Shown here piece by piece: positions 1-64,000 of a DNA stretch of 64,000 bases (position 1 is its first letter; every line of letters starts with the position of its first letter). A program made the position numbers and the translations under genes. Source of the stretch: an uncultured Chloroflexia bacterium (GTDB lineage: Bacteria > Chloroflexota > Limnocylindria > Limnocylindrales > CSP1-4); assembly GCA_963712745.1 (NCBI GenBank), contig CAVQJC010000020.1, positions 128,001 through 192,000 on the forward strand. The letters run 5' to 3'. The notes under the pieces were generated by a model that saw only the letters and a program-made list of their open reading frames with translations, did not search any database and was not told where the DNA came from.

Positions 1-584
1 TCCGGCTGACCGTCACCGGCGGTCGTCCCGGCGCAGGACCCGTGTCGATGGTCGTGGTCCTGCCCGTCGCGCTGGACCTCGAGGACGTGCGCGCCGCAGG
101 TATCGCCGCAGTCTCGCTGCAGCTGGGGACCGATCCGCGGCTGCGCAGGGACGCGCCCTGGCTGCTCGACGGAGTGAAGTCGACCTCGTACGCGGTGAAC
201 ATGGCCGCTTTCGACGAGGCTCGCCGTCGGGGTGCGCAGGACGCTGTCTTCATCGCCGCTGATGGCTCCGTGCTCGAGGGGCCGGTCACCAACGTGTGGT
301 GGCGGCGCGGGAGCTCGCTCTTCACCCCCGCGATCGACCTCGGCATCCTGGCCGGCGTGACCCGGGCCTATGTCATCCGCATCGCCGACGAGCTCGGCTA
401 TGGCGTGTCCGAAGGCTGGTTCCCACTGGCCGAGATGGCCGCCGCCGACGAGGCCTTCAGCTCGTCATCGGTGCGCGAGATCATGCCTATCGTGCGGCTG
501 GACGGCGAGCCCGTCGGCGACGGCAGGCCGGGCGAGGCTGCGCGGGCACTGCAGCAGGGTCTGCGGCGGGCTGCCCACGCGTAG
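1..584 (+). CDS. Aminotransferase class IV (branched-chain aminotransferase / aminodeoxychorismate lyase family), 5' end outside window
   Basis: Motifs VKSTSY (PLP Lys), LEGPVTNVW, GILAGVTR; frame open from the window start. Confidence 0.85.
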   Translation, partial: RLTVTGGRPGAGPVSMVVVLPVALDLEDVRAAGIAAVSLQLGTDPRLRRDAPWLLDGVKSTSYAVNMAAFDEARRRGAQDAVFIAADGSVLEGPVTNVWWRRGSSLFTPAIDLGILAGVTRAYVIRIADELGYGVSEGWFPLAEMAAADEAFSSSSVREIMPIVRLDGEPVGDGRPGEAARALQQGLRRAAHA

Positions 585-589
585 CGGGG

Positions 590-862
590 AATCACAAGAC
601 CCACACTCCGTGCGTGGGTCCTAGGTCATCCGGTTCGCGCATCACAGGGCCCGCGCAGTCGCACACGACCCCAGTCGCGCGGATCAGCCGGCGCGAGTAT
701 CAGATGAGATGTTGCCCGCTCGGGGCCTGGTCAGAAGGTTGCTCATCCCGCGCGATCCATCCGCTGTCTGCGGCAGCGCCCACGACCTCTCCGAGGCCTT
801 GGGGCTCCGATTATTCCGGACCTGCCGGTTGCGGAGATCGACCATTCGATCCGAGTACCTCC
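590..862 (-). ncRNA. Candidate standalone structured RNA (~270 nt), family unknown
   Basis: Lies between convergent genes; minus-strand TTCCCT-N17-TACAGT promoter, nested long-range helices and a 3' terminal hairpin. Confidence 0.55.
596..622 (-). terminator. Stem-loop at the 3' end of the candidate RNA (possibly bidirectional terminator)
   Basis: AAGACCCAC...GTGGGTCCT inverted repeat; only a short U-rich tail. Confidence 0.5.
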
Positions 863-868
863 AGCCCG

Positions 869-897
869 ACTGTACTCCTTGGCGGCGGCGGAGGGAA
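869..897 (-). promoter_or_regulatory. Sigma70-like promoter for the candidate RNA
   Basis: -35 TTCCCT (897-892), 17-nt spacer, -10 TACAGT (874-869). Confidence 0.45.
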
Positions 898-919
898 GCC
901 CCTTTGGTGAGACGCGGTC

Positions 920-1531
920 TCAGGCCCTCGGCGGCTCCTCGGTGTCGCCCGGCTGGAAGCTGCCGCCCTCGGCCTTGAGCTTGGCCTTGTAGGCCCGCTT
1001 CTTGTCCTGATAGGCCGCGAGCGCCTCTGCCGAGTCGACATCGGCCAGCGTGGGGTAGCCCGGCATGACCTCGGCAAGTCCGTCGAGCTGCAATCCGAAC
1101 CGTCGGCCCAGGATGGCCAACAGCGCCTTGGCCTTCATCTCGCCGATACCGGGCAGGGCCAGCAGGCGCCGCTCGAGGTCCGGCCCGTCGACCGCCTCGG
1201 TCCAGATGCGGGCGGCATCGCCTGCATAGGTCTCGGCGATCGCCGCGCAGAACGCCTGGGTCCGCTTGGCCATATTGCCCGGAAAGCGATGCAGGGCTGG
1301 CCGCTCGCGAAAGGCCGCTTCGAGGTCGCCCGGGTCCATGGCCGCGATGTCGCCGGCGGTCAGCGTGCCGATCCGTCGGCGCAGCTCGAGCGGACCGGCA
1401 AAGGCCTTCTGGACACTCACCTGCTGGTCGAGCACGAAGCCGATGAGCAAGGCCATCGGGTCGCTGGCGAGGAGGGCATCGGCCTCGGGGTCGCCGGTGA
1501 AGGGCAGCATGTCGGGTGGCATGGCATTCAT
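920..1531 (-). CDS. HhH-GPD superfamily base-excision repair-like protein
   Basis: LLIGFVLDQQ, HRFPGNMA, HhH motif ALPGIGEMKA; ATG 6 nt after TACCCT (-10). Confidence 0.85.
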   Translation of the reverse strand: MNAMPPDMLPFTGDPEADALLASDPMALLIGFVLDQQVSVQKAFAGPLELRRRIGTLTAGDIAAMDPGDLEAAFRERPALHRFPGNMAKRTQAFCAAIAETYAGDAARIWTEAVDGPDLERRLLALPGIGEMKAKALLAILGRRFGLQLDGLAEVMPGYPTLADVDSAEALAAYQDKKRAYKAKLKAEGGSFQPGDTEEPPRA

Positions 1532-1770
1532 GGCGGCAGGGTACCCTGACCATCGTTCGAGGGCACATTCGAACAGATGCGCTACACTGCCTGTACATCC
1601 CGAAAGCCGCGCGCGGTCGAGCACCGGAGAACCCGGCCTGCTCCCGCTGACGCGAGCCGACCAACGATCATCCGCTCCCCGCGACGGGATGCGTCGAGCG
1701 GAACACACCACTCAGGCCTGGCCCGAGCGCACCTGCGAGGTCGCGCCGCCGGCCGAAAGGGATACCCACC

Positions 1771-1995
1771 ATGCTTTCACGAGCACCTCACACATCACTC
1801 CACATCAGTCGGCGGAGCCACGCTCAGCGGCGCCTCCGCCGGGCCGCGACCCATCGCCTCTTCTGCAGCACCAACGGCTGCACCACGTTCATGGTCACTG
1901 CCGACGATGGACGCAGCGCCACCTGCCCGGTCTGCGGCCTCGAGCGCAAGCTGCGCCCGCAGGGGGAAGGTGCGGTCGCCGCACGCGCCCACTGA
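1771..1995 (+). CDS. Small Zn-ribbon protein (74 aa)
   Basis: C-x4-C ... CPVC; AAGGGA RBS-like sequence before the ATG. Confidence 0.55.
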   Translation: MLSRAPHTSLHISRRSHAQRRLRRAATHRLFCSTNGCTTFMVTADDGRSATCPVCGLERKLRPQGEGAVAARAH

Positions 1996-2048
1996 CCCCA
2001 GGCCGCCGGTATGTGACAGGCCCGGGCCCAGCGTGCGAGCATCCGCGC

Positions 2049-2546
2049 GTGGAACGCTCGCGTGAACCGACCAGGGAGTCGCTCGTCCGGAGGGACGCCG
2101 AGGGTGCGATGCGAACAGCTCCGTCCTGGGAGACGTTGACCGAGCGCCTCATCCGCGAGGCCCAGGCTGACGGGCACTTCGACGACCTGCCTGGCCACGG
2201 CCGACCGCTCAAGCTCGACGACGTCCACTTCGCGGGGGAAATGGCCCTGGCGCACCATTTGCTGCACAACGCCGGTGTCGCACCCCCTTGGATCGAGACG
2301 GACAAGGAAGCCAGGGGCGCACTCGCCGCCATCGAAGCGTTGTTGGTGCGCGCACGGGGATCTGGGCCAGCCTCGGCCGCTCGCCTCGGCGCGGAGCTGG
2401 AGGCGTTCGCCGACGCTCACGACGAGGCCGCCGACCGCCTGGAGCGACTGGCTCCGACCATCCGGCAGCACCGCACCCAGCTCGATCGCCCTCGCCTGCG
2501 GCGCCGGCTCGAGATGGCCCTGGCCACTGAGCGCGGCCCGTCTTGA
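2049..2546 (+). CDS. DUF1992 / DnaJ-C28-like domain protein
   Basis: ERLIREAQADGHFDDLPGHGRPL ... NAGVAPPWIE signature; start uncertain (2049 or 2109). Confidence 0.8.
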   Translation: MERSREPTRESLVRRDAEGAMRTAPSWETLTERLIREAQADGHFDDLPGHGRPLKLDDVHFAGEMALAHHLLHNAGVAPPWIETDKEARGALAAIEALLVRARGSGPASAARLGAELEAFADAHDEAADRLERLAPTIRQHRTQLDRPRLRRRLEMALATERGPS

Positions 2547-2926
2547 CCGAGAACGTGAGGCGGCCGGAGTCGCAGATGGAAGACGACCTCGTCGCCTGGG
2601 GCAAGGTCATCCGACTCGAGACTATCGGCCGTCGCACTGGGTCGACTCGCTCGGTCACGGTCGGATTCGTCCAGGAGCCGGCTGGTTCGCTCCTGCTGGC
2701 CGCCGGTTCGAAGGACGCGAGCTGGTCGGCCAACCTGCGCGCCGAGCCCCGCTGCCAGGCCACCCTCGCAGGACGGCGCCGGTCCTACGTGGCCGTCCCG
2801 CTCTCCGGAGCCGAGCGCCAGGCGGCGGTGGCAGCCCTCATCCTGAAGTACGGCACGCCGGCCGAGCGCCTGGGGAACGGCCCGGTGTTTCGCCTGCAAA
2901 CTTCGGACATCGACACCGACAGCTGA
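2543..2926 (+). CDS. Deazaflavin (F420)-dependent nitroreductase family protein
   Basis: LETIGRRTG..R, WSANLRAEP and PVFRL motifs. Confidence 0.75.
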   Translation: MTENVRRPESQMEDDLVAWGKVIRLETIGRRTGSTRSVTVGFVQEPAGSLLLAAGSKDASWSANLRAEPRCQATLAGRRRSYVAVPLSGAERQAAVAALILKYGTPAERLGNGPVFRLQTSDIDTDS

Positions 2927-3113
2927 TCGGCCACGTGGCTAAGTACCGATCGCGGTCGCAACGTCTACACTGGCACCATCGCAAGAACGCGCTCTCGTTG
3001 ATTCCTGTCGCGGCACCTCCGGGTCGGTGCCCTGCGCGATACGCGCTGATACGAATGTGACCGCCCTGGACCTGGCCCTGAGGGTGGGCGGCACGACGAC
3101 AGCAAGGATCCGC

Positions 3114-4367
<1,254 letters not shown>

Positions 4368-4376
4368 GGTCCAACG

Positions 4377-6947
4377 CTAGCCGACGGCTAGCAGCTCCCC
4401 GCGGGCGAAGGCGCGGACGCGGATGTCGCGCGCCACGTCGTCGGCGACTTCGATGAGGTGGCGTCGGAGCAGGTCGCGGTCAGCGGCCAGCCCGGCGGCG
4501 AAGACGCGGATGCGCTCCAGCTCTGAGGGCTCCGCCCACAGATCCGGCACGAGCCAGCGCAGGTAGGCCTCCGCGTACGCATGGTCCCGGGTGGCATAGA
4601 CGTCCTCGACCGACTCGTAGAACCGTTCGCGGTACGGCAGCAGCAGCTCCCGCTGGTGGTGCCACTGGAAGCCGCTGATGGCTGCTCGCGTGAGGTAGTC
4701 GGAACCGTATCCCGCGCCGTTGATCCGCTCCCAGGCGTCGAGCTTGACACCAGCCTCGGGACGGCTGACCTGGGCCCGGATAGCCGCGCGCTGCCCGCGG
4801 TCGGAGCGGTCGCGGCCTCGCTCTGCGACGATCCGTTCGGCGGCGCCATCGAGGGCGAACGCCATCGCCTTTGTGGCCAGCGTCCAGCGGAGCTGCTGAT
4901 CAGCTGCGAACCCCTCGACCGACCAACGTCCGTCGACCAGGCCCAACAGCTCGGTGATATCGTCGGGTGCCGTCGCGAGCGCAGCGGCAGTGCGAGCCCA
5001 CACCAGGCGCAGATCGGGGTCGTCCGCCGCGCGCAAGGCGCCCATCGCCGCCCGCGTCAGGGACGCCGCGCTGGACTCGCGCAGCTCCTCGGGCACGTAG
5101 CGTCGCTGGGCCACCCTGGCGCGGTCGACGATGGCCTCGACCAGGGCCCGGTCTGTCTCGCGTGGCGCGAACTGGCGCACCGCCTCGAGGTACTCGGTCG
5201 AGCGCAGCCCCTCGGCCCGCACCATCTCCCATAGCGTCGACCACACCTGCTGGCGCAGCATGGCATCGGGCAAGTCCGGCAGGCGTTCGAGCGCGAAGTC
5301 CAACGAGCGCTCATCGAGCGCCACGAGCGCGTAGTCGTGGTCGCCGTGGTTGGGATAGACGAATGCGGGCGCGGAAAGGCCGCTCGCCTCAGGCACGGCC
5401 TGGCGCTCGCCTTCGATGCTCACGGGGATGGCTTCGATGGACAGGGCCCCATCCTCGTCTGCACTGACCAGCGCGATGACCGTGGCGTGCGGACGCAGCG
5501 TGGCGTTCGACTCCTCCGCGGACTGGACCACCTCCAGGGACTCGATGGCTCCGCCGTCGGCGAGCCATTCCACGCCGATGGTGTTCAGCGAGGGCGTCTG
5601 GAGCCACAGCCGGGCCCACTCGTCAAGCGGCTCTCCGGCGGCCTCACCGAGGGCACCGAGGAAGTCGGCCAGGGTGGCGTTGCCCCAGGCATGGCGGTCG
5701 ACGTAACGATGCAGGCCGCGGCGGAAGGCATCGTCACCCAGCCGGGCCACCAGCTGCTTGAGGACGGCCGCGCCTTTCTCGTAGGTGATGGCGTCGAAGT
5801 TGCCGATGGCCTGGTCGGTGTGCTCGACACGCGTGGCTACCGGATGGGTGGTGGCCAGCTGATCCTGTCGGTAGGCGGCCGGTCGCATCTGGCCGTTGAA
5901 GACCTGCCAGGCGTCCTCGAAACGCGTCGCTTCCGCCAGGCAGCGATAGGAGAGGTAGGTCGCGAAGGTCTCATTGAGCCACAGATCGTCCCACCAGCGC
6001 ATGGTCACGAGATCACCGAACCACATGTGTGCCAGCTCATGGAGGATGACCTCAGCGCGCATCAGGCGCTGGCTGTAGCTGGGCGGATCGCGGAACAGGA
6101 AGCTGTCGTGGAACGCGACCGCCCCCACGTTCTCCATGGCGCCCGCGTTGAACTCGGGCACGAAGAGCTGGTCGTACTTGCCGAAGGGAAACGGTCGTCC
6201 GAAGAGGTCGGCGAAGTAGTCCAGGCCCTGGGCGGTGACCTCGAAGATCTCGTCGGCGCTCCGTTCGAGCTCCGTCACCATGGAGGCTCGACCGTAGACG
6301 CCCAACGGGATGCCGTCATGCCCCGACTCGACACGCACGAAGGGGCCGGCGAGGAGCGCGAAGACGTACGTCGAGAAGCGCGAGGTGCGCGGGAATTCGT
6401 GCAGCCGGCGGCTGCCGGCCAGGGGGCTGATGTCGACCGCGGCATCCGAGCTGACCACCTGCCACTCGCGCGGAACAGTGACCATCGGGCGGTATGTGGC
6501 CTTGATATCCGGCTGGTCGAAGCTGGGGAAGAGCCGGTGCGCCGAGAACGGTTCGAGGTTGCTGTAGACGTAGCTCTCCCCGTCCTCGGGGTCGATGAAG
6601 TGGTGGAGTCCGTCGCCGGTGTCGTCGTAGTGGTTCTCGTACTCGATGATGACCCGGTTGTGGGTCCGCAGGCAGTCCGGCCGCAGCCACAGCCGGCTGT
6701 CGCGGTGGTCGGGCTCTTCCTCGGTGCCGTTCACGGTCAACCGCCGGACCAGGCCGCTGAAGTCCAGGAAGAGAGGCTGATCGCGTGATTCGAGGTGGAA
6801 GGTGATGATGACGTGGCCGGTGTAGGTCTCGCGGCCCTCGGTCAACTCGAGACTCAGCTCGTAGTCGACCGTATGGACGCGCACCGCTCGCTCGGCCGCC
6901 TCGTGGCGGAAGAGGACATCGCGTCCGTGGCCGCCATGCGCTGTCAT
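4377..6947 (-). CDS. pepN: Aminopeptidase N (M1 family)
   Basis: GAMEN, HELAH-x18-E, YEKGA; ERAP1-like C-terminal region. Confidence 0.93.
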   Translation of the reverse strand: MTAHGGHGRDVLFRHEAAERAVRVHTVDYELSLELTEGRETYTGHVIITFHLESRDQPLFLDFSGLVRRLTVNGTEEEPDHRDSRLWLRPDCLRTHNRVIIEYENHYDDTGDGLHHFIDPEDGESYVYSNLEPFSAHRLFPSFDQPDIKATYRPMVTVPREWQVVSSDAAVDISPLAGSRRLHEFPRTSRFSTYVFALLAGPFVRVESGHDGIPLGVYGRASMVTELERSADEIFEVTAQGLDYFADLFGRPFPFGKYDQLFVPEFNAGAMENVGAVAFHDSFLFRDPPSYSQRLMRAEVILHELAHMWFGDLVTMRWWDDLWLNETFATYLSYRCLAEATRFEDAWQVFNGQMRPAAYRQDQLATTHPVATRVEHTDQAIGNFDAITYEKGAAVLKQLVARLGDDAFRRGLHRYVDRHAWGNATLADFLGALGEAAGEPLDEWARLWLQTPSLNTIGVEWLADGGAIESLEVVQSAEESNATLRPHATVIALVSADEDGALSIEAIPVSIEGERQAVPEASGLSAPAFVYPNHGDHDYALVALDERSLDFALERLPDLPDAMLRQQVWSTLWEMVRAEGLRSTEYLEAVRQFAPRETDRALVEAIVDRARVAQRRYVPEELRESSAASLTRAAMGALRAADDPDLRLVWARTAAALATAPDDITELLGLVDGRWSVEGFAADQQLRWTLATKAMAFALDGAAERIVAERGRDRSDRGQRAAIRAQVSRPEAGVKLDAWERINGAGYGSDYLTRAAISGFQWHHQRELLLPYRERFYESVEDVYATRDHAYAEAYLRWLVPDLWAEPSELERIRVFAAGLAADRDLLRRHLIEVADDVARDIRVRAFARGELLAVG

Positions 6948-7113
6948 CGTGGGCAGACGTTCCTCGTGGCGACGGAGACTCTAGGAAGTCTAGCGTGCAG
7001 CCCCTTATCTGCCACTTATCTGGGGAGGGTGGGCCATTCCGTCAGGACAGCCAAGCCCAAGACCAAGCCCAAGCCCCGAGAGGCTCGATGCCTCTTTGTG
7101 TCACTCTCTAGGT

Positions 7114-8325
7114 ATGTCCTCTGTACCCCCCTCCACTTCCGCGGCTGACCTGCTGCGATCCATCGGCCTGGAAGTCGACGGGCCCGCACGCTGGGGCTCC
7201 AAGCCGACCAGCCGCTCTCCAGGGATCTTCGTGGTGGAGACCCCTGCCGCTTCCGATTCCGCACCCATCGACATCGACGAGGTCCGACGCTGGCTCGAGC
7301 GGGTGCCCGACCTGCGCCTGGACGGCGAACGGCCCACGCAGACGACGTTGGCCGAGCGATTGCGTTCGTTCTGGGTCCCCGGTCAGTCGCTGCTCTACGT
7401 CGGACGGACGTCCAAGAGTCTGAGTGCGCGAGTGGCCTCGCTCTACGCCACCGAACTCGGCCATGCGCGACCGCATCCGGGCGGCTACTGGCTCAAGACC
7501 CTGCGGGATCAGAGCCGGTTGAGACTGTGGTGGGCGGAGACCGATGCTCCCGAGGAGTACGAGGACGAGCTCATCGAGATCTTCGCCAGCGCCATCCCCG
7601 AGGACATCCGGCGGCAGCTGCCGGAAGGCGCGCCCCTGCTCCCGTGGGCGAACCTAGACTCACCCACCGGTCCTACCCGGGAGACCGGTGTCCAGTCTGC
7701 GCTCCTGTCGGTCGAGGTGACTCCGACCAAGACGTCGAACGTCAAGCGGTCCGACCGATCGGGTCGCAAGCGCAGTGCCCCCGCGGCTTCGGGCGCCGCC
7801 CGAAGCCCCCGCCGCACTGCGGCCAAGGCCGCCTCTGGCAACGGCGCCGCGGCTGCCTCGCCGCCCAGGGAAGCTCCCACCCACGTGACGGCCCAGGGCC
7901 TGGTGGCCATGCAGGCAGAACTCGGACGGCTCAAGACCGAGGAGCGGCCGCAGGTGGTCGACCGCGTCAAGAACGCGCGTGAGCTGGGTGACCTGCGCGA
8001 GAACGCCGATTACGAGGCCGCGCGCAACGAGCAGTCATTCCTCGAGGGCCGCATCCTCGAGCTGGAGCGCCGGGTGCGGACCGCCGAGGTCATCGAAGCC
8101 GGAACCAGCGGCTCCATCTCGATGGGCTCGACCGTGGTCTACGAGGTCGACGGCGAGCAGGACGAGCTGACGATCGTGGGCTCCACTGAGTCGGACCCGG
8201 CCAACGGCAAGATCAGCGCCGCCTCGCCGGTGGGCAAGGCACTGCTGGGGCATCGCGGCGGGGATGACGTGGTCGTGACCACGCCGGCGGCGTCGATCCG
8301 CTACCGCATCGTAGAGGTCAAGTAG
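7114..8325 (+). CDS. greA: Transcription elongation factor GreA with an N-terminal GIY-YIG-like domain
   Basis: C-terminal GDLRENADY and ISAASPVGKALLG; N-terminal PGIF...LYVG...R...E...PWAN pattern. Confidence 0.8.
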   Translation: MSSVPPSTSAADLLRSIGLEVDGPARWGSKPTSRSPGIFVVETPAASDSAPIDIDEVRRWLERVPDLRLDGERPTQTTLAERLRSFWVPGQSLLYVGRTSKSLSARVASLYATELGHARPHPGGYWLKTLRDQSRLRLWWAETDAPEEYEDELIEIFASAIPEDIRRQLPEGAPLLPWANLDSPTGPTRETGVQSALLSVEVTPTKTSNVKRSDRSGRKRSAPAASGAARSPRRTAAKAASGNGAAAASPPREAPTHVTAQGLVAMQAELGRLKTEERPQVVDRVKNARELGDLRENADYEAARNEQSFLEGRILELERRVRTAEVIEAGTSGSISMGSTVVYEVDGEQDELTIVGSTESDPANGKISAASPVGKALLGHRGGDDVVVTTPAASIRYRIVEVK

Positions 8326-8374
8326 TCCCGGTCCGTACCGGGACTTCGGCGCTGGCTGTTCGTCAGTCCGATGG

Positions 8375-9199
8375 CTAGCGGGGTCGCGGTCGCGCGAGCT
8401 TGCGGTCACGGCGTGCACCCGCTTCGCCCGTGTCGCCGACATCGCGCCAGCGCTTGGGTGACTTCGGCGCGTGGGCCGGCACGGTCCGGACCTGCCTGAG
8501 CCAGCCGGCACGGCCGTCGGCTGTGACCACCCCGAGCCAGCGCTCCCCGCGTGTGGTGGTCTTGGCGGCTTGCACCCGCAGCACCTGACCGTCCCGAAGC
8601 TGTCCACGCTCGGGCCAGAGACGTCCGCCGACCGACAGCCTCAGCCGCTGCTCGCTGCCCGAGCGACGCCAGTCGCCCTTGCGCGCGCGAGAGCTGGTCC
8701 GCGCGGGCATCGGTGCGCCACCCTCGGGTGCCCGTCTGCGAAGGCGCATGATGTTGGTCACGTAGCCCCTGGCGTAGGCCGACCAGTACATCTCCGGGTC
8801 GGTCTTGCCGGTGAGCCACCAGTAGGCCACGCGCTTCCACGAACCGAGCCAGCCGAAGAGGTCGCGCAGCTTGCCGTAGGCCACTCGTTCCTGGTTGTAG
8901 GGCGTCTGGTCGGCCCGGCGGTCGCCGAGGTACTTCCCGGCCCACGAGGGCCAGTTGAAGGGCATGATCTGGTACTTGCCGAAAGCACCTGAGCTGCGGT
9001 TGCGCGCGTAGTAGTCCCAGCCCGACTCCTGGCCGGCCATGGCCCACATGAAACGGGTGATGTCGTCTCGGCCGGGGCTGCCGGCCATGGCGCTCCCACC
9101 CGCGGCCAGGCCCAGGCCACCAGCCACGATGACGGCCGCGAGGACGAGCACGGCAAGGCGGCCGAACCGCGGCAGGGACAGGCTTGCGGGCTGGGGCAT
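8375..9199 (-). CDS. Secreted lytic transglycosylase-like protein with a C-terminal SH3-like domain
   Basis: Signal peptide, QESG, SGAFGKYQIM; W.GV...GRAGW; GGAGGA RBS. Confidence 0.7.
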   Translation of the reverse strand: MPQPASLSLPRFGRLAVLVLAAVIVAGGLGLAAGGSAMAGSPGRDDITRFMWAMAGQESGWDYYARNRSSGAFGKYQIMPFNWPSWAGKYLGDRRADQTPYNQERVAYGKLRDLFGWLGSWKRVAYWWLTGKTDPEMYWSAYARGYVTNIMRLRRRAPEGGAPMPARTSSRARKGDWRRSGSEQRLRLSVGGRLWPERGQLRDGQVLRVQAAKTTTRGERWLGVVTADGRAGWLRQVRTVPAHAPKSPKRWRDVGDTGEAGARRDRKLARPRPR

Positions 9200-9376
9200 G
9201 GACGACGGTTCCTCCACCGGACACGGACGGTCGGACTGACGCACAGCCTCGCCATCGCCGGGGCCGTCGGCAAGGGGACGATGGTCGGGTTCGGGGGTGG
9301 TCCTGTGGGGCCTGGTGCGGGCAGGAGCGGTTGGCCAGCGCAGCGTCGACAGAGCGGGACTGGGCGCTGCCGCCGG

Positions 9377-10600
9377 TCAGGGCCGGCGGCCAGCTTCGGC
9401 CAGCCGGATGGCATGGCGCAGCGGGACATCGTCGCTGTCCTCGAACTCGACCGCCGTCAGACCGACCAGATCGCCCGGCCCGAGCCGCGCCGCGCCCAGG
9501 GGCAGCGCGACCTCCTCGTCGGGGGCGAGACCGACCCGGAAGATCTCCTCGCCATCGGGCGTCAGCCACTCGCGCACGCCCAGGCGCAGCGCTGAGCCGT
9601 CACTGAGGCGCAGCGTGTTGAGGATGGTGCCGGTACCGAAGGTCTGTTGACCTACCACCAGCGCGCGTTCGTTATCGCGGAGCGCTGCCGCCAGGATCTC
9701 GCCACTGCTGGCCGTGCCATAGTCCACGAGCACGATCACCGGCAGGTCGGCTGTGATCGCCTGGCCGGGGTCGACGCGGATCTCGACTGCTTCCTCGTCA
9801 CGGCCCCGCTCGAGATAGGCCACGCCCTCGTCGAGAAAGGCGCTGGCTGCGTCGAGCGCCTCGGTCACCAGGCCCCCTGGATTGCCGCGCAGATCGAGCA
9901 CCATCCCGGTCGCTCCCAGGTCCAGGGCATCCTGGACCGCCTCGCGGACCTGGCGCCCAGCGCCGCCCGAGAACTGCACCACCCGGATGACCGCGGCGTC
10001 CGAGCCCGGCGCCATAGCCCACGCCACCGGATCCACCTCGACGTCCTGGCGGCGGATGCTGATGGTGTCCCGGGCCCCCGACCCGGGGCGCTCGACGCCC
10101 AGGCGAACCACCGAGCCGGGCGCCCCGCGTACGCGGTCGGCCAGTTCCCCCAGGGGCAAGCGAGCCGTCTCCTGGTCGTCGACCGCGGCGATGACGTCGC
10201 CGGCCCGCAATCCCGCCAGGTCGGCCGGCGAGCCGTCGATGACGGCCACGATCAACGGCGCGGCCGAGCGCTGGTCGAGCACAACACCGATGCCGGCGAT
10301 CCGGCCATCCAGGACGTCCAGCTCGATCTCGTATTCCTCCGCGGTGAGGTAGCGAGTGTGGCCGTCGTCGCCAAGTGCATCGATCATGCCGCGGATGGCC
10401 CCTACGCTGAGCTTCTCGGTCGTCAGCACGTCGTCGTCGACGTACCGCTCCTGCAGCACCTCGATGACCTCGGCGATGAGCTCCTCGTCGAGCACGGTTG
10501 CCGCAGGCTCCTCGGCCGCGACGGCCCAGGCCGGTGCCAAGCCGAGTCCGAGTGCCAGCGCGAGGCCGCTGAGGGCGACTGATGAGGGCGGTCCGATCAT
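9377..10600 (-). CDS. S41 family C-terminal processing peptidase with PDZ domain
   Basis: GIG PDZ entry, LDLRGNPGG, TASSGE; the usual FGKG motif reads FGTG. Confidence 0.88.
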   Translation of the reverse strand: MIGPPSSVALSGLALALGLGLAPAWAVAAEEPAATVLDEELIAEVIEVLQERYVDDDVLTTEKLSVGAIRGMIDALGDDGHTRYLTAEEYEIELDVLDGRIAGIGVVLDQRSAAPLIVAVIDGSPADLAGLRAGDVIAAVDDQETARLPLGELADRVRGAPGSVVRLGVERPGSGARDTISIRRQDVEVDPVAWAMAPGSDAAVIRVVQFSGGAGRQVREAVQDALDLGATGMVLDLRGNPGGLVTEALDAASAFLDEGVAYLERGRDEEAVEIRVDPGQAITADLPVIVLVDYGTASSGEILAAALRDNERALVVGQQTFGTGTILNTLRLSDGSALRLGVREWLTPDGEEIFRVGLAPDEEVALPLGAARLGPGDLVGLTAVEFEDSDDVPLRHAIRLAEAGRRP

Positions 10601-10740
10601 GGCCGCATCATCGGCCAGATGGCGCGAGTGTGCAGCAGGCCCCGCATGCTGGACCACCTCGTTGACCGATCGTGGACAGGCATTGTGGATCGATCGTGGA
10701 CGGAGCTGCACCGGATCCTCGAATCTCGTGGAGAACCCTA

Positions 10741-10769
10741 TTGCCCCACCACGGCCGCTTGCCTATCGT
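10741..10769 (+). promoter_or_regulatory. Sigma70-like promoter
   Basis: TTGCCC-N17-TATCGT. Confidence 0.55.
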
Positions 10770-10890
10770 AGGTATCAGCCCGGAGGGGTCATCGAAACGG
10801 AGCCGGAGAGGCTGGTCCGCCAGTCACTCAGGCATCGGGACGGAGATCTCGCCGGGCTCTTTCGTGGCCGCGGAATCCTGCAGGCTAGGT

Positions 10891-10925
10891 GTGACACGGT
10901 AGCTGGCACGGCCGTCGCGCAACGT
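10891..10925 (+). promoter_or_regulatory. Shared operator/promoter element, copy 1
   Basis: GTGACA-N7-TGGCAC-N10-CAACGT; 20/21 identity with 14792-14812. Confidence 0.5.
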
Positions 10926-10977
10926 GTGTCCCAGGCCGGTGCTTGCCGGCCGTCGAAAGAGCCCGGAGGACACACAG

Positions 10978-11130
10978 ATGGTCACGCTCACCTGCCCCTG
11001 GTGCGACGAGACATCCCTCCTCGCCTTCACGGAGCTGACAGAGTGCGAGGCGTCCTTCACCTGCGCCGAGTGCGGGACCTCGGTCGCCTTCGTAGACGAG
11101 CCGGAGATCGACCTCGAGCTGGCCGCCTGA
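10978..11130 (+). CDS. Small acidic Zn-ribbon protein (50 aa)
   Basis: CPWC ... CAEC; strong GGAGGA RBS. Confidence 0.7.
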   Translation: MVTLTCPWCDETSLLAFTELTECEASFTCAECGTSVAFVDEPEIDLELAA

Positions 11131-12240
11131 TCAGACCAGTCGCGGCGAGCGAGCCTGGATCTCTGCCTTGATGCGCTCGTAGCCGGGCTTGATGACGCCG
11201 TTGATGAGACGGAGTCGTTCATCGAAGGCTAGGAACGACGACTTCATGGCGTTGGTCGTGAGCCACTGCATCTCGTCGAGGCCGATGTCGAAGGCATCCA
11301 TCAGCACCATGAACTCATCAGTCAGGGTGACGCCGCTCATCAGCCGGTTGTCGGTGTTGACCGTCACGCGGTAGCGCAGGCGTCGCAGCAGATCGATGGG
11401 ATGCTGCTCGATCGACGGCACCGCCCCGGTGTGCACGTTGGAGGTAGGACACATCTCCAGGGGCACGCGGTTGTCGCGCACGAACTGCGCTAGGCGGCCC
11501 ATCCGGACATCGCCCTCCGCTCCCACGCTGATGTCATCTACGATCCGAACGCCGTGGCCAAGTCGTTCCGCCCCGCACCACTGCAGCGCCTCCCAGATCG
11601 AGGGCAGGCCAAAGGCCTCGCCAGCGTGGATCGTGATGTGGAAGTTCTCCCGATGGATGAGCTGGAAGGCGTCGAGATGGCGGCTCGGCGGGAAGCCATC
11701 CTCAGGCCCAGCGATGTCGAACCCGACCGTGCCCCGATCGCGGTAACGAACGGACAGCTCGGCGATCTCGACCGAGCGGGCGAACTGCCGCATGGCCGTG
11801 ACGATGGCGCGGATGACGATGGGATGCCCAGCCCCTGCGGCTGCCTGCGCCCCCTGCTCGAAGCCATCGAGCCAGGCCTCCATGACCTCGTCGAGCGAGA
11901 GGCCCCCCTGTGTCGAAAGCTCCGGCGCGTAGCGGACCTCCGCATAGACGATGCCGTCCGCGGCCAGATCCTGGGCGCACTCCGAGGCCACGCGGGCGAT
12001 GGCGGCGGGCGTCTGCATCACGCCGACGGTGTGCGTGAAGCCTTGGAGATACAGCTCCAGCGAACCGCGGTCGGCGCCCGAACGGAACCAGCTGCCGAGC
12101 TCATCGGGGTCCTCGGTGGGCAGGCCGGCATAGCCGCCATCCCGGGCCAGATCGATGACCGTGGTGGGCCGCAGCCCGCCGTCGAGGTGATCATGAAGCA
12201 GCACCTTGGGCGCGCTGCGGACAGTCTCCCTAGCGAACAT
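11131..12240 (-). CDS. add: Adenosine deaminase
   Basis: LHDHLDG, HAGE, RLGHG, CPTSN, NTDN. Confidence 0.93.
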   Translation of the reverse strand: MFARETVRSAPKVLLHDHLDGGLRPTTVIDLARDGGYAGLPTEDPDELGSWFRSGADRGSLELYLQGFTHTVGVMQTPAAIARVASECAQDLAADGIVYAEVRYAPELSTQGGLSLDEVMEAWLDGFEQGAQAAAGAGHPIVIRAIVTAMRQFARSVEIAELSVRYRDRGTVGFDIAGPEDGFPPSRHLDAFQLIHRENFHITIHAGEAFGLPSIWEALQWCGAERLGHGVRIVDDISVGAEGDVRMGRLAQFVRDNRVPLEMCPTSNVHTGAVPSIEQHPIDLLRRLRYRVTVNTDNRLMSGVTLTDEFMVLMDAFDIGLDEMQWLTTNAMKSSFLAFDERLRLINGVIKPGYERIKAEIQARSPRLV

Positions 12241-12292
12241 GCCTGCGATGGTACCGCCGATGACGTCCGCTCCGTTCGGTGATACTTCCGGG

Positions 12293-13096
12293 GTGAGCGA
12301 TGCCGGCCTGATGCGCGTGACCTTCCTCGGCCACGCCACGATCCTGATCGAGATGGACGGGGTGCGTGTGCTGACCGACCCGCTGCTGCGGCAGCGCGTG
12401 GGGCCGCTCACGCGCAGATCCGGGCCGCCCGCACGCGAGCTGTGGTCGGACATCGACGCGGTGCTCATCTCCCACTCCCACTGGGACCACCTCGACTACG
12501 GCTCGCTCAAGCTGCTCGGCCTCGACGTCACCATCCTGGCCCGCACCGGCATGGCCGGGGAGCTGCGGCGGCGGGGCTTCACGCAGATCATCGAGCTCGG
12601 AGTCGGCGACGAGCATGCCGTCGGGGCCGTGCGCGTCGAGGCCGTCCATGCCGAACACAAGGGTTTCGGGCCACCGGTCGGCGGCACCGAGCTCTGCCTC
12701 GGTTTCATCGTGCACGGCAGCCAACACGTCTATTTCGCCGGTGACACTGCCTTCTTCGACGGCATGGCCGACTTCGACACCGGACTCGACGTGGCCCTGC
12801 TGCCGGTGTGGGGCTGGGGACCGACGGCCAAGCCCAGCGAGCACCTCGACCCCATGGGTGCGGCCCGGGCGGCGGCCGTCATCAAGCCGCGCATCGCGGT
12901 GCCCATCCACTGGGGCACGTTGCATCCCCTGGGTCTGAGCTGGATGCGGCCATCGACCCGTATCGACCCACCACACCAGTTCGCTCAGCTGGTGCGTCGG
13001 TTGTCGCCCGACACCATCGTGCGGGTCCTGCCCAACGGAGGTTCGCTGGAGGTGCCGCCCGCCTCACATCGCTCGGTCGGGCGGAGTACCAGCTAA
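12293..13096 (+). CDS. MBL-fold metallo-hydrolase
   Basis: LTDP, HSHWDH, FAGDT, PIHWGT; start 12293 or 12311. Confidence 0.88.
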   Translation: MSDAGLMRVTFLGHATILIEMDGVRVLTDPLLRQRVGPLTRRSGPPARELWSDIDAVLISHSHWDHLDYGSLKLLGLDVTILARTGMAGELRRRGFTQIIELGVGDEHAVGAVRVEAVHAEHKGFGPPVGGTELCLGFIVHGSQHVYFAGDTAFFDGMADFDTGLDVALLPVWGWGPTAKPSEHLDPMGAARAAAVIKPRIAVPIHWGTLHPLGLSWMRPSTRIDPPHQFAQLVRRLSPDTIVRVLPNGGSLEVPPASHRSVGRSTS

Positions 13097-13099
13097 TGG

Positions 13100-14220
13100 G
13101 TCCCGACCAGGACTGAGTGATCAGACTGGTCACCGAGCCGGGCCACCGGGTGAGCACTGAGTACAGCCGGACCCTCCGAGTCCCAGGGCTAGAGCGTGCC
13201 CCCGGTGGTCGGCGAGGACGGTCGAGATGGCTGCTGGGGTGGCGTGCCGATCGAGCACTGGTCCATCAGCTCGCCGCGACCCTCCTCCTGCGGCTCCGCA
13301 CGAGCGAAGGGAGGACGGGACGATGATCTTCGTCGGCATCGACTGGGCCGAGGCGCACCACGACGTGTGCGTGCTCGACGACCGCGGGGAGGTGCTGGCC
13401 ACGCGGCGGGTCTCCGAAGGCCTCGAGGGCGTGGCCCGGATGCACGCCCTCTTCGGCGAGCATGCCGACGAGCCCGAGGCGGTGATCGTCGGCATCGAGA
13501 CCGACCGGGGCCTGCTCGTCACCGCCCTGCTCGCGGCCGGCTATACGGTCCACGCGGTCAACCCCCTCGCCGCTTCCCGCTACCGGGAGCGCCACACGGC
13601 GAGTCGGGCCAAGCCCGACCGCGGCGATGCTCATGTCCTCGCCGATCTCGTGCGCACGGACCGTCACCACCATCGGGTCGTCGCTCCCGACAGCGAGCTG
13701 CACGGCGCCATCAAGGTCCTCGCCCGCAGCCATCAGAACCTCGTCTGGACCCGGCAGCGCCAGACCAGCGCGCTGCGCAGCGCCTTGCGCGAGTACTACC
13801 CCGGAGCCCTCGCCGCCTTCGAGGAGCTCGCCCATCCTGATGCGCTCGCGGTGCTGAGGGTGGCGCCCGACCCCGAACGAGGACGACGGCTCAGCGAAGC
13901 CCGCATCGTCTCGCTCCTGCGGCGGGCTGGCCGGCAGCGCAACCTCGAGCGACGGGCTCGCGAGATCCGTTCGGCGCTGCAGGTCCCGCAGCTGGCGGCG
14001 CCAGCGCTGGTGGTTGAGGCCCAGGCGGCCAACGCGGTCGCGCTCGTGGCGGTCATCGCCACGCTGAACGAGCAGATAACCCGGCTCGAGGCCGAGCTCG
14101 TCGACGCCTTCGGTCGACACCCGGACGCCGAGATCCTACGAGGTCTGCCCGGACTGGGCGACTTCCTCGGCGCCCGGGTGCTCGCGGAGTTCGGGGATGC
14201 CCCCGACCGCTATGCCGATG
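13100..14220 (+). mobile_element. IS110-family insertion sequence remnant (3'-truncated); ends approximate
   Basis: About 200-nt structured leader plus a DEDD transposase that breaks off near 14220. Confidence 0.8.
13323..14220 (+). pseudogene. IS110 transposase lacking its C-terminal part
   Basis: VGIDW, GIET, KPDRGDA (RuvC-like DEDD), LPGLG; family-like sequence stops at DRYAD, before the expected ...SG motif. Confidence 0.82.
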
Positions 14221-14770
14221 CTAGCCCGCCGTCGCTTCGCTGCCCCTCGAGCTCGCGCACGAAGGCCGCGACATGGTCGAGCGCGTCGTTGAGCACCGGC
14301 TTGAGGCTATGGCCGACCTTGGGGTAGGTCACCAGCCGCGCCGAAGGCAGTCGCTCCTCCAGGGCGCGTCGGAGCAGGTCCAACCTGGCGAACGGGTCGG
14401 ACTCTCCTGAGAACAGCAGGACCGGCAGCCCCTCCAGGCGGCCCCAATGTGCGCTCCGAACCTCCCAGTCCGGCTGTCCGGGTCGATGCAGGGGGTAGCT
14501 GAAGCAGACCAGGCCCGCGCAGATACCTTCGGACTCGGCGGCCAGCAGGCTGGCCACGCGTCCGCCGTATGACTGGCCACCGATGACCAGCCGCGATGGT
14601 GACTCCGTCTGGGCCTCGACCTGGGCGCGATAGGCCGGCACCGCTCGCTCGGCCTTGCGCAGAGGCAGGTCGATGGCGCTCGCCGGCACGCCTCTGGCCT
14701 CGAGTCCGTCGACGTGCGCCTGCATCGAGGCGGCCTTGCCGGAGGCGCCGTGGGCGATGAGGATGCGCAT
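14210..14770 (-). CDS. Small alpha/beta-hydrolase
   Basis: AHGA, GQSYGG, YPLH, GESDPF, GHSL. Confidence 0.85.
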   Translation of the reverse strand: MRILIAHGASGKAASMQAHVDGLEARGVPASAIDLPLRKAERAVPAYRAQVEAQTESPSRLVIGGQSYGGRVASLLAAESEGICAGLVCFSYPLHRPGQPDWEVRSAHWGRLEGLPVLLFSGESDPFARLDLLRRALEERLPSARLVTYPKVGHSLKPVLNDALDHVAAFVRELEGQRSDGGLASA

Positions 14771-14791
14771 GGCTGGAGGGTAGCCCACCGC

Positions 14792-14826
14792 GTGACACGC
14801 TAGCTGGCACGGGCCTGGGCCATGGT
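14792..14826 (+). promoter_or_regulatory. Shared operator/promoter element, copy 2
   Basis: GTGACA-N7-TGGCAC-N10-CATGGT, then ATG 6 nt later. Confidence 0.5.
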
Positions 14827-14832
14827 GGAGCC

Positions 14833-16116
14833 ATGGAAACCGCCACCATCGTCGCGCTGCCGGACCACGCGAGCGAACCGGGGCACGTACGCCTCGACGG
14901 AAACCGGGTGGTCATCGAGGACCTCGCAGTCATCGACCCCGGTCTCGCCGCCTTCCTCGCCGTGCGGCCGCCCGCAGACCGCCCGGCCTTGGTGTCGCGT
15001 GCTCTGCGTATCGGCCTGCTGGCACTGCAGGATGCTGGCGCGTCACTAGATGTCGATGCGGTCCGACGCGAGTTCGAGGCGATGCTGCGGCAGACCGAGT
15101 CACTCAACGAGCGCGTGACTGCGCAGGTCGACGAGGTCATGCGCCAGAACTTCGCCGATGGCGACGGTCGTCTGCCCCGCACCCTGGAGACGTTCCTCGG
15201 CGACCGGGGCCAGTTGCGGACGTTCACTCGCGAGCTCTTCGACGAGGAGCGCCGCGACTCGGCTATCGGGCGGATGCGCGTCCTACTCGGCAGCTATTTC
15301 GAGGGCGACGCGTCCCGCCTGGCCCAGCTGCTCGACCCCACGCGCATGGGCTCCCCGCTTCACCAGTTCCGCAGCGAAGTGAGCAAGGGTTTCGAGGCAC
15401 TGAACGACCGCCTCACGGCCATCGAGGCGGCGTCGGCCGCGCGCGCCGGTGAACGAGCCCGCTCCGCGGCCAAGGGGGCCGACTTCGAGGACCTCCTTGA
15501 AGCCATGCTGGCCGAGGCCATGCGCGGCACCGACCACCTCGTCGAGCGGACGACGGACGCGGCCGGCAACGTCCTCCGCTCCAAGAAAGGCGACTTCGTG
15601 GTCACCATCGACCCGACCACGACACGTGGGGCCAGCGTGCGCGTGGTGGTCGAGTGCAAGGACCGCGCCATCTCGGGGCGAGCCATGCGGGACGAGCTGG
15701 GAGAGGCCAAGCGCAACCGCGACGCCGCGGTCGGCCTGGTCGTCTTCAGTGCGGCACACGCACCGGCCGGGATCGCTCCATTCGACGTGCGCCTGGGTGA
15801 CGTCTACTGCGCCATCGACCCGGAGGACCCCGAGCCGGCTGATCTCCACGCTGCGCTGCGCCTCGCACGCCTGTTGGCCCTGGCCTCGACCCGGGACGCA
15901 GACATCGAGGTGGACTCAGGGGCCGTCCAGGCAGCGCTCGAGCGCGTCCGGGCGGAGCTCGACGCGGTGCGCGGACTCAAGACCAAGCTGACGACCATCG
16001 GCACCGCGGCCAAAGCGGTAAGCGCCGGGCTGGATCAGCTGCGCGACGGCATACTCGCGCGCATCGGAGAGGCTGAAGCCGAACTGCGGGTGGGAGACGG
16101 ACCACCAGCGGCGTGA
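14833..16116 (+). CDS. Coiled-coil protein with a PD-(D/E)XK nuclease-like core (RmuC/DUF2130-like architecture)
   Basis: KGADFE ... KGDFVV ... VVECKD flanked by helical regions. Confidence 0.6.
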   Translation: METATIVALPDHASEPGHVRLDGNRVVIEDLAVIDPGLAAFLAVRPPADRPALVSRALRIGLLALQDAGASLDVDAVRREFEAMLRQTESLNERVTAQVDEVMRQNFADGDGRLPRTLETFLGDRGQLRTFTRELFDEERRDSAIGRMRVLLGSYFEGDASRLAQLLDPTRMGSPLHQFRSEVSKGFEALNDRLTAIEAASAARAGERARSAAKGADFEDLLEAMLAEAMRGTDHLVERTTDAAGNVLRSKKGDFVVTIDPTTTRGASVRVVVECKDRAISGRAMRDELGEAKRNRDAAVGLVVFSAAHAPAGIAPFDVRLGDVYCAIDPEDPEPADLHAALRLARLLALASTRDADIEVDSGAVQAALERVRAELDAVRGLKTKLTTIGTAAKAVSAGLDQLRDGILARIGEAEAELRVGDGPPAA

Positions 16117-16126
16117 CGTCAGGCCC

Positions 16127-17018
16127 TCAGCCGCCGACCGGCCGCCAGGGTGTCACCGAAGTGATGGCCGCCCGCAGCTCGTCGCTGCCGATGACCCCGG
16201 TGAACTTGGCGTGCACCCTGCCTTCGCGGTCGATGACGAATACCCACGGCGGCTCGGCGATGCCCCAGGCCTCGGCGTAGTCGGTGAGCACGGCCGGACC
16301 TTCCGGCGGGTCCAGCTCGAGCATGTCGCCATCGGTTCCCATGGCCATGTGCCATGGCTCAGCGTGGATGATGGTCAGCCCGGGGTAGTCGATGAAGACC
16401 TCGTGGAGGATGCCCAGAGCGCCGCCGCAGGCCGCGTTGGGCCTGAAAGCGTAGGAGTCCATGACGAAGACCGTCGGCTGGCGCTGGCTGATGGCGTCAT
16501 CGAGGGACCAGGTGTAGAACGCGGTCAGCGGCTCGGGATCGGAGCTGATGTGGTGCATCAGGCTGTGGGCGTCACGCATGGTGGGCGTGTCCCCGCCGGG
16601 TGCCTGGGACCCGAGAGGCGGCGTGCCCATGTCGGGCGAGACATCAAGTGACGCACGGCCCTCGTGCCCGACAGCAGCGACATCGGCCTGAACGTCGACG
16701 GCCCACCGGCCCGTCACGCCCAGCGGTACCCGCGCCCGATAGAGGCGCCGGCCGTAGGTCGCGAAACGTTCGATGGCCGGCGTGGCATGCACTCGTGAAC
16801 CGTCCGGGCCGGTCAGCACCAGGTCCAACGTCACCCCGTCGTCAGCCAGGGACTCACCTGTGGATGTGTCGTACACGCTGAGCAGGACGTCGTTGGTGCC
16901 GACCCAGTGCTGTGTCGAATTCGAGCACCACATCCAGGCGCCCATCGGGTTCCTCGACAGCGGCCACGGACGCGCTCACGAGCAGGAGAAGCAGGACCAC
17001 GGTCAGAGATGCACGCAC
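16127..17018 (-). CDS. Secreted thioredoxin-fold protein; apparent frameshift near 16922
   Basis: Signal peptide MRASLTVVLLLLL in one frame joins the PWVFVIDREG domain after removing one base. Confidence 0.6.
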
Positions 17019-17075
17019 ACCGGACACGCTAACTCGTCATCGGTGACATCGCTGCTGGCGAGTACCGTCTCGAGT

Positions 17076-17570
17076 CTATGGATCGTCGCCAGGCCGCGCG
17101 GACGGCCGTACGACGAGGACCGGGCACTCCGCGTGCCGGACCACATGATCGGAGACCGATCCGAGCAGCATGCGCTCTGCGCCGCTGCGGCCGCGCGTGC
17201 CCACGACGACGAGGTCGGCGTCCTCGGCTTCGGCGGCCGCCGCGATGGAGTCCCCCGGATCCCCCTCCCACACCAGGAACTCCGCGGTCACACCGGCATC
17301 GCGCGCGCCACGCACGGTCTTGACCAACAGCGTCTCCCGCTCCGCACGTGCTTGGTCCACGCGCTCATGGGAACCGCCACCCGAGAGCCGGCGCTTCTCG
17401 AGGACGTTCACGATGAGCAGGCGCGCCTCGAGGCGGCTGGCCAGGTCGATGGCACGTTCGGTCGCCTCACGCGAGGCCGTGGTGAGGTCGGTGGCCAGCA
17501 GGATCGTTCGAATGGGACGCACGTTCACCCCAGCGTCGGGGGCAGAGTACGGCTCGGCGTAGGGACTCAT
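17076..17570 (-). CDS. Universal stress protein
   Basis: ILLATD ... DLVVVGTRGRSG..MLLGSVS..VVRHAECPVLVV. Confidence 0.93.
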   Translation of the reverse strand: MSPYAEPYSAPDAGVNVRPIRTILLATDLTTASREATERAIDLASRLEARLLIVNVLEKRRLSGGGSHERVDQARAERETLLVKTVRGARDAGVTAEFLVWEGDPGDSIAAAAEAEDADLVVVGTRGRSGAERMLLGSVSDHVVRHAECPVLVVRPSARPGDDP

Positions 17571-17628
17571 GGACCCTTTCTGCGGTCACACAGGCCTGCA
17601 AGGCCCGAGCCGCCTGCCTCATAGACGC

Positions 17629-18957
17629 CTACTCCTGGACGACGAGAGCTGTGACCATGCCGAACATGCCGTCGAGGCCCTCGACGTGCGGCAGGATGTG
17701 GCAGTGGAACGCCCATACGCCCACCCGATCGCACTCGACGATGGCGTCGAATTGTTCACCGGGGTTGACGCCAAGGGTGTCGCAGTAGAACGACGCGCTC
17801 TCGAGTTGGGCACCGTCGCGAGCCACCACGTGCTGGCGGAACCCGTGGGTATGCCAGGGATGCATCATCACGCCCTCGTTCTGGTAGCGGATGAGCACGC
17901 GCTCGCCCTTCTTGGCGATGATCGGGATGGTCGCCGGGAAGCCCTTGCCGTTGATGGTGAAGCCGCCCAGTGAGTCGTTGTGGATGAAGATGTACTCCTG
18001 CGTCACCCCGTACTTGGTGGCATAGCTCTCCGCAGGATCGGCCGGATCCACGATGAGCGCACCGAGCAGGCCGCGCCCGACCTGGTCGGTGGCGTTGTGG
18101 TGCGAGTGGTACATGTGCGAGCCGTGGGGGGTGGCCGTGAACTCATACGTGAACGTCTCGCCGGGGATGATCGGCGGCTGCGTCACGAAGGGGATGCCGT
18201 CCATGTGGAAGTCGTCGAACTCGATGCCGTGCATATGCACGCCGGTCGTCTCGTCGAGGTTGTTGGTCACGTTGATGCGGACCTTGTCGCCCTCGGTGAC
18301 CCGCAGCGCCGGACCTGGCCACATCTTGTTGTAGCCCAGTGCCTTGACCGGCTCCTTCATGGCATCGATCTGCCAGTCCATCTGGTCCACGGTCAGGTCG
18401 AAGACCTTCCAGTCGCCGTCGACGGTCGGTGTGAGCGGATGATTGCCGTGCTCGACCAGCGTGAACTCGGGGTCCTGCACGGGCTCACCGAGGTACTCGG
18501 ACATGTTCAGAGGGCCGGCCAGGTTGCCCACGAACCGGCGTACCTTCTCGCGGGCAGCCATGTCGTGTTCGGTCCAGCCCTCAGGCAGGGGCTCGGTGGG
18601 ACCCTGCTCCTCGGTCAGGGGCTCGGTCGTGGCGACGGCCTCTCCGTCCGTCCCTTCCGCGGCCGCAGTCTCAGGCGTGGCGGCCGCCGCCGTCAGGGTG
18701 CGCAGGGGTGCGTAGGACCAGGCGCTTCCGCTCGCCGGAGCGCAGGCCGCGATGAGCCCGGCTGCGGCGGTCCCGCCAGCGACCGCCAATGCGCCACGCA
18801 GGAAACCGCGCCGGCTGGTGGTACCCAGCGCGACCGGCACCATGCGGTCGAGATCTGCCGGCTCCTCCTCACCGGAGACTGATGCGATGGCCTCGTCGAT
18901 CGCATCGTTCCTGGGGTTCGCTCCGTCGGACATGGGGGGTGATGCCTTCGCGTGCAT
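17629..18957 (-). CDS. Two-domain multicopper oxidase (small laccase-like), Tat-exported, probable lipoprotein
   Basis: SRRGFL, IAAC, HMHG, YHSH, HPWHTHG, HCHILPH...GM. Confidence 0.85.
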   Translation of the reverse strand: MHAKASPPMSDGANPRNDAIDEAIASVSGEEEPADLDRMVPVALGTTSRRGFLRGALAVAGGTAAAGLIAACAPASGSAWSYAPLRTLTAAAATPETAAAEGTDGEAVATTEPLTEEQGPTEPLPEGWTEHDMAAREKVRRFVGNLAGPLNMSEYLGEPVQDPEFTLVEHGNHPLTPTVDGDWKVFDLTVDQMDWQIDAMKEPVKALGYNKMWPGPALRVTEGDKVRINVTNNLDETTGVHMHGIEFDDFHMDGIPFVTQPPIIPGETFTYEFTATPHGSHMYHSHHNATDQVGRGLLGALIVDPADPAESYATKYGVTQEYIFIHNDSLGGFTINGKGFPATIPIIAKKGERVLIRYQNEGVMMHPWHTHGFRQHVVARDGAQLESASFYCDTLGVNPGEQFDAIVECDRVGVWAFHCHILPHVEGLDGMFGMVTALVVQE

Positions 18958-19013
18958 GGCGGAAGATTAACCATGTCGCTGCCCGATTTCAGGGCCGTCA
19001 GGACGCCTGACAC

Positions 19014-19027
19014 GGGCCATTGGTCAC
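19014..19027. promoter_or_regulatory. DosR/OsdR-like box between the oxidase and kinase genes
   Basis: GGGCCATTGGTCAC resembles GGG(A/C)C-N4-G(G/T)CCC. Confidence 0.45.
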
Positions 19028-19051
19028 GTCAGGACTGGTAGATTGACCCTG

Positions 19052-20302
19052 ATGGACCGGATCGATACGACCAGCCGCACCGTTGGGCCGCCCACAGATG
19101 CCGAACAGTCCGAAGCGGCCATCCGTGAGGCCGAGGCCTGGGCCGCCGCAGCCCAGGACGCGCGCCGCCGCCTGGAAGCACTGGATGCCGCCACCGTGGC
19201 CATCTCCCAGGAACTTTCGCTCGAGCGCGTGCTGCAGATCATCGTCGACAGCGTGCGGCCGCTCGTCGGCGCGCGCTACGCCGCCCTCGGCATCCCCGAC
19301 GACCAGGGTTCGATGGAGCGATTCATCACCAGCGGCATGAGCGCGCGGCAGCGGTCGGAGGTGGGCGCCCCTCCCCGCGGCCGAGGTCTGCTGGGCGAAT
19401 CGGTGCGCAAGGACGTGAGCGTGCGCATCTCTGACATACCGGCTGACCCCCGCAGCGTCGGCTTCCCCACGGGGCACCCACAGATGACCTCGTTCCTGAG
19501 CGTTCCGGTCAAGGTCGAGGGCCGCGCCATCGGCAACCTCTATCTCACCGACCGGGAGGACGGGCATCCATTCAGCGAGGATGACGAACGGCTGGTGGAA
19601 TCATTCGCCCGCCACGCCGGCCTGGGCATCCACAACGCGCGCATGCACGAGGAACTGCGTCAGCTGGCAGTGCTGCAGGAGCGGGAGCGCATCGCCCAGG
19701 ATCTCCACGATGGGTCCATCCAATCGCTGTATGCGGTCAGTCTGGCCCTCGAGGATACCGAGGAACTGATGGAGGCCGACCCGCAGGCGGCGGTGGAACG
19801 TATCGATCACGCCATCGAATCGATCCACGGCACCATCCAGGAGATCCGCGACTTCATCATGGGGCTCGACCCCGACGCCCGAACGGCCGTGGACCTGCTG
19901 GCCGGACTGACCACGCTGACCGACGAGTTCGAGCGCAGCACGCTCATCGAGGTCGAGTTGGCGAGCGACCCCGAGGTACCGCTCGACCCCGACGAGACCC
20001 TCCAACTCATCCAGCTCACCCGCGAGGCCATGAGCAACGTGGCGCGGCATGCGCAGGCCTCGAAGGTCACCGTCAACGTCGAGGACCGTCGCGAAGTCCT
20101 GAGGCTGTCTATCATCGACGACGGCAGAGGCTTCGACACCAGCGAGGCACAGCGGCCTGGTCATCACGGCCTCACCAACATGCATGCACGCGCTGACTCG
20201 CTCGGCGGGTCGCTCGCGATAACAAGTGGCTACGACGGCACGCAGGTCGTCTTCGAGATGCCGCGGGGAGAGCTCGGCAGAACCAAGGAGTCCAGTCAAT
20301 GA
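19052..20302 (+). CDS. GAF-domain sensor histidine kinase (DosS/DevS-like, HisKA_3)
   Basis: GFPTGHPQMTSFL (heme-His-like), ERERIAQDLHD, EAMSNVARHA, DDGRGF. Confidence 0.9.
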   Translation: MDRIDTTSRTVGPPTDAEQSEAAIREAEAWAAAAQDARRRLEALDAATVAISQELSLERVLQIIVDSVRPLVGARYAALGIPDDQGSMERFITSGMSARQRSEVGAPPRGRGLLGESVRKDVSVRISDIPADPRSVGFPTGHPQMTSFLSVPVKVEGRAIGNLYLTDREDGHPFSEDDERLVESFARHAGLGIHNARMHEELRQLAVLQERERIAQDLHDGSIQSLYAVSLALEDTEELMEADPQAAVERIDHAIESIHGTIQEIRDFIMGLDPDARTAVDLLAGLTTLTDEFERSTLIEVELASDPEVPLDPDETLQLIQLTREAMSNVARHAQASKVTVNVEDRREVLRLSIIDDGRGFDTSEAQRPGHHGLTNMHARADSLGGSLAITSGYDGTQVVFEMPRGELGRTKESSQ

Positions 20303-21018
20303 CAGACCCGGACGAGGCCCAGGGCATCCCCAAGAGCCCGTCCGCGACGGACAAGTCAGCGCCGGCCAAGAAGCTACGTCTGCTCGTGGTCGATGATCAC
20401 GAGGTCGTACGCCAGGGCCTCGCGGCGCTGCTGAATCGCCGCGAGGCGTTCCAGGTGGTGGCCGAGGCCGGCACCGTCGAAGAAGCCCTGAGCGCGGTCG
20501 AGAGATTCGCGCCGGACCTGGTGATCATGGACGTGCGCCTGCCCGACGGCTCCGGCATCGAGGCCTGTCGTGACATCCGCGCCGAGCATCCCGACGTGCG
20601 CGTGGTCATGCTCACCAGCTACCCCGACGAAGAGGCTGTGCTCTCAGCCATCGTGGCGGGCGCGAGCGGCTACCTGCTCAAGCAGGTCCGGGCTCGCGAT
20701 CTCGTCAACGCCCTCGAAGCCGTGGGGCGTGGCGAATCGCTGCTCGACCCAGCGGTGACCGAGAAGGTCCTCGAGCGCGTCCGCCGCATCGCCACCAGCG
20801 CCTACACCGACGAGTTCGCACAGCTCACCGCCCAGGAGCAGAAGATCCTGCTGCTGGTGGCTGAGGGCAAGACCAACAAGGAGATCGCGGCGGAGGTCTA
20901 CCTTTCGGACAAGACCGTCAAGAACTACGTCTCCTCGATCCTCTCGAAGCTGAACCTGCAGCGCCGAGCCCAGGCCGCGGCGTACGTGGCCAAGCACAAG
21001 CCAGGCTCGAGTTTCTGA
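20299..21018 (+). CDS. NarL/DosR-type response regulator
   Basis: VDDHEVVR, DVRLPDGSG, GKTNKEIA...KTVKNYVSSILSKL. Confidence 0.93.
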   Translation: MTDPDEAQGIPKSPSATDKSAPAKKLRLLVVDDHEVVRQGLAALLNRREAFQVVAEAGTVEEALSAVERFAPDLVIMDVRLPDGSGIEACRDIRAEHPDVRVVMLTSYPDEEAVLSAIVAGASGYLLKQVRARDLVNALEAVGRGESLLDPAVTEKVLERVRRIATSAYTDEFAQLTAQEQKILLLVAEGKTNKEIAAEVYLSDKTVKNYVSSILSKLNLQRRAQAAAYVAKHKPGSSF

Positions 21019-21039
21019 CGCTGAGTTCGGGCTACGGCC

Positions 21040-21077
21040 GCCAGGGCGTCAGTCGGCGGCCAGGGCGTCAGTCGGCG
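21040..21077. repeat. 19-bp tandem duplication covering the Rrf2 stop codon
   Basis: GCCAGGGCGTCAGTCGGCG x2. Confidence 0.8.
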
Positions 21078-21520
21078 CCGTCCTGCCTGGGCCCGTCGGT
21101 GGGTGGCGGCGCGGAGCCAGACACGACCGCGGCCACCGACACATCGTCGAGTCGCGCCAGGATGGCTTCCTGCGCTTCGTAGAACATGTCGTGCACATCG
21201 CATGGCTCGCCGATGCCGCAGGGCTGCCCGCTGAGGACGCACTTCTGGCGGCGGGCGTCTCCCTCTGCCGCCTCGATGATGTCAAGGAGGCTGATATCCG
21301 AGGCCGGCCGCGACAGACGATAACCGCCGGCTCGGCCCAGGCGTGCCTCCACGATGCCGGCACGGCTGAGGTCGCCGAGCACCTGGGGCAGGAAGCGCAC
21401 CGGGATATCCATGTCCTTGGCGATGCGTCGGGCGGGCACGACCTCGTCGCCCTCCGCCCGAGCCAGAGTCAGCACCGCTCGAATGGCGTACGAACCTCGG
21501 TGCGTCAATTCCAACCTCAC
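21068..21520 (-). CDS. Rrf2 family transcriptional regulator, IscR-like ligand set
   Basis: YAIRA, GRAGGYRL, C-x6-C-x5-C-x2-H. Confidence 0.9.
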   Translation of the reverse strand: MRLELTHRGSYAIRAVLTLARAEGDEVVPARRIAKDMDIPVRFLPQVLGDLSRAGIVEARLGRAGGYRLSRPASDISLLDIIEAAEGDARRQKCVLSGQPCGIGEPCDVHDMFYEAQEAILARLDDVSVAAVVSGSAPPPTDGPRQDGAD

Positions 21521-21625
21521 GACTCCTAGTTTCGCACGTCCGGGCATATCCTTGCCGGTCCGAACGGCCCAGTCATCGGGGGCCCGATGCACCTAAGACG
21601 CAGCAGCCTGGTATGAGATCCGCGT

Positions 21626-21641
21626 GGGGCCGATCGGCCCC
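21626..21641. promoter_or_regulatory. DosR/OsdR-like palindrome
   Basis: Perfect palindrome GGGGCCGATCGGCCCC; related sites at 21557-21570, 21685-21698 and 21865-21878. Confidence 0.65.
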
Positions 21642-21813
21642 CGGATGTGTGCCATCCGGCCATCGTCAGGCTTGGCGGTGAATTGGGACGATCGTCATGT
21701 TCGCTCACGGATGGCTCCTTGACCGGCCGTCCGCGATCGGAAGGTGCTCGCCCGCGATGGGGCAACCCATCGGGGGGAGCGGGCGAGCGCCGCCTCTCTT
21801 CGCTGCTCAACGC

Positions 21814-21852
21814 GGCGTCTCGGCCGGGCCGGGACGCCGTGATCTTCTTCTC
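21814..21852 (+). terminator. Terminator-like hairpin in the Rrf2-USP spacer
   Basis: GGCGTCTCGGC/GCCGGGACGCC stem followed by a pyrimidine run. Confidence 0.45.
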
Positions 21853-21992
21853 TGGTCCGCTTTGAGGACATTCGGCCCGAGCCACGTGACGGTTCGGACT
21901 GGGCGCGCCATCCACACGGCAGCACCATGACGGACAGGACGCGGGTGCCTCCGAACCAGCAGGGGCCCATGTGCGCCCGGAGGGACGGCCGG

Positions 21993-22427
21993 ATGAAGAA
22001 GATCCTCGTGGCCTATGACGGACAAGAAGCCGGACAGCGCGCGCTGGAGATGGCCGCTCGCCTGGCCCTCGCCTTCGACGGGCGTGTCGATGTCGTGAGT
22101 GTCGTACCCGAGGGCTTCGGCCATGTCGAAGGCCAGTCGCCGGAACCTGCCGTCGAGCACGCTCGCGAACTGGTGGAGGCGCGCGGCGTCCTTCGTCGGC
22201 ATGGTATCGAGGCCGGGCTCATCGAACCGGCCGGCGACCCCGCGGAGACGATCGAGCGCCTGGCCAGCGAACGCGGGTACGACACCATCGTGGTGGGCGG
22301 CAATCGCGCAGGCCGCAGTAGCCACCCCTGGATGGAGACCGTGACCGCCCACGTGGCCGCCAATGCCAAGGCCGACGTGGTGGTGGCCCGGCGAGCTCTC
22401 GCGCCTCCGCCGCGCGCCAACGACTAG
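21993..22427 (+). CDS. Universal stress protein
   Basis: KKILVAYDG, GDPAETI, DTIVVG. Confidence 0.85.
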   Translation: MKKILVAYDGQEAGQRALEMAARLALAFDGRVDVVSVVPEGFGHVEGQSPEPAVEHARELVEARGVLRRHGIEAGLIEPAGDPAETIERLASERGYDTIVVGGNRAGRSSHPWMETVTAHVAANAKADVVVARRALAPPPRAND

Positions 22428-22509
22428 GCTCGGCCTCGACGCCTGCGCTATCTGCGGCTCGGCCGTATCCTGTCCCGGCCAAGGCATTCCCACGTACGGT
22501 GATCCCCTG

Positions 22510-23328
22510 ATGAGTTCGAACGACCCCAAGCCCTCCTCGAGCGGCAGCATGAGCCGCAAGGAACGGCGCGCCGCTGCACGCGCTGCACGCAAGAGCGGTG
22601 ACGGCAAGCCTGCCGCTAGCAGCGGATCGAGCGGCGGATCGGGACCGTCGATGCTGGTCATCAGCATCGCCGCGGTGGCCATCGGCCTGGTGGCCGTGGT
22701 GGCCCTCGTCCTCGTCAGCGGTGGCCTCGGCAGCGACGAGGCCACCGATACCGTCAGCCAGCCCGAGGCAAAGGGCCCGGCCCAGGAGCTGCGGCAGGGT
22801 CGCACGCTGGTCCAGCCGGACACCATACCGCCGGTGGTGGTCGAGGCCTATGAGGACCCGCAGTGCGGGCACTGCGGCACGTTCACCGAGCGCATCGAGC
22901 CCCTGCTCATCGCCGAGCACGTGACCGACGGGACGGCCAGCTTCACCTACAAGGACTTCATCATCTTCAGCGAGGAGTCGCTCGACGCCGCCATCGCCAT
23001 GCGCGTGGCCGAGGACATGGACGGCAAGTTCTGGGACCTTCACCAGATCATCTTCCACAACCAGCAGGGCGTGGAGGACGGCTCCTTCTCGCGATCCCGA
23101 CTCGCGGATATGGCCGAGCTCGTCGGACTCGACCGCGACGAGTTCCTCAGCCGCATGGACGAGTCGGAGTTCCGTGAGGCGGTCCTGGCTGAGCGAGCCG
23201 AGGGCGAGGCCCTCGGCATCGCCAGCACTCCCACCGTCATCGTGAACGGTGAGCTACTGGTGGGTGTGCCGACCTGGGAGGATCTCGACGCGGCCATCAC
23301 CGAAGCCGCGCAGGCGGCACAAGCCTGA
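22510..23328 (+). CDS. Membrane-anchored DsbA/thioredoxin-like protein
   Basis: TM helix, EDPQCGHC, GIASTPT. Confidence 0.88.
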   Translation: MSSNDPKPSSSGSMSRKERRAAARAARKSGDGKPAASSGSSGGSGPSMLVISIAAVAIGLVAVVALVLVSGGLGSDEATDTVSQPEAKGPAQELRQGRTLVQPDTIPPVVVEAYEDPQCGHCGTFTERIEPLLIAEHVTDGTASFTYKDFIIFSEESLDAAIAMRVAEDMDGKFWDLHQIIFHNQQGVEDGSFSRSRLADMAELVGLDRDEFLSRMDESEFREAVLAERAEGEALGIASTPTVIVNGELLVGVPTWEDLDAAITEAAQAAQA

Positions 23329-23348
23329 CCCCACGCGCATCGGCGCCG

Positions 23349-23795
23349 GTGGTGGCGGTCGGGGGGCGCCGCGGCAGCCTCGGCTGGCTGCTGGCACTGC
23401 TCGCGCTGGGCGCGCTCGGGGTGGCCCTCTATCTGGGGCTCACCAAGCTCTCGGGAGGGAGCCCGGCCTGTGGCGTGCTCCACGGCTGCGACACCGTCAA
23501 CGAGAGTGAGTACGCGGCGGTCTTCGGCCTCCCCACCGGCCTCCTCGGGGCCGCCGCCTCAGCGGCGACGCTCATCGGCGCCCTCGTGTGGTGGCTTCTC
23601 GCCGACCGCCGGGCAGTACTGGTCTCGTACGTGGTGGGCCTGCTCAGCCTGCCCTTCCTGGCCTGGCTCACCTACCTTGAGATCTTCGTCATCGAAGCCA
23701 TCTGCATCTGGTGCGTCTCGTACGCGCTGCTGGTCATCGCCGGCTGGGCCGTGGCGACCCGGGTGCTGTGGCGCAGTAGAGGAGAGTCCGCGTGA
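23349..23795 (+). CDS. Vitamin K epoxide reductase (VKOR) family protein
   Basis: C-x5-C..V..S.Y, four TM segments, CIWC. Confidence 0.88.
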   Translation: MVAVGGRRGSLGWLLALLALGALGVALYLGLTKLSGGSPACGVLHGCDTVNESEYAAVFGLPTGLLGAAASAATLIGALVWWLLADRRAVLVSYVVGLLSLPFLAWLTYLEIFVIEAICIWCVSYALLVIAGWAVATRVLWRSRGESA

Positions 23796-24548
23796 AGAGA
23801 CTTTGGCTCCTGGCCACGATCGCGGCCACCATGCTCGCCCTGCCGGCCGGTGTCGCGGCGCAGGAGGCGTCGAGCGACCCCCTGCCCGAACAAGGCACGC
23901 CCCTCGACGCCGGACGCTACTCGAGCGCACTCGTGGGTCCGACCATCGACTTCCGTGTCGAGGAAGGTTGGATCGTGGGCCCCTCCGGCGGCGGGCCGAT
24001 CTTCACGCTCGAGCACACCAGCGCGCCGGGCACCGTGCTCAGTGTCACCCGCTTCGACGGCGAGGCGTACCTCGACTCCTGTGACCCCACCTCCATGACC
24101 ATCGTCGAGCCCGGCGTCCAACGGCTGGCCGAGATCGATCGCCGGGAATCCCTACCTCAACCCTGGGCCACCCGAGTTCATCGAGGTCGACGGTCATGCC
24201 GGGCTTCGGCTGGATGTGGGCGTACCGACCTACAACGAGTGCGCACTGCTCGAACTGCTCATCTGGGCACTGCCCATCGGTGAAGGCGGCGTCCCTTTCG
24301 TGCAGTATGCCAACCAGCAGTCGCGCTTCGTCATCCTCGACGTCGAAGGGGACGTCATCGTGGTCGCCATCGAATCGCTCCCGGGCGTGCCCTTCGGAGG
24401 CCTCCTGGAGACCTCGATGGAGATCCTCGAGACGATGCGCATCGAGCCGGGCGAGTACGTCCCGCCCGAACCGACTCCCGCGCCGCCTCCGGCAGCGACC
24501 GCGGACCCCTCCCCCAGTCCTGGCACGGCGGAGAGCACCTCGGCCTAA
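23792..24548 (+). CDS. Secreted hypothetical protein; apparent frameshift near 24137
   Basis: Signal peptide; removing G24137 joins ORF 23792 to ORF 24216-24548. Confidence 0.55.
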
Positions 24549-24558
24549 CGGCCCGGAC

Positions 24559-24818
24559 CTAGGCCGAAGCTCCGCCCCTGGTGCCCGTGGCCGCTTCGAT
24601 GAGACCGACCGCGTCGGCCAACAGGAACACCGGGATGCCGCGAGCCTCGGCGATGTGAGGACCGACCAGCGTCTTGGGCTGACACACGACGGCGACGGCG
24701 CCACTGGCTGCGGAGCGGCGAGACGCACGGCGTGAACCGCGCTCGTCAGCCCCTTGGCCAGGGCCAGGAACGGAACGACATCGCCGTGAGAGCCCACGGT
24801 GATCAAGGCGACGTCCAT
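24559..24818 (-). pseudogene. Internally deleted glycosyltransferase (GT1/GT28-like) relic
   Basis: GSHGDVVPFLALAKGL, then in another frame PKTLVGPHIAEARGIP and AVGLIE. Confidence 0.6.
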
Positions 24819-24910
24819 GCTGCTGAGCACAGGCACCGCCGCGTCGCGTCATCAGCTCGGCCTGACCGCGACGGGCCGATGGCCCTATGCCGATGTGACG
24901 TTTAGCACTC

Positions 24911-24926
24911 ATGCGCACGTGGGCAT
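24911..24926. promoter_or_regulatory. Putative ArsR operator
   Basis: ATGCGCAC/GTGGGCAT palindrome with one mismatch just upstream of the ArsR start. Confidence 0.45.
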
Positions 24927-24937
24927 ATGGGGATGAT

Positions 24938-25291
24938 ATGCGCATGGACCCGATCCACGAGCTCCAGGCGGAGATCTGCCGAACCCTCTCGCATCCTGCG
25001 CGCATCGCTATCCTGCATCTGCTTGCGGAAGAGCCGCGGGAGGTGGGACGGCTGGCCAGCGCGCTCGATATCACCCAGCCGAATGTCTCCAAGCACCTCG
25101 CGGTCATGCGCCAGGCCGGTCTCGTCGAGGCCGCGCGTGACGGCCGTGGTGCGGTCTACCGGCTGACCGACCAGAGCGTCATCGGCGCCTGCGACCTCAT
25201 GGCCCAGGTGATGCGCCGCCGGCTCGCCCGCATGGCCGAGCTCTCCGCAGCCATCGAATCGACCGACAACGGCTCGGTCTCCAGCAAGTAA
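24938..25291 (+). CDS. ArsR/SmtB family regulator with two cysteines
   Basis: LSHPARIAIL, QPNVSKHLAVMRQAGLV; Cys in EICR and GACD. Confidence 0.9.
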   Translation: MRMDPIHELQAEICRTLSHPARIAILHLLAEEPREVGRLASALDITQPNVSKHLAVMRQAGLVEAARDGRGAVYRLTDQSVIGACDLMAQVMRRRLARMAELSAAIESTDNGSVSSK

Positions 25292-25302
25292 GGAAGACGA
25301 CT

Positions 25303-25719
25303 ATGGATGACAAGCCCCTGGCCATCGTGCTCTTCAGCGGCACCGACGACAAGCTCAACGCCGCGGCCGTGATGGCCTCCGGCGCGGCCGCGCTGGGCCG
25401 GAACGTGCACATCTTCCTACAGTACTGGGGTCTGGACGCCTTCCGCGCCGATCGCATCAAGAACGACCATGGCCTCGCCGCTGAAGCCGGCGCTGAGGGG
25501 AAGGCCGCGGTCGATGCCTTGCGCGCGGAGGGCCAGGCCCCCTGGTACGAGACGCTGGCCATGGCCAAGGAGCTCGGCGGAGTCGAGATCCAGGCCTGCT
25601 CGCTGTCGATGGACCTGCTCAAGATCACTGAGGACGACCTCGACCCGCTCGTCGACGGCACCGAAGGCGTGACCGCCTTCTACATCGCGGCCGGCGACGC
25701 CCAGCTGCTCTTCATCTAG
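25303..25719 (+). CDS. DsrE/DsrF-like sulfur carrier
   Basis: LFSGTDDK, IFLQYWGL, IQACSLSMD. Confidence 0.85.
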   Translation: MDDKPLAIVLFSGTDDKLNAAAVMASGAAALGRNVHIFLQYWGLDAFRADRIKNDHGLAAEAGAEGKAAVDALRAEGQAPWYETLAMAKELGGVEIQACSLSMDLLKITEDDLDPLVDGTEGVTAFYIAAGDAQLLFI

Positions 25720-25750
25720 CCAACCCGTACAAGCTCGGAAGGAGTCCTCC

Positions 25751-25984
25751 ATGAGCGATGCCATCCACACCACAGTCGACGCCAAGGGCCTGTCCTGCCC
25801 GATGCCCATCGTCAAGACCGCCCAGGCCGCGAAGGCCGTGCCGGCCGGAGAGCTCATCGAGGTCCTGGCCACCGATCCCGGTTCGGTCAAGGACTTCGCC
25901 GCCTGGACCCGCTCCACCGGCAACGCCATCGTCGAGCAGACCGAAGACGGCGGCGTCTACCGCTTCGTCATCAAGCGCGCCTAG
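25751..25984 (+). CDS. TusA family sulfur carrier
   Basis: DAKGLSCPMP ... ATDPGS..D. Confidence 0.92.
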   Translation: MSDAIHTTVDAKGLSCPMPIVKTAQAAKAVPAGELIEVLATDPGSVKDFAAWTRSTGNAIVEQTEDGGVYRFVIKRA

Positions 25985-26014
25985 TCCGGCGCACGAGCAC
26001 AGAAAGGGAGGCTC

Positions 26015-26596
26015 ATGGCTACCGAGACCGCGGCTCCTGAGGCCGCCACCGACCAGGCCGCCGAGGCCAAGCTGACCGAGGCCATCGCGGCCGCGGCCGG
26101 AGACGCTGAAGCACCCGCCCAGCGCCAGCTGGTGATCATCAACTGGAGCGGCGAGTACGACAAGGTCATGCCCACGCTCATCCTGGCCAGTGTCGCCGCC
26201 GCCAGCGGCTACAAGACGTCGATCTTCATGACCTTCTGGGGCCTGCTGCCCTTCGTCAAGGACGAGAAGCGCATCACCGGCGAGAACACCATGCAGAAGA
26301 TGCTCTCGTTCATGCAGCGCCCCGGCATCAGCCACATGAAGATGTCGAAGATGAACTTCATGGGCATGGGCCCGTGGATGATCGGCAAGCTCAGCAAGCA
26401 GTACAACGTGGCCTCGCCCAAGGAGCTGCTCGAAGCCTGCCAGCTGATGGGTGTGGAGCTGCTGCCCTGCCAGATGACCATGGACATGTACGGCCTCAAG
26501 CGCGAGGACATGATCGACGGCCTGGGCGACCCCGTCGGCGCCGCCACCGTCCTCGAGATGATGACCGAGGAGCACACCGGCTCCCTCTTCATCTAG
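26015..26596 (+). CDS. DsrE2-type sulfur carrier
   Basis: FMTFWGL, SKMNFMGMG, LPCQMTMD. Confidence 0.88.
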   Translation: MATETAAPEAATDQAAEAKLTEAIAAAAGDAEAPAQRQLVIINWSGEYDKVMPTLILASVAAASGYKTSIFMTFWGLLPFVKDEKRITGENTMQKMLSFMQRPGISHMKMSKMNFMGMGPWMIGKLSKQYNVASPKELLEACQLMGVELLPCQMTMDMYGLKREDMIDGLGDPVGAATVLEMMTEEHTGSLFI

Positions 26597-26629
26597 ATCC
26601 TCCCCACTACCGCCCCCGAAAGGAGAACC

Positions 26630-26881
26630 ATGACCACGCTCGAGCTCGAGAGCACCCCCACCACCACCATCGACGCCCGCGGCAGCTTCTGCCCCGGTCC
26701 GCTGATGGAGCTCATCCGGGCCATCCGGGAGGGCAATGTCGGGGACGTCCTGGCTGTCATCTCCAGCGACAACGGCTCCAAGACCGATATCCCGGCCTGG
26801 GTCGACAAGGCCGGCCACAAGCTGATCGGCGTCTTCCCGCACGAGGGCTACGACGAGATCGTCATCGAGAAGCTCAAGTAG
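26630..26881 (+). CDS. TusA family sulfur carrier
   Basis: DARGSFCPGPLMEL. Confidence 0.92.
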   Translation: MTTLELESTPTTTIDARGSFCPGPLMELIRAIREGNVGDVLAVISSDNGSKTDIPAWVDKAGHKLIGVFPHEGYDEIVIEKLK

Positions 26882-26910
26882 CTGTTCGAGAAACACCAGG
26901 AGTCCCACTC

Positions 26911-28089
26911 ATGCAGAACGTTCTCATCCTCGGCGGTGGCGTCGGCGGCACGCTCGTAGCCAACCTCATCAGTCGCAAGATCAAGAAGCAGATCGACGCC
27001 GGTGAGGCCAAGGTCACCGTCGTAGATGAGAAGGGCGAGCACGTCTACCAGCCCGGCTTCATGTACATCGCCATGGGCAACGAGGATCCCAAGTCTCTAC
27101 GCAAGCCGGAACGACGCCTGCTCGATGACCGCGTGGACCTGGTCATCGGTGAGATCACCGCGATCGACGAGGAGGCCAAGACGGTCTCCGTGGCGGATGG
27201 CAGCACCCTCGAATATGACCACCTGGTCATCGCTACCGGGTCGCGCATCCTGCCCGAGTCGATCGAGCACTTCGAGCAGGAGGCACACCATTTCTACAGC
27301 GAGGAGGCAGCACTGAAGCTGCGCCACGCGCTCGACACCTTCACCGGCGGGAAGGTCGTGGTCGGCATCGCGAGCATGCCCTACAAGTGCCCGCCGGCGC
27401 CGCTCGAGGTGGCCCTGCTCATCGAGGCCGAGCTGCGCGAGCGGGACCTTCGCGACAAGAGCGAGGTCCACTTCTGCTCACCCATCGCCCGGGCCTTCAC
27501 CATCGAAAGCGTGAGTGAGATGGTCACGCCCGAGCTCGAGAAGAAGGATATCGAGCTGCACACCTTCTTCAACGTCGAGACCATCGATGCCGAGCGCAAG
27601 GTCGTGGAGAGCCTCGAGGGCGAGGAGCTCGAATACGACCTGCTGGTGCTGGTGCCGCCGCACAAGGGCGCCCAGGTGCTGATGGACAGCGGCATCGCGC
27701 CCGCCCCCGGCGGCTGGCTGCCGACCGACCCCAAGACCCTCAACGTGGGCGACCGCCCCAACGTGTGGGCCCTCGGCGACGCCACCAACCTGCCCCTCTC
27801 GAAGGCCGGCTCCACGGCGCACTTCGAGGCACCGGTGGTGGCCGAACGAGTCTCGGCCATGGTGCAGCAGCGCAAACCGCACGCCAAGGAATCGATCTAC
27901 ACGGGCAAGGTCATGTGCTTCTTCGAGGTCGGCGACGGCAAGGGCACGCTGCTCCGCTTCGACTACGAGAACCCGCCCAAGCCGCCCAAGCCGAGCCGAC
28001 TGTGGCACGTGGGCAAGCTGGTCTTCAACAAGACCTACTACCGCATCGTGCCCAAGGGCCGAGGCGGCTCCATCGAGAAGCGCCTTTAG
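26911..28089 (+). CDS. sqr: Sulfide:quinone oxidoreductase-like flavoprotein
   Basis: GGGVGG, HVYQPG, YKCPPAP, ALGDA, SKAGS, VMCF. Confidence 0.82.
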   Translation: MQNVLILGGGVGGTLVANLISRKIKKQIDAGEAKVTVVDEKGEHVYQPGFMYIAMGNEDPKSLRKPERRLLDDRVDLVIGEITAIDEEAKTVSVADGSTLEYDHLVIATGSRILPESIEHFEQEAHHFYSEEAALKLRHALDTFTGGKVVVGIASMPYKCPPAPLEVALLIEAELRERDLRDKSEVHFCSPIARAFTIESVSEMVTPELEKKDIELHTFFNVETIDAERKVVESLEGEELEYDLLVLVPPHKGAQVLMDSGIAPAPGGWLPTDPKTLNVGDRPNVWALGDATNLPLSKAGSTAHFEAPVVAERVSAMVQQRKPHAKESIYTGKVMCFFEVGDGKGTLLRFDYENPPKPPKPSRLWHVGKLVFNKTYYRIVPKGRGGSIEKRL

Positions 28090-28189
28090 GACCGACCCCC
28101 TCGGTCATCGCTCCAGCGGACCCCGCCCTCTGACCGGGCGGGCTCCGCTCGTGTTCGGTACGGGTTCCGCTCGACGCTGACCGAGTGGC

Positions 28190-28257
28190 ACCGTCGGCCC
28201 GAGGCGCCGGGAAAGACCGTCGGCCCGAGGCGCCGGGAAAGACCGTCGACCCGGGGC
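28190..28257. repeat. 26-bp tandem repeat (two exact copies plus a degenerate partial copy)
   Basis: ACCGTCGGCCCGAGGCGCCGGGAAAG at 28190 and 28216; partial copy at 28242. Confidence 0.85.
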
Positions 28258-28300
28258 CCATCGCCCCTGAGCCCACTGCCACGAAGAACCAGGTGTCGGA

Positions 28301-29383
28301 TCAACGGGGCGACGGAGCCCGGGTCCCGGGAGCGGTGGGGCCCTCGGTCAGCTGACCCTCGGCTCGTTCGTCAGCCGCTGGCGGCCGCGCGGGTGCGCGT
28401 GTCTCGGCCACGATGACGGCCAGGATCTCACGCCAGCGCCCGTAGACGAAGTGGTGGCCCTCGTTGCGGTAGTACGTCGCCACCGCGTCCGGGAGCATCC
28501 GCTCGAGGTATTTGCCCATGCCCACGGGCACGACCTTGTCCTGGGCCCCGTGCCAGATGCGCACCGGCACCGTGACACCCCCTATGGGGAAGCCGAACGG
28601 GCGGGCCAGGCAGATGGCCTCGTCGTAGATCCCACGGTTACCCTGGCGGTACATCTCGTTGGCGTTGGCGATCATCACCGCGCGCAGCGCCGGATCGCCC
28701 AGGATCTGGCGATCGGCCTCGATCATGCCGCTGATGGCCTCGTCCAACTGCTTGTGCGGGTCCGACTTCTGCTGGCGCGACCACTGCCACATGGCCAGCG
28801 CGATGACCCAGGGTGCGTGGTCCGCGGTCCGCGACATGGCACGGTGGCGCCGCCAGGTGTAGCCGACCGAGCCGGGCGCGCCCGACAGAGGAGCGGGGGC
28901 GCTGATAAGCCCGACCACCGAGAAGCGCTCCGGCATCTGCCAGGCGCAGGCCAGCGCGTACGGGCCGCCGCCGGACCAGGCCACGATCGCACAGCGGTCG
29001 AGGCCGAGGATGTCGAGCAGCTCCGCGATGTCGCGCGGGTGATCGGTGACACGCCGGTTGGGCTGGCGCGTGGAGATGCCGATGCCGGGGCGGTCGACGG
29101 CGATGACGCGGGCGCCCAGCTCGGTGGCGATCTCGTCGTCGGGGTGGCGGACCACGCGGGATGAGCCGAACCCGTGGAAGAAGAGCACCGGCGTGCCGTC
29201 AGGGTCGCCGAAGTCGTCGAAGCCGAGAGCACGGCCGTCCGAGAGCGTGATCTGCCGCGACTTGGGGCCAAGCTCAACGAGCGACTCACGGAAACGGGCC
29301 CGGCGTCGGGCACGCCGCAACACACGCACACTACGGGGGCCGCGGCCGGGAAGTCGACGGCGCTGTCGCGAGCCTTCGTCCAT
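28301..29383 (-). CDS. Alpha/beta-hydrolase
   Basis: FFHG, DRPGIG, AWSGGG, WHGAQD, EGHH. Confidence 0.88.
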   Translation of the reverse strand: MDEGSRQRRRLPGRGPRSVRVLRRARRRARFRESLVELGPKSRQITLSDGRALGFDDFGDPDGTPVLFFHGFGSSRVVRHPDDEIATELGARVIAVDRPGIGISTRQPNRRVTDHPRDIAELLDILGLDRCAIVAWSGGGPYALACAWQMPERFSVVGLISAPAPLSGAPGSVGYTWRRHRAMSRTADHAPWVIALAMWQWSRQQKSDPHKQLDEAISGMIEADRQILGDPALRAVMIANANEMYRQGNRGIYDEAICLARPFGFPIGGVTVPVRIWHGAQDKVVPVGMGKYLERMLPDAVATYYRNEGHHFVYGRWREILAVIVAETRAPARPPAADERAEGQLTEGPTAPGTRAPSPR

Positions 29384-29455
29384 CGCGACCATCATGCCAC
29401 GGGGCAGCACAAGATTCCGCGTGGCGAACCCATGTGCGACGGGCGCGGCGAGGCG

Positions 29456-30106
29456 CTACCCCTCGTCGCCGCCCAGTTGCAGGTAGCGGAACAGCCCGGC
29501 CGCAGCGGCACCGCCGGCGAGCGTCGCCAGCAGGTAGATCCAGATGTCACCCCACGCGAAGACGCTCATGATCATGCCGCCGAGCATCACGGCCGGGTTG
29601 AACGCACCGCCCGAGATGCCGCCGACCGCATAGGCACCGGCGAGCACCGTGAAGCCGATGGCGAAGCCGAAGTAGTGGTTGCCCTCGGTGCCCTTGGCCG
29701 TGGCCACGTTGAGCACGACATAGACGAGCGCGAAGGTGAAGAGGAACTCCGCGAGCAATGCGGGGACGGCGTCGAGGTCACTGTTCAGCACCTCCGCCGG
29801 CATGGCGGGCTTCATGACCGTGACCGCGATGGCCGCCACCACGGCCGCCACCAGCTGCACCACCCAGTAGGCGATGGCGTCGTTGAGCTTGGTCGCACCG
29901 CGCAGCCACAGGCCCAACGTGATGGCCGGGTTGTAGTGCGCCCCGGAGATGTGGGCCCCCGCGTAGACCATCACGGCCAGGACCGTGCCGATGGCCAGAC
30001 CGCCCAGGTCGCCGGCCCCCGGGTCGATGACGACCATCCCCACGGTGAACACCAGGAAGAAGGTGCCGATGAACTCGACGACGAGTGCCTTTGGGTCGAT
30101 GGTCAT
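29456..30106 (-). CDS. Aquaporin (MIP family)
   Basis: SGAHYNPA and GGAFNPA; six TM segments. Confidence 0.93.
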   Translation of the reverse strand: MTIDPKALVVEFIGTFFLVFTVGMVVIDPGAGDLGGLAIGTVLAVMVYAGAHISGAHYNPAITLGLWLRGATKLNDAIAYWVVQLVAAVVAAIAVTVMKPAMPAEVLNSDLDAVPALLAEFLFTFALVYVVLNVATAKGTEGNHYFGFAIGFTVLAGAYAVGGISGGAFNPAVMLGGMIMSVFAWGDIWIYLLATLAGGAAAAGLFRYLQLGGDEG

Positions 30107-30230
30107 GACAGTCTCCCTCGCTCGGACGGCCGCGGGCTATCGGTCGCGCGCCCGGACACCGCGCTGGGGCGATGATATCCGCGTCGACGCCCGCCGTCCC
30201 GCCGCGCGGGTGCGTTTCGTCGATGTGTTG

Positions 30231-30788
30231 TCAGGCTCCTCGCGCAGCGCGCATGGCCTGGATGGCCGCGAGCTGGTCGCGGAACTCGTTGCGAACGTTG
30301 TCGACCTCGTCGGCGCGGAACCCGAGTTCCTTGCCGATCTCGTTGAGCTCAGCGACCTCGGCGGCGGTGATGGTGTCGTCGGCAGCACCGACCGCGAAAG
30401 CCGTGCGCAACAGGTCCTCACGCTGCTCCCGGGTGGAGTTGTTGGCGAACTCACGGGTGACCACGAAGTCGTCGGTCGCACCATAGAGCTCGGCCATGTT
30501 GCGGGCCATCTCCACCACCAGCACGGCCTGCGGCTCGCTGAGGTGGCCGACCTCCACCACCGCCTGCTCCATCGAACGCACCTCGGCCTCGCTGATGTCG
30601 AGGTCGGCATGGGCAGCGCGAGCGAGGACGTAGGCGAAGCCGGCGATGAAGCGCCGCTGGTCGATGGGCAGGGCATCGATCTGGCCGGCGATGCGACGGA
30701 TGGATTGGGTCTCACCGGCATTCGAGACCTCCGGGCCCTCCGAGTGCTCGGGTTCGCTTGGGCCACCGAAGAGGCTGCGCAGGACCAT
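30231..30788 (-). CDS. TerB family protein
   Basis: AHADLDISEAE and VGAADDTITAAE acidic motifs. Confidence 0.8.
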   Translation of the reverse strand: MVLRSLFGGPSEPEHSEGPEVSNAGETQSIRRIAGQIDALPIDQRRFIAGFAYVLARAAHADLDISEAEVRSMEQAVVEVGHLSEPQAVLVVEMARNMAELYGATDDFVVTREFANNSTREQREDLLRTAFAVGAADDTITAAEVAELNEIGKELGFRADEVDNVRNEFRDQLAAIQAMRAARGA

Positions 30789-30904
30789 GGGTTACCTCGT
30801 TGTGTTCTGGGGATGCCTCGGCACCAAGGACGCTAGCACGGACGGGCGAGCGGCGGGGAACCGCTGCCCCTCGGTTGCAGCTGCCCCTCGGTTACACTCG
30901 CCCG

Positions 30905-31768
30905 GTGACCGACTCCCCCAGCCCGCGCGAAGCCCGTCCTCCAAGCGCTATGCCGCGTAGCCCGGCGACCCGTGAGCTGGGCATGCGTGCGACGCTGCTC
31001 TTCCCCACACGTGAGATCGTCGAGCAGTACTACGTACCGCTGATCTACACGGCCTGCCGTACCTGCTACAGCGAGCTCGAGCCACAGGACATCTTCGAAC
31101 GCGCTACCGGCGGCCGCGTCGCAGCCGAGAAGCAGCAGGATCTGGTCCGCCGGGTCATCGATTCGGGCCACGGTTCGACCATCGAGCACATCGTCTTCAC
31201 GTTCGCCGTGTCGGGTGTGACACGTACGCTCTCGCACCAGCTCGTCCGCCATCGGGCTGGCCTGGCTTTCGACCAGCAGTCACAGCGTTACGTCAAGTAC
31301 AAGGAGCCCAGCTACATGGTTCCGGGCTCGGTCAGCGACGCTGACGATGAGGTTCGACAGAGCTTCGAGGACCAGCTCTCGGGCTCGCTCCAGGTCTACG
31401 AGGACATGCTGCAGGCGGGCATCCCCGGGGAGGACGCGCGTTTCGTCATGCCCAACGCCACGCGCACCAATCTCGTCATGACCACCAACCTGCGGGCGCT
31501 CATCCACATGTCCGGATTGCGCCTGTGCACCATGGCTCAGTGGGAGATCCGGCGGCTGTTCCAGCTCATCCGCCACGAGATCTTCACCGTCAGCCCGTTC
31601 CTGGGCTCGTTCCTCGCGCCCAAGTGCGTGCCGCTCGGCTACTGCGACGAGGACCGCAATCGCGACGAGCACTGCCCCATCCGGCCGCACAAGGACAACG
31701 TGCTCGGAGCGTGGGCCGAGAAGAAGGCCGCGGCCAAAGCGGCTGGGCGCGACCTGCCGACGCTGTAA
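30905..31768 (+). CDS. thyX: FAD-dependent thymidylate synthase
   Basis: GHGSTIEH, HQLVRHR-x7-S (QSQRY), EDARF, AQWEIR. Confidence 0.93.
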   Translation: MTDSPSPREARPPSAMPRSPATRELGMRATLLFPTREIVEQYYVPLIYTACRTCYSELEPQDIFERATGGRVAAEKQQDLVRRVIDSGHGSTIEHIVFTFAVSGVTRTLSHQLVRHRAGLAFDQQSQRYVKYKEPSYMVPGSVSDADDEVRQSFEDQLSGSLQVYEDMLQAGIPGEDARFVMPNATRTNLVMTTNLRALIHMSGLRLCTMAQWEIRRLFQLIRHEIFTVSPFLGSFLAPKCVPLGYCDEDRNRDEHCPIRPHKDNVLGAWAEKKAAAKAAGRDLPTL

Positions 31769-31795
31769 CGCCCACGCAGGACGGGGCGGCCTGCG

Positions 31796-32635
31796 CTAGG
31801 CCTCCAACTCCTCCACGAAGCGACCGATGACGCGGGCCAGCCGAGGGCCGGCCGCATCCGCGGCCTCGACCACCTCGGCGTGGGTCAGTGGCGTGGGCGA
31901 GAGTCCGGCGCCGGCGTTGGTCACCAGTGAGACGCCGCAGACGCGCATGCCCGCCCAGTGCGCCGCCACAGCTTCCATCACCGTGGACATGCCCACGGCG
32001 TCCGCACCAAGGCCCCCGATCATGCGTACTTCCGCGGGGGTCTCGTAGGTGGGCCCGGTGAGCCCGAGGTAGATGCCCTCGGCGAGGGCCACGTCCACGG
32101 CTCGCCCGGCCGACTGCAGGCGCTCGCGCAGCTCACTGTCCCAGACCCCGGTCATATCCGGGAAGCGGGGACCCAGGCGATCGTCATTGGGACCTATGAG
32201 CGGGTTGCGCCCGGTGAGGTTGATGTGATCACGCATGACCATCAGGGTGCCCGCGCCGAGGGCCGGGTTCACGCCACCCGACGCGTTGGTCAGCAGCAGG
32301 ACCGGCGCACCAAGGCGGCCGAGCAGCAGCGCCGGCTCTACGACCAGCCGCTCGCTCAGCCCTTCGTACATGTGCAGGCGACCACGCAAGCAGGCTACGG
32401 GCGCGCCACGCAGCATGCCCATGATCAAGCGGCCGCTGTGACCAGGCACCGACGGCGCCGGCCAGCCGGGCATCTCCTCGAACGGGATCTCGGCTGAGTC
32501 AGTGATCTCGTCGGCCAGTCCGCCAAGGCCGGAGCCCAGGACCAGGCCCAGCCGTGGGACGAGGTCCGTCTCGTCTCGGACGCGTGCCTCGAGCTCGTCG
32601 AGTCGCTGACTGTACGGAACGATCGGATGGGACAT
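31796..32635 (-). CDS. punA: Purine-nucleoside phosphorylase (trimeric type)
   Basis: LGSGLG, GRLHMYEG, GPTYETPAE, VGMST. Confidence 0.92.
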   Translation of the reverse strand: MSHPIVPYSQRLDELEARVRDETDLVPRLGLVLGSGLGGLADEITDSAEIPFEEMPGWPAPSVPGHSGRLIMGMLRGAPVACLRGRLHMYEGLSERLVVEPALLLGRLGAPVLLLTNASGGVNPALGAGTLMVMRDHINLTGRNPLIGPNDDRLGPRFPDMTGVWDSELRERLQSAGRAVDVALAEGIYLGLTGPTYETPAEVRMIGGLGADAVGMSTVMEAVAAHWAGMRVCGVSLVTNAGAGLSPTPLTHAEVVEAADAAGPRLARVIGRFVEELEA

Positions 32636-32950
32636 CGGGCGCACTCCTGTGGCTGCTCCACCACAGGGTAGCCCGCGCCGGGCGCAACGAAGTGCCCGGA
32701 GCGACCTTCACGCTCTCCCGGGATCCGCCTTGATGCGATCTCAGCGGCTCCGAGTGCCGGTTCGCGTTGATGTGATCGCAGCGCTCCTGGCGTCGTGCCT
32801 GGCCCCTCCGGGCAAGACCAACTATGCCTCCGTGGTCGGCCACGGTCAATCGAGTTGTCCACGAGTTGACGCCATCCTCGCTGTCGCTATCCACCGATCC
32901 GGCAGCACTGTGGACGAGCGGTGGAGAAATCCGACGGGGGCGAGCGGCGC

Positions 32951-33652
32951 TCAGTGAGCGCGACGGCGGGCGCGGACCAGGATGGTGTGCGCGTAGCGGT
33001 CGTGGAACCCCTGCTTGCTCGGGCTTTGCGCGATGGTGTAGAGCAGGAAGAGCAACCAGGCCATGCCCACGACAGCCAGGATGAGGCCGACGGCGCTGGG
33101 TACGTACACCACCAGCGAGGTCAGCAGAGCGGGGATACCGACGATCAGCCAGCGAACGAGCGAGTGGCGCAAGATGAGCGGGGATCCGTCGCGCTCGTCT
33201 CCGATGCGCAGGCCCAGCAGGCGCATCCCCACGGTCACGCCCGCGTACGTCCACAACCCCGCGAAGTAGGCCAGGCTGATGCCCAGCTGCAGCACCAGCA
33301 CTACCAGGAAAGCCAGCAGATCCAGCTCTCCGCCGGGAGCGTCGATGGCGCCAGGCTCGCTGACCAGGCCGCCGAAGAGCCAGGCCAGCGCGAAACCCAC
33401 CAGCGAGAGCACGATGATGTCGATGACGAGGGCCATGATGCGGTTGGGCACATCAGCGAGATAGAGCCCTGCTGGGCCCGGTGTCCGCGCGGTCGAGGTG
33501 ATGGTCCGCGTCAGCCCGCGGGAACTCCCGGCCCCGACCCCCGCGGCCACGACGGCTTCATCTTCGGGAACGCCATCACCTGGCGTCTCCTCCCAGATGG
33601 CCTCCTGCTCGGGCCCGGGATCATCACCCTGGGGCAGTCCCGACGTGGTCAT
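32951..33652 (-). CDS. RDD family membrane protein
   Basis: R..A..ID, TVGMRLLGLR, QGFHDRYAHT. Confidence 0.85.
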   Translation of the reverse strand: MTTSGLPQGDDPGPEQEAIWEETPGDGVPEDEAVVAAGVGAGSSRGLTRTITSTARTPGPAGLYLADVPNRIMALVIDIIVLSLVGFALAWLFGGLVSEPGAIDAPGGELDLLAFLVVLVLQLGISLAYFAGLWTYAGVTVGMRLLGLRIGDERDGSPLILRHSLVRWLIVGIPALLTSLVVYVPSAVGLILAVVGMAWLLFLLYTIAQSPSKQGFHDRYAHTILVRARRRAH

Positions 33653-33752
33653 CGCTGGCCTCCTGCGGCGCGCAGCCCAGCGCCATCCGGGGGCGCGGGG
33701 CACGACGCGTCCCGGTCAGGATACCCGTCCGTCCATGGCATGAGCGACCAAT

Positions 33753-34768
<1,016 letters not shown>

Positions 34769-34772
<4 letters not shown>

Positions 34773-35200
34773 GGATTGCGGATGGGTCGCGAGGCAGCCC
34801 GGCCGAACTCTCGTCGCTCTACTCCCCGCCCCATCCAACCGATGACGACCGAGGCGACACCGAGCAGGACATGGCCCAGCTGATCGAAGCCTGAGGTTGG
34901 CGCATCGTAGAGCCCGAGGAGGTCGCTGCTGACGAGGCTGAGGACGCCAGTGACGAGATAGAAGAGGCCCAGGCCAACCAGGCCGAAGGCCCGGTTGCGG
35001 CCATTGAGAGCGATGCCCACGTGCAGGAACAGTGCCCCGGTCACGAGGTGGACCAGGTCGTGGCCGAAGCCGGTCACGATGATACCGGTGTCCCCCGATC
35101 CGCCCGCGATGGGAGTGCCCACGGAGCCCGCGAGGCCGAGCGCCACCAGGATCGTGCCGACCACGACCGCGAACGTGCGCTCCAGTCCCATCGAGCCCAT
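34769..35200 (-). CDS. DUF4383-like four-TM membrane protein
   Basis: HDLVHLVTG and LGH motifs; AGGAGG RBS; stop overlaps the moaA start. Confidence 0.65.
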
Positions 35201-35262
35201 CGGGCCTCCTGTCTCGTACCAAGCTCGGCCGGCCGAGACGTGGCTGGCCACCGGAGGCGAGA

Positions 35263-37242
<1,980 letters not shown>

Positions 37243-37375
37243 GTGGCTCCTCCTCCGCTCGTCCCTGGGCGCCTCGGATCGCGGCGTCGCTCGAAGCGCG
37301 CAGGATAGGCGAACGCGCGACCTCCTGCGAGGCCGCGCGTCTTCGTCCGGCGGACGCCGCCTGGGAGCGCCGCCA

Positions 37376-37858
37376 TCAGGAGCCGGGTTTGTCGTCTCCG
37401 GGGATGTCAGGGGGTGTGCTGGCAGCCGCCGGATCGCTATCACTGCCAGGGGCCGTGGGCGAGGTACCGCGCGGGACCTGGCCGCTGGACACCGACGCCT
37501 GCGTGCCACCGGAGCCGCCATACCTCGGGGCGCCGGACGGGTAGTAGCGCTGGGCAGACTCGGCGGCCGTTCCGCGATTGCCCCACAGGCCGAACCACTT
37601 GGAGATGTCGAGGAAGAGGCCTATCAGGATCCACATCCAGTCCCAGCCTTCGATGTTGGCGCCACCAGCGAGGGCGGGCTGCCAGGCGAGCAGGAACATG
37701 ATGGTGGTGAAGGGCAGGAAGATGATGCCAAGCAGCGGCATGATCCAGTTGCCCTGCCAGACCACTTCCCAGCGATCACTGAAGATCCAGGCCAGGACCA
37801 GCACCACGCGCGGCGCGACCGCGATGCTGAAGGCCAGTAGACAACCGAGCAAGATCAT
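37376..37858 (-). CDS. Hypothetical membrane protein
   Basis: Three hydrophobic segments ([10 protein letters not shown]) and a low-complexity tail; RBS present. Confidence 0.65.
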
Positions 37859-37888
37859 CGGGTTCCCTCTCCTCTACGTGTGGGCATC

Positions 37889-38690
37889 CTACCTGCCGGC
37901 GTCTACCCTCGAACCGCCCGGTTCGGGTGATACGGCGCCTCCCGTGTCGTCGCCCGCAGGCCCCACGGGAGGCGGGACGATGGCCTCGACCGCCTCCCGT
38001 GGGGCCAGGAAAGCGTTGGCCAGGAAGCCCGTGAGGGTGCCGAACACGCCCACACCGACCACGATGATGAGCCCGCCGATGACCCGGCCCGCGTCGGTGA
38101 CCGGGAAGTAGTCGCCGTAGCCCACGGTGGACATCGTCACCAGCAGGTACCAGACGGCGTCCGCAGCCGTCTCGATGTTGGCATTCTCGGCGCCGCTCTC
38201 GACCCACAGGATGGCCAGCGAACCGAACTCGAAGACCAGGATGGCCACCAGCAGCACCGAGAGCAGCCCGCCGGCTGCGCGATTCGAGAAGAAGGCCTTG
38301 AGCCCCTTGATGGGTCCACCCAGGCGTCGCATGATCGCTCATCACGCGCACGATGCGGAGGATGCGCAGGACGCGCAGCACCGGGAAGGCGGCCAGGAGA
38401 TCGATCCAGCCGGAGCCCCGCAGGAAGTAGCGGCGTCGGTCCTGCGCAACCACCAGACGGCGGCCCAGATCGAGCAGGAAGATCACCGTCAGGATCGAGT
38501 CCATGATGATGAACACCTGGTCCAGGTGCGGGTTCCTGAACAGGCCGATGAAGACGAGGTTGAAGACCGAGAGGATGGAGATGCCTAGGATGAAGACCTC
38601 CCAGGCGGGAGAGAGCAGGACCTCACCGTTCTCCTGCTGGCTGGTCCACTCGATCTGCTCGAGGTGTCGGTCGATGTCCATGTCCGCCAT
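37889..38690 (-). CDS. Voltage-gated-type K+ channel; apparent frameshift near 38337
   Basis: S4-like LRVLRILRIVR in one frame, TVGYGD filter in the next. Confidence 0.82.
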
Positions 38691-38881
38691 TGACTGCCTC
38701 TCCTCTGACTGCGCGGACTGGGCCCGCCGCGTTTCGCCTCATGCGCAGGCTGTTGCGCTCCGGACCGTATCTTCGGTGACCTGACCTGCGGCCAGCAAGT
38801 GTGCGCCAGGCGCCGCGGTCCTGGCCGCAAGTAGCGCCCTGAGGCTCCTGGGCCGGTGAGCAGGAGATACCATCGGAACCC

Positions 38882-40681
38882 ATGACCTCAGCCGACGCGA
38901 GCGTGCCACCCAAGGCTGCGCGGCCCTCGGCTCGCGAGCTTCTGGGCCGCTATGTGCCCATCACCGCCTGGCTCCCCCGCTATCCGAGGGCGTGGCTGGG
39001 CAAGGACATCGCCGCGGGCATCACCTCCTGGGCGGTGATGGTGCCGGTGTCCATGGCCTACGCGGAGCTGGCCGGCGTGCCTGCGGGCGTGGGCCTCATC
39101 ACGGCCACGGCCGGCCTCACGGCCTACGCCATCCTGGGCACCAGCCGCCACGCCAAGGTGACCACCAGCTCGACCATGGCCGTGATGTCCGCGTCCGTCG
39201 TAGCTCCCGCGGCCGCTGGCGATGCGGCTACCTACACGGCCATGACGGCCATGCTGGCCATCATCGTGGGCGTCTACCTGCTCGCAGCCGGCATCCTCAA
39301 GCTCGGCTTCCTGGCCGAGTTCCTGGCCAAGCCGGTCATCACCGGCTTTATCGTCGGGCTGGCCATCACCATCGCGGTGGGCCAGCTGCCCAAGCTCCTC
39401 GGCGTCGAGGGCAGCGATGGCAATGTCTTCGATCAGCTGGCCCACCTCATCGGGGAGCTGCCCGAGACGAACGTCATCTCACTGGCCCTGGGCCTGGCGG
39501 CCATGGTCATCATCATCGCCGCCCGGGCCATCGACCGGCGCATACCCGGGCCGCTCATCGCCGTCATCGGCGCCATCCTGCTCTCGACCGCCCTGGACCT
39601 GGCCGACGAGGGCGTGGCAGTGGTCGGCGACATCTCTGGCGGCGTGTCCGCCCCGGGCGTACCCGATGTCAGCCTCGGCGACCTCGCCTACCTGGCCACC
39701 GGCGCGGCCGGCATCATGTTCCTCGCCCTGGCCGAGTCACTGGCGGCGTCACGTGCCTTTGCCAACCGTCATGGCTACCGCATCGAGCCCGACCAGGAAC
39801 TCATCGCACTGGGCGGTTCGAACGCTGCCAGCGGCCTGGCGGGCGGGTTCGCAGTGGACGCCAGCGTCAGCTCCATGGCCGCGGGCGAGGCCGCCGGCAA
39901 CAAGTCGCAGCTGGCCTCGCTGGTCACAGCTGCGGGCATGGTCCTGACCATCGTCATCCTTTCTCCAGTGTTCACCAACCTGCCCCAGTCACTGCTGGCG
40001 GCGGTCATCATCACCTCCGTCATCAGCCTCGTCGACTTCGCTGAGTGGCGGCGCTATGTCCAGTGGCGCAAGACGGACGCCGCCCTCGCGCTCATCGCGG
40101 CTATCGGGGTCCTGACCACCGACGTCCTCGTCGGCCTGGTCATCGCGGCCCTCGTGTCGGTGGTGATCCTGCTGTACACCGCCAGCAAGCCAGCCATGGC
40201 TACCCTCGGCCGGCTGCCTGGACCGCACCAGCACTTCGTCGATGCCGGTCGCAACCCCGAAGCCGAGTCTATCGAAGGGCTGCTGATGCTTCGCTTGGAC
40301 ACGCCGCTCTACTACTTCAACGCTACCGCCGTCTCCGACCGGGTCCTGCGGGCGGTCGACGCGGCGGACGAGGTACCCAGGGCCGTGCTGCTCGACATCG
40401 AGGCCACCATCGAGCTCGACGTGACCACCTCCGATGCGCTGTACGGCCTCATCGGGGCCCTCGAAGAACGCGGCACCTACCTGGTCATCGTGCACGCCAA
40501 GGGCAGCGTTCGCGACCGGATGCGCAAGGTCGGCCTGATCGAGCGCCTCGGCTCGAGGGGCATGTACCCCAGCGAGCGCATCGCGGTCGAGGCTCTGGCC
40601 GAAGCACCTGAGGACGGCGCCGACGCAGTCGTCGACGCTGAGCCCGAGAGCCCGCCGCCGCCACTAGACTCGGACCGATGA
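38882..40681 (+). CDS. SulP family anion transporter with STAS domain
   Basis: DIAAG..VPVSMAYA.LAG, QELIALG..N, PLYYFNA. Confidence 0.92.
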   Translation: MTSADASVPPKAARPSARELLGRYVPITAWLPRYPRAWLGKDIAAGITSWAVMVPVSMAYAELAGVPAGVGLITATAGLTAYAILGTSRHAKVTTSSTMAVMSASVVAPAAAGDAATYTAMTAMLAIIVGVYLLAAGILKLGFLAEFLAKPVITGFIVGLAITIAVGQLPKLLGVEGSDGNVFDQLAHLIGELPETNVISLALGLAAMVIIIAARAIDRRIPGPLIAVIGAILLSTALDLADEGVAVVGDISGGVSAPGVPDVSLGDLAYLATGAAGIMFLALAESLAASRAFANRHGYRIEPDQELIALGGSNAASGLAGGFAVDASVSSMAAGEAAGNKSQLASLVTAAGMVLTIVILSPVFTNLPQSLLAAVIITSVISLVDFAEWRRYVQWRKTDAALALIAAIGVLTTDVLVGLVIAALVSVVILLYTASKPAMATLGRLPGPHQHFVDAGRNPEAESIEGLLMLRLDTPLYYFNATAVSDRVLRAVDAADEVPRAVLLDIEATIELDVTTSDALYGLIGALEERGTYLVIVHAKGSVRDRMRKVGLIERLGSRGMYPSERIAVEALAEAPEDGADAVVDAEPESPPPPLDSDR

Positions 40682-41955
40682 CCGACTGGGATATCGAATC
40701 CGTCCGCTACCGCTTCCCTGCCCTGCGCCGTCCGGGCCCCGCCGAGGGGCCCGTGGCCTGGCTGGACAATGCCGCCGGCACGCAGGTCGCAGACACGTGC
40801 CTGCGCGCCATCAACGACTACCTCCTGGGCAGCAATGCCAACCACGGCGTCCCCAACGCGCCCAGCATCGAGACCGATGAGCTGGTCCGGGACGCACGCC
40901 TGGCCATGGCTGACCTGCTGGGCAGCACCGATGCCGACGAGATCAGCTTCGGACCGAACATGACCACCATCACCTACGCGCTGAGCCGCGCCATCGGCGC
41001 CTCCCTCGAGGCCGGCGACGAGATCGTCGTGACCCGTCTCGACCACGACGCCAACGTGGCCCCCTGGCTGGCCGTGGCGGAGGCACACGACCTGGTGGTC
41101 CGCTGGGTCGGCATCAGCGCGCAGGACGCCACGCTCGATCTCGACGAGCTCGAACGGGTGCTGGGGCCGCGGACACGACTGGTGGCCGTGGGTCTCGTGT
41201 CCAACGCCACCGGCAACATCAATCCCGTGCCCCGGATCGCCAACCTTGCGCACAAGACCGGCGCCCTCCTGTTCGTGGACGCGGTGGCGGCGGTGCCCCA
41301 CCTGCCGATCGACGTCGAGGCCCTCGGTGCCGACTATCTGGTCTGTTCGCCCTACAAGTTCTACGGGCCGCACCTGGGGGTGCTCTGGGGGCGGCGAGAG
41401 CTGCTGCAAGCGCTGCCGCCGTTCCACGTCCGGCCAGCCGGCGACGCCATCCCCGGTCGCTTCGAGACCGGCACCAAGGCTTTCGAGCTGCTGGCCGGCC
41501 TGGGCGGCACGATCCGCTACCTGGAGAAGGTCGGCATCACCCAGGGCGGTGCGCCGGGACTTCCGGGCCAGGCTGACCGCTTCCGCCGATCACGCCTGCT
41601 GGCTGCCTTCTCGGCCATCCGCCGCTATGAGACGACGCTGGGCGCACAGTTGCTCGATCGTATCGGCGCTGTACCGGGCAGCCGCGTCTACGGCCTGACC
41701 GACCCGGCTCGTTCAGCGGAACGTTGCCCCACGGTGGCCTTCACGCTCGACGGCCACGCGCCCGCGGGCGTGGCCCGTTTCCTCGGAGAACGTGGCATCT
41801 ACGTGCGCAACGGCGACCACTACGCCTGGGAGCTACATCAGGCCCTGGGCCTGGCCGAGACAGGCGGGAGTGTGCGGGTCAGCCTCGCCCACTACAACAC
41901 CCCCGACGAGGTCGAACGCCTCGGCCGCGCGTTGGACGAGCTGGCCTCGGCCTAG
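40678..41955 (+). CDS. Cysteine desulfurase-like PLP enzyme (class V aminotransferase)
   Basis: DNAAGTQ, DHDAN, CSPYKFYGP; RNGDHY where SufS-type enzymes have RxGHHC. Confidence 0.85.
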   Translation: MTDWDIESVRYRFPALRRPGPAEGPVAWLDNAAGTQVADTCLRAINDYLLGSNANHGVPNAPSIETDELVRDARLAMADLLGSTDADEISFGPNMTTITYALSRAIGASLEAGDEIVVTRLDHDANVAPWLAVAEAHDLVVRWVGISAQDATLDLDELERVLGPRTRLVAVGLVSNATGNINPVPRIANLAHKTGALLFVDAVAAVPHLPIDVEALGADYLVCSPYKFYGPHLGVLWGRRELLQALPPFHVRPAGDAIPGRFETGTKAFELLAGLGGTIRYLEKVGITQGGAPGLPGQADRFRRSRLLAAFSAIRRYETTLGAQLLDRIGAVPGSRVYGLTDPARSAERCPTVAFTLDGHAPAGVARFLGERGIYVRNGDHYAWELHQALGLAETGGSVRVSLAHYNTPDEVERLGRALDELASA

Positions 41956-42048
41956 CTCGATAGGCAGGCGGGCCGGCCTCCCGGTTGCGGCTACGCGTCT
42001 TGGTGCGAAGCCCGGTCGGATACGATGGGCTGGCAAGCCCGGAGGAAG

Positions 42049-42540
42049 ATGATGGCCATCGAAGGTGCCGCGCCGAGGCGCGACTATGAGGAAGCGCTGC
42101 GCTCGCTCGGCCTCGTGTTCGACCACCAGCAACTCCAGGACGTCATGCTCCTCGAGCGCGACGGAGGCTTTCTGGCCACCGCGCTGGGGCAGGCAGAGCA
42201 GCTGCTCCCGGACGAACCCCAGAAGCGCTATCGGTTCGTCGAGACCACCTATCCCGACGACGAGATCGTGGCCGCCTCGATGCGAGGGGCGGAGCGCCGT
42301 GGTTCCCGCCACCGCGCTGATCGCAACGAGCTTGCCTTCCGGCTCATCGGCCGCTACGTCAACGAACACTCCGGATCACGAATCCTGGTCGTGGACCAGG
42401 GTGATGGCTTCCTGCTGCGCATGCTCGTCGACGCCGATGCCGACATGCCCCACCGCTTCCTCACCATCACCAGCCAGGATCTGGAGGAGATGCACGAGGC
42501 AGCGAAGGCGGCCCGCGGAGGACCCGGCCGCATCCTCTGA
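42049..42540 (+). CDS. Hypothetical protein with an internal duplication
   Basis: GGAGGA RBS; two similar halves. Confidence 0.65.
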   Translation: MMAIEGAAPRRDYEEALRSLGLVFDHQQLQDVMLLERDGGFLATALGQAEQLLPDEPQKRYRFVETTYPDDEIVAASMRGAERRGSRHRADRNELAFRLIGRYVNEHSGSRILVVDQGDGFLLRMLVDADADMPHRFLTITSQDLEEMHEAAKAARGGPGRIL

Positions 42541-42564
42541 GCCTGCGGCCGGTCGCGCAGGCGC

Positions 42565-44250
42565 CTATCCGGCTCTGGGCTCGACCCAGGCGGGCAGCTG
42601 CTCGCGCAGCACGTCGAGCGGCAGCGAGCCATGGCCGATGACCTGGTCGTGGAAGGCCTGGCGATCGAAGCGATGGCCGTCGCGCCCCTCCAGTTGCGCC
42701 CGCAGCGCCAGGATCTCGCGCTGACCGATCATGTAGCTCAAGGCTTGGCCTGGCCAGGCGATGTAGCGGTCGGTCTCGATCTCGGCATCGAGGCGTGCCA
42801 GCCCGGCCCGCGTGACGAGGACCTCGACGGACTGCTCACGACTCCAGCCGAACGCGTGCAGGCCGGTATCGACGACCAGGCGGGCCGCGCGATGCGCTTC
42901 CGACTCCAGCGCCCCGAACCGCTCGAGAGCCGTGTGATACAGGCCCATCTCGCCGGCCAATCGCTCGGCGTACAGGGCCCAGCCTTCGACGTAGGCGCCG
43001 CAGGCCAGCATGGCGCCATGCTTGCGAAAGGCCGGCAGATGGCCGAGCTGCCGTTCGGCGGTGAACTGGAAGTGGTGGCCGGGCACAGCTTCGTGGTAGG
43101 TCATCGCGACGGCTTGGTGGAGCGGCCGTGAGGGCGGGTCGTAGGTATTGAAGAAGTAGGTACCTGGACGGCTGCCATCCTCGGCCGGCGGGTAGTAGAA
43201 GGCCGCGGGCGCATCGCGCTCCGCGTGCGGCTCGACCGCCCGCACCACGCAGGGCTCGCTCGGTGGGTTGCCGAACCACGCGGGAGCCTCGGCCTCGGCC
43301 CGCCGGATCCACTCTTCCGCCGCCCGCAGCAGGTCCGCGGGATCGTCGACGTGGTTGTGCGGGTCCCCGTCGAGGAATGTGCGCAGCGCAGCCACGCTCG
43401 GCTGGCCAAGCTCGGCGGCCAGAGGCGCCTCGGCTGCCTCGATCTCGTCGAGCCGAGCGAGGCCGTATGCGTGGATGGCGCGCGGGTCTTCCGGCAGGTT
43501 GGTGTAGGCCATGATGTGGTGCTGGTAGACCGCCTCACCGTCGGACAGATAGCAGACACCCGGACCGGGGCGAACGTGCGCGGCATAGCGCTCGAGCATG
43601 TCGAGCCACTCCGCCAGCGACGGCTGCACGAACTCTTCGACTGCCGACAGCAGGGTCGCGCGCTGCTCATCTCCCAGCTTGGGATCGGCCAGCAGCAGCG
43701 GCAATTCGGCCGCGGGTGCCTGCACCATCCGCCGCGTCTGGTCGATACAGCGTGCCACCACCTCGGCGGGGGCAGTGCGACCTGCCGCGAGGCCCTCGGC
43801 CAAGTTGGCACGATGGGCAGCCATCCAGGCCGGGTATGCGGCCAGGCGCGTGAGCAGGTTCGCGAATCGCTCGGGCGTGTCGGTCCGATGGAGCCGGGCC
43901 AGCTCCCCGGGCAAGGCCTGCGGGCCGTCGATCTGGTCGATCGCATCCATCTGCCACAGCCGCAGCTCGTGGGCACCGCGCAGGCGCCGCACGATGGCCC
44001 GCATCAGGCCCAAGGTGAGGCGGTCTTCGACGCCTAGGGCATCGCCGTCCAGCTGGTCCACGGCCGCGGACCAGCCTTCGACGGTGGCCATCAGGGCTGC
44101 GCGTCCCTCAGGGGACGGGTCGTCGAGCCGGTCGTCCCAGCGCTCGTCGCCCTGAAGCGTCGCCCACAGCGGGTTCTGCGCGAGGAACTCCTCCCAGGCC
44201 TGGTCCGCAAAGCGGTGGACGGGCGTCGGCTGGAGCGCGGCAGTGGTCAT
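42565..44250 (-). CDS. DUF885 family putative metallopeptidase
   Basis: HEAVPGHHFQ, EGWALYAE, RLVVDTG, PGQALSY. Confidence 0.9.
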   Translation of the reverse strand: MTTAALQPTPVHRFADQAWEEFLAQNPLWATLQGDERWDDRLDDPSPEGRAALMATVEGWSAAVDQLDGDALGVEDRLTLGLMRAIVRRLRGAHELRLWQMDAIDQIDGPQALPGELARLHRTDTPERFANLLTRLAAYPAWMAAHRANLAEGLAAGRTAPAEVVARCIDQTRRMVQAPAAELPLLLADPKLGDEQRATLLSAVEEFVQPSLAEWLDMLERYAAHVRPGPGVCYLSDGEAVYQHHIMAYTNLPEDPRAIHAYGLARLDEIEAAEAPLAAELGQPSVAALRTFLDGDPHNHVDDPADLLRAAEEWIRRAEAEAPAWFGNPPSEPCVVRAVEPHAERDAPAAFYYPPAEDGSRPGTYFFNTYDPPSRPLHQAVAMTYHEAVPGHHFQFTAERQLGHLPAFRKHGAMLACGAYVEGWALYAERLAGEMGLYHTALERFGALESEAHRAARLVVDTGLHAFGWSREQSVEVLVTRAGLARLDAEIETDRYIAWPGQALSYMIGQREILALRAQLEGRDGHRFDRQAFHDQVIGHGSLPLDVLREQLPAWVEPRAG

Positions 44251-44282
44251 GTGGTCCTCCCCTCAGGATGACGTCGGGTCGC

Positions 44283-45968
44283 CTATCCGGCTCTTGGCTC
44301 GACCCAGGCGGGCAGCTGCTCGCGCAGCACATCGAGCGGCAGCGAGCCATGGCCGATGACCTGGTCGTGGAAGGCCTGCTGATCGAAGCGATGGCCGTCG
44401 CGCTCCTCGACCTGCGCCCGCAGCGCCAGGATCTCGCGCTGACCGATCATGTAGCTCAAGGCCTGGCCCGGCCAGCTGATGTAGCGGTCGGTCTCGGTCT
44501 CGGCCTCGAGCCGGGAGAGACCGGCTCGCTCGATGAGCAGGTCGATGGACTGCTGGCGGGTCCAGCCTAGCGCGTGGATCCCGGTGTCGACGACGAGGCG
44601 GGCGGCCCGCCAGGCCTCCGTCTCGAGGGCACCGAAGTCCTCCAGCGGCGTGCGATAGAGGCCCATCTCCCGCGCCAGCTGCTCGGTGTAGAGCGCCCAG
44701 CCCTCGATGAAGGAGCCGGCCGCGAGCCGGGCCCCGAAGCGACGGAAGTCCGGCAGCCCGGCGAGCTCCTGCTCGATAGCCAGCTGGAAGTGATGGCCCG
44801 GCACGGCCTCATGGAAGGTCGTTGCCGCCAGCCGGTGCAGGTGGCGGGAGGCTGGATCGTACGTGTTGATGAAGTACATGCCCTTGCGGCTGCCGTCGGC
44901 GCTGGGCGTCATGTAGAAGGCCGGTGGGGCTTCCTGCTCCATGTGCGGCTCGACCGCGACCACCTCGCAGCCGTCCTTCGGGAGCCGTCCGAACCAGTCA
45001 GGCGCGACAGCCTCGGCACGCATGATGAGCTCGCGAGCGAAGGTCACCAGCTCCGAAGGCTCGTCGACGTGGTTCTCTGGTGCGACCTCCAGGTGTGCCC
45101 GCAGCGCCGCGACGTGGTCGAAGCCAAGCGTGGCAACGATGGCGGCCTCGCGCGCCTCGATCTCCGCCAGCCGAGCCAGGCCGTAGTCGTGGATGGCCCG
45201 TGGATCCTCCGAGATCGTGGTCCAGGTCAGGATCTGGTGGCGATAGATGGCCTCGCCGTCGGCGAGGTGGCAGACGCCGTCCCCAGCCCGGGCATGTGCG
45301 GCGTACTCGCCAAGCATGGCCAGCCACTCCCGCAAGGCCGGGATCACGTGCTCCTCCACGGCCCCTACCAGCGCGGCCTTTTCCTCCTCGTCCAGCTCGG
45401 GGTGTGCGAGCACGATGGGCGACTGCGTCGCCGGCGACTCGACCATGCGGCGCGTCTGGACCAGGCAGCGTTCGACCACCGCCGGCGCAGCCGTCCGCCC
45501 CGAAGCCACTCCCTCGGCCACGTTGGCGCGATGTGCGGCCATCCAGGCCGGATAGGCCGCCAGACGTGCCATCAGCTTCCCGAAGCGCTCGGGCGAGTCC
45601 ACACGCTGCAGGCGTGCGAGGTCGCCGACCAGGCCCTGGGGACCGCCGTACTGGTCCAGCGCCTCCATCTCCCACAGACGTAGATCGTGGCTGCCCCTGG
45701 TCCTGGCGATGACGAAGCGGATGAGTCCGAGGGTGATCTCGTCCTCGACCGAGAGATCGAGGCTGGCGAAGCCATCGATCTCCGCCTCCCAGGCACCGGC
45801 GAGAGCCAGCATCGCAGCTCGTCCATCGGGACCGGGGTCGTCGAGCCGGTCATCCCAACGCTCATCGCCCTGCATCGTGGCCCACAGCGGGTTCAGCTCC
45901 AGGAACTGCTCCCAGGCTCGGTCGGCGAACGCATGGACGGGCGTGACGGTGGATTCAGCGAGGGACAA
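44283..45968 (-). CDS. DUF885 family putative metallopeptidase (tandem paralog)
   Basis: Same motif set as the adjacent gene. Confidence 0.9.
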   Translation of the reverse strand: MSLAESTVTPVHAFADRAWEQFLELNPLWATMQGDERWDDRLDDPGPDGRAAMLALAGAWEAEIDGFASLDLSVEDEITLGLIRFVIARTRGSHDLRLWEMEALDQYGGPQGLVGDLARLQRVDSPERFGKLMARLAAYPAWMAAHRANVAEGVASGRTAAPAVVERCLVQTRRMVESPATQSPIVLAHPELDEEEKAALVGAVEEHVIPALREWLAMLGEYAAHARAGDGVCHLADGEAIYRHQILTWTTISEDPRAIHDYGLARLAEIEAREAAIVATLGFDHVAALRAHLEVAPENHVDEPSELVTFARELIMRAEAVAPDWFGRLPKDGCEVVAVEPHMEQEAPPAFYMTPSADGSRKGMYFINTYDPASRHLHRLAATTFHEAVPGHHFQLAIEQELAGLPDFRRFGARLAAGSFIEGWALYTEQLAREMGLYRTPLEDFGALETEAWRAARLVVDTGIHALGWTRQQSIDLLIERAGLSRLEAETETDRYISWPGQALSYMIGQREILALRAQVEERDGHRFDQQAFHDQVIGHGSLPLDVLREQLPAWVEPRAG

Positions 45969-46004
45969 CGGCGACCTCCCGGCGAGTGTTGGTGGAGCGA
46001 GCGC

Positions 46005-48761
46005 TCACGCGTTGAACATGGCGATCTGGTCCGCGCCCCGCTCGACCGCCGGGTCGAGCCCCAGCAGCGGGCTCAGGACCGAAAGGTCGGCCCGCGTGCT
46101 GGACCACAGCCGGCGCACGTTGCTCCACTTGAGGATATGCCAATTGTCGGCCTCGAGGCGCGCGCTCAGCACAGGCGAGCGCTCCAGTCGCAGGCGTAGC
46201 AGCGAGGCTCGCTCGTCCGCCACCACCAGGAAGCGGACGACGTTGTCCGTGGTCTCGATGCGCGGCCCGCGCTTCATGACCGGCTCGTCGAGTGCGGCCT
46301 GCCACTCCACGTCGAAAAGGAACGCGCCCTTGCCCCGGACGTACCAGATGCAGTCGATCTGCTCCAGCACCTCCTGGGGACCGGGTGCCACCAGCGGCAG
46401 GTACACGCGCTGCTCGGGGTCGCTGAGCAGATCGCCCAGTACCCCGCCGGCGTAGCGACGCCGCTGCTCGCGTTGGGCGACCCAGGCCCGCATGCCGGCG
46501 CGATGGGCGAAATCGGTGAGCAGGCCGACCATCTCCCCGTGCTCCGCATAGCGCTGCTGCAGCGACTCGTCGGTACGCAGGAGCCCGTCCTCGGCAGGCT
46601 CGGCGCTGCGATAGCTCTCGAGCGTAACCTCAACGAGCTCGGCGTCGGCCGTCTCCGGCCCGCGGAAGAGCCGGCCGACGCGCTCGTCGAAGGCCTCCCG
46701 GCCGATTCCCCCGCTGGTGGTGAGAAGGCTGAAGATGCCCCACTCGAGCCGCTCGGAGAGCGGCTGCTTGGCCGCCCCCAGGTCACGTGGGTCGCGCAGC
46801 CACCAGAGGTCCTCCTCGAGCTCGACCAGGCGCGGGTGATCTCGCTTGCGCAGCTCCTTGCGGATGATGTCGAGCGTGAGCCGCACCGGGTCGCTGGCCG
46901 GCCCGCGGTCGGCCCAGTCGATATCTCCCTGCGCCGAGGTCACAGAGGACGATCCTCCGTCCCCGGCTCCGTCCCCGGCTCCGTCCCCGGCCCCGTCCCC
47001 GTCCCCGGACGGCTCGGTCGCGTCGGTCGCGGTCGTGGCGTGAGCTGGCAGGGGCGTGTCGCTGACGACCCCATACAACCCCGGCTCACGCTCCTCCTGC
47101 TCGGACTCATCCTCGTCCGACGTCTGCGGCGTACCCACCAGGCGGCGGAGGTGGCCCAGGTGGTCGAGCCCGAGCAGCACCTCGCCCAGCACGCGGTCGA
47201 AGCGTGTGGGCTCCCCGCGCAGCTGCAGGACGGCCACCGCGATGTCGGCGATGGCAGCCTCCACCTGGGCGATCTGGAATGGACCCGACCGGTCGGAGGA
47301 CGATCGGATGGCCACGTCCCGGTCGGCCGTGGCTGAACGAGGAAGCGCGAACTGGACCGTACCGTCGATGCCCCGCTCCGACGCCCCAAGGACGGCATCG
47401 TCGACGCGCAAGCCCGCGCCCACGCCGCCGATGACCACGGCCACGAGCGCCTCCGGGCTGGCGCCCTCGAGCATGACCACGGTCTGGGCATCTGGCAGGA
47501 GCACCGGTCGCACCGCGCTCAGCGCTCGTTGCAGGGTGGCCGCGTCGCGCGCCCATTCGGCCTTGGTGGCAGGACCGAAGACGCTCGCCAGCGGGAGGGT
47601 GGCGGCGCCCTCGGGCCCGATGGCCAGGGACGAGGCGAGGTAGGCAAAGGCCAGGTTATCGGCCGACCAGTGGATGGGCGGTTCGGTCAGGACCAGCTTG
47701 ATACCGCGGCGTACGCGCGGCCGGGCCCCCGGCTCCGAGCCTGGACGCGGGGGTGGACCGAACGTCTCTCGTCCGTGGGGTAGGCCGAAGCGCAGGGCCA
47801 CGTTGGCGCTGCCGTCCTGCAGCGCTCGCAGGTCCGGGCCCACGCGGGCGGGCGTCCGCCCTCCGCCGGCCTCGACGGCCTGGACGAAGGCTCGCACCGT
47901 GCGCGTACCCTCCTCGAAGGCGGCCCAGGCGTTGCGTTCGCGCCACTGGCGGGACGTCGAGCCGCGGACGTGACCGGCGCTGATGCGGACCCCGGAGACC
48001 CGGCCCGGATAGCCGTTCAGGCGGCTGATGGCGAGGACCATATGCACCACCGCCAGCCGCAGGGCGGCCTGCACCGAGGGCGCGCGCAACTCGGTCTCGA
48101 TACGGTCGAGGATGGCCGCCAGCGCGACCTGGGCGCGAGGGGGGTAGAGGTCCACCATCTCGGCGGGTAGAGGATGATCGGCGGTCGGTGCCGGGAAGCG
48201 CTGGCGCAGCATCTCGCGGGCCGCGGAAGCGTCCACCGAGCGTGCACGATAGAGGTCGTCGGGGTCGACCGCGATAGGGCGCTTCTCAGCCCGACCATCG
48301 CGGCAACGTGGGCAGGAGAACGTCTTGCGCGAAGGGTCGCTGGCATCGGCCTCCCACACGAACTCGCTAACGGTCACGGTGTTGCCACAGCCGGGGCAGC
48401 GGGAGGCATAGCTGGCTTCGATGACCGAGCGCAGACCGCCCTCCATGCCGCGGGCATCTACGGCGATGCCGGACACGGCTGCGTCCAGGTGGCGCAGGTC
48501 AGGCGGACGCAGGACGATCTCGGCCACGAGCCGTGTGAGGGCCGTGGACTCGATGGCGAATGAGCGGCGCAGCGCATCGATGGCGCAGCGCGTCACCCAT
48601 CCGCCTCGCCCATGCAGCTCGAGCACGACGTCCCCGGCCTTGGTGCGGGAGTCGATCTGGGCGGCCAGGGCCGCCAGGTCCGGCACCGGCGCGAGGCGCT
48701 CGAAGGCAGGCAGGATGGGGCCGCGTGTATGAGTCTGGGAGGGCTTCTGCGGGTCCGCCAT
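46005..48761 (-). CDS. Large protein resembling a degenerate Zn-ribbon amino-methyltransferase with a C-terminal nuclease-like fold
   Basis: GDVVLELHGRGG (motif I-like), CPGC/CPRC, LVLTEPP (motif IV-like), IDCIWY...FDVE. Confidence 0.5.
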   Translation of the reverse strand: MADPQKPSQTHTRGPILPAFERLAPVPDLAALAAQIDSRTKAGDVVLELHGRGGWVTRCAIDALRRSFAIESTALTRLVAEIVLRPPDLRHLDAAVSGIAVDARGMEGGLRSVIEASYASRCPGCGNTVTVSEFVWEADASDPSRKTFSCPRCRDGRAEKRPIAVDPDDLYRARSVDASAAREMLRQRFPAPTADHPLPAEMVDLYPPRAQVALAAILDRIETELRAPSVQAALRLAVVHMVLAISRLNGYPGRVSGVRISAGHVRGSTSRQWRERNAWAAFEEGTRTVRAFVQAVEAGGGRTPARVGPDLRALQDGSANVALRFGLPHGRETFGPPPRPGSEPGARPRVRRGIKLVLTEPPIHWSADNLAFAYLASSLAIGPEGAATLPLASVFGPATKAEWARDAATLQRALSAVRPVLLPDAQTVVMLEGASPEALVAVVIGGVGAGLRVDDAVLGASERGIDGTVQFALPRSATADRDVAIRSSSDRSGPFQIAQVEAAIADIAVAVLQLRGEPTRFDRVLGEVLLGLDHLGHLRRLVGTPQTSDEDESEQEEREPGLYGVVSDTPLPAHATTATDATEPSGDGDGAGDGAGDGAGDGGSSSVTSAQGDIDWADRGPASDPVRLTLDIIRKELRKRDHPRLVELEEDLWWLRDPRDLGAAKQPLSERLEWGIFSLLTTSGGIGREAFDERVGRLFRGPETADAELVEVTLESYRSAEPAEDGLLRTDESLQQRYAEHGEMVGLLTDFAHRAGMRAWVAQREQRRRYAGGVLGDLLSDPEQRVYLPLVAPGPQEVLEQIDCIWYVRGKGAFLFDVEWQAALDEPVMKRGPRIETTDNVVRFLVVADERASLLRLRLERSPVLSARLEADNWHILKWSNVRRLWSSTRADLSVLSPLLGLDPAVERGADQIAMFNA
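46957..47008. repeat. 12-bp tandem repeat encoding GDGA units
   Basis: CCGTCCCCGGCT-type unit x3 plus partial units. Confidence 0.85.
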
Positions 48762-48886
48762 CGTGTACCCCTGAGTCTATCGGGGGAGGGCCGAACAGGC
48801 ATCGGTTCATTCGGCGGGTGGGCGCCGCCGAACGTCAGGACTGGCGCTATTCCGATGGACCGGGGCTGGGTGCCCTGGGCTCGACC

Positions 48887-49831
48887 CTACAGCTCGTCGC
48901 CTTCTTCGTCGATATCGACGTCGTCGTCATCGTCGTCGTCGTCCGAGGCCAGCAAGCCCTCGCCCTCGATCTGGAAGCCTTCTTCGGCCTGTGTCTCGGC
49001 CGGCAGCACGGAGCCGATGTCCTCGAACGACTCGGGCTCTTCATCGAGCTCGAGCTCCTCCTCCAGGTCGGACTCCTCGCGTACGAGCGTGCCCTTGGTG
49101 TAGGGCCGAAGGTCGCTGACCTTGGCCGCGGTCGGGAATGAGACCTTGCCGTAATTCGAGGGGTCCTGGTAGGTCTCGCGGATGATGATACGCACGTCCT
49201 CGTCTCCGAGGCTGGTGACGCCGGCAGCGTACTTGTTGCCATCGGCCATGAGGCGCAGCAGGCGAGCCGCCACGCGGGGCTCCACCGCGCCGATCTTGAC
49301 GCCATTGGACTTGGCCACGACGCGCGGGCCCGACGGGCTGAGCTCGACGAAATCTCCGGGGTTGACCTGGGCCAGGTCGGTAGGGCTGGCCAGGTCCACC
49401 AGGTGAGCGAAACCGGTCTTTCCGGTCTCCTCCACGAAGATGCTCACCTTTGCCTTGCTGCCCACCTGCGCCGGGACCGTGCGGGAGCCGGCATCGACCA
49501 TGAGCGTGCGCAACCGACCGATGTTGCGCTCGGCGATGCGGTTGGTGGGATCGATGGCCAAGGCCGATTGGTAGTGCTCGCGCGCCTGGCCTAGCTCGCC
49601 TTGTTCCCAGTAGGCCTTCGCAGCGCGGTTCTCGGCGGCACTGTCCGGACCCATCTCGAGGACCTTGAGGTTGATCTCCGCGGCAGCGATCCAGTCGGCC
49701 CGGCGGGCAGCGTCGATGGCCTGATCGACGAGCTGCCGCTTCTGGCGACTGGCGGTGATGGCGCTCGAGACGCCCGGAGCGGCGGCGGAGGGGGCAGCTG
49801 GCTGGTTCTCGGTCAGCGGGTCGAAGCTCAT
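48887..49831 (-). CDS. TPR protein with a HIRAN-like domain and acidic tail
   Basis: TPR (AREHYQSALAIDPTN), EETGKT, GVKIGAVEPRVAARLLRLMADG, D/E-rich C-terminus. Confidence 0.7.
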   Translation of the reverse strand: MSFDPLTENQPAAPSAAAPGVSSAITASRQKRQLVDQAIDAARRADWIAAAEINLKVLEMGPDSAAENRAAKAYWEQGELGQAREHYQSALAIDPTNRIAERNIGRLRTLMVDAGSRTVPAQVGSKAKVSIFVEETGKTGFAHLVDLASPTDLAQVNPGDFVELSPSGPRVVAKSNGVKIGAVEPRVAARLLRLMADGNKYAAGVTSLGDEDVRIIIRETYQDPSNYGKVSFPTAAKVSDLRPYTKGTLVREESDLEEELELDEEPESFEDIGSVLPAETQAEEGFQIEGEGLLASDDDDDDDDVDIDEEGDEL

Positions 49832-49979
49832 TCGTTCCTCGGGGCATGGATTGAAGGTCCGCACACGGGCGGAGGGCCGAAGGGTATCGCAGGCATAGCC
49901 ACACACCAGCGGCTGGCGAACACGAATCGTACCACCACTCCCCACACACGCCCGCTACCCCGCCGAACGCGAGCGGACA

Positions 49980-51821
49980 TCAGACGCGGTGCGGCTTCTC
50001 GCGTATGAGGGCCAGGAAGTCGGGCCGCGGCAGGGTGTTGGCCACCAGCTCCGGCCGGACCCAACCGCGGCGCGCGATGGCCGTGCCCCAGGTGAGGTGT
50101 CGCCATTCGCTGCGCGCGTGGGCATCGGAGTCGACGACGAAGCGGCAGCCGGCATCGATGGCGGCGCGGATGCGGTGCTCGTCCAGGTCAAGGCGGGCCT
50201 CGCTGCCGTTGATCTCGAGCAGCGTCCCGGTCTCGGCAGCCAGCCGGTAGAAGGCCTCCCAGTCGAGGTCGAGCTCCGCTCGCTCGCCGATCTTGCGTCC
50301 CGACGGGTGACTGATGATGTCCACGTGGGGGTTGCGCAGGGCCAGCTCGTAGCGCGCCATCAACTGCTCCCGCGGCTGACGGCGACCGACGTGCAACGAA
50401 GCCACCACCACATCGAACGCGGCCAGCAGCCGGTCGTCGTAGTCGAGCCGTCCGTCGACAGTGATCTCGAGCTCGGTCCCGTGGAGGAGCAGGAAGCCCG
50501 CCGGGTTCGCGCCCGGGGGCAGGTGGCCCTCGGCGAGCTCCTGTTCGAAGCGCTCGTTGAGCTCGGCCACGACCCGCCGCTGCGCTTGCACGCGGGCCGC
50601 ATCGAGCCCGTTGGCGATGGTCAGGCTGTGCGAGTGGTCGGTGAGCACCTGGTATTCGCGCCCGTCGGCCCGCGCCGACTCGACCATCATCTCGAGCGTC
50701 TCGCGGCCATCGGACCAGTCACTGTGGCTGTGGCAATCCCCACGCAGGTCGACCCGCTCCAGCAGGCGAGGCAGGAGCCCAGCCTCCGCGGCCTCGATCT
50801 CCCCCCGGCCCTCGCGCAGCTCCGGGGGGATCTGGGTGAGGTCGAGGAAGGCGTAGAGCGCAGCCTCGTCGGCGAAAGTCAGTGGCGCGGCTGACTCATC
50901 ATCGAGGGGCACGAGTCCACGCTCGGACAGGGACCAGCCGCGCTCGCGGGCCCGGTGCCGCAGGGCCACGTTGTGTTCGGCCGAGCCGGTGAAGTGGACG
51001 AGATAGCTGCCCGCCACGCCCGACGGCATGGTCAGGAGGTCGAGCTGCGGTCCGTCCAGCAACCGAACCGAGACCCGGTCCGCCCCACCCCTGATCCCGA
51101 CCTCGAGGTCCTCGATGGCCGGCGAGGCCCGCAGGCTCTCGATGACCGACCGGGGCTCTTCGGTCTCGACGAGCACGTCGAGATCACCGACCGTCTCACG
51201 CCATCGGCGCACCGAGCCGGCGGCGGTGGCCGTGATGACCCCGGGCATCGTCTCGAGCAGTGACACCACACGCTCGGCCAGGTCGTGCGCCTCGCCCATG
51301 CGCATGCGCCGTGGGGGACGCTGCCCCAGCTCGCCGATACCCTCCACGATACGCGCCTCAGTCCTGGCGCTGATACCCCGGATCTGCTGCAGCCGGCCAG
51401 CTCTGGCCGCCCTCTCCAGCTCGGGCAGGGTGGCGATGCCAAACCTGCGCCAGACCTCGCCGGCGGTACGTGGGCCGATGCCGGGGACGGCCAGCAACTG
51501 GAGCAGGCTCGGCGGCACTTCGGCGCGCAGGTCCTGCTGATAGCCGAGCCGGCCGGTCGTGGCCAGCTCCGCGATGCGCTCGGAGATGGAGCCGCCGACC
51601 CCTCGCAGGCGGGGCCGCTCGCCGGCGCGGTATGCCGCGGCGACCTCGAAGCCGGCGCGGGCCACCGAATCCGCTGCCCGTCGGTAGGCGCCCACCTTGA
51701 ACGACGATTCGCCCTTGACCTCGAGCAGGTCCCCGATCTCGGCCAGGACCGCGGCGATGCGGGCATTGGTCAGAGCGGCGGTGGCGTCATCAGCCGGCGG
51801 CCGCATCTCGCGAGGCGCCAC
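49980..51821 (-). CDS. polX: DNA polymerase X with PHP domain
   Basis: AYRRAA, GSVRR..TVGDLD, HFTGS..HN, HSHSDWSDG, DSDAH. Confidence 0.93.
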   Translation of the reverse strand: MAPREMRPPADDATAALTNARIAAVLAEIGDLLEVKGESSFKVGAYRRAADSVARAGFEVAAAYRAGERPRLRGVGGSISERIAELATTGRLGYQQDLRAEVPPSLLQLLAVPGIGPRTAGEVWRRFGIATLPELERAARAGRLQQIRGISARTEARIVEGIGELGQRPPRRMRMGEAHDLAERVVSLLETMPGVITATAAGSVRRWRETVGDLDVLVETEEPRSVIESLRASPAIEDLEVGIRGGADRVSVRLLDGPQLDLLTMPSGVAGSYLVHFTGSAEHNVALRHRARERGWSLSERGLVPLDDESAAPLTFADEAALYAFLDLTQIPPELREGRGEIEAAEAGLLPRLLERVDLRGDCHSHSDWSDGRETLEMMVESARADGREYQVLTDHSHSLTIANGLDAARVQAQRRVVAELNERFEQELAEGHLPPGANPAGFLLLHGTELEITVDGRLDYDDRLLAAFDVVVASLHVGRRQPREQLMARYELALRNPHVDIISHPSGRKIGERAELDLDWEAFYRLAAETGTLLEINGSEARLDLDEHRIRAAIDAGCRFVVDSDAHARSEWRHLTWGTAIARRGWVRPELVANTLPRPDFLALIREKPHRV

Positions 51822-51824
51822 GGC

Positions 51825-53105
51825 CTAGGTCGCGATGACGCGGTCGCGCCCCTGTCGCTTGGCCTTGTACAGCGCCTGGTCGGCCCGCTCCACGAGGCGC
51901 GCCATCGACACACCGTCGGGACCGGCCACGGCCACACCGACCGAGACGGTGACCGGCTCGCTGATGCCCAGGCTGGCGGGGTGCATCTTGACCACCGCAC
52001 GGCGGATGCGCTCGCCCACCTCGACGGCCTGTTCCGCGTCCGTCCTGCGCAGAAGGACCGCGAACTCCTCCCCTCCGTAGCGAGCGGGCGTGTCCTCCTC
52101 GCGGACGGCATGGGTGATGGCCGTGGCCACCGCCTGCAGCACGCGGTCGCCGGTGGCATGACCGAAGCGGTCGTTGATGATCTTGAAGTGGTCGATGTCG
52201 ACCATGAGGATGCCGATGGTGTCGTTGGCCCGCCGGCGGGGGCTCTCGATGGCCAGCGCCTCGTCGAAGTAGCGGCGGTTGGGCAGACGGGTGAGCACGT
52301 CGATCTTGGCGCCGCGCTCGGCAGCTTCCAGGGCGTACGTGCGCTGGAACGCGGTGGCCACCTCCTTGGCCGCCCACGCGAGCAGCCGGCGATCGCCTTC
52401 GCTCCAGCCTTCACGGGCGCGCCGCGCGAGCAGGAGCGCTCCCAGGAAGCTGCGCTCGGCCACCAGCGGCGTAGCCAGGGTATGGGCCAGCCCGTAGGCC
52501 GAACGCACACGCCGGGCGATCTCCTCGGCTGCCGCCGCAGCCTCGTCCGACGCGCCCACGCTCTCGCCCACGCCTTCATCGTGCTCGCCGGGCAACGCAC
52601 CGTGGGCGTCCAGCTCGGGCCGCAGGGTGGTGCGCGAGGGCGGCGCGTCGGCCTGGGCGGCCACCAGCGTCACCTCTACGGCCTGGTCCTGGCTGACGCG
52701 CGCGACCACCACGTGGTCGGCGTCGGTGGCCCGTCGCAGGTCGCTGATGACGGTGTCCACCACGGACTCCGGCGAGAGCGAGCGGGAGAGGCCGGTCACG
52801 ATGCGCCTGATGCTGGCCTCGCGTTCAAGCCGGTTGCGGGTCAGCGCGGCCGAGGTGGCGTACATCACGTAGAGCGCCAGGGCCAAGGTCACCAGGGCCA
52901 CCGCCAGCACCAGGTCGGCCACGCCGATGCCGTCCTCGTAGAGGAACCAGGCCGACGCGATGGCTAGCGCGAGCAGGCTTGCCAGCATCACGCGTAGGGC
53001 CAGATGCAGGCGACGGTTCAAGGGGGCGTCGGCACCGGAGACCGAGGCGATCTCCAGGTCGGGGACATCCGGTTCCGGGGCGGTCCGGTCGTTGGCGGCG
53101 CTCAC
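51825..53105 (-). CDS. Membrane GAF-GGDEF diguanylate cyclase
   Basis: Two TM segments, DVLTRLPNRR, DIDHFKIIND.FGH, RYGGEEF. Confidence 0.92.
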   Translation of the reverse strand: MSAANDRTAPEPDVPDLEIASVSGADAPLNRRLHLALRVMLASLLALAIASAWFLYEDGIGVADLVLAVALVTLALALYVMYATSAALTRNRLEREASIRRIVTGLSRSLSPESVVDTVISDLRRATDADHVVVARVSQDQAVEVTLVAAQADAPPSRTTLRPELDAHGALPGEHDEGVGESVGASDEAAAAAEEIARRVRSAYGLAHTLATPLVAERSFLGALLLARRAREGWSEGDRRLLAWAAKEVATAFQRTYALEAAERGAKIDVLTRLPNRRYFDEALAIESPRRRANDTIGILMVDIDHFKIINDRFGHATGDRVLQAVATAITHAVREEDTPARYGGEEFAVLLRRTDAEQAVEVGERIRRAVVKMHPASLGISEPVTVSVGVAVAGPDGVSMARLVERADQALYKAKRQGRDRVIAT

Positions 53106-53160
53106 CCCGCGAGGATGGCACAGCACCACCGCCCGTGCCGCCTGCCGGGGTCGGCGGGAT

Positions 53161-54267
53161 TCAGTCCTTGGGCTGCTTCACCTTGTAGAAGTTGCGGTTG
53201 ACCCACGAGCGGATGGTGCGCAGGTTGGGCCGCACGGTGCCGTCGTCGGCCAGGTAGCCCCAGGTGGCGGGGGCCAGCACCTTCATGCTCGACTTAGGCA
53301 CCTTCATCTTCTGCACCAAAGCGTAGAGCTGAGCGGCCGCTTCGGTCGTCTTGGGGATGTTCGTATCGATCTTGTCGCGCACGGCCAGGAGCGTACCCAG
53401 CAGGCGCACCCCGGCGCCGTCGTCCTCGATGATCTCCCTGACCGCGGCCTTGACCATGTCCTGCTGCCGCTCGGCGCGGCGCCAGTCGCTGTTGTACTGG
53501 TTGCCCATCGTGCCCTTGCGGCTGCGAGCGTAGACCAGGGCGCTGCGGCACTTCGACGGCTTGGGCTTGCAGGCGGGGTCGCCCCGAAGCCGGTAGTCGT
53601 TCTGGGCCGGGAAGTACACGCCCCGTGAGCGGCGATGATGGTAGGAGTTGTCGATGACCGTCTCCTCGATGTCCACGCGTATCCCGCCCAGCGCATTGAT
53701 GAGATTGGCGAAGGTGGCGAAGCGCGTCATGGCCCAGTAGTCGATCTCCGTGCCCAGGAAGGCCTCGATGTCCTTGCGGAAGCGGTCGATGCCCTTGCGG
53801 TCGATGGCCGCGTGCTTGAGCCCGGGCTTGCGATAGCGCAAGTAGTAGATCGAGTTCACGCGCATCGATCCGCTGTTGCCGCCGCCTGCCAGCGGGATGC
53901 CGGCCATGTCTCGAGGGATGCTGACGATGGCTCCTTTGCCCGTCAGCGGGTCGATGGTCGCGACCATGACCACGTCGAGCCGCTCACCACCGGAGTTCTT
54001 GCGCCAGTCGGAGCCGATGAGCAATACGGTCAGCCGTCCGTCCTTGCCCAGCTTGACGGGCAGGCCCTTCTTGGGCCGCGTCGTCTTCTTCTTGCCCTTG
54101 TTGTTGCGCGAATCGGTTGCCAGCTGGCGCATCGAGTCGAGCGCGACGCGCAATCCGTCCTCGCTCTGCACGATGCCCGGGGACGCAGCACCGGCGGGCA
54201 GCGCACCAAAGAGGATGGACAGGGCCAGGAGCGCGACGACGACGTGCGCCGTTCTGAGTTGAGCCAT
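53161..54267 (-). CDS. LCP (LytR-CpsA-Psr) family protein
   Basis: LLIGSD.R, SIPRD, ALVYARSR, DWRRAERQQ. Confidence 0.9.
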   Translation of the reverse strand: MAQLRTAHVVVALLALSILFGALPAGAASPGIVQSEDGLRVALDSMRQLATDSRNNKGKKKTTRPKKGLPVKLGKDGRLTVLLIGSDWRKNSGGERLDVVMVATIDPLTGKGAIVSIPRDMAGIPLAGGGNSGSMRVNSIYYLRYRKPGLKHAAIDRKGIDRFRKDIEAFLGTEIDYWAMTRFATFANLINALGGIRVDIEETVIDNSYHHRRSRGVYFPAQNDYRLRGDPACKPKPSKCRSALVYARSRKGTMGNQYNSDWRRAERQQDMVKAAVREIIEDDGAGVRLLGTLLAVRDKIDTNIPKTTEAAAQLYALVQKMKVPKSSMKVLAPATWGYLADDGTVRPNLRTIRSWVNRNFYKVKQPKD

Positions 54268-54292
54268 GGCCCGTTAGCCTACCCCGTCTTCA

Positions 54293-55042
54293 CTACATCA
54301 TCACCATGCCGCCATCGACGGCCAGGACCTGACCGGTGATACAGGCGGCCTCATCGGAGGCCAGGAAGACCACCGCCGCGGCAACGTCCTCGGGGGTCGC
54401 GAAGCGGCCGAGCGGTGTGCGCCGCTTGGCTTCCTCCAGCAGCTCCTGGGGCAGGTCGGCGGTGAGGTCGGTAGGCACGAATCCCGGCGCTACCGCGTTG
54501 GCCGTGATACCGCGAGAGCCCAACTCCCTGGCCGTAGCCTTGGTCAGGCCGATGAGGCCGGCCTTGGACGAGGAGTAGTTGGCCTGGCCCTCCTGACCGG
54601 CCTGGCCCGAGACACTGGTGATGTTGATGATGCGTCCACTGCGCGCCTTGAGCATCGGCCGGGTCACGGCCTTGATGGTGTAGAAAGCACCGAAGAGGTT
54701 CGTCTCGAGCACGATGCTCCAGTCCTCGGGCTTCATGCGCATGATGAGGTCGTCGCGATTGAGGCCGGCGTTGTTGACCAGGATGTCGATCTTCCCAAGC
54801 TCCTCGAGGGCCGTCCTGACGAGCGCGATGGCGGCCTCCTGGTCGCGGGCATCGGCCTGCACGGCGAGGGCCTTTCGCCCGAGCGCCTCGATGGCCGCCA
54901 CGGTCTGCTCGGCGGCGGAGACATTGCCCTTGTAGCTGATGCAGACGTCGGCGCCCTGCTCCGCGAGACGCACGGCGATGGCACGGCCGATGCCGCGCGA
55001 ACCCCCGGTGACGAGGGCTGTCCGGCCGCTGAGATCGATCAT
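54293..55042 (-). CDS. fabG: 3-oxoacyl-ACP reductase
   Basis: TGGSRGIG, NNAG, NYSSSKAG. Confidence 0.95.
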   Translation of the reverse strand: MIDLSGRTALVTGGSRGIGRAIAVRLAEQGADVCISYKGNVSAAEQTVAAIEALGRKALAVQADARDQEAAIALVRTALEELGKIDILVNNAGLNRDDLIMRMKPEDWSIVLETNLFGAFYTIKAVTRPMLKARSGRIINITSVSGQAGQEGQANYSSSKAGLIGLTKATARELGSRGITANAVAPGFVPTDLTADLPQELLEEAKRRTPLGRFATPEDVAAAVVFLASDEAACITGQVLAVDGGMVMM

Positions 55043-56253
55043 GGCTGCTCCTTCGTGTGTGCGTGTTCGGGCTCGCCGGGTACGACGTCATCGAGTGGGA
55101 CCGGTGGTCCGCTGGGATCGTCGAGCACCGCAGCCAGGCGCGGCGGGATGGGATCGACCGAGGCCCAGTCGAGCGGCGCACGCACGCTGGCCACCGGCTC
55201 CACGGCTCTGCCTCGCTCGGCCTGGGCCGGGTCCGCCGTCCAGGTCAGGGCGACGGCTCCAGACGTGAAGCCAGCCCCGAAGGCTACGAAGACGATCTTG
55301 TCACCGGGTTTGACGCGGCCCTCCTGTACGGCCTCGTCGAGCGCGATGCCGACCGAAGCGGCAGAGGTGTTGCCGTACTTGTCGATGTTCACGAACATCT
55401 TGGACATGGGCAGGTTCAGGCCCTTGGCCACCGCCTCGATGATGCGCACGTTGGCCTGGTGCGGGATGAAGAGGTCCACGTCGGCCGGCTGCCAGCCGGC
55501 CTTCTCGATGGCCGCCAGTGCCGAGGAGGCCAGCGTGCGCGTGGCGAAACGGTAGGTCTCACGGCCCTCCATGCGGATGAAGTGCTCGCCGCGGCGGGCC
55601 GTCTCCAGGCTGGGCGGGCTCTTGGACCCTCCCGATGGCATCCAGATCATGTAGGCACCGTCCGGATCGGTGGTCAGCTCCAGGCCGGCCATGCCGCCTC
55701 CGTCCTCGTCCGAGGCAGAGAGCACCACGGCTCCGGCACCGTCGCCGAAGAGGATGCAGGTGCCGCGGTCCTCGAAATCGAGGAACCGGGTCAGCAGCTC
55801 GGCCCCCACCACGAGCACGTTGCGGGCCATCCCGCTGCGGACGTAGGAATCGGCGGTGGCGTAGGCGAAGACGAAGCCGGAGCAGGCGGCGCCGATGTCG
55901 AAGGCGGCCGCGGTGGTGTTGCCGATGGCCTCCTTGACAAGGGCTGCCGTCGACGGCATGGGGTAGTCGGGCGTGAGCGTGGCCACGACGATGACGTCGA
56001 TATCGTCAGGTTCCAGCCCGGCCGTCGCGATGGCCCGCAGGGCGGCGATGGCGCCGAGCGTGGCGGTCGTCTCGTGCGGGGCGGCCACCCGCCGCTCGCT
56101 GATGCCGGTGCGGGTCCGGATCCACTCGTCGGATGTGTCGACGAGCCGCTCGAGGTCGGCGTTGGAGAGCACCCGCTCAGGTACGTACGAGCCCCACCCG
56201 CTGACGCGGACGCTGCGAGGCGGACCGCCGGGCACGGCGCCAGGTCCACTCAT
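55039..56253 (-). CDS. fabH: Beta-ketoacyl-ACP synthase III
   Basis: AACSGF, PHQAN, GNTSAAS, FGAG. Confidence 0.95.
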   Translation of the reverse strand: MSGPGAVPGGPPRSVRVSGWGSYVPERVLSNADLERLVDTSDEWIRTRTGISERRVAAPHETTATLGAIAALRAIATAGLEPDDIDVIVVATLTPDYPMPSTAALVKEAIGNTTAAAFDIGAACSGFVFAYATADSYVRSGMARNVLVVGAELLTRFLDFEDRGTCILFGDGAGAVVLSASDEDGGGMAGLELTTDPDGAYMIWMPSGGSKSPPSLETARRGEHFIRMEGRETYRFATRTLASSALAAIEKAGWQPADVDLFIPHQANVRIIEAVAKGLNLPMSKMFVNIDKYGNTSAASVGIALDEAVQEGRVKPGDKIVFVAFGAGFTSGAVALTWTADPAQAERGRAVEPVASVRAPLDWASVDPIPPRLAAVLDDPSGPPVPLDDVVPGEPEHAHTKEQP

Positions 56254-56723
56254 GCGGGATCGACCTCGATGAGCGTCTGCCTGGCCTTGACCAGGTCACC
56301 GTCGCCGGCGGCGACGCGTCTGACCGTGCCGGTCACGTCGCACTTGATCTCATTGAACAGCTTCATGGCCTCGATGAGACCGATGACCTGGCCGGCATTG
56401 ACCTGGCCCCCCTCCCGGACATAGGGCTCGGCGTCGGGCGACGGCGAGCGGTAGAAGACCCCGGTCAGCGGCGCGCTGACAGCATGGGCGCCTCGCTCCT
56501 GCATTGGCTCATCCTCGAGTGGTGGCTCGGCCAGCGGCAGATCGGGCGAGACCGTCGAGGTCACCACGGCAGCCGCCACCGGAGCGATCGCGCCCAGCGT
56601 ACGCAGCACCACGGTGGTGTCAGCGTGCTCCACCTCGAGCTCGGCCAGGCCGGACCGCTCCAGCAGTCGCTCGAGACGGTCGATGAGAGCCAACAGCTCG
56701 GCCATCTCCGCGCGCTCGGCCAT
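56250..56723 (-). CDS. accB: Biotin carboxyl carrier protein
   Basis: APLTGVFYRSP, EAMKLFNEI (biotin Lys present). Confidence 0.92.
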   Translation of the reverse strand: MAERAEMAELLALIDRLERLLERSGLAELEVEHADTTVVLRTLGAIAPVAAAVVTSTVSPDLPLAEPPLEDEPMQERGAHAVSAPLTGVFYRSPSPDAEPYVREGGQVNAGQVIGLIEAMKLFNEIKCDVTGTVRRVAAGDGDLVKARQTLIEVDPA

Positions 56724-57988
56724 CAACCGTTCCAGCGCTGGAGCACGATGGCCGAGTTCTGGCCACCGAAGCCGAAGGCATTGACGAGGGCCACGTCCAG
56801 CTCGCGCTCCCGCGCCTTGAGCGGGGTCAGGTCCAGCGCACCGGCTCGCTCGTCGGGCTGGTGCAGGTTGAGCGTGGGCGGTACGACACCCTCCTCGAGT
56901 GCCTTGACCGTAGCCACGGCCGCCACCGCACCGGCCGCACCGAGCGTGTGCCCGATGGACGACTTGGTGGCAGTCACGCTGACCTCGGCGGCGTGATCTC
57001 CGACCAGGGCGTTGATGGCCAGCAGTTCGGTTGGGTCGCCTTCGCCGGTGCTGGTGGCATGGGCGCTGACGAGGTCGATGTCGGCCGGCTCAAGGCCGGC
57101 CTTCTCGAGCGCGCGGCGCGCGGCACGCACGGCCCCCATGCCACCCGGTGAGGGCGTGGTGATGTGGTGGCCGTCGGCGGTGGCGCCGTAGCCACAGACC
57201 TCGGCATAGATGCGGGCGCCGCGGCGTCGGGCGTGCTCCAGCTCCTCGAGCACCAGCGTGCCCGAACCCTCTGCCACCACGAATCCATCCCGCGCTGCGT
57301 CGAAGGGGCGGCTCGCCGCCTCGGGTTCGTCGTTGCGGGTGGAAAGCGCCTTCATGCGCGCGAAGCCGGCCACGATGGCGTCAGCCACGGGCGCCTCACA
57401 ACCCCCGGCGAGCATGACGTCGGCGTCGCCGCGGCGGATGATCTCGTAGGACTCGCCGAGTGCGTGACCGGCCGAGGCACAGGCGCTGGTGGTGGAGTAA
57501 TTGGGGCCGAGTGCCCCGAAGGTGATGCCAGCCACGCCCGCGGGCATGTTGGCGATGGCCATGGGGATGAAGAAGGGGCTGACCCGGCCCGGGCCGTCGA
57601 TGCGGCAGATGGCGATCTGTTCGATGAGCGTGTTGGTGCCACCCAGGCCCGAGGCCATGAGCACGCCGGTCATCTCCGCGGCCTGGCCCTCGAACCGGCT
57701 GGGCAGGCCCGCGTCGATCAGCGCCTCATGCGTCGCGACCAGGCCCATGTGGGTGGCGCGGTCGTTGCGCCGGACCTCCTTGCGGTCGAGCACGGCAGAG
57801 GGGTCGAGGTCGGTCACCTCGCCGGCGATGCGGGCGGTCGACCGCGAGGCGTCGAAGCAGGTGATGGGGCCGATGCCGGATTCCCCCGCCACCAGGCGTC
57901 GCCAGAAGGTCGGGACATCGTTGCCCAGCGGGGTGACGGCCCCGAGGCCGGTCACGACCACGCGGCGGCCCCCGGCGACGGAGGTCAT
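56723..57988 (-). CDS. fabF: Beta-ketoacyl-ACP synthase II
   Basis: SACAS, HATST, KSSIGH, NAFGFGG. Confidence 0.95.
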   Translation of the reverse strand: MTSVAGGRRVVVTGLGAVTPLGNDVPTFWRRLVAGESGIGPITCFDASRSTARIAGEVTDLDPSAVLDRKEVRRNDRATHMGLVATHEALIDAGLPSRFEGQAAEMTGVLMASGLGGTNTLIEQIAICRIDGPGRVSPFFIPMAIANMPAGVAGITFGALGPNYSTTSACASAGHALGESYEIIRRGDADVMLAGGCEAPVADAIVAGFARMKALSTRNDEPEAASRPFDAARDGFVVAEGSGTLVLEELEHARRRGARIYAEVCGYGATADGHHITTPSPGGMGAVRAARRALEKAGLEPADIDLVSAHATSTGEGDPTELLAINALVGDHAAEVSVTATKSSIGHTLGAAGAVAAVATVKALEEGVVPPTLNLHQPDERAGALDLTPLKARERELDVALVNAFGFGGQNSAIVLQRWNG

Positions 57989-58732
57989 CGGACGAACCTC
58001 CCGGTGCGGATGGTAGCGGCACGGTAGACGTCGCCGGGCAGCCCGCGCTCGGCGACCTGCTCGGCGGCGGACTGCGGATCGTAGGCTGCGCGCAGCAGCT
58101 CGGCCTGTGGGTCGGCTCCTTCTTCCAGCGTGAGGAGACCCCAGCAGGCGTCAGGCGTGCCGTCGAAGGCGTAGCCGCATGACCCCGGGTTGACGATGAG
58201 CTTGCGGCCCAGCTCGCGCATGTCGGCCACGTGCGTGTGGCCGCAGCAGATCGACCCGCGCGTCGGTGCGAGTGACGCGCTGGACGGTGACGGCCGGGTC
58301 CAGGTCCGCGGGCAGGCCGCTGGTCTGGCTGCCGGGCGAGGCATGCGTCGCCAGCACCAGCTCGTCGCCGACGGTCAGCCGGCGTTCCGCAGGCAGCCGT
58401 CGCAGGTAGTCCAGCTGCTCGTCGTCCAGCTGCTCCCGGGCCCACTCGGCGGCGGCCCGGTGGCCGGCCGGCACCTCGTCGAGCCAGGGGAAAGCCGCAG
58501 CGTAGTCGCCGTCGGCCACAGCGATGTCGGTGTTGCCGGCGATGACCCAGGCACCGTCGGCCTCGAGCCGCCTGACCCTTTCCACCGTCTCGGCCGGCCG
58601 GGGTCCGTTGAGCACCAAGTCGCCGAGCACGATGACGCGGTCGGCGCCGCGCTGCTCGATGGCCGTCAGGGCAGCCTCGAGCGCGTCGAGGTTGCCGTGG
58701 ATGTCGGAGATGAGGGCGATGCGCCGCGTCAT
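57985..58732 (-). CDS. Calcineurin-like metallophosphoesterase; apparent frameshift near 58252
   Basis: SDIHGN, LGD, GNTD, HASP; GHTH and NPGS in the next frame. Confidence 0.85.
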
Positions 58733-59217
58733 CGGAGGGCCTCCGCGGGTGGGATGACGAAGGAGATGAGCGCCTCACAGGCGATCTCACCGTCGACCGA
58801 GGCGACCGCCCGGCCCTTGCCGAAGCGACGACCGAGCTTCTCCATGGTGACCTCCAACGTGAGCCGGTCGCCCGGCTGCACGACCCGCTTGAAGCGGCAT
58901 CCGTCGATGCCGGCGAAGAGGCCGATGCGGTCGCCGAAGCCCTCCTCGCGGGCCACGTAGACGGCCATCGTCTGGGCCAGTGCCTCGACCTGGATGACCC
59001 CTGGCATGACCGGCAGGTCGGGGAAGTGCCCGCCGAAGAACCACTCTGAAGCCGTGACGGCCTTCTCGCCGCGGATGTAGCCCCGCTCGCGGTCCTCCTC
59101 GACGATGCGATCGACGAGCAGGAACGGCCAGCGGTGGGGGATGAGCTTCTGGAGCTCGGCGGTCGTGAGCAGGACAGCGGACGGCTGCCCGGCGGAGTGC
59201 CCCTGAGCGTCGGTCAT
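58729..59217 (-). CDS. fabZ: 3-hydroxyacyl-ACP dehydratase
   Basis: PHRWPFLLVD, GHFP..PVMPGV..EALAQ. Confidence 0.95.
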   Translation of the reverse strand: MTDAQGHSAGQPSAVLLTTAELQKLIPHRWPFLLVDRIVEEDRERGYIRGEKAVTASEWFFGGHFPDLPVMPGVIQVEALAQTMAVYVAREEGFGDRIGLFAGIDGCRFKRVVQPGDRLTLEVTMEKLGRRFGKGRAVASVDGEIACEALISFVIPPAEALR

Positions 59218-59246
59218 GGTCTCCCTCTCGATGCGGGCCGGAAGGG

Positions 59247-60626
59247 TCAGGCCCCGTGGTCGGGCGCCACGGCGTCAAGGAACGCCGCCGCACCCTTGCG
59301 GTCAAGCAGGTTGGTATCGAAGCCACCCGAGAGGAACGTCTCGTCCTCGAGGAGGGCCCGGTGGAACGGGATGTTCGTCTCGATGCCCTCGACCAGCAGT
59401 TCGCGCAGCGCCACGCGAGAGCGTGCGATGGCGGATTCCCGGTCGGGACCCCAGACGATGAGCTTGCCCAGGAGTAAATCGTAGTACGGCGGCACCTCGT
59501 AGCCGCTGTAGAGGTGGGTCTCCATGCGGATGCCGGCGCCACCGGGCGGAACGTAGTGCTCGACCACCCCGGCCTGGGGCTGGAAATCGGCCCGCACATC
59601 CTCGGCATTGATGCGGAACTCGATGGCGTGACCGCGGCTGTGGACATCCTCCTGGCCATAGCCCAGCTCCTCGCCGGCCGCGAGCCGGATCTGCTCGGCC
59701 ACGATATCGATGCCGCTGAGCATCTCGGTCACCGGGTGCTCCACCTGGATGCGGGCGTTGATCTCGATGAAGTAGTAGCGACCCTCGCCGTCGACGAGGA
59801 ACTCCAGCGTACCCACGTTCTGGTAGCCCGCGGCCACGGCCGCCTTGACCGCCGCCTCGCAGAGGGCCGTGCGTGTGGCCTCGTCGATGGCCGGGCTGGG
59901 TGCCTCCTCCACGATCTTCTGGTGCCGCCGCTGGACCGAGCAGTCGCGCTCACCGACATGGACGCCGTGGCCATACATGTCGATGAGCACCTGGACCTCG
60001 ACGTGCCGCGTCCGCTCGAGCCACTTCTCGAGATAGAGCGAATCGTCCCCGAACGCGGCTCGCGCCTCCGAGCGGCAGACCGTCAGCGCCTGCTGCAGCT
60101 CGCGCGGGGTGCGCACCATGCGCATGCCCTTGCCGCCACCACCAGCACTGGGCTTGATGAGCAGCGGATAGCCCACGCGCTCGGCCTCCTCGAGCGCATG
60201 CGTGTCGTCGCGCAGCATGCCGTGGGAGCCGGGCACCATGGGCAGGCCGTGCTGGGCCAGCAACTCACGGGTCCCTGCCTTCGAGGCAAAGCGCTCGAGC
60301 ACCTCTGCCGAGGGGCCGATGAAGGTGAGGTCGTGAGCCCGGGTCATCTCCGCGAATCCGTCGTCCTCGCTGAGGAAGCCGTAGCCGGGATGGATGGCAT
60401 CGCAGCCGCTGACCAGGGCTGCGCTGATGACCGACGCTGCGCTCAGGTAGGAGCGTGCGGACTCGGCGGGGCCGATGCAGATGGACTCGTCGGCCATGCG
60501 CACGGCGCGCGATTCGGTGTCGGCCTCGCTGTGGGCCACGACCGCCTCGATGCCCATGCTTCGGCAGGCGCGCAGCACGCGTACGGCGATCTCGCCGCGG
60601 TTGGCGATGAGGACACGGGTGATCAC
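59247..60626 (-). CDS. accC: Biotin carboxylase
   Basis: ANRGEIA, HPGYGFLSE, GGGGKGM, RDCSVQRR, RIQVEH. Confidence 0.95.
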   Translation of the reverse strand: MITRVLIANRGEIAVRVLRACRSMGIEAVVAHSEADTESRAVRMADESICIGPAESARSYLSAASVISAALVSGCDAIHPGYGFLSEDDGFAEMTRAHDLTFIGPSAEVLERFASKAGTRELLAQHGLPMVPGSHGMLRDDTHALEEAERVGYPLLIKPSAGGGGKGMRMVRTPRELQQALTVCRSEARAAFGDDSLYLEKWLERTRHVEVQVLIDMYGHGVHVGERDCSVQRRHQKIVEEAPSPAIDEATRTALCEAAVKAAVAAGYQNVGTLEFLVDGEGRYYFIEINARIQVEHPVTEMLSGIDIVAEQIRLAAGEELGYGQEDVHSRGHAIEFRINAEDVRADFQPQAGVVEHYVPPGGAGIRMETHLYSGYEVPPYYDLLLGKLIVWGPDRESAIARSRVALRELLVEGIETNIPFHRALLEDETFLSGGFDTNLLDRKGAAAFLDAVAPDHGA

Positions 60627-61138
60627 GACTCGGCCACCTCGCCGACCGCCTCGCTCCCGAGCTCGACCTCGAAGGGATCGACGTCGATGAGTGCCTGACC
60701 GTACTCCACGGCCTGCCCGTCTTCGGCTAGCACGCGACTGATGATGCCGTGGGCTGGAGCTGTGACCTCCTGCGCGATGCCGAGCACATCGACGCTACCG
60801 AGCAGGTCGCCGGCCTGGACCGAGTTCCCCACCGCGAGGCCCGAGAGAGGCAGGAAGTAGCCGACCGCCGGGGAGCGTGCCACCCTGCCGTCGAGCGCAG
60901 GGGACGACTCGGACTCCGCACCGGGGCCGCCGGCGGGCAGAGCCATCCGCGACGGCGAACCCACGTCGCGTCGCAGGCGCACGCGCCAGCCACTCGTGCG
61001 CACCTCCAGCTCGCCCAGCCGGCTCGAGCGCAAGCGGGCGATGAGCGCCGGCAGCACCTCGTCCGTCAGGTCCTCGAGCCGGGCGGTCGACCCTTCGTCC
61101 GCGCCCTCCGGGACTCGCCCGGCCGCCTCGTCGGTCAC
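60623..61138 (-). CDS. BCCP-like protein lacking the biotinylated lysine
   Basis: SPAVGYF ... GSVDVLGIAQEV ... GQAVEYGQAL; DVLG replaces EAMK. Confidence 0.75.
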   Translation of the reverse strand: MTDEAAGRVPEGADEGSTARLEDLTDEVLPALIARLRSSRLGELEVRTSGWRVRLRRDVGSPSRMALPAGGPGAESESSPALDGRVARSPAVGYFLPLSGLAVGNSVQAGDLLGSVDVLGIAQEVTAPAHGIISRVLAEDGQAVEYGQALIDVDPFEVELGSEAVGEVAES

Positions 61139-62223
61139 GTATCACTCCCCTCGTCGCCGAGATGGGCATGCCCATCGACCTCGGTGCCCTGTCCGTCCTC
61201 CAGGTCGTCGGCCGCATCGGGCGCAAGCCGCTCGCCTTCGCCTACGGCCATCACCCGCTGGCCAGAGTCCAGCAACGTGCGCAGCCGGTCCACCCAGTTC
61301 TGGCGTTCACGGCGCTCACGCACCGGCAGATCCTTGGTGGTGAAGGCGCCGTAGTTGCGATACCGCGCGTAACGGGCCCGGACCAGTTCGTCGACATCAT
61401 GGTGGACCAGCGCCTCGAGCTGCGCCTCGATGGCCTCGCCCAGCCGGTGCGCGGTCTCGTCGGGATCCTCGTGAGCCCCCTCTCCCGGTTCGCTGATGAC
61501 GGTGTCGATGACCCCCAGCGCCTGCTGCTCGCGGGCCGTCAGACGCATGGCCACCGCGGCCTGCTTGGCCATGTCGCTGGTGCGCCAGAGGATGCTGGCA
61601 CAGCCCTCCGGCGAGATGACTGAGTAGATGGCGTTCTCGAGCGCGAGCACGACGTCGCCGACGGCGATGGCCAGCGCCCCGCCGGAGCCCCCTTCACCGG
61701 TGATGACGGTGACGATGGGCGTACGCAGCGAGGTCATGTCCGCGATGTTGCGGGCGATAGCCTCGGCCTGGCCCCGCTCTTCCGAGGGCGCATCGGGTGC
61801 CGCTCCGGGCGTGTCCACGAAGGTGACCACCGGCAGACCGAGCCGCTCGGCCAGCTTCAGCAGCCGACCGGCCTTGCGGTAGCCCTCTGGGTGGGGCATG
61901 CCGAAGTTGCGGCGGATGTTCTCCTCGACGTCACCACCCTTCTGGTGACCCAGGAACACCACGCGGTGCTCGCCGATCGTGGCCAGGCCTCCCACCAGCG
62001 CGGGGTCGTCGCCGAAGGCGCGATCGCCATGGAGCTCGACCACTTGGCTGGCCATGCCTCCCAGCAGCTCGAGCGTGTGGGGGCGCTGCACGTTGCGGGC
62101 CATCTGCACGCGCGCCCAGACGGCCTCGCGCAGGGCCTCCTCATCGACATCCGCGATCACCGACCCCGGGTCGGCGCTCTCGGGCATCGCGGTCACCGGC
62201 TCAGCCACGGATCGCCTCCGCAT
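61135..62223 (-). CDS. accA: Acetyl-CoA carboxyltransferase alpha subunit
   Basis: ELHGDR, NFGMPHPEGYRK, GEGGSGGALA, SVISPEG. Confidence 0.95.
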   Translation of the reverse strand: MRRRSVAEPVTAMPESADPGSVIADVDEEALREAVWARVQMARNVQRPHTLELLGGMASQVVELHGDRAFGDDPALVGGLATIGEHRVVFLGHQKGGDVEENIRRNFGMPHPEGYRKAGRLLKLAERLGLPVVTFVDTPGAAPDAPSEERGQAEAIARNIADMTSLRTPIVTVITGEGGSGGALAIAVGDVVLALENAIYSVISPEGCASILWRTSDMAKQAAVAMRLTAREQQALGVIDTVISEPGEGAHEDPDETAHRLGEAIEAQLEALVHHDVDELVRARYARYRNYGAFTTKDLPVRERRERQNWVDRLRTLLDSGQRVMAVGEGERLAPDAADDLEDGQGTEVDGHAHLGDEGSDT

Positions 62224-63100
62224 CGGCCCCACCGCGCCCGTTGACGGAATGCCCGTTGTGGTTGATCCGCTCGGCCCTGGGCTGAAGGTAGCGCAGCAGG
62301 CGAGCCACCTCAGCGCGCAGCTCGGCCCGCGGCACGACCAGGTCGAGGAAGCCGTGGCGGTAGAGGAACTCGGCACGCTGGAAGCCCTCGGGCAGCTCAT
62401 CGCCGGTGGTGCCCGCCGCCACGCGTGCGCCGGCAAATCCGATGAGGGCGTTGGGCTCAGCGATGTTGACGTCGCCCAGGGCTGCGAAGGAGGCGAAGAC
62501 GCCGCCAGTGGTGGGGTCGGACATGATGCTGACATAGGGCACGCCTGCGAGCGCCAGGCGTTCCACCGCCGCGCAGGTCTTGACCAGCTGCATCAACGCC
62601 AGCGTGCCTTCCTGCATGCGGGCGCCGCCCGAGGTGCTCACGGCCACGTAGGGGATGCGCCGCTCGAGGGCGGCCTCTGCGGCGCGGGTGATCTTCTCGC
62701 CCACCACCGAACCCATCGAGCCCCCCATGTAGGCGAAGTCCATGGCGCAGATCGAGACCGATTGGCCCTCGATGGCCCCGATGCCCCAGACCGCCGCATC
62801 GCGGATGCCGGTCTTGGCCTTCTGTTCAGCGACCCGATCGGGGTAGGTCTTGAGATCGACGAAGCCAAGAGGATCGAGCGATTCGAGCCCGGCATCATGC
62901 TCTTCGAACGAGTCGGCATCGAGCAGGCTGCCGAGGCGGACATCCACCCGCAGCCGGAAGTGGTGCCCGCACCTGGGGCAGACGCGCTGGTTCTCCTCGA
63001 GCTGCTTGTTGTAGATCATCTCGCTACAGCCGGGGCACTTGGTCCAGAGGTCTGAGCGCGAGGAATCGGGGCGCGGGCGGAACGGCAGGCGGATGGGCAC
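62201..63100 (-). CDS. accD: Acetyl-CoA carboxyltransferase beta subunit
   Basis: WTKCPGC..CPRC, GGSMGSVVGE, SGGARMQEG, GFQRAEF. Confidence 0.95.
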   Translation of the reverse strand: MPIRLPFRPRPDSSRSDLWTKCPGCSEMIYNKQLEENQRVCPRCGHHFRLRVDVRLGSLLDADSFEEHDAGLESLDPLGFVDLKTYPDRVAEQKAKTGIRDAAVWGIGAIEGQSVSICAMDFAYMGGSMGSVVGEKITRAAEAALERRIPYVAVSTSGGARMQEGTLALMQLVKTCAAVERLALAGVPYVSIMSDPTTGGVFASFAALGDVNIAEPNALIGFAGARVAAGTTGDELPEGFQRAEFLYRHGFLDLVVPRAELRAEVARLLRYLQPRAERINHNGHSVNGRGGADAEAIRG

Positions 63101-63525
63101 TAGAGGATGCCCCCCGAAGATCGGGAGCGACGCCAGGCCACGATGGCCGCGCCCGCCAGCGGCAGCGCCAGCGAGACGCCCGAGGCGATGGCGCCGCCAG
63201 CTACCAGGCTGCGGCGGCGTCGATCGACACCCTGGGCATCGACCGGCTCCAACCCGCGCCCGGTCGTGGCAGCAGGATGGAGTGGGACCGGTTCCGCCAG
63301 GACGGCCCGCGGCTCTCCGGTCTGCATCCGGCGGGCAGCGGCCAAGCGGGCAGCCAGCAGATCCTCGAAACCGAAGCGCGGGTGCAGCCGGGGCAGGGAG
63401 TCGCGCAGCAGGCGCGCGGTCGCGGCCAGCTCGCCGTCAGCGCCGGACCGCGGACCGTCGTCGCCCCGGAGGATGGAGTCGATGGCGCTGTCAAGCTGCG
63501 TGGCGTTCTCGGGGGCTCCCGTCAT
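63100..63525 (-). CDS. Hypothetical protein with a C-terminal TM segment (possible anti-sigma factor)
   Basis: Overlaps the ECF sigma stop and the accD start; P..F...L..RL motif; one TM segment. Confidence 0.5.
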   Translation of the reverse strand: MTGAPENATQLDSAIDSILRGDDGPRSGADGELAATARLLRDSLPRLHPRFGFEDLLAARLAAARRMQTGEPRAVLAEPVPLHPAATTGRGLEPVDAQGVDRRRRSLVAGGAIASGVSLALPLAGAAIVAWRRSRSSGGIL

Positions 63526-64000
63526 GGCTCCAGTCGCCCACGCACCGAGACCAGGGCGCGGTGGATGAGCACACGGACGGCGCCTTCGGACTTGCCCATG
63601 ATCTCGCCGATCTCGCGCGCGCTGAGTTCGTTGACGAAGCGCAGCACGACTGCCTGGCGCCGTTCGGGGGGCAGCTCCATCACGGCCGCGAGCGCTCGCC
63701 GCGCCTCCAGGCGCGTCTCGGCCGCCACCGCCGGATCGTCAGGCGCAGTGATGTCGAGCGCCAACTCGAGGGGGTCCTGAGGGTGACGGCGGTCACGCCG
63801 TCGTTCGTTGGCGATGACGTTGCGGGCGATGGCATAGAGCCAGACGCGGAAGGTGGAGTCCTCGCCTTCACCCTGCTCGCGAAAGCGGGGCAGCGCAGAG
63901 AGCGCCTTCAGGAACACACCCTCGGTAATGTCCTCTGCGGCGTGCGGGTCGCGAGTCTCGTAGAGCGCCAGGCTGTAGATCTGTGCCACGTATCTCCGAT
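63522..64000 (-). CDS. ECF-type RNA polymerase sigma factor, 5' end outside window
   Basis: AAEDIT..VF, FRVWLYAIARN, EIGEIMGKSEGAVRVLIHRA. Confidence 0.92.
   Translation of the reverse strand, partial: RRYVAQIYSLALYETRDPHAAEDITEGVFLKALSALPRFREQGEGEDSTFRVWLYAIARNVIANERRRDRRHPQDPLELALDITAPDDPAVAAETRLEARRALAAVMELPPERRQAVVLRFVNELSAREIGEIMGKSEGAVRVLIHRALVSVRGRLEP

What the first reader, a model, noticed from the sequence alone, without database searches (positions are those of the whole stretch)
590..897. Orphan ~270-nt highly structured RNA with its own promoter and terminal hairpin
Seen: the 335-bp gap between two convergent genes carries, on the minus strand, TTCCCT-N17-TACAGT (897-869) and then a nested fold. 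The 5' AGGU (860-857) pairs with ACCU (626-623), and GCAGG (825-821) with CCUGU (648-644). Internal helices include GAUCGA/UCGAUC (851-836), GGAUC-GCGCG/CGCGC-GAUCC (758-749 with 695-681) and GAUGAG/CUCAUC (747-742 with 708-703). A closing hairpin lies at 622-596. No same-strand ORF follows, so it cannot be a cis leader. I do not see RNase P, tmRNA, 6S or canonical SRP signatures; the resemblance to SRP helix 8 (CCAGGCCC...GCAAC) and to the raiA motif 5' end is only loose. Inference: a trans-acting structured ncRNA or ribozyme, possibly undescribed.
Basis: partly seen in the sequence, partly recalled or inferred. Interest (0 to 1): 0.75.

Follow-up and report, generated by a model that had tools for sequence, protein, structure and literature searches.

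The report
Structured RNA that encodes a small protein
The supposed orphan non-coding RNA is a conserved, strongly folded transcript carrying a 53-codon gene for a small basic protein of unknown function, found in one family of Chloroflexota bacteria.

Summary
The 335-bp gap (585-919) holds a real, conserved minus-strand unit, but it is not simply non-coding. The -10 box TACAGT (874-869) and the terminal hairpin (623-595) are there and recur in relatives. The frame stays open in 17 of 18 homologs found by DNA search and in 29 of 29 found by a covariance model. Changes fall on synonymous sites (pN/pS 0.45, against 1.5 and 1.2 in the other frames), including Ser TCN/AGY and Arg CGN/AGR switches. 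GC3 is raised. An SD-like motif with an in-frame start is present in 84 of 85 sequences.

The GGAGG pairs with codons Asn-Leu (AACCUY), and a long hairpin shows compensatory changes (42 of 64 pairs on the model-fitted alignment).

No Rfam, Pfam, NCBIfam or PDB match. RNA-library contigs from four runs cover the ORF region.

Verdict: a new small-protein gene with a structured, probably self-masking mRNA. A second, RNA-level role is not excluded. Protein function is unknown. Moderate interest.

The parts
892..897 (-). -35-like hexamer TTCCCT (weak)
   Evidence: Read. A CTTCC-like string is conserved only within the genus. No sigma-70 consensus site was called.
869..874 (-). -10 box TACAGT (TAnnnT)
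   Evidence: Read. A TAnnnT box about 12-14 nt upstream of the SD recurs in most of the 85 distinct homologs (listing; about 70 by eye, not tallied by the script).
857..862 (-). Shine-Dalgarno GGAGGU; also the 5' strand of closing helix P1. The transcript start is inferred at about 861-863.
   Evidence: GAGGT is invariant in 18 of 18. An SD-like motif lies 5-13 nt before an in-frame ATG/GTG/TTG in 84 of 85. It pairs with 739-734.
684..845 (-). Small ORF: ATG 845-843, 53 codons, stop TGA 686-684. Product P0001, ending ...LPQTADGSRGMSNLLTRPRAGNISSDTRAG.
831..834 (-). P3 5' strand CCGC, pairs with GCGG 764-761
   Evidence: 100% paired in 18 of 18. Recovered in most of the separately aligned subgroups (by eye).
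816..828 (-). P4 small hairpin CCGG-CAGGU-CCGG
   Evidence: Replaced by CCCC/GGGG, CCC/GGG, ACGGA/UCCGU in other groups. All 4 pairs are changed on both sides on the model-fitted alignment, 87.3% paired (helix 7).
771..809 (-). P5 long hairpin: CGGAGC.../...GCU-G-CCG, with apical stem GGCCUC/GAGGUC
   Evidence: Every pair shows changes on both sides: 9 of 9 and 6 of 6 (helices 8 and 9); 5 of 7 on the sequence-only alignment.
734..739 (-). Anti-SD ACCUUC inside codons Asn-Leu-Leu; 3' strand of P1
   Evidence: AACCT is invariant in 18 of 18. The Leu codon here is CTC 69 or CTT 13 of 84 and never CTG, while the Leu seven... rather thirteen codons upstream (position -17) is CTG in 66 of 79. P1 is 87.5% paired, with CG/GC/GU/UG exchange at its outer pair.
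714..726 (-). Local hairpin GCCC-CGAGC-GGGC over codons (x)-Pro-Arg-Ala-Gly
   Evidence: 93.5% paired in 85 sequences. Outer pair GC 66, CG 9, UG 2, other 8, made of two synonymous or variable third positions. An alternative pairing of CCCCG with 674-669 is proposed by RNAalifold without covariation.
669..693 (-). 3' conserved block: hairpin GCCGG-CUGAU-CCGCGC with the stop codon in its loop, then CUGGGG
   Evidence: Mostly invariant or one-sided changes, so weakly supported (helices 10-13).
595..623 (-). Terminator-like hairpin (stem includes GACCCACGC/GUGUGGGUC) followed by UGAUUCC
   Evidence: Compensatory variants such as GACCCGCGC/GCGCGGGUC and ACCGGCGCCC/GGGCGCCGGU occur in relatives.

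Best explanation
The gap holds a single-gene transcription unit on the minus strand: promoter (-10 at 874-869), short leader with GGAGG (862-857), a 53-codon ORF (845-684), a conserved 3' block and a terminator hairpin (623-595).

The ORF encodes a small, basic, probably disordered protein. Its N-terminal half varies. Its C-terminal 30 residues (L-P-x-T-A-D-x-S-x-G-x-S-N-L-x-T-x-P-R-A-G-N-I-S-S/T-D-T-R-A-G) are almost invariant.

The mRNA is also selected for its fold. The SD pairs with codons Asn-Leu about 120 nt downstream (P1). This encloses a compact stack of helices (P3, P4, P5) made of the N-terminal coding region.

Shown here: frame conservation, a protein-type substitution pattern, conserved helices with compensatory changes, and presence in RNA libraries.

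Inferred: the folded RNA masks its own ribosome-binding site, so translation is gated. Ribosomes would load co-transcriptionally or when the fold is opened, and a translating ribosome that reaches the anti-SD frees the SD for the next one. The compact fold would also make the transcript long-lived. The protein's partner is unknown. A basic disordered peptide that binds a nucleic acid or ribonucleoprotein, possibly its own mRNA in a feedback loop, is my best guess and is not tested.
For: Conservation: the DNA search found the element in 17 of 24 same-genus genomes and 0 of 16 of the neighbouring family.

Frame: open in the same register in 17 of 18 homologs. The gaps I inspected in the variable part of the DNA alignment are 6, 9, 12 and 12 nt long. 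The frame is also open in 29 of 29 loci found by covariance model (L104-L133 without L109; three of them repeat earlier genomes). SD plus in-frame start in 84 of 85.

Substitutions: pN/pS is 0.445 in frame 0, against 1.518 and 1.187 in the shifted frames, on the 17 DNA-found homologs. It is 0.557 against 1.184 and 1.100 on 83 sequences, using only codons outside the peptide pattern that fetched them. Residues outside that pattern are invariant with many codons: Arg +10 uses six codons in 84 of 84, Gly -8 four codons in 84 of 84, Asp -12 GAC 42 and GAT 41. Within the pattern, Ser +6 uses AGC/AGT/TCN.

Composition: GC3 is 0.77 in the window ORF and 0.81 on average over 85 sequences, against GC1 0.57-0.61 and GC2 0.60-0.67. 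Flanking genes have GC3 0.82-0.87.

Gene callers elsewhere: 43 small unnamed or 'hypothetical' proteins and 51 clusters in 1.84 billion representatives.

Fold. Codon bias at the anti-SD. Hairpin covariation at synonymous sites. G-U pairs are frequent in the helices, which fits the minus strand.

RNA libraries: 19 RNA-labelled runs from 13 studies hold 0.29-0.44 of the sampled words. In 4 of 4 runs laid, contigs with no differing letter cover 664-843, 697-843 (two runs) and 704-850.
Against: One sequence type (L003 and L052) has two single-base insertions that break the frame, yet still scores 198.6 bits with the RNA model. This is either a sequencing error or a lineage in which the RNA survives without the full peptide.

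In the N-terminal half, compensatory base changes alter the amino acids, for example CGG AGC...CTG CCG against CGC AGG...CTG GCG (read). Some synonymous sites are frozen: Pro CCC 78 of 84 with CCG 0. RNA-level selection is therefore strong, and the RNA may do more than carry the message.

There is no peptide or ribosome-profiling evidence. No fold is predicted (pLDDT 57.5, pTM 0.11). No family was found.

Thermodynamic folding of single sequences puts the SD on the anti-SD with P>0.5 in only 33 of 85 (median P unpaired 0.22). The window's own fold is no better than shuffles. Contigs cannot show the strand, the ends or the level of the RNA.

The covariance-model alignment is fitted to the structure it tests, and the RNAalifold structure was derived from the alignment it is counted on.
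Confidence: 0.75

Rival explanations
1. Dual-function RNA. The stable folded transcript acts as an RNA in its own right, for example as a base-pairing regulator, a protein sponge or the RNA part of a particle formed with its own peptide. It also encodes the conserved peptide. This overlaps with the best explanation rather than excluding it.
For: Helices in the N-terminal coding half are kept by compensatory changes while the amino acids drift. Synonymous sites inside helices are frozen or co-vary. The frame-broken sequence type keeps the fold. RNA-library contigs of four runs cover this region. The Rfam 6S model matched 0 of 41 family genomes, so an abundant housekeeping RNA role is formally unfilled.
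Against: No target, partner or conserved single-stranded seed was identified. All 29 model-found loci keep the ORF, so the RNA was never seen without the gene. The RNA model and the protein profile both miss the same genera, g5 and g11. SD masking and stability alone could explain the fold. The 6S control rings in only 5 of 14 known genomes, so not finding 6S means little.
Confidence: 0.15
2. Pure non-coding structured RNA. The open frame would be a by-product of high G+C content and nucleotide conservation.
For: No Rfam family and a conserved fold. In a genome with 69% G+C, a 30-codon stretch stays open by chance about half the time (my estimate from base composition, not a tool result). One sequence type has a broken frame.
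Against: Ser TCN/AGY and Arg CGN/AGR switches keep the residue. pN/pS is low only in frame 0. The inspected gaps are multiples of three. SD and start are kept in 84 of 85. GC3 is raised. The helix GAUGAG/CUCAUC that would explain the Ser block as RNA is not compensated.
Confidence: 0.03
3. Type I toxin-like module: a stable, self-masked mRNA for a small toxic peptide, held in check by an antisense RNA.
For: Small ORF, own promoter and terminator, SD paired with a distant segment, compact fold. By recall, these are traits of hok, tisB and aapA1 mRNAs.
Against: The peptide is hydrophilic and basic with no hydrophobic stretch and no predicted helix of membrane length. There is a single copy per genome in the 51 genomes with a match. 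No PADLOC match. I did not search for an antisense promoter.
Confidence: 0.03
4. Regulatory arrest peptide. The conserved C-terminal part, with two R-A-G motifs, would stall the ribosome and so control RNA folding or decay.
For: Variable N-terminus and invariant C-terminus. P-R-A-G-N and T-R-A-G, the latter followed directly by a stop codon in 26 of 84 sequences, resemble SecM's R-A-G-P (motif recalled). RAPP-type arrest peptides are described in PMC10951233 and PMC10987492, of which I saw only the search listing and the start of the abstracts.
Against: No Pro follows either RAG. There is no same-strand downstream gene here. Neighbours differ between subgroups and are not Sec or YidC genes.
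Confidence: 0.03

Closest known systems
Dual-function (coding) small RNAs such as SgrS/SgrT, RNAIII/hld and SR1/SR1P (recalled)
   Same: A transcript of 200-300 nt with its own promoter and terminator, extensive conserved structure and a small conserved ORF.
   Different: No trans target is known. The ORF fills most of the RNA. Different phylum. No sequence or Rfam relation.
Type I toxin mRNAs (hok, tisB, aapA1; recalled)
   Same: A small ORF in a compact mRNA whose SD is masked by long-range pairing.
   Different: The peptide is hydrophilic and basic, not a membrane helix. No antisense RNA is known. Single copy.
Self-regulated mRNAs of small basic proteins, for example ribosomal-protein operon leaders and lineage-specific mini ribosomal proteins bS22, bL37 and bTHX (recalled)
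   Same: A small, Arg-rich, disordered product; a consensus GGAGG; mRNA structure at the ribosome-binding site.
   Different: Patchy: 50 of 91 genomes of one family and none of 209 in four other families of the class. No evidence of ribosome association. No match to PDB chains.
6S RNA / Ms1 RNA
   Same: A small RNA with its own promoter that is present in RNA libraries. The Rfam 6S model matched 0 of 41 family genomes.
   Different: No 6S model match at the locus. The consensus fold has two domains, not a rod with paired ends. It carries a selected ORF. The Ms1 flanking-gene phrases (HAD-IB hydrolase, oxidoreductase; PMC9130861, passages read) do not fit Aminotran_4 and HhH-GPD.
SecM / RAPP-type arrest peptides
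   Same: Conserved C-terminal R-A-G, variable N-terminus.
   Different: No Pro after RAG and no downstream Sec or YidC gene.

Membership tests
   0 matches at E<=1 in window 1-3000. 0 matches on the element in 20 homologous loci at gathering score. SRP RNA, RNase P RNA and tmRNA lie elsewhere in the genome.
6S RNA | Rod-like fold with paired 5' and 3' ends and a large central bubble | tested here: not met
   Consensus folds give a 5' domain closed by SD/anti-SD and a separate 3' domain.
6S RNA | Binds RNA polymerase holoenzyme | not testable with these tools
   Needs biochemistry.
Protein-coding small ORF | Conserved open frame with SD and start codon | tested here: met
   17 of 18, 84 of 85, 29 of 29 model-found loci.
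Protein-coding small ORF | Substitutions concentrated at synonymous sites in one frame only | tested here: met
   pN/pS 0.445 against 1.518 and 1.187; codon table; GC3.
Protein-coding small ORF | Product detected | not testable with these tools
   Needs proteomics or ribosome profiling.
Dual-function sRNA | Conserved secondary structure with covariation | tested here: met
   15 of 41 pairs changed on both sides, against 3-7 in slid controls. 42 of 64, against 23-31, on the model-fitted alignment.
Dual-function sRNA | A trans-acting RNA activity separate from the peptide | not tested
   No target search was made and no genetics is available.
Type I toxin | Small hydrophobic membrane peptide | tested here: not met
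   Sequence of P0001. No long helix in the model.
Type I toxin | Cis- or trans-encoded antisense RNA antitoxin | not tested
   The contigs laid are unstranded.
SecM/RAPP arrest peptide | R-A-(P/G)-P at the arrest point | tested here: not met
   RAG is followed by Asn in 84 of 84. The second RAG is followed by a stop (26 of 84) or by varied residues.
SecM/RAPP arrest peptide | Encoded upstream of a protein-localisation gene on the same strand | tested here: not met
   A convergent Aminotran_4 gene lies downstream. Neighbours vary.
Ms1 RNA | Actinobacterial synteny (HAD-IB hydrolase / oxidoreductase flanks) | tested here: not met
   Flanks are Aminotran_4 and TIGR03252 HhH-GPD. Relatives are titled Chloroflexota. 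Synteny phrases are from PMC9130861 (passages); its supplementary lists could not be seen.

The most novel reading that the evidence does not exclude
The transcript is a bifunctional RNA. It would be a long-lived, compactly folded RNA that works as an RNA (regulator, sponge, or the RNA half of a small particle formed with its own peptide). It would be translated only in bursts when the SD/anti-SD clamp opens. That would make it, to my knowledge (recall, no search made), the first coding sRNA described in Chloroflexota. It also shows protein and RNA constraints written into the same codons.
Probability: 0.18. Interest if true: 0.7.

Novelty: new member of a known kind. Interest (0 to 1): 0.5.

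Why it matters
This corrects a likely mis-annotation: a gap that looks like an orphan ncRNA gene is a small-protein gene. It defines an undescribed small-protein family together with an undescribed conserved mRNA structure in a poorly studied, mostly uncultured bacterial lineage.

RNA helices and a protein motif are encoded in the same bases here, with synonymous sites that co-vary to keep a hairpin and a Leu codon restricted to the forms that pair with the SD. That makes it a clean natural case for studying how coding and structural constraints share sequence, and how small-protein synthesis can be gated by the message itself.

If the RNA also acts in trans, it would extend coding sRNAs to a new phylum.

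Tried and rejected
Single-sequence folding of the gap gave no signal on either strand. The consensus promoter/terminator scan called nothing at the element.

Neighbour clustering on stop-to-stop ORFs produced one giant spurious cluster. Otherwise only subgroup-level synteny appeared: at most 20 of 98 loci share a neighbour. Pfam on ten representative neighbours gave no common theme: DUF4097, SHOCT-like, SIS, Glyco_hydro_25, HTH_17 with NTP_transf_2, and five with nothing.

The protein gave no lead. ESM Atlas returned no usable hit. AlphaFold gave low confidence, so I made no fold search. PDB sequence search returned 0 and PADLOC 0. The search for longer, fused forms gave 10 proteins in clusters of one or two members with no shared domain. 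I read them as over-extended gene calls in G+C-rich DNA.

Paper searches for 'PRAGNIS' and for Limnocylindria with 'noncoding RNA' found 0 papers. 'Not in print' rests on these two searches only.

RNA-library contigs: no contig of the four runs covered 853-919, 585-663 or the flanking genes, except one contig of X16 at 300-405. Adapter letters abut the laid parts at 844, 852, 675 and 682. These could hint at a shorter processed species of about 180 nt that lacks the SD and the terminator. However, contigs cannot show ends, strand or level, and assembly breaks at branch points, so I draw no conclusion from uncovered parts or from depth.

Single-sequence pairing probabilities for SD/anti-SD were mixed (33 of 85 above 0.5).

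The 3' domain helices are mostly invariant. Two exclusive pairings of the CCCC run (local hairpin, or pairing with 674-669) could not be told apart, except that only the local hairpin has a co-varying pair.

Supplementary files were not consulted; those of PMC9130861 may list Ms1 sequences that I could not compare.

Full report
What is at the coordinates. The window's first 1.7 kb holds a plus-strand gene ending at 584 (Pfam Aminotran_4, E 6e-37) and a minus-strand gene ending at 920 (NCBIfam TIGR03252, HhH-GPD-type repair protein, E 2.6e-55). On its own the gap folds no better than dinucleotide shuffles (z +0.37 minus strand, +0.78 plus strand). The consensus scan calls neither a promoter nor a terminator there. 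Rfam gives nothing: 0 matches at E<=1 in window 1-3000.

It is conserved. A DNA search of 41 related genomes found the gap's sequence in 17 of 24 genomes of the same genus (70-85% identity) and in 0 of 16 of a neighbouring family of about 1.1-Mb genomes. The alignment of 18 homologs shows invariant blocks: GAGGT near the 5' end, AACCT, CCCCG-N-GCGGG, and the stem of the terminal hairpin.

It carries a gene. Translating the 18 homologs shows one frame that stays open in 17 of them and gives the same peptide end...TADGSxGMSNLxTxPRAGNISSDTRAG. In the window this is ATG 845-843 to TGA 686-684, 53 codons (P0001), with GGAGG 12 nt upstream of the ATG.

- The gaps I inspected in the variable part are 6, 9, 12 and 12 bases long.
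- Two adjacent Ser codons switch between TCA TCT and AGC AGT/AGC.
- One sequence type (L003, also L052) has two single-base insertions and a broken frame.
- Gene callers elsewhere have predicted this protein: 43 proteins of 29-93 aa at E<=1, all unnamed or 'hypothetical'.
- A profile search of 1.84 billion representatives finds 51 clusters at E<=0.001, nearly all small proteins. The four long ones match in many short stretches, which I read as low-complexity noise.
- A search for longer forms gave 10 proteins in clusters of one or two members without a shared domain.
- No Pfam, NCBIfam, PADLOC or PDB-sequence match and no ESM Atlas hit.

A wider set. A back-translated peptide pattern found 161 stretches in species-representative genomes. 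The 80 kept are almost all titled Chloroflexota, Chloroflexia, or Candidatus Limnocylindria/Limnocylindrales MAGs. Because that search required P-R-A-G-N-I-S-S/T-D, I read coding evidence only from residues outside the pattern and from the DNA-found set.

- Outside the pattern, in 84 distinct cores, Arg +10 is Arg in 84 of 84 through six codons. Gly -8 is Gly in 84 of 84 through four codons. Asp -12 is GAC 42 and GAT 41. Thr -14 is Thr in 81 of 84 through four codons.
- Nei-Gojobori counts give pN/pS 0.445 in the ORF's frame, against 1.518 and 1.187 in the two shifted frames, for the 17 DNA-found homologs. They give 0.557 against 1.184 and 1.100 for 83 sequences on codons -17 to -1.
- An SD-like motif 5-13 nt before an in-frame ATG (46), GTG (37) or TTG (1) is present in 84 of 85 distinct sequences.
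- GC3 (0.77 in the window, 0.81 on average) exceeds GC1 and GC2 in both halves of the ORF, as in the flanking genes.
- A covariance model built from RNA sequence and structure found 45 of 121 family genomes (one of them unpublished, G366). All 29 loci that I examined (L109 left out; three repeat earlier genomes) keep the frame and the peptide, one of them with PRTGN.

I take translation as established as far as comparative data can establish it.

The RNAalifold consensus of the same alignment pairs in 95.9% of cells. It has 15 of 41 pairs changed on both sides, against 3-7 in the slid controls, and a covariation score of 0.214 against 0.025-0.072. That structure was derived from this alignment.

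Ten subgroups, aligned and folded separately, largely return one architecture:
- P1: the SD region with AACCUC/U in codons Asn-Leu.
- P3: CCGC with GCGG.
- P4: a short variable hairpin.
- P5: a long hairpin based on CGGAGC / GCU-G-CCG.
- A 3' domain.

A covariance model from 21 close sequences aligned 77 of 85 loci. On that model-fitted alignment 83.2% of cells pair, against 38-42% when slid. 42 of 64 pairs have changes on both sides, against 23-31. The covariation score is 0.216 against 0.038-0.054. All pairs of P4 and P5 have double changes. The 3' domain helices are mostly invariant and therefore uninformative.

Protein and RNA constraints share bases.
- The Leu codon in the anti-SD is CTC (69) or CTT (13) of 84 and never CTG. 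The Leu at position -17 is CTG in 66 of 79.
- Pro 0 is CCC in 78 of 84 and never CCG.
- The third base of the preceding codon and the third base of the Gly codon co-vary to keep a G-C pair that closes the hairpin GCCC-CGNGC-GGGC: G/C 66, C/G 9, U/G 2, mismatched 8 of 85.
- In the N-terminal half, helix-preserving double changes alter the residues: CGG AGC ... CTG CCG becomes CGC AGG ... CTG GCG (read).

So the N-terminal half is shaped mainly by the fold and the C-terminal half mainly by the peptide.

Expression. Nineteen RNA-labelled public runs from 13 studies hold 0.29-0.44 of the sampled 31-mers of 560-940. In the four runs laid on 300-1300, contigs identical to the window cover 664-843 (X1), 697-843 (X2, X3) and 704-850 (X16). 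X2 and X3 also hold variant contigs, which I read as related strains. The runs are contigs, so they show presence in RNA libraries only, not strand, ends or level.

Distribution and context. A protein-profile search of 301 genomes of the class found the gene in 51. All are in one family (50 of 91 besides the window's genome), with one copy each, and none in four other families (0 of 209). Within the family some genera have it throughout (g1 3 of 3, g18 4 of 4, g3 11 of 12). In others it was not found (g5 0 of 15, g10 0 of 5, g11 0 of 3). The RNA model gives the same pattern for the genera sampled by both searches (g5 0 of 4, g11 0 of 4). Neighbours are conserved only within subgroups, so the unit stands alone.

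How it most likely works. Shown: a promoter-proximal SD and start, a selected small ORF, a compact conserved fold in which the SD faces an anti-SD inside the ORF, a conserved terminator-like hairpin, and presence in RNA libraries. Inferred: the fold masks the ribosome-binding site. Translation then depends on co-transcriptional loading or on opening of P1, and a ribosome that reaches codons Asn-Leu frees the SD for the next one. The compact fold would also lengthen RNA life. The product is basic and predicted without fold (AlphaFold pLDDT 57.5, pTM 0.11). A binding peptide for a nucleic acid or ribonucleoprotein, perhaps its own mRNA, is a guess. A separate RNA-level function is not excluded. 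The frame-broken but well-folded sequence type and the frozen synonymous sites speak for it. The strict co-occurrence of RNA and ORF, and the lack of any identified target, speak against giving it priority.

Comparison with known things. It is not RNase P RNA, tmRNA or SRP RNA, which lie elsewhere in the genome. It is not 6S-like in fold. The Rfam 6S model finds nothing in this genome or in 41 family genomes, but that model rings in only 5 of 14 control genomes. It does not fit Ms1 synteny. It resembles coding sRNAs and type I toxin mRNAs in layout, but it lacks a membrane peptide. Its RAG motifs recall SecM, but they lack the Pro and the downstream gene.

Verdict. The finding is a new small-protein gene with a conserved, probably self-masking mRNA structure, of moderate interest (0.5). 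There is about an 18% chance that the RNA is also a regulator in its own right.

Noticed in passing
window 14144-14225 (-): Rfam match to Ms_AS-4 (RF02464, 'Actinobacteria sRNA'), 64.5 bits against a gathering score of 50. It is the only Rfam hit in the 64-kb window. This is odd, because the relatives' records are titled Chloroflexota.
   Followed up: no
G000 contigs C1:344032-344131 and C2:6709-6808: Two SRP RNA matches of nearly equal score (76.3 and 75.2 bits). There are also paired weak tmRNA-model hits of equal score on C1 and C2. This suggests a duplicated or redundantly assembled region in a genome with 5% contamination.
   Followed up: no
G000 and 40 other genomes of the family: The Rfam 6S model matched 0 of 41 genomes. 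The model rings in only 5 of 14 control genomes, so this may only mean a divergent 6S RNA.
   Followed up: partly
L003 and L052: One sequence type has two single-base insertions, one in the P4 loop and one just after the anti-SD. They break the ORF, yet the RNA model still scores 198.6 bits. This is either a sequencing error or a decaying gene.
   Followed up: partly
window 684-1664 (-): The small ORF's frame stays open upstream for 326 codons, across the HhH-GPD gene in another frame. This is a typical spurious long ORF of G+C-rich DNA, and may explain some over-long gene calls for this protein elsewhere.
   Followed up: partly
L046, L053, L064, L065, L069, L072, L075, L078, L080, L087, L096, L099: In 11-12 loci of several subgroups the unit sits between opposite-strand genes for a DUF4097 'toastrack' protein and a protein with a SHOCT-like domain.
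   Followed up: partly
window 595-623 and the matching place in L002-L100: The terminator stem is conserved in sequence (GACCCACGC...GCGTGGGTC) across many subgroups, with compensated variants in others. That is more conservation than a plain terminator needs. It may also serve the convergent gene, or have a role in the RNA.
   Followed up: no
L060, L069, L080: Three contigs that carry the gene come from bins titled Cellulomonas, Binatia and Deferrimicrobiaceae. They are probably mis-binned contigs.
   Followed up: no
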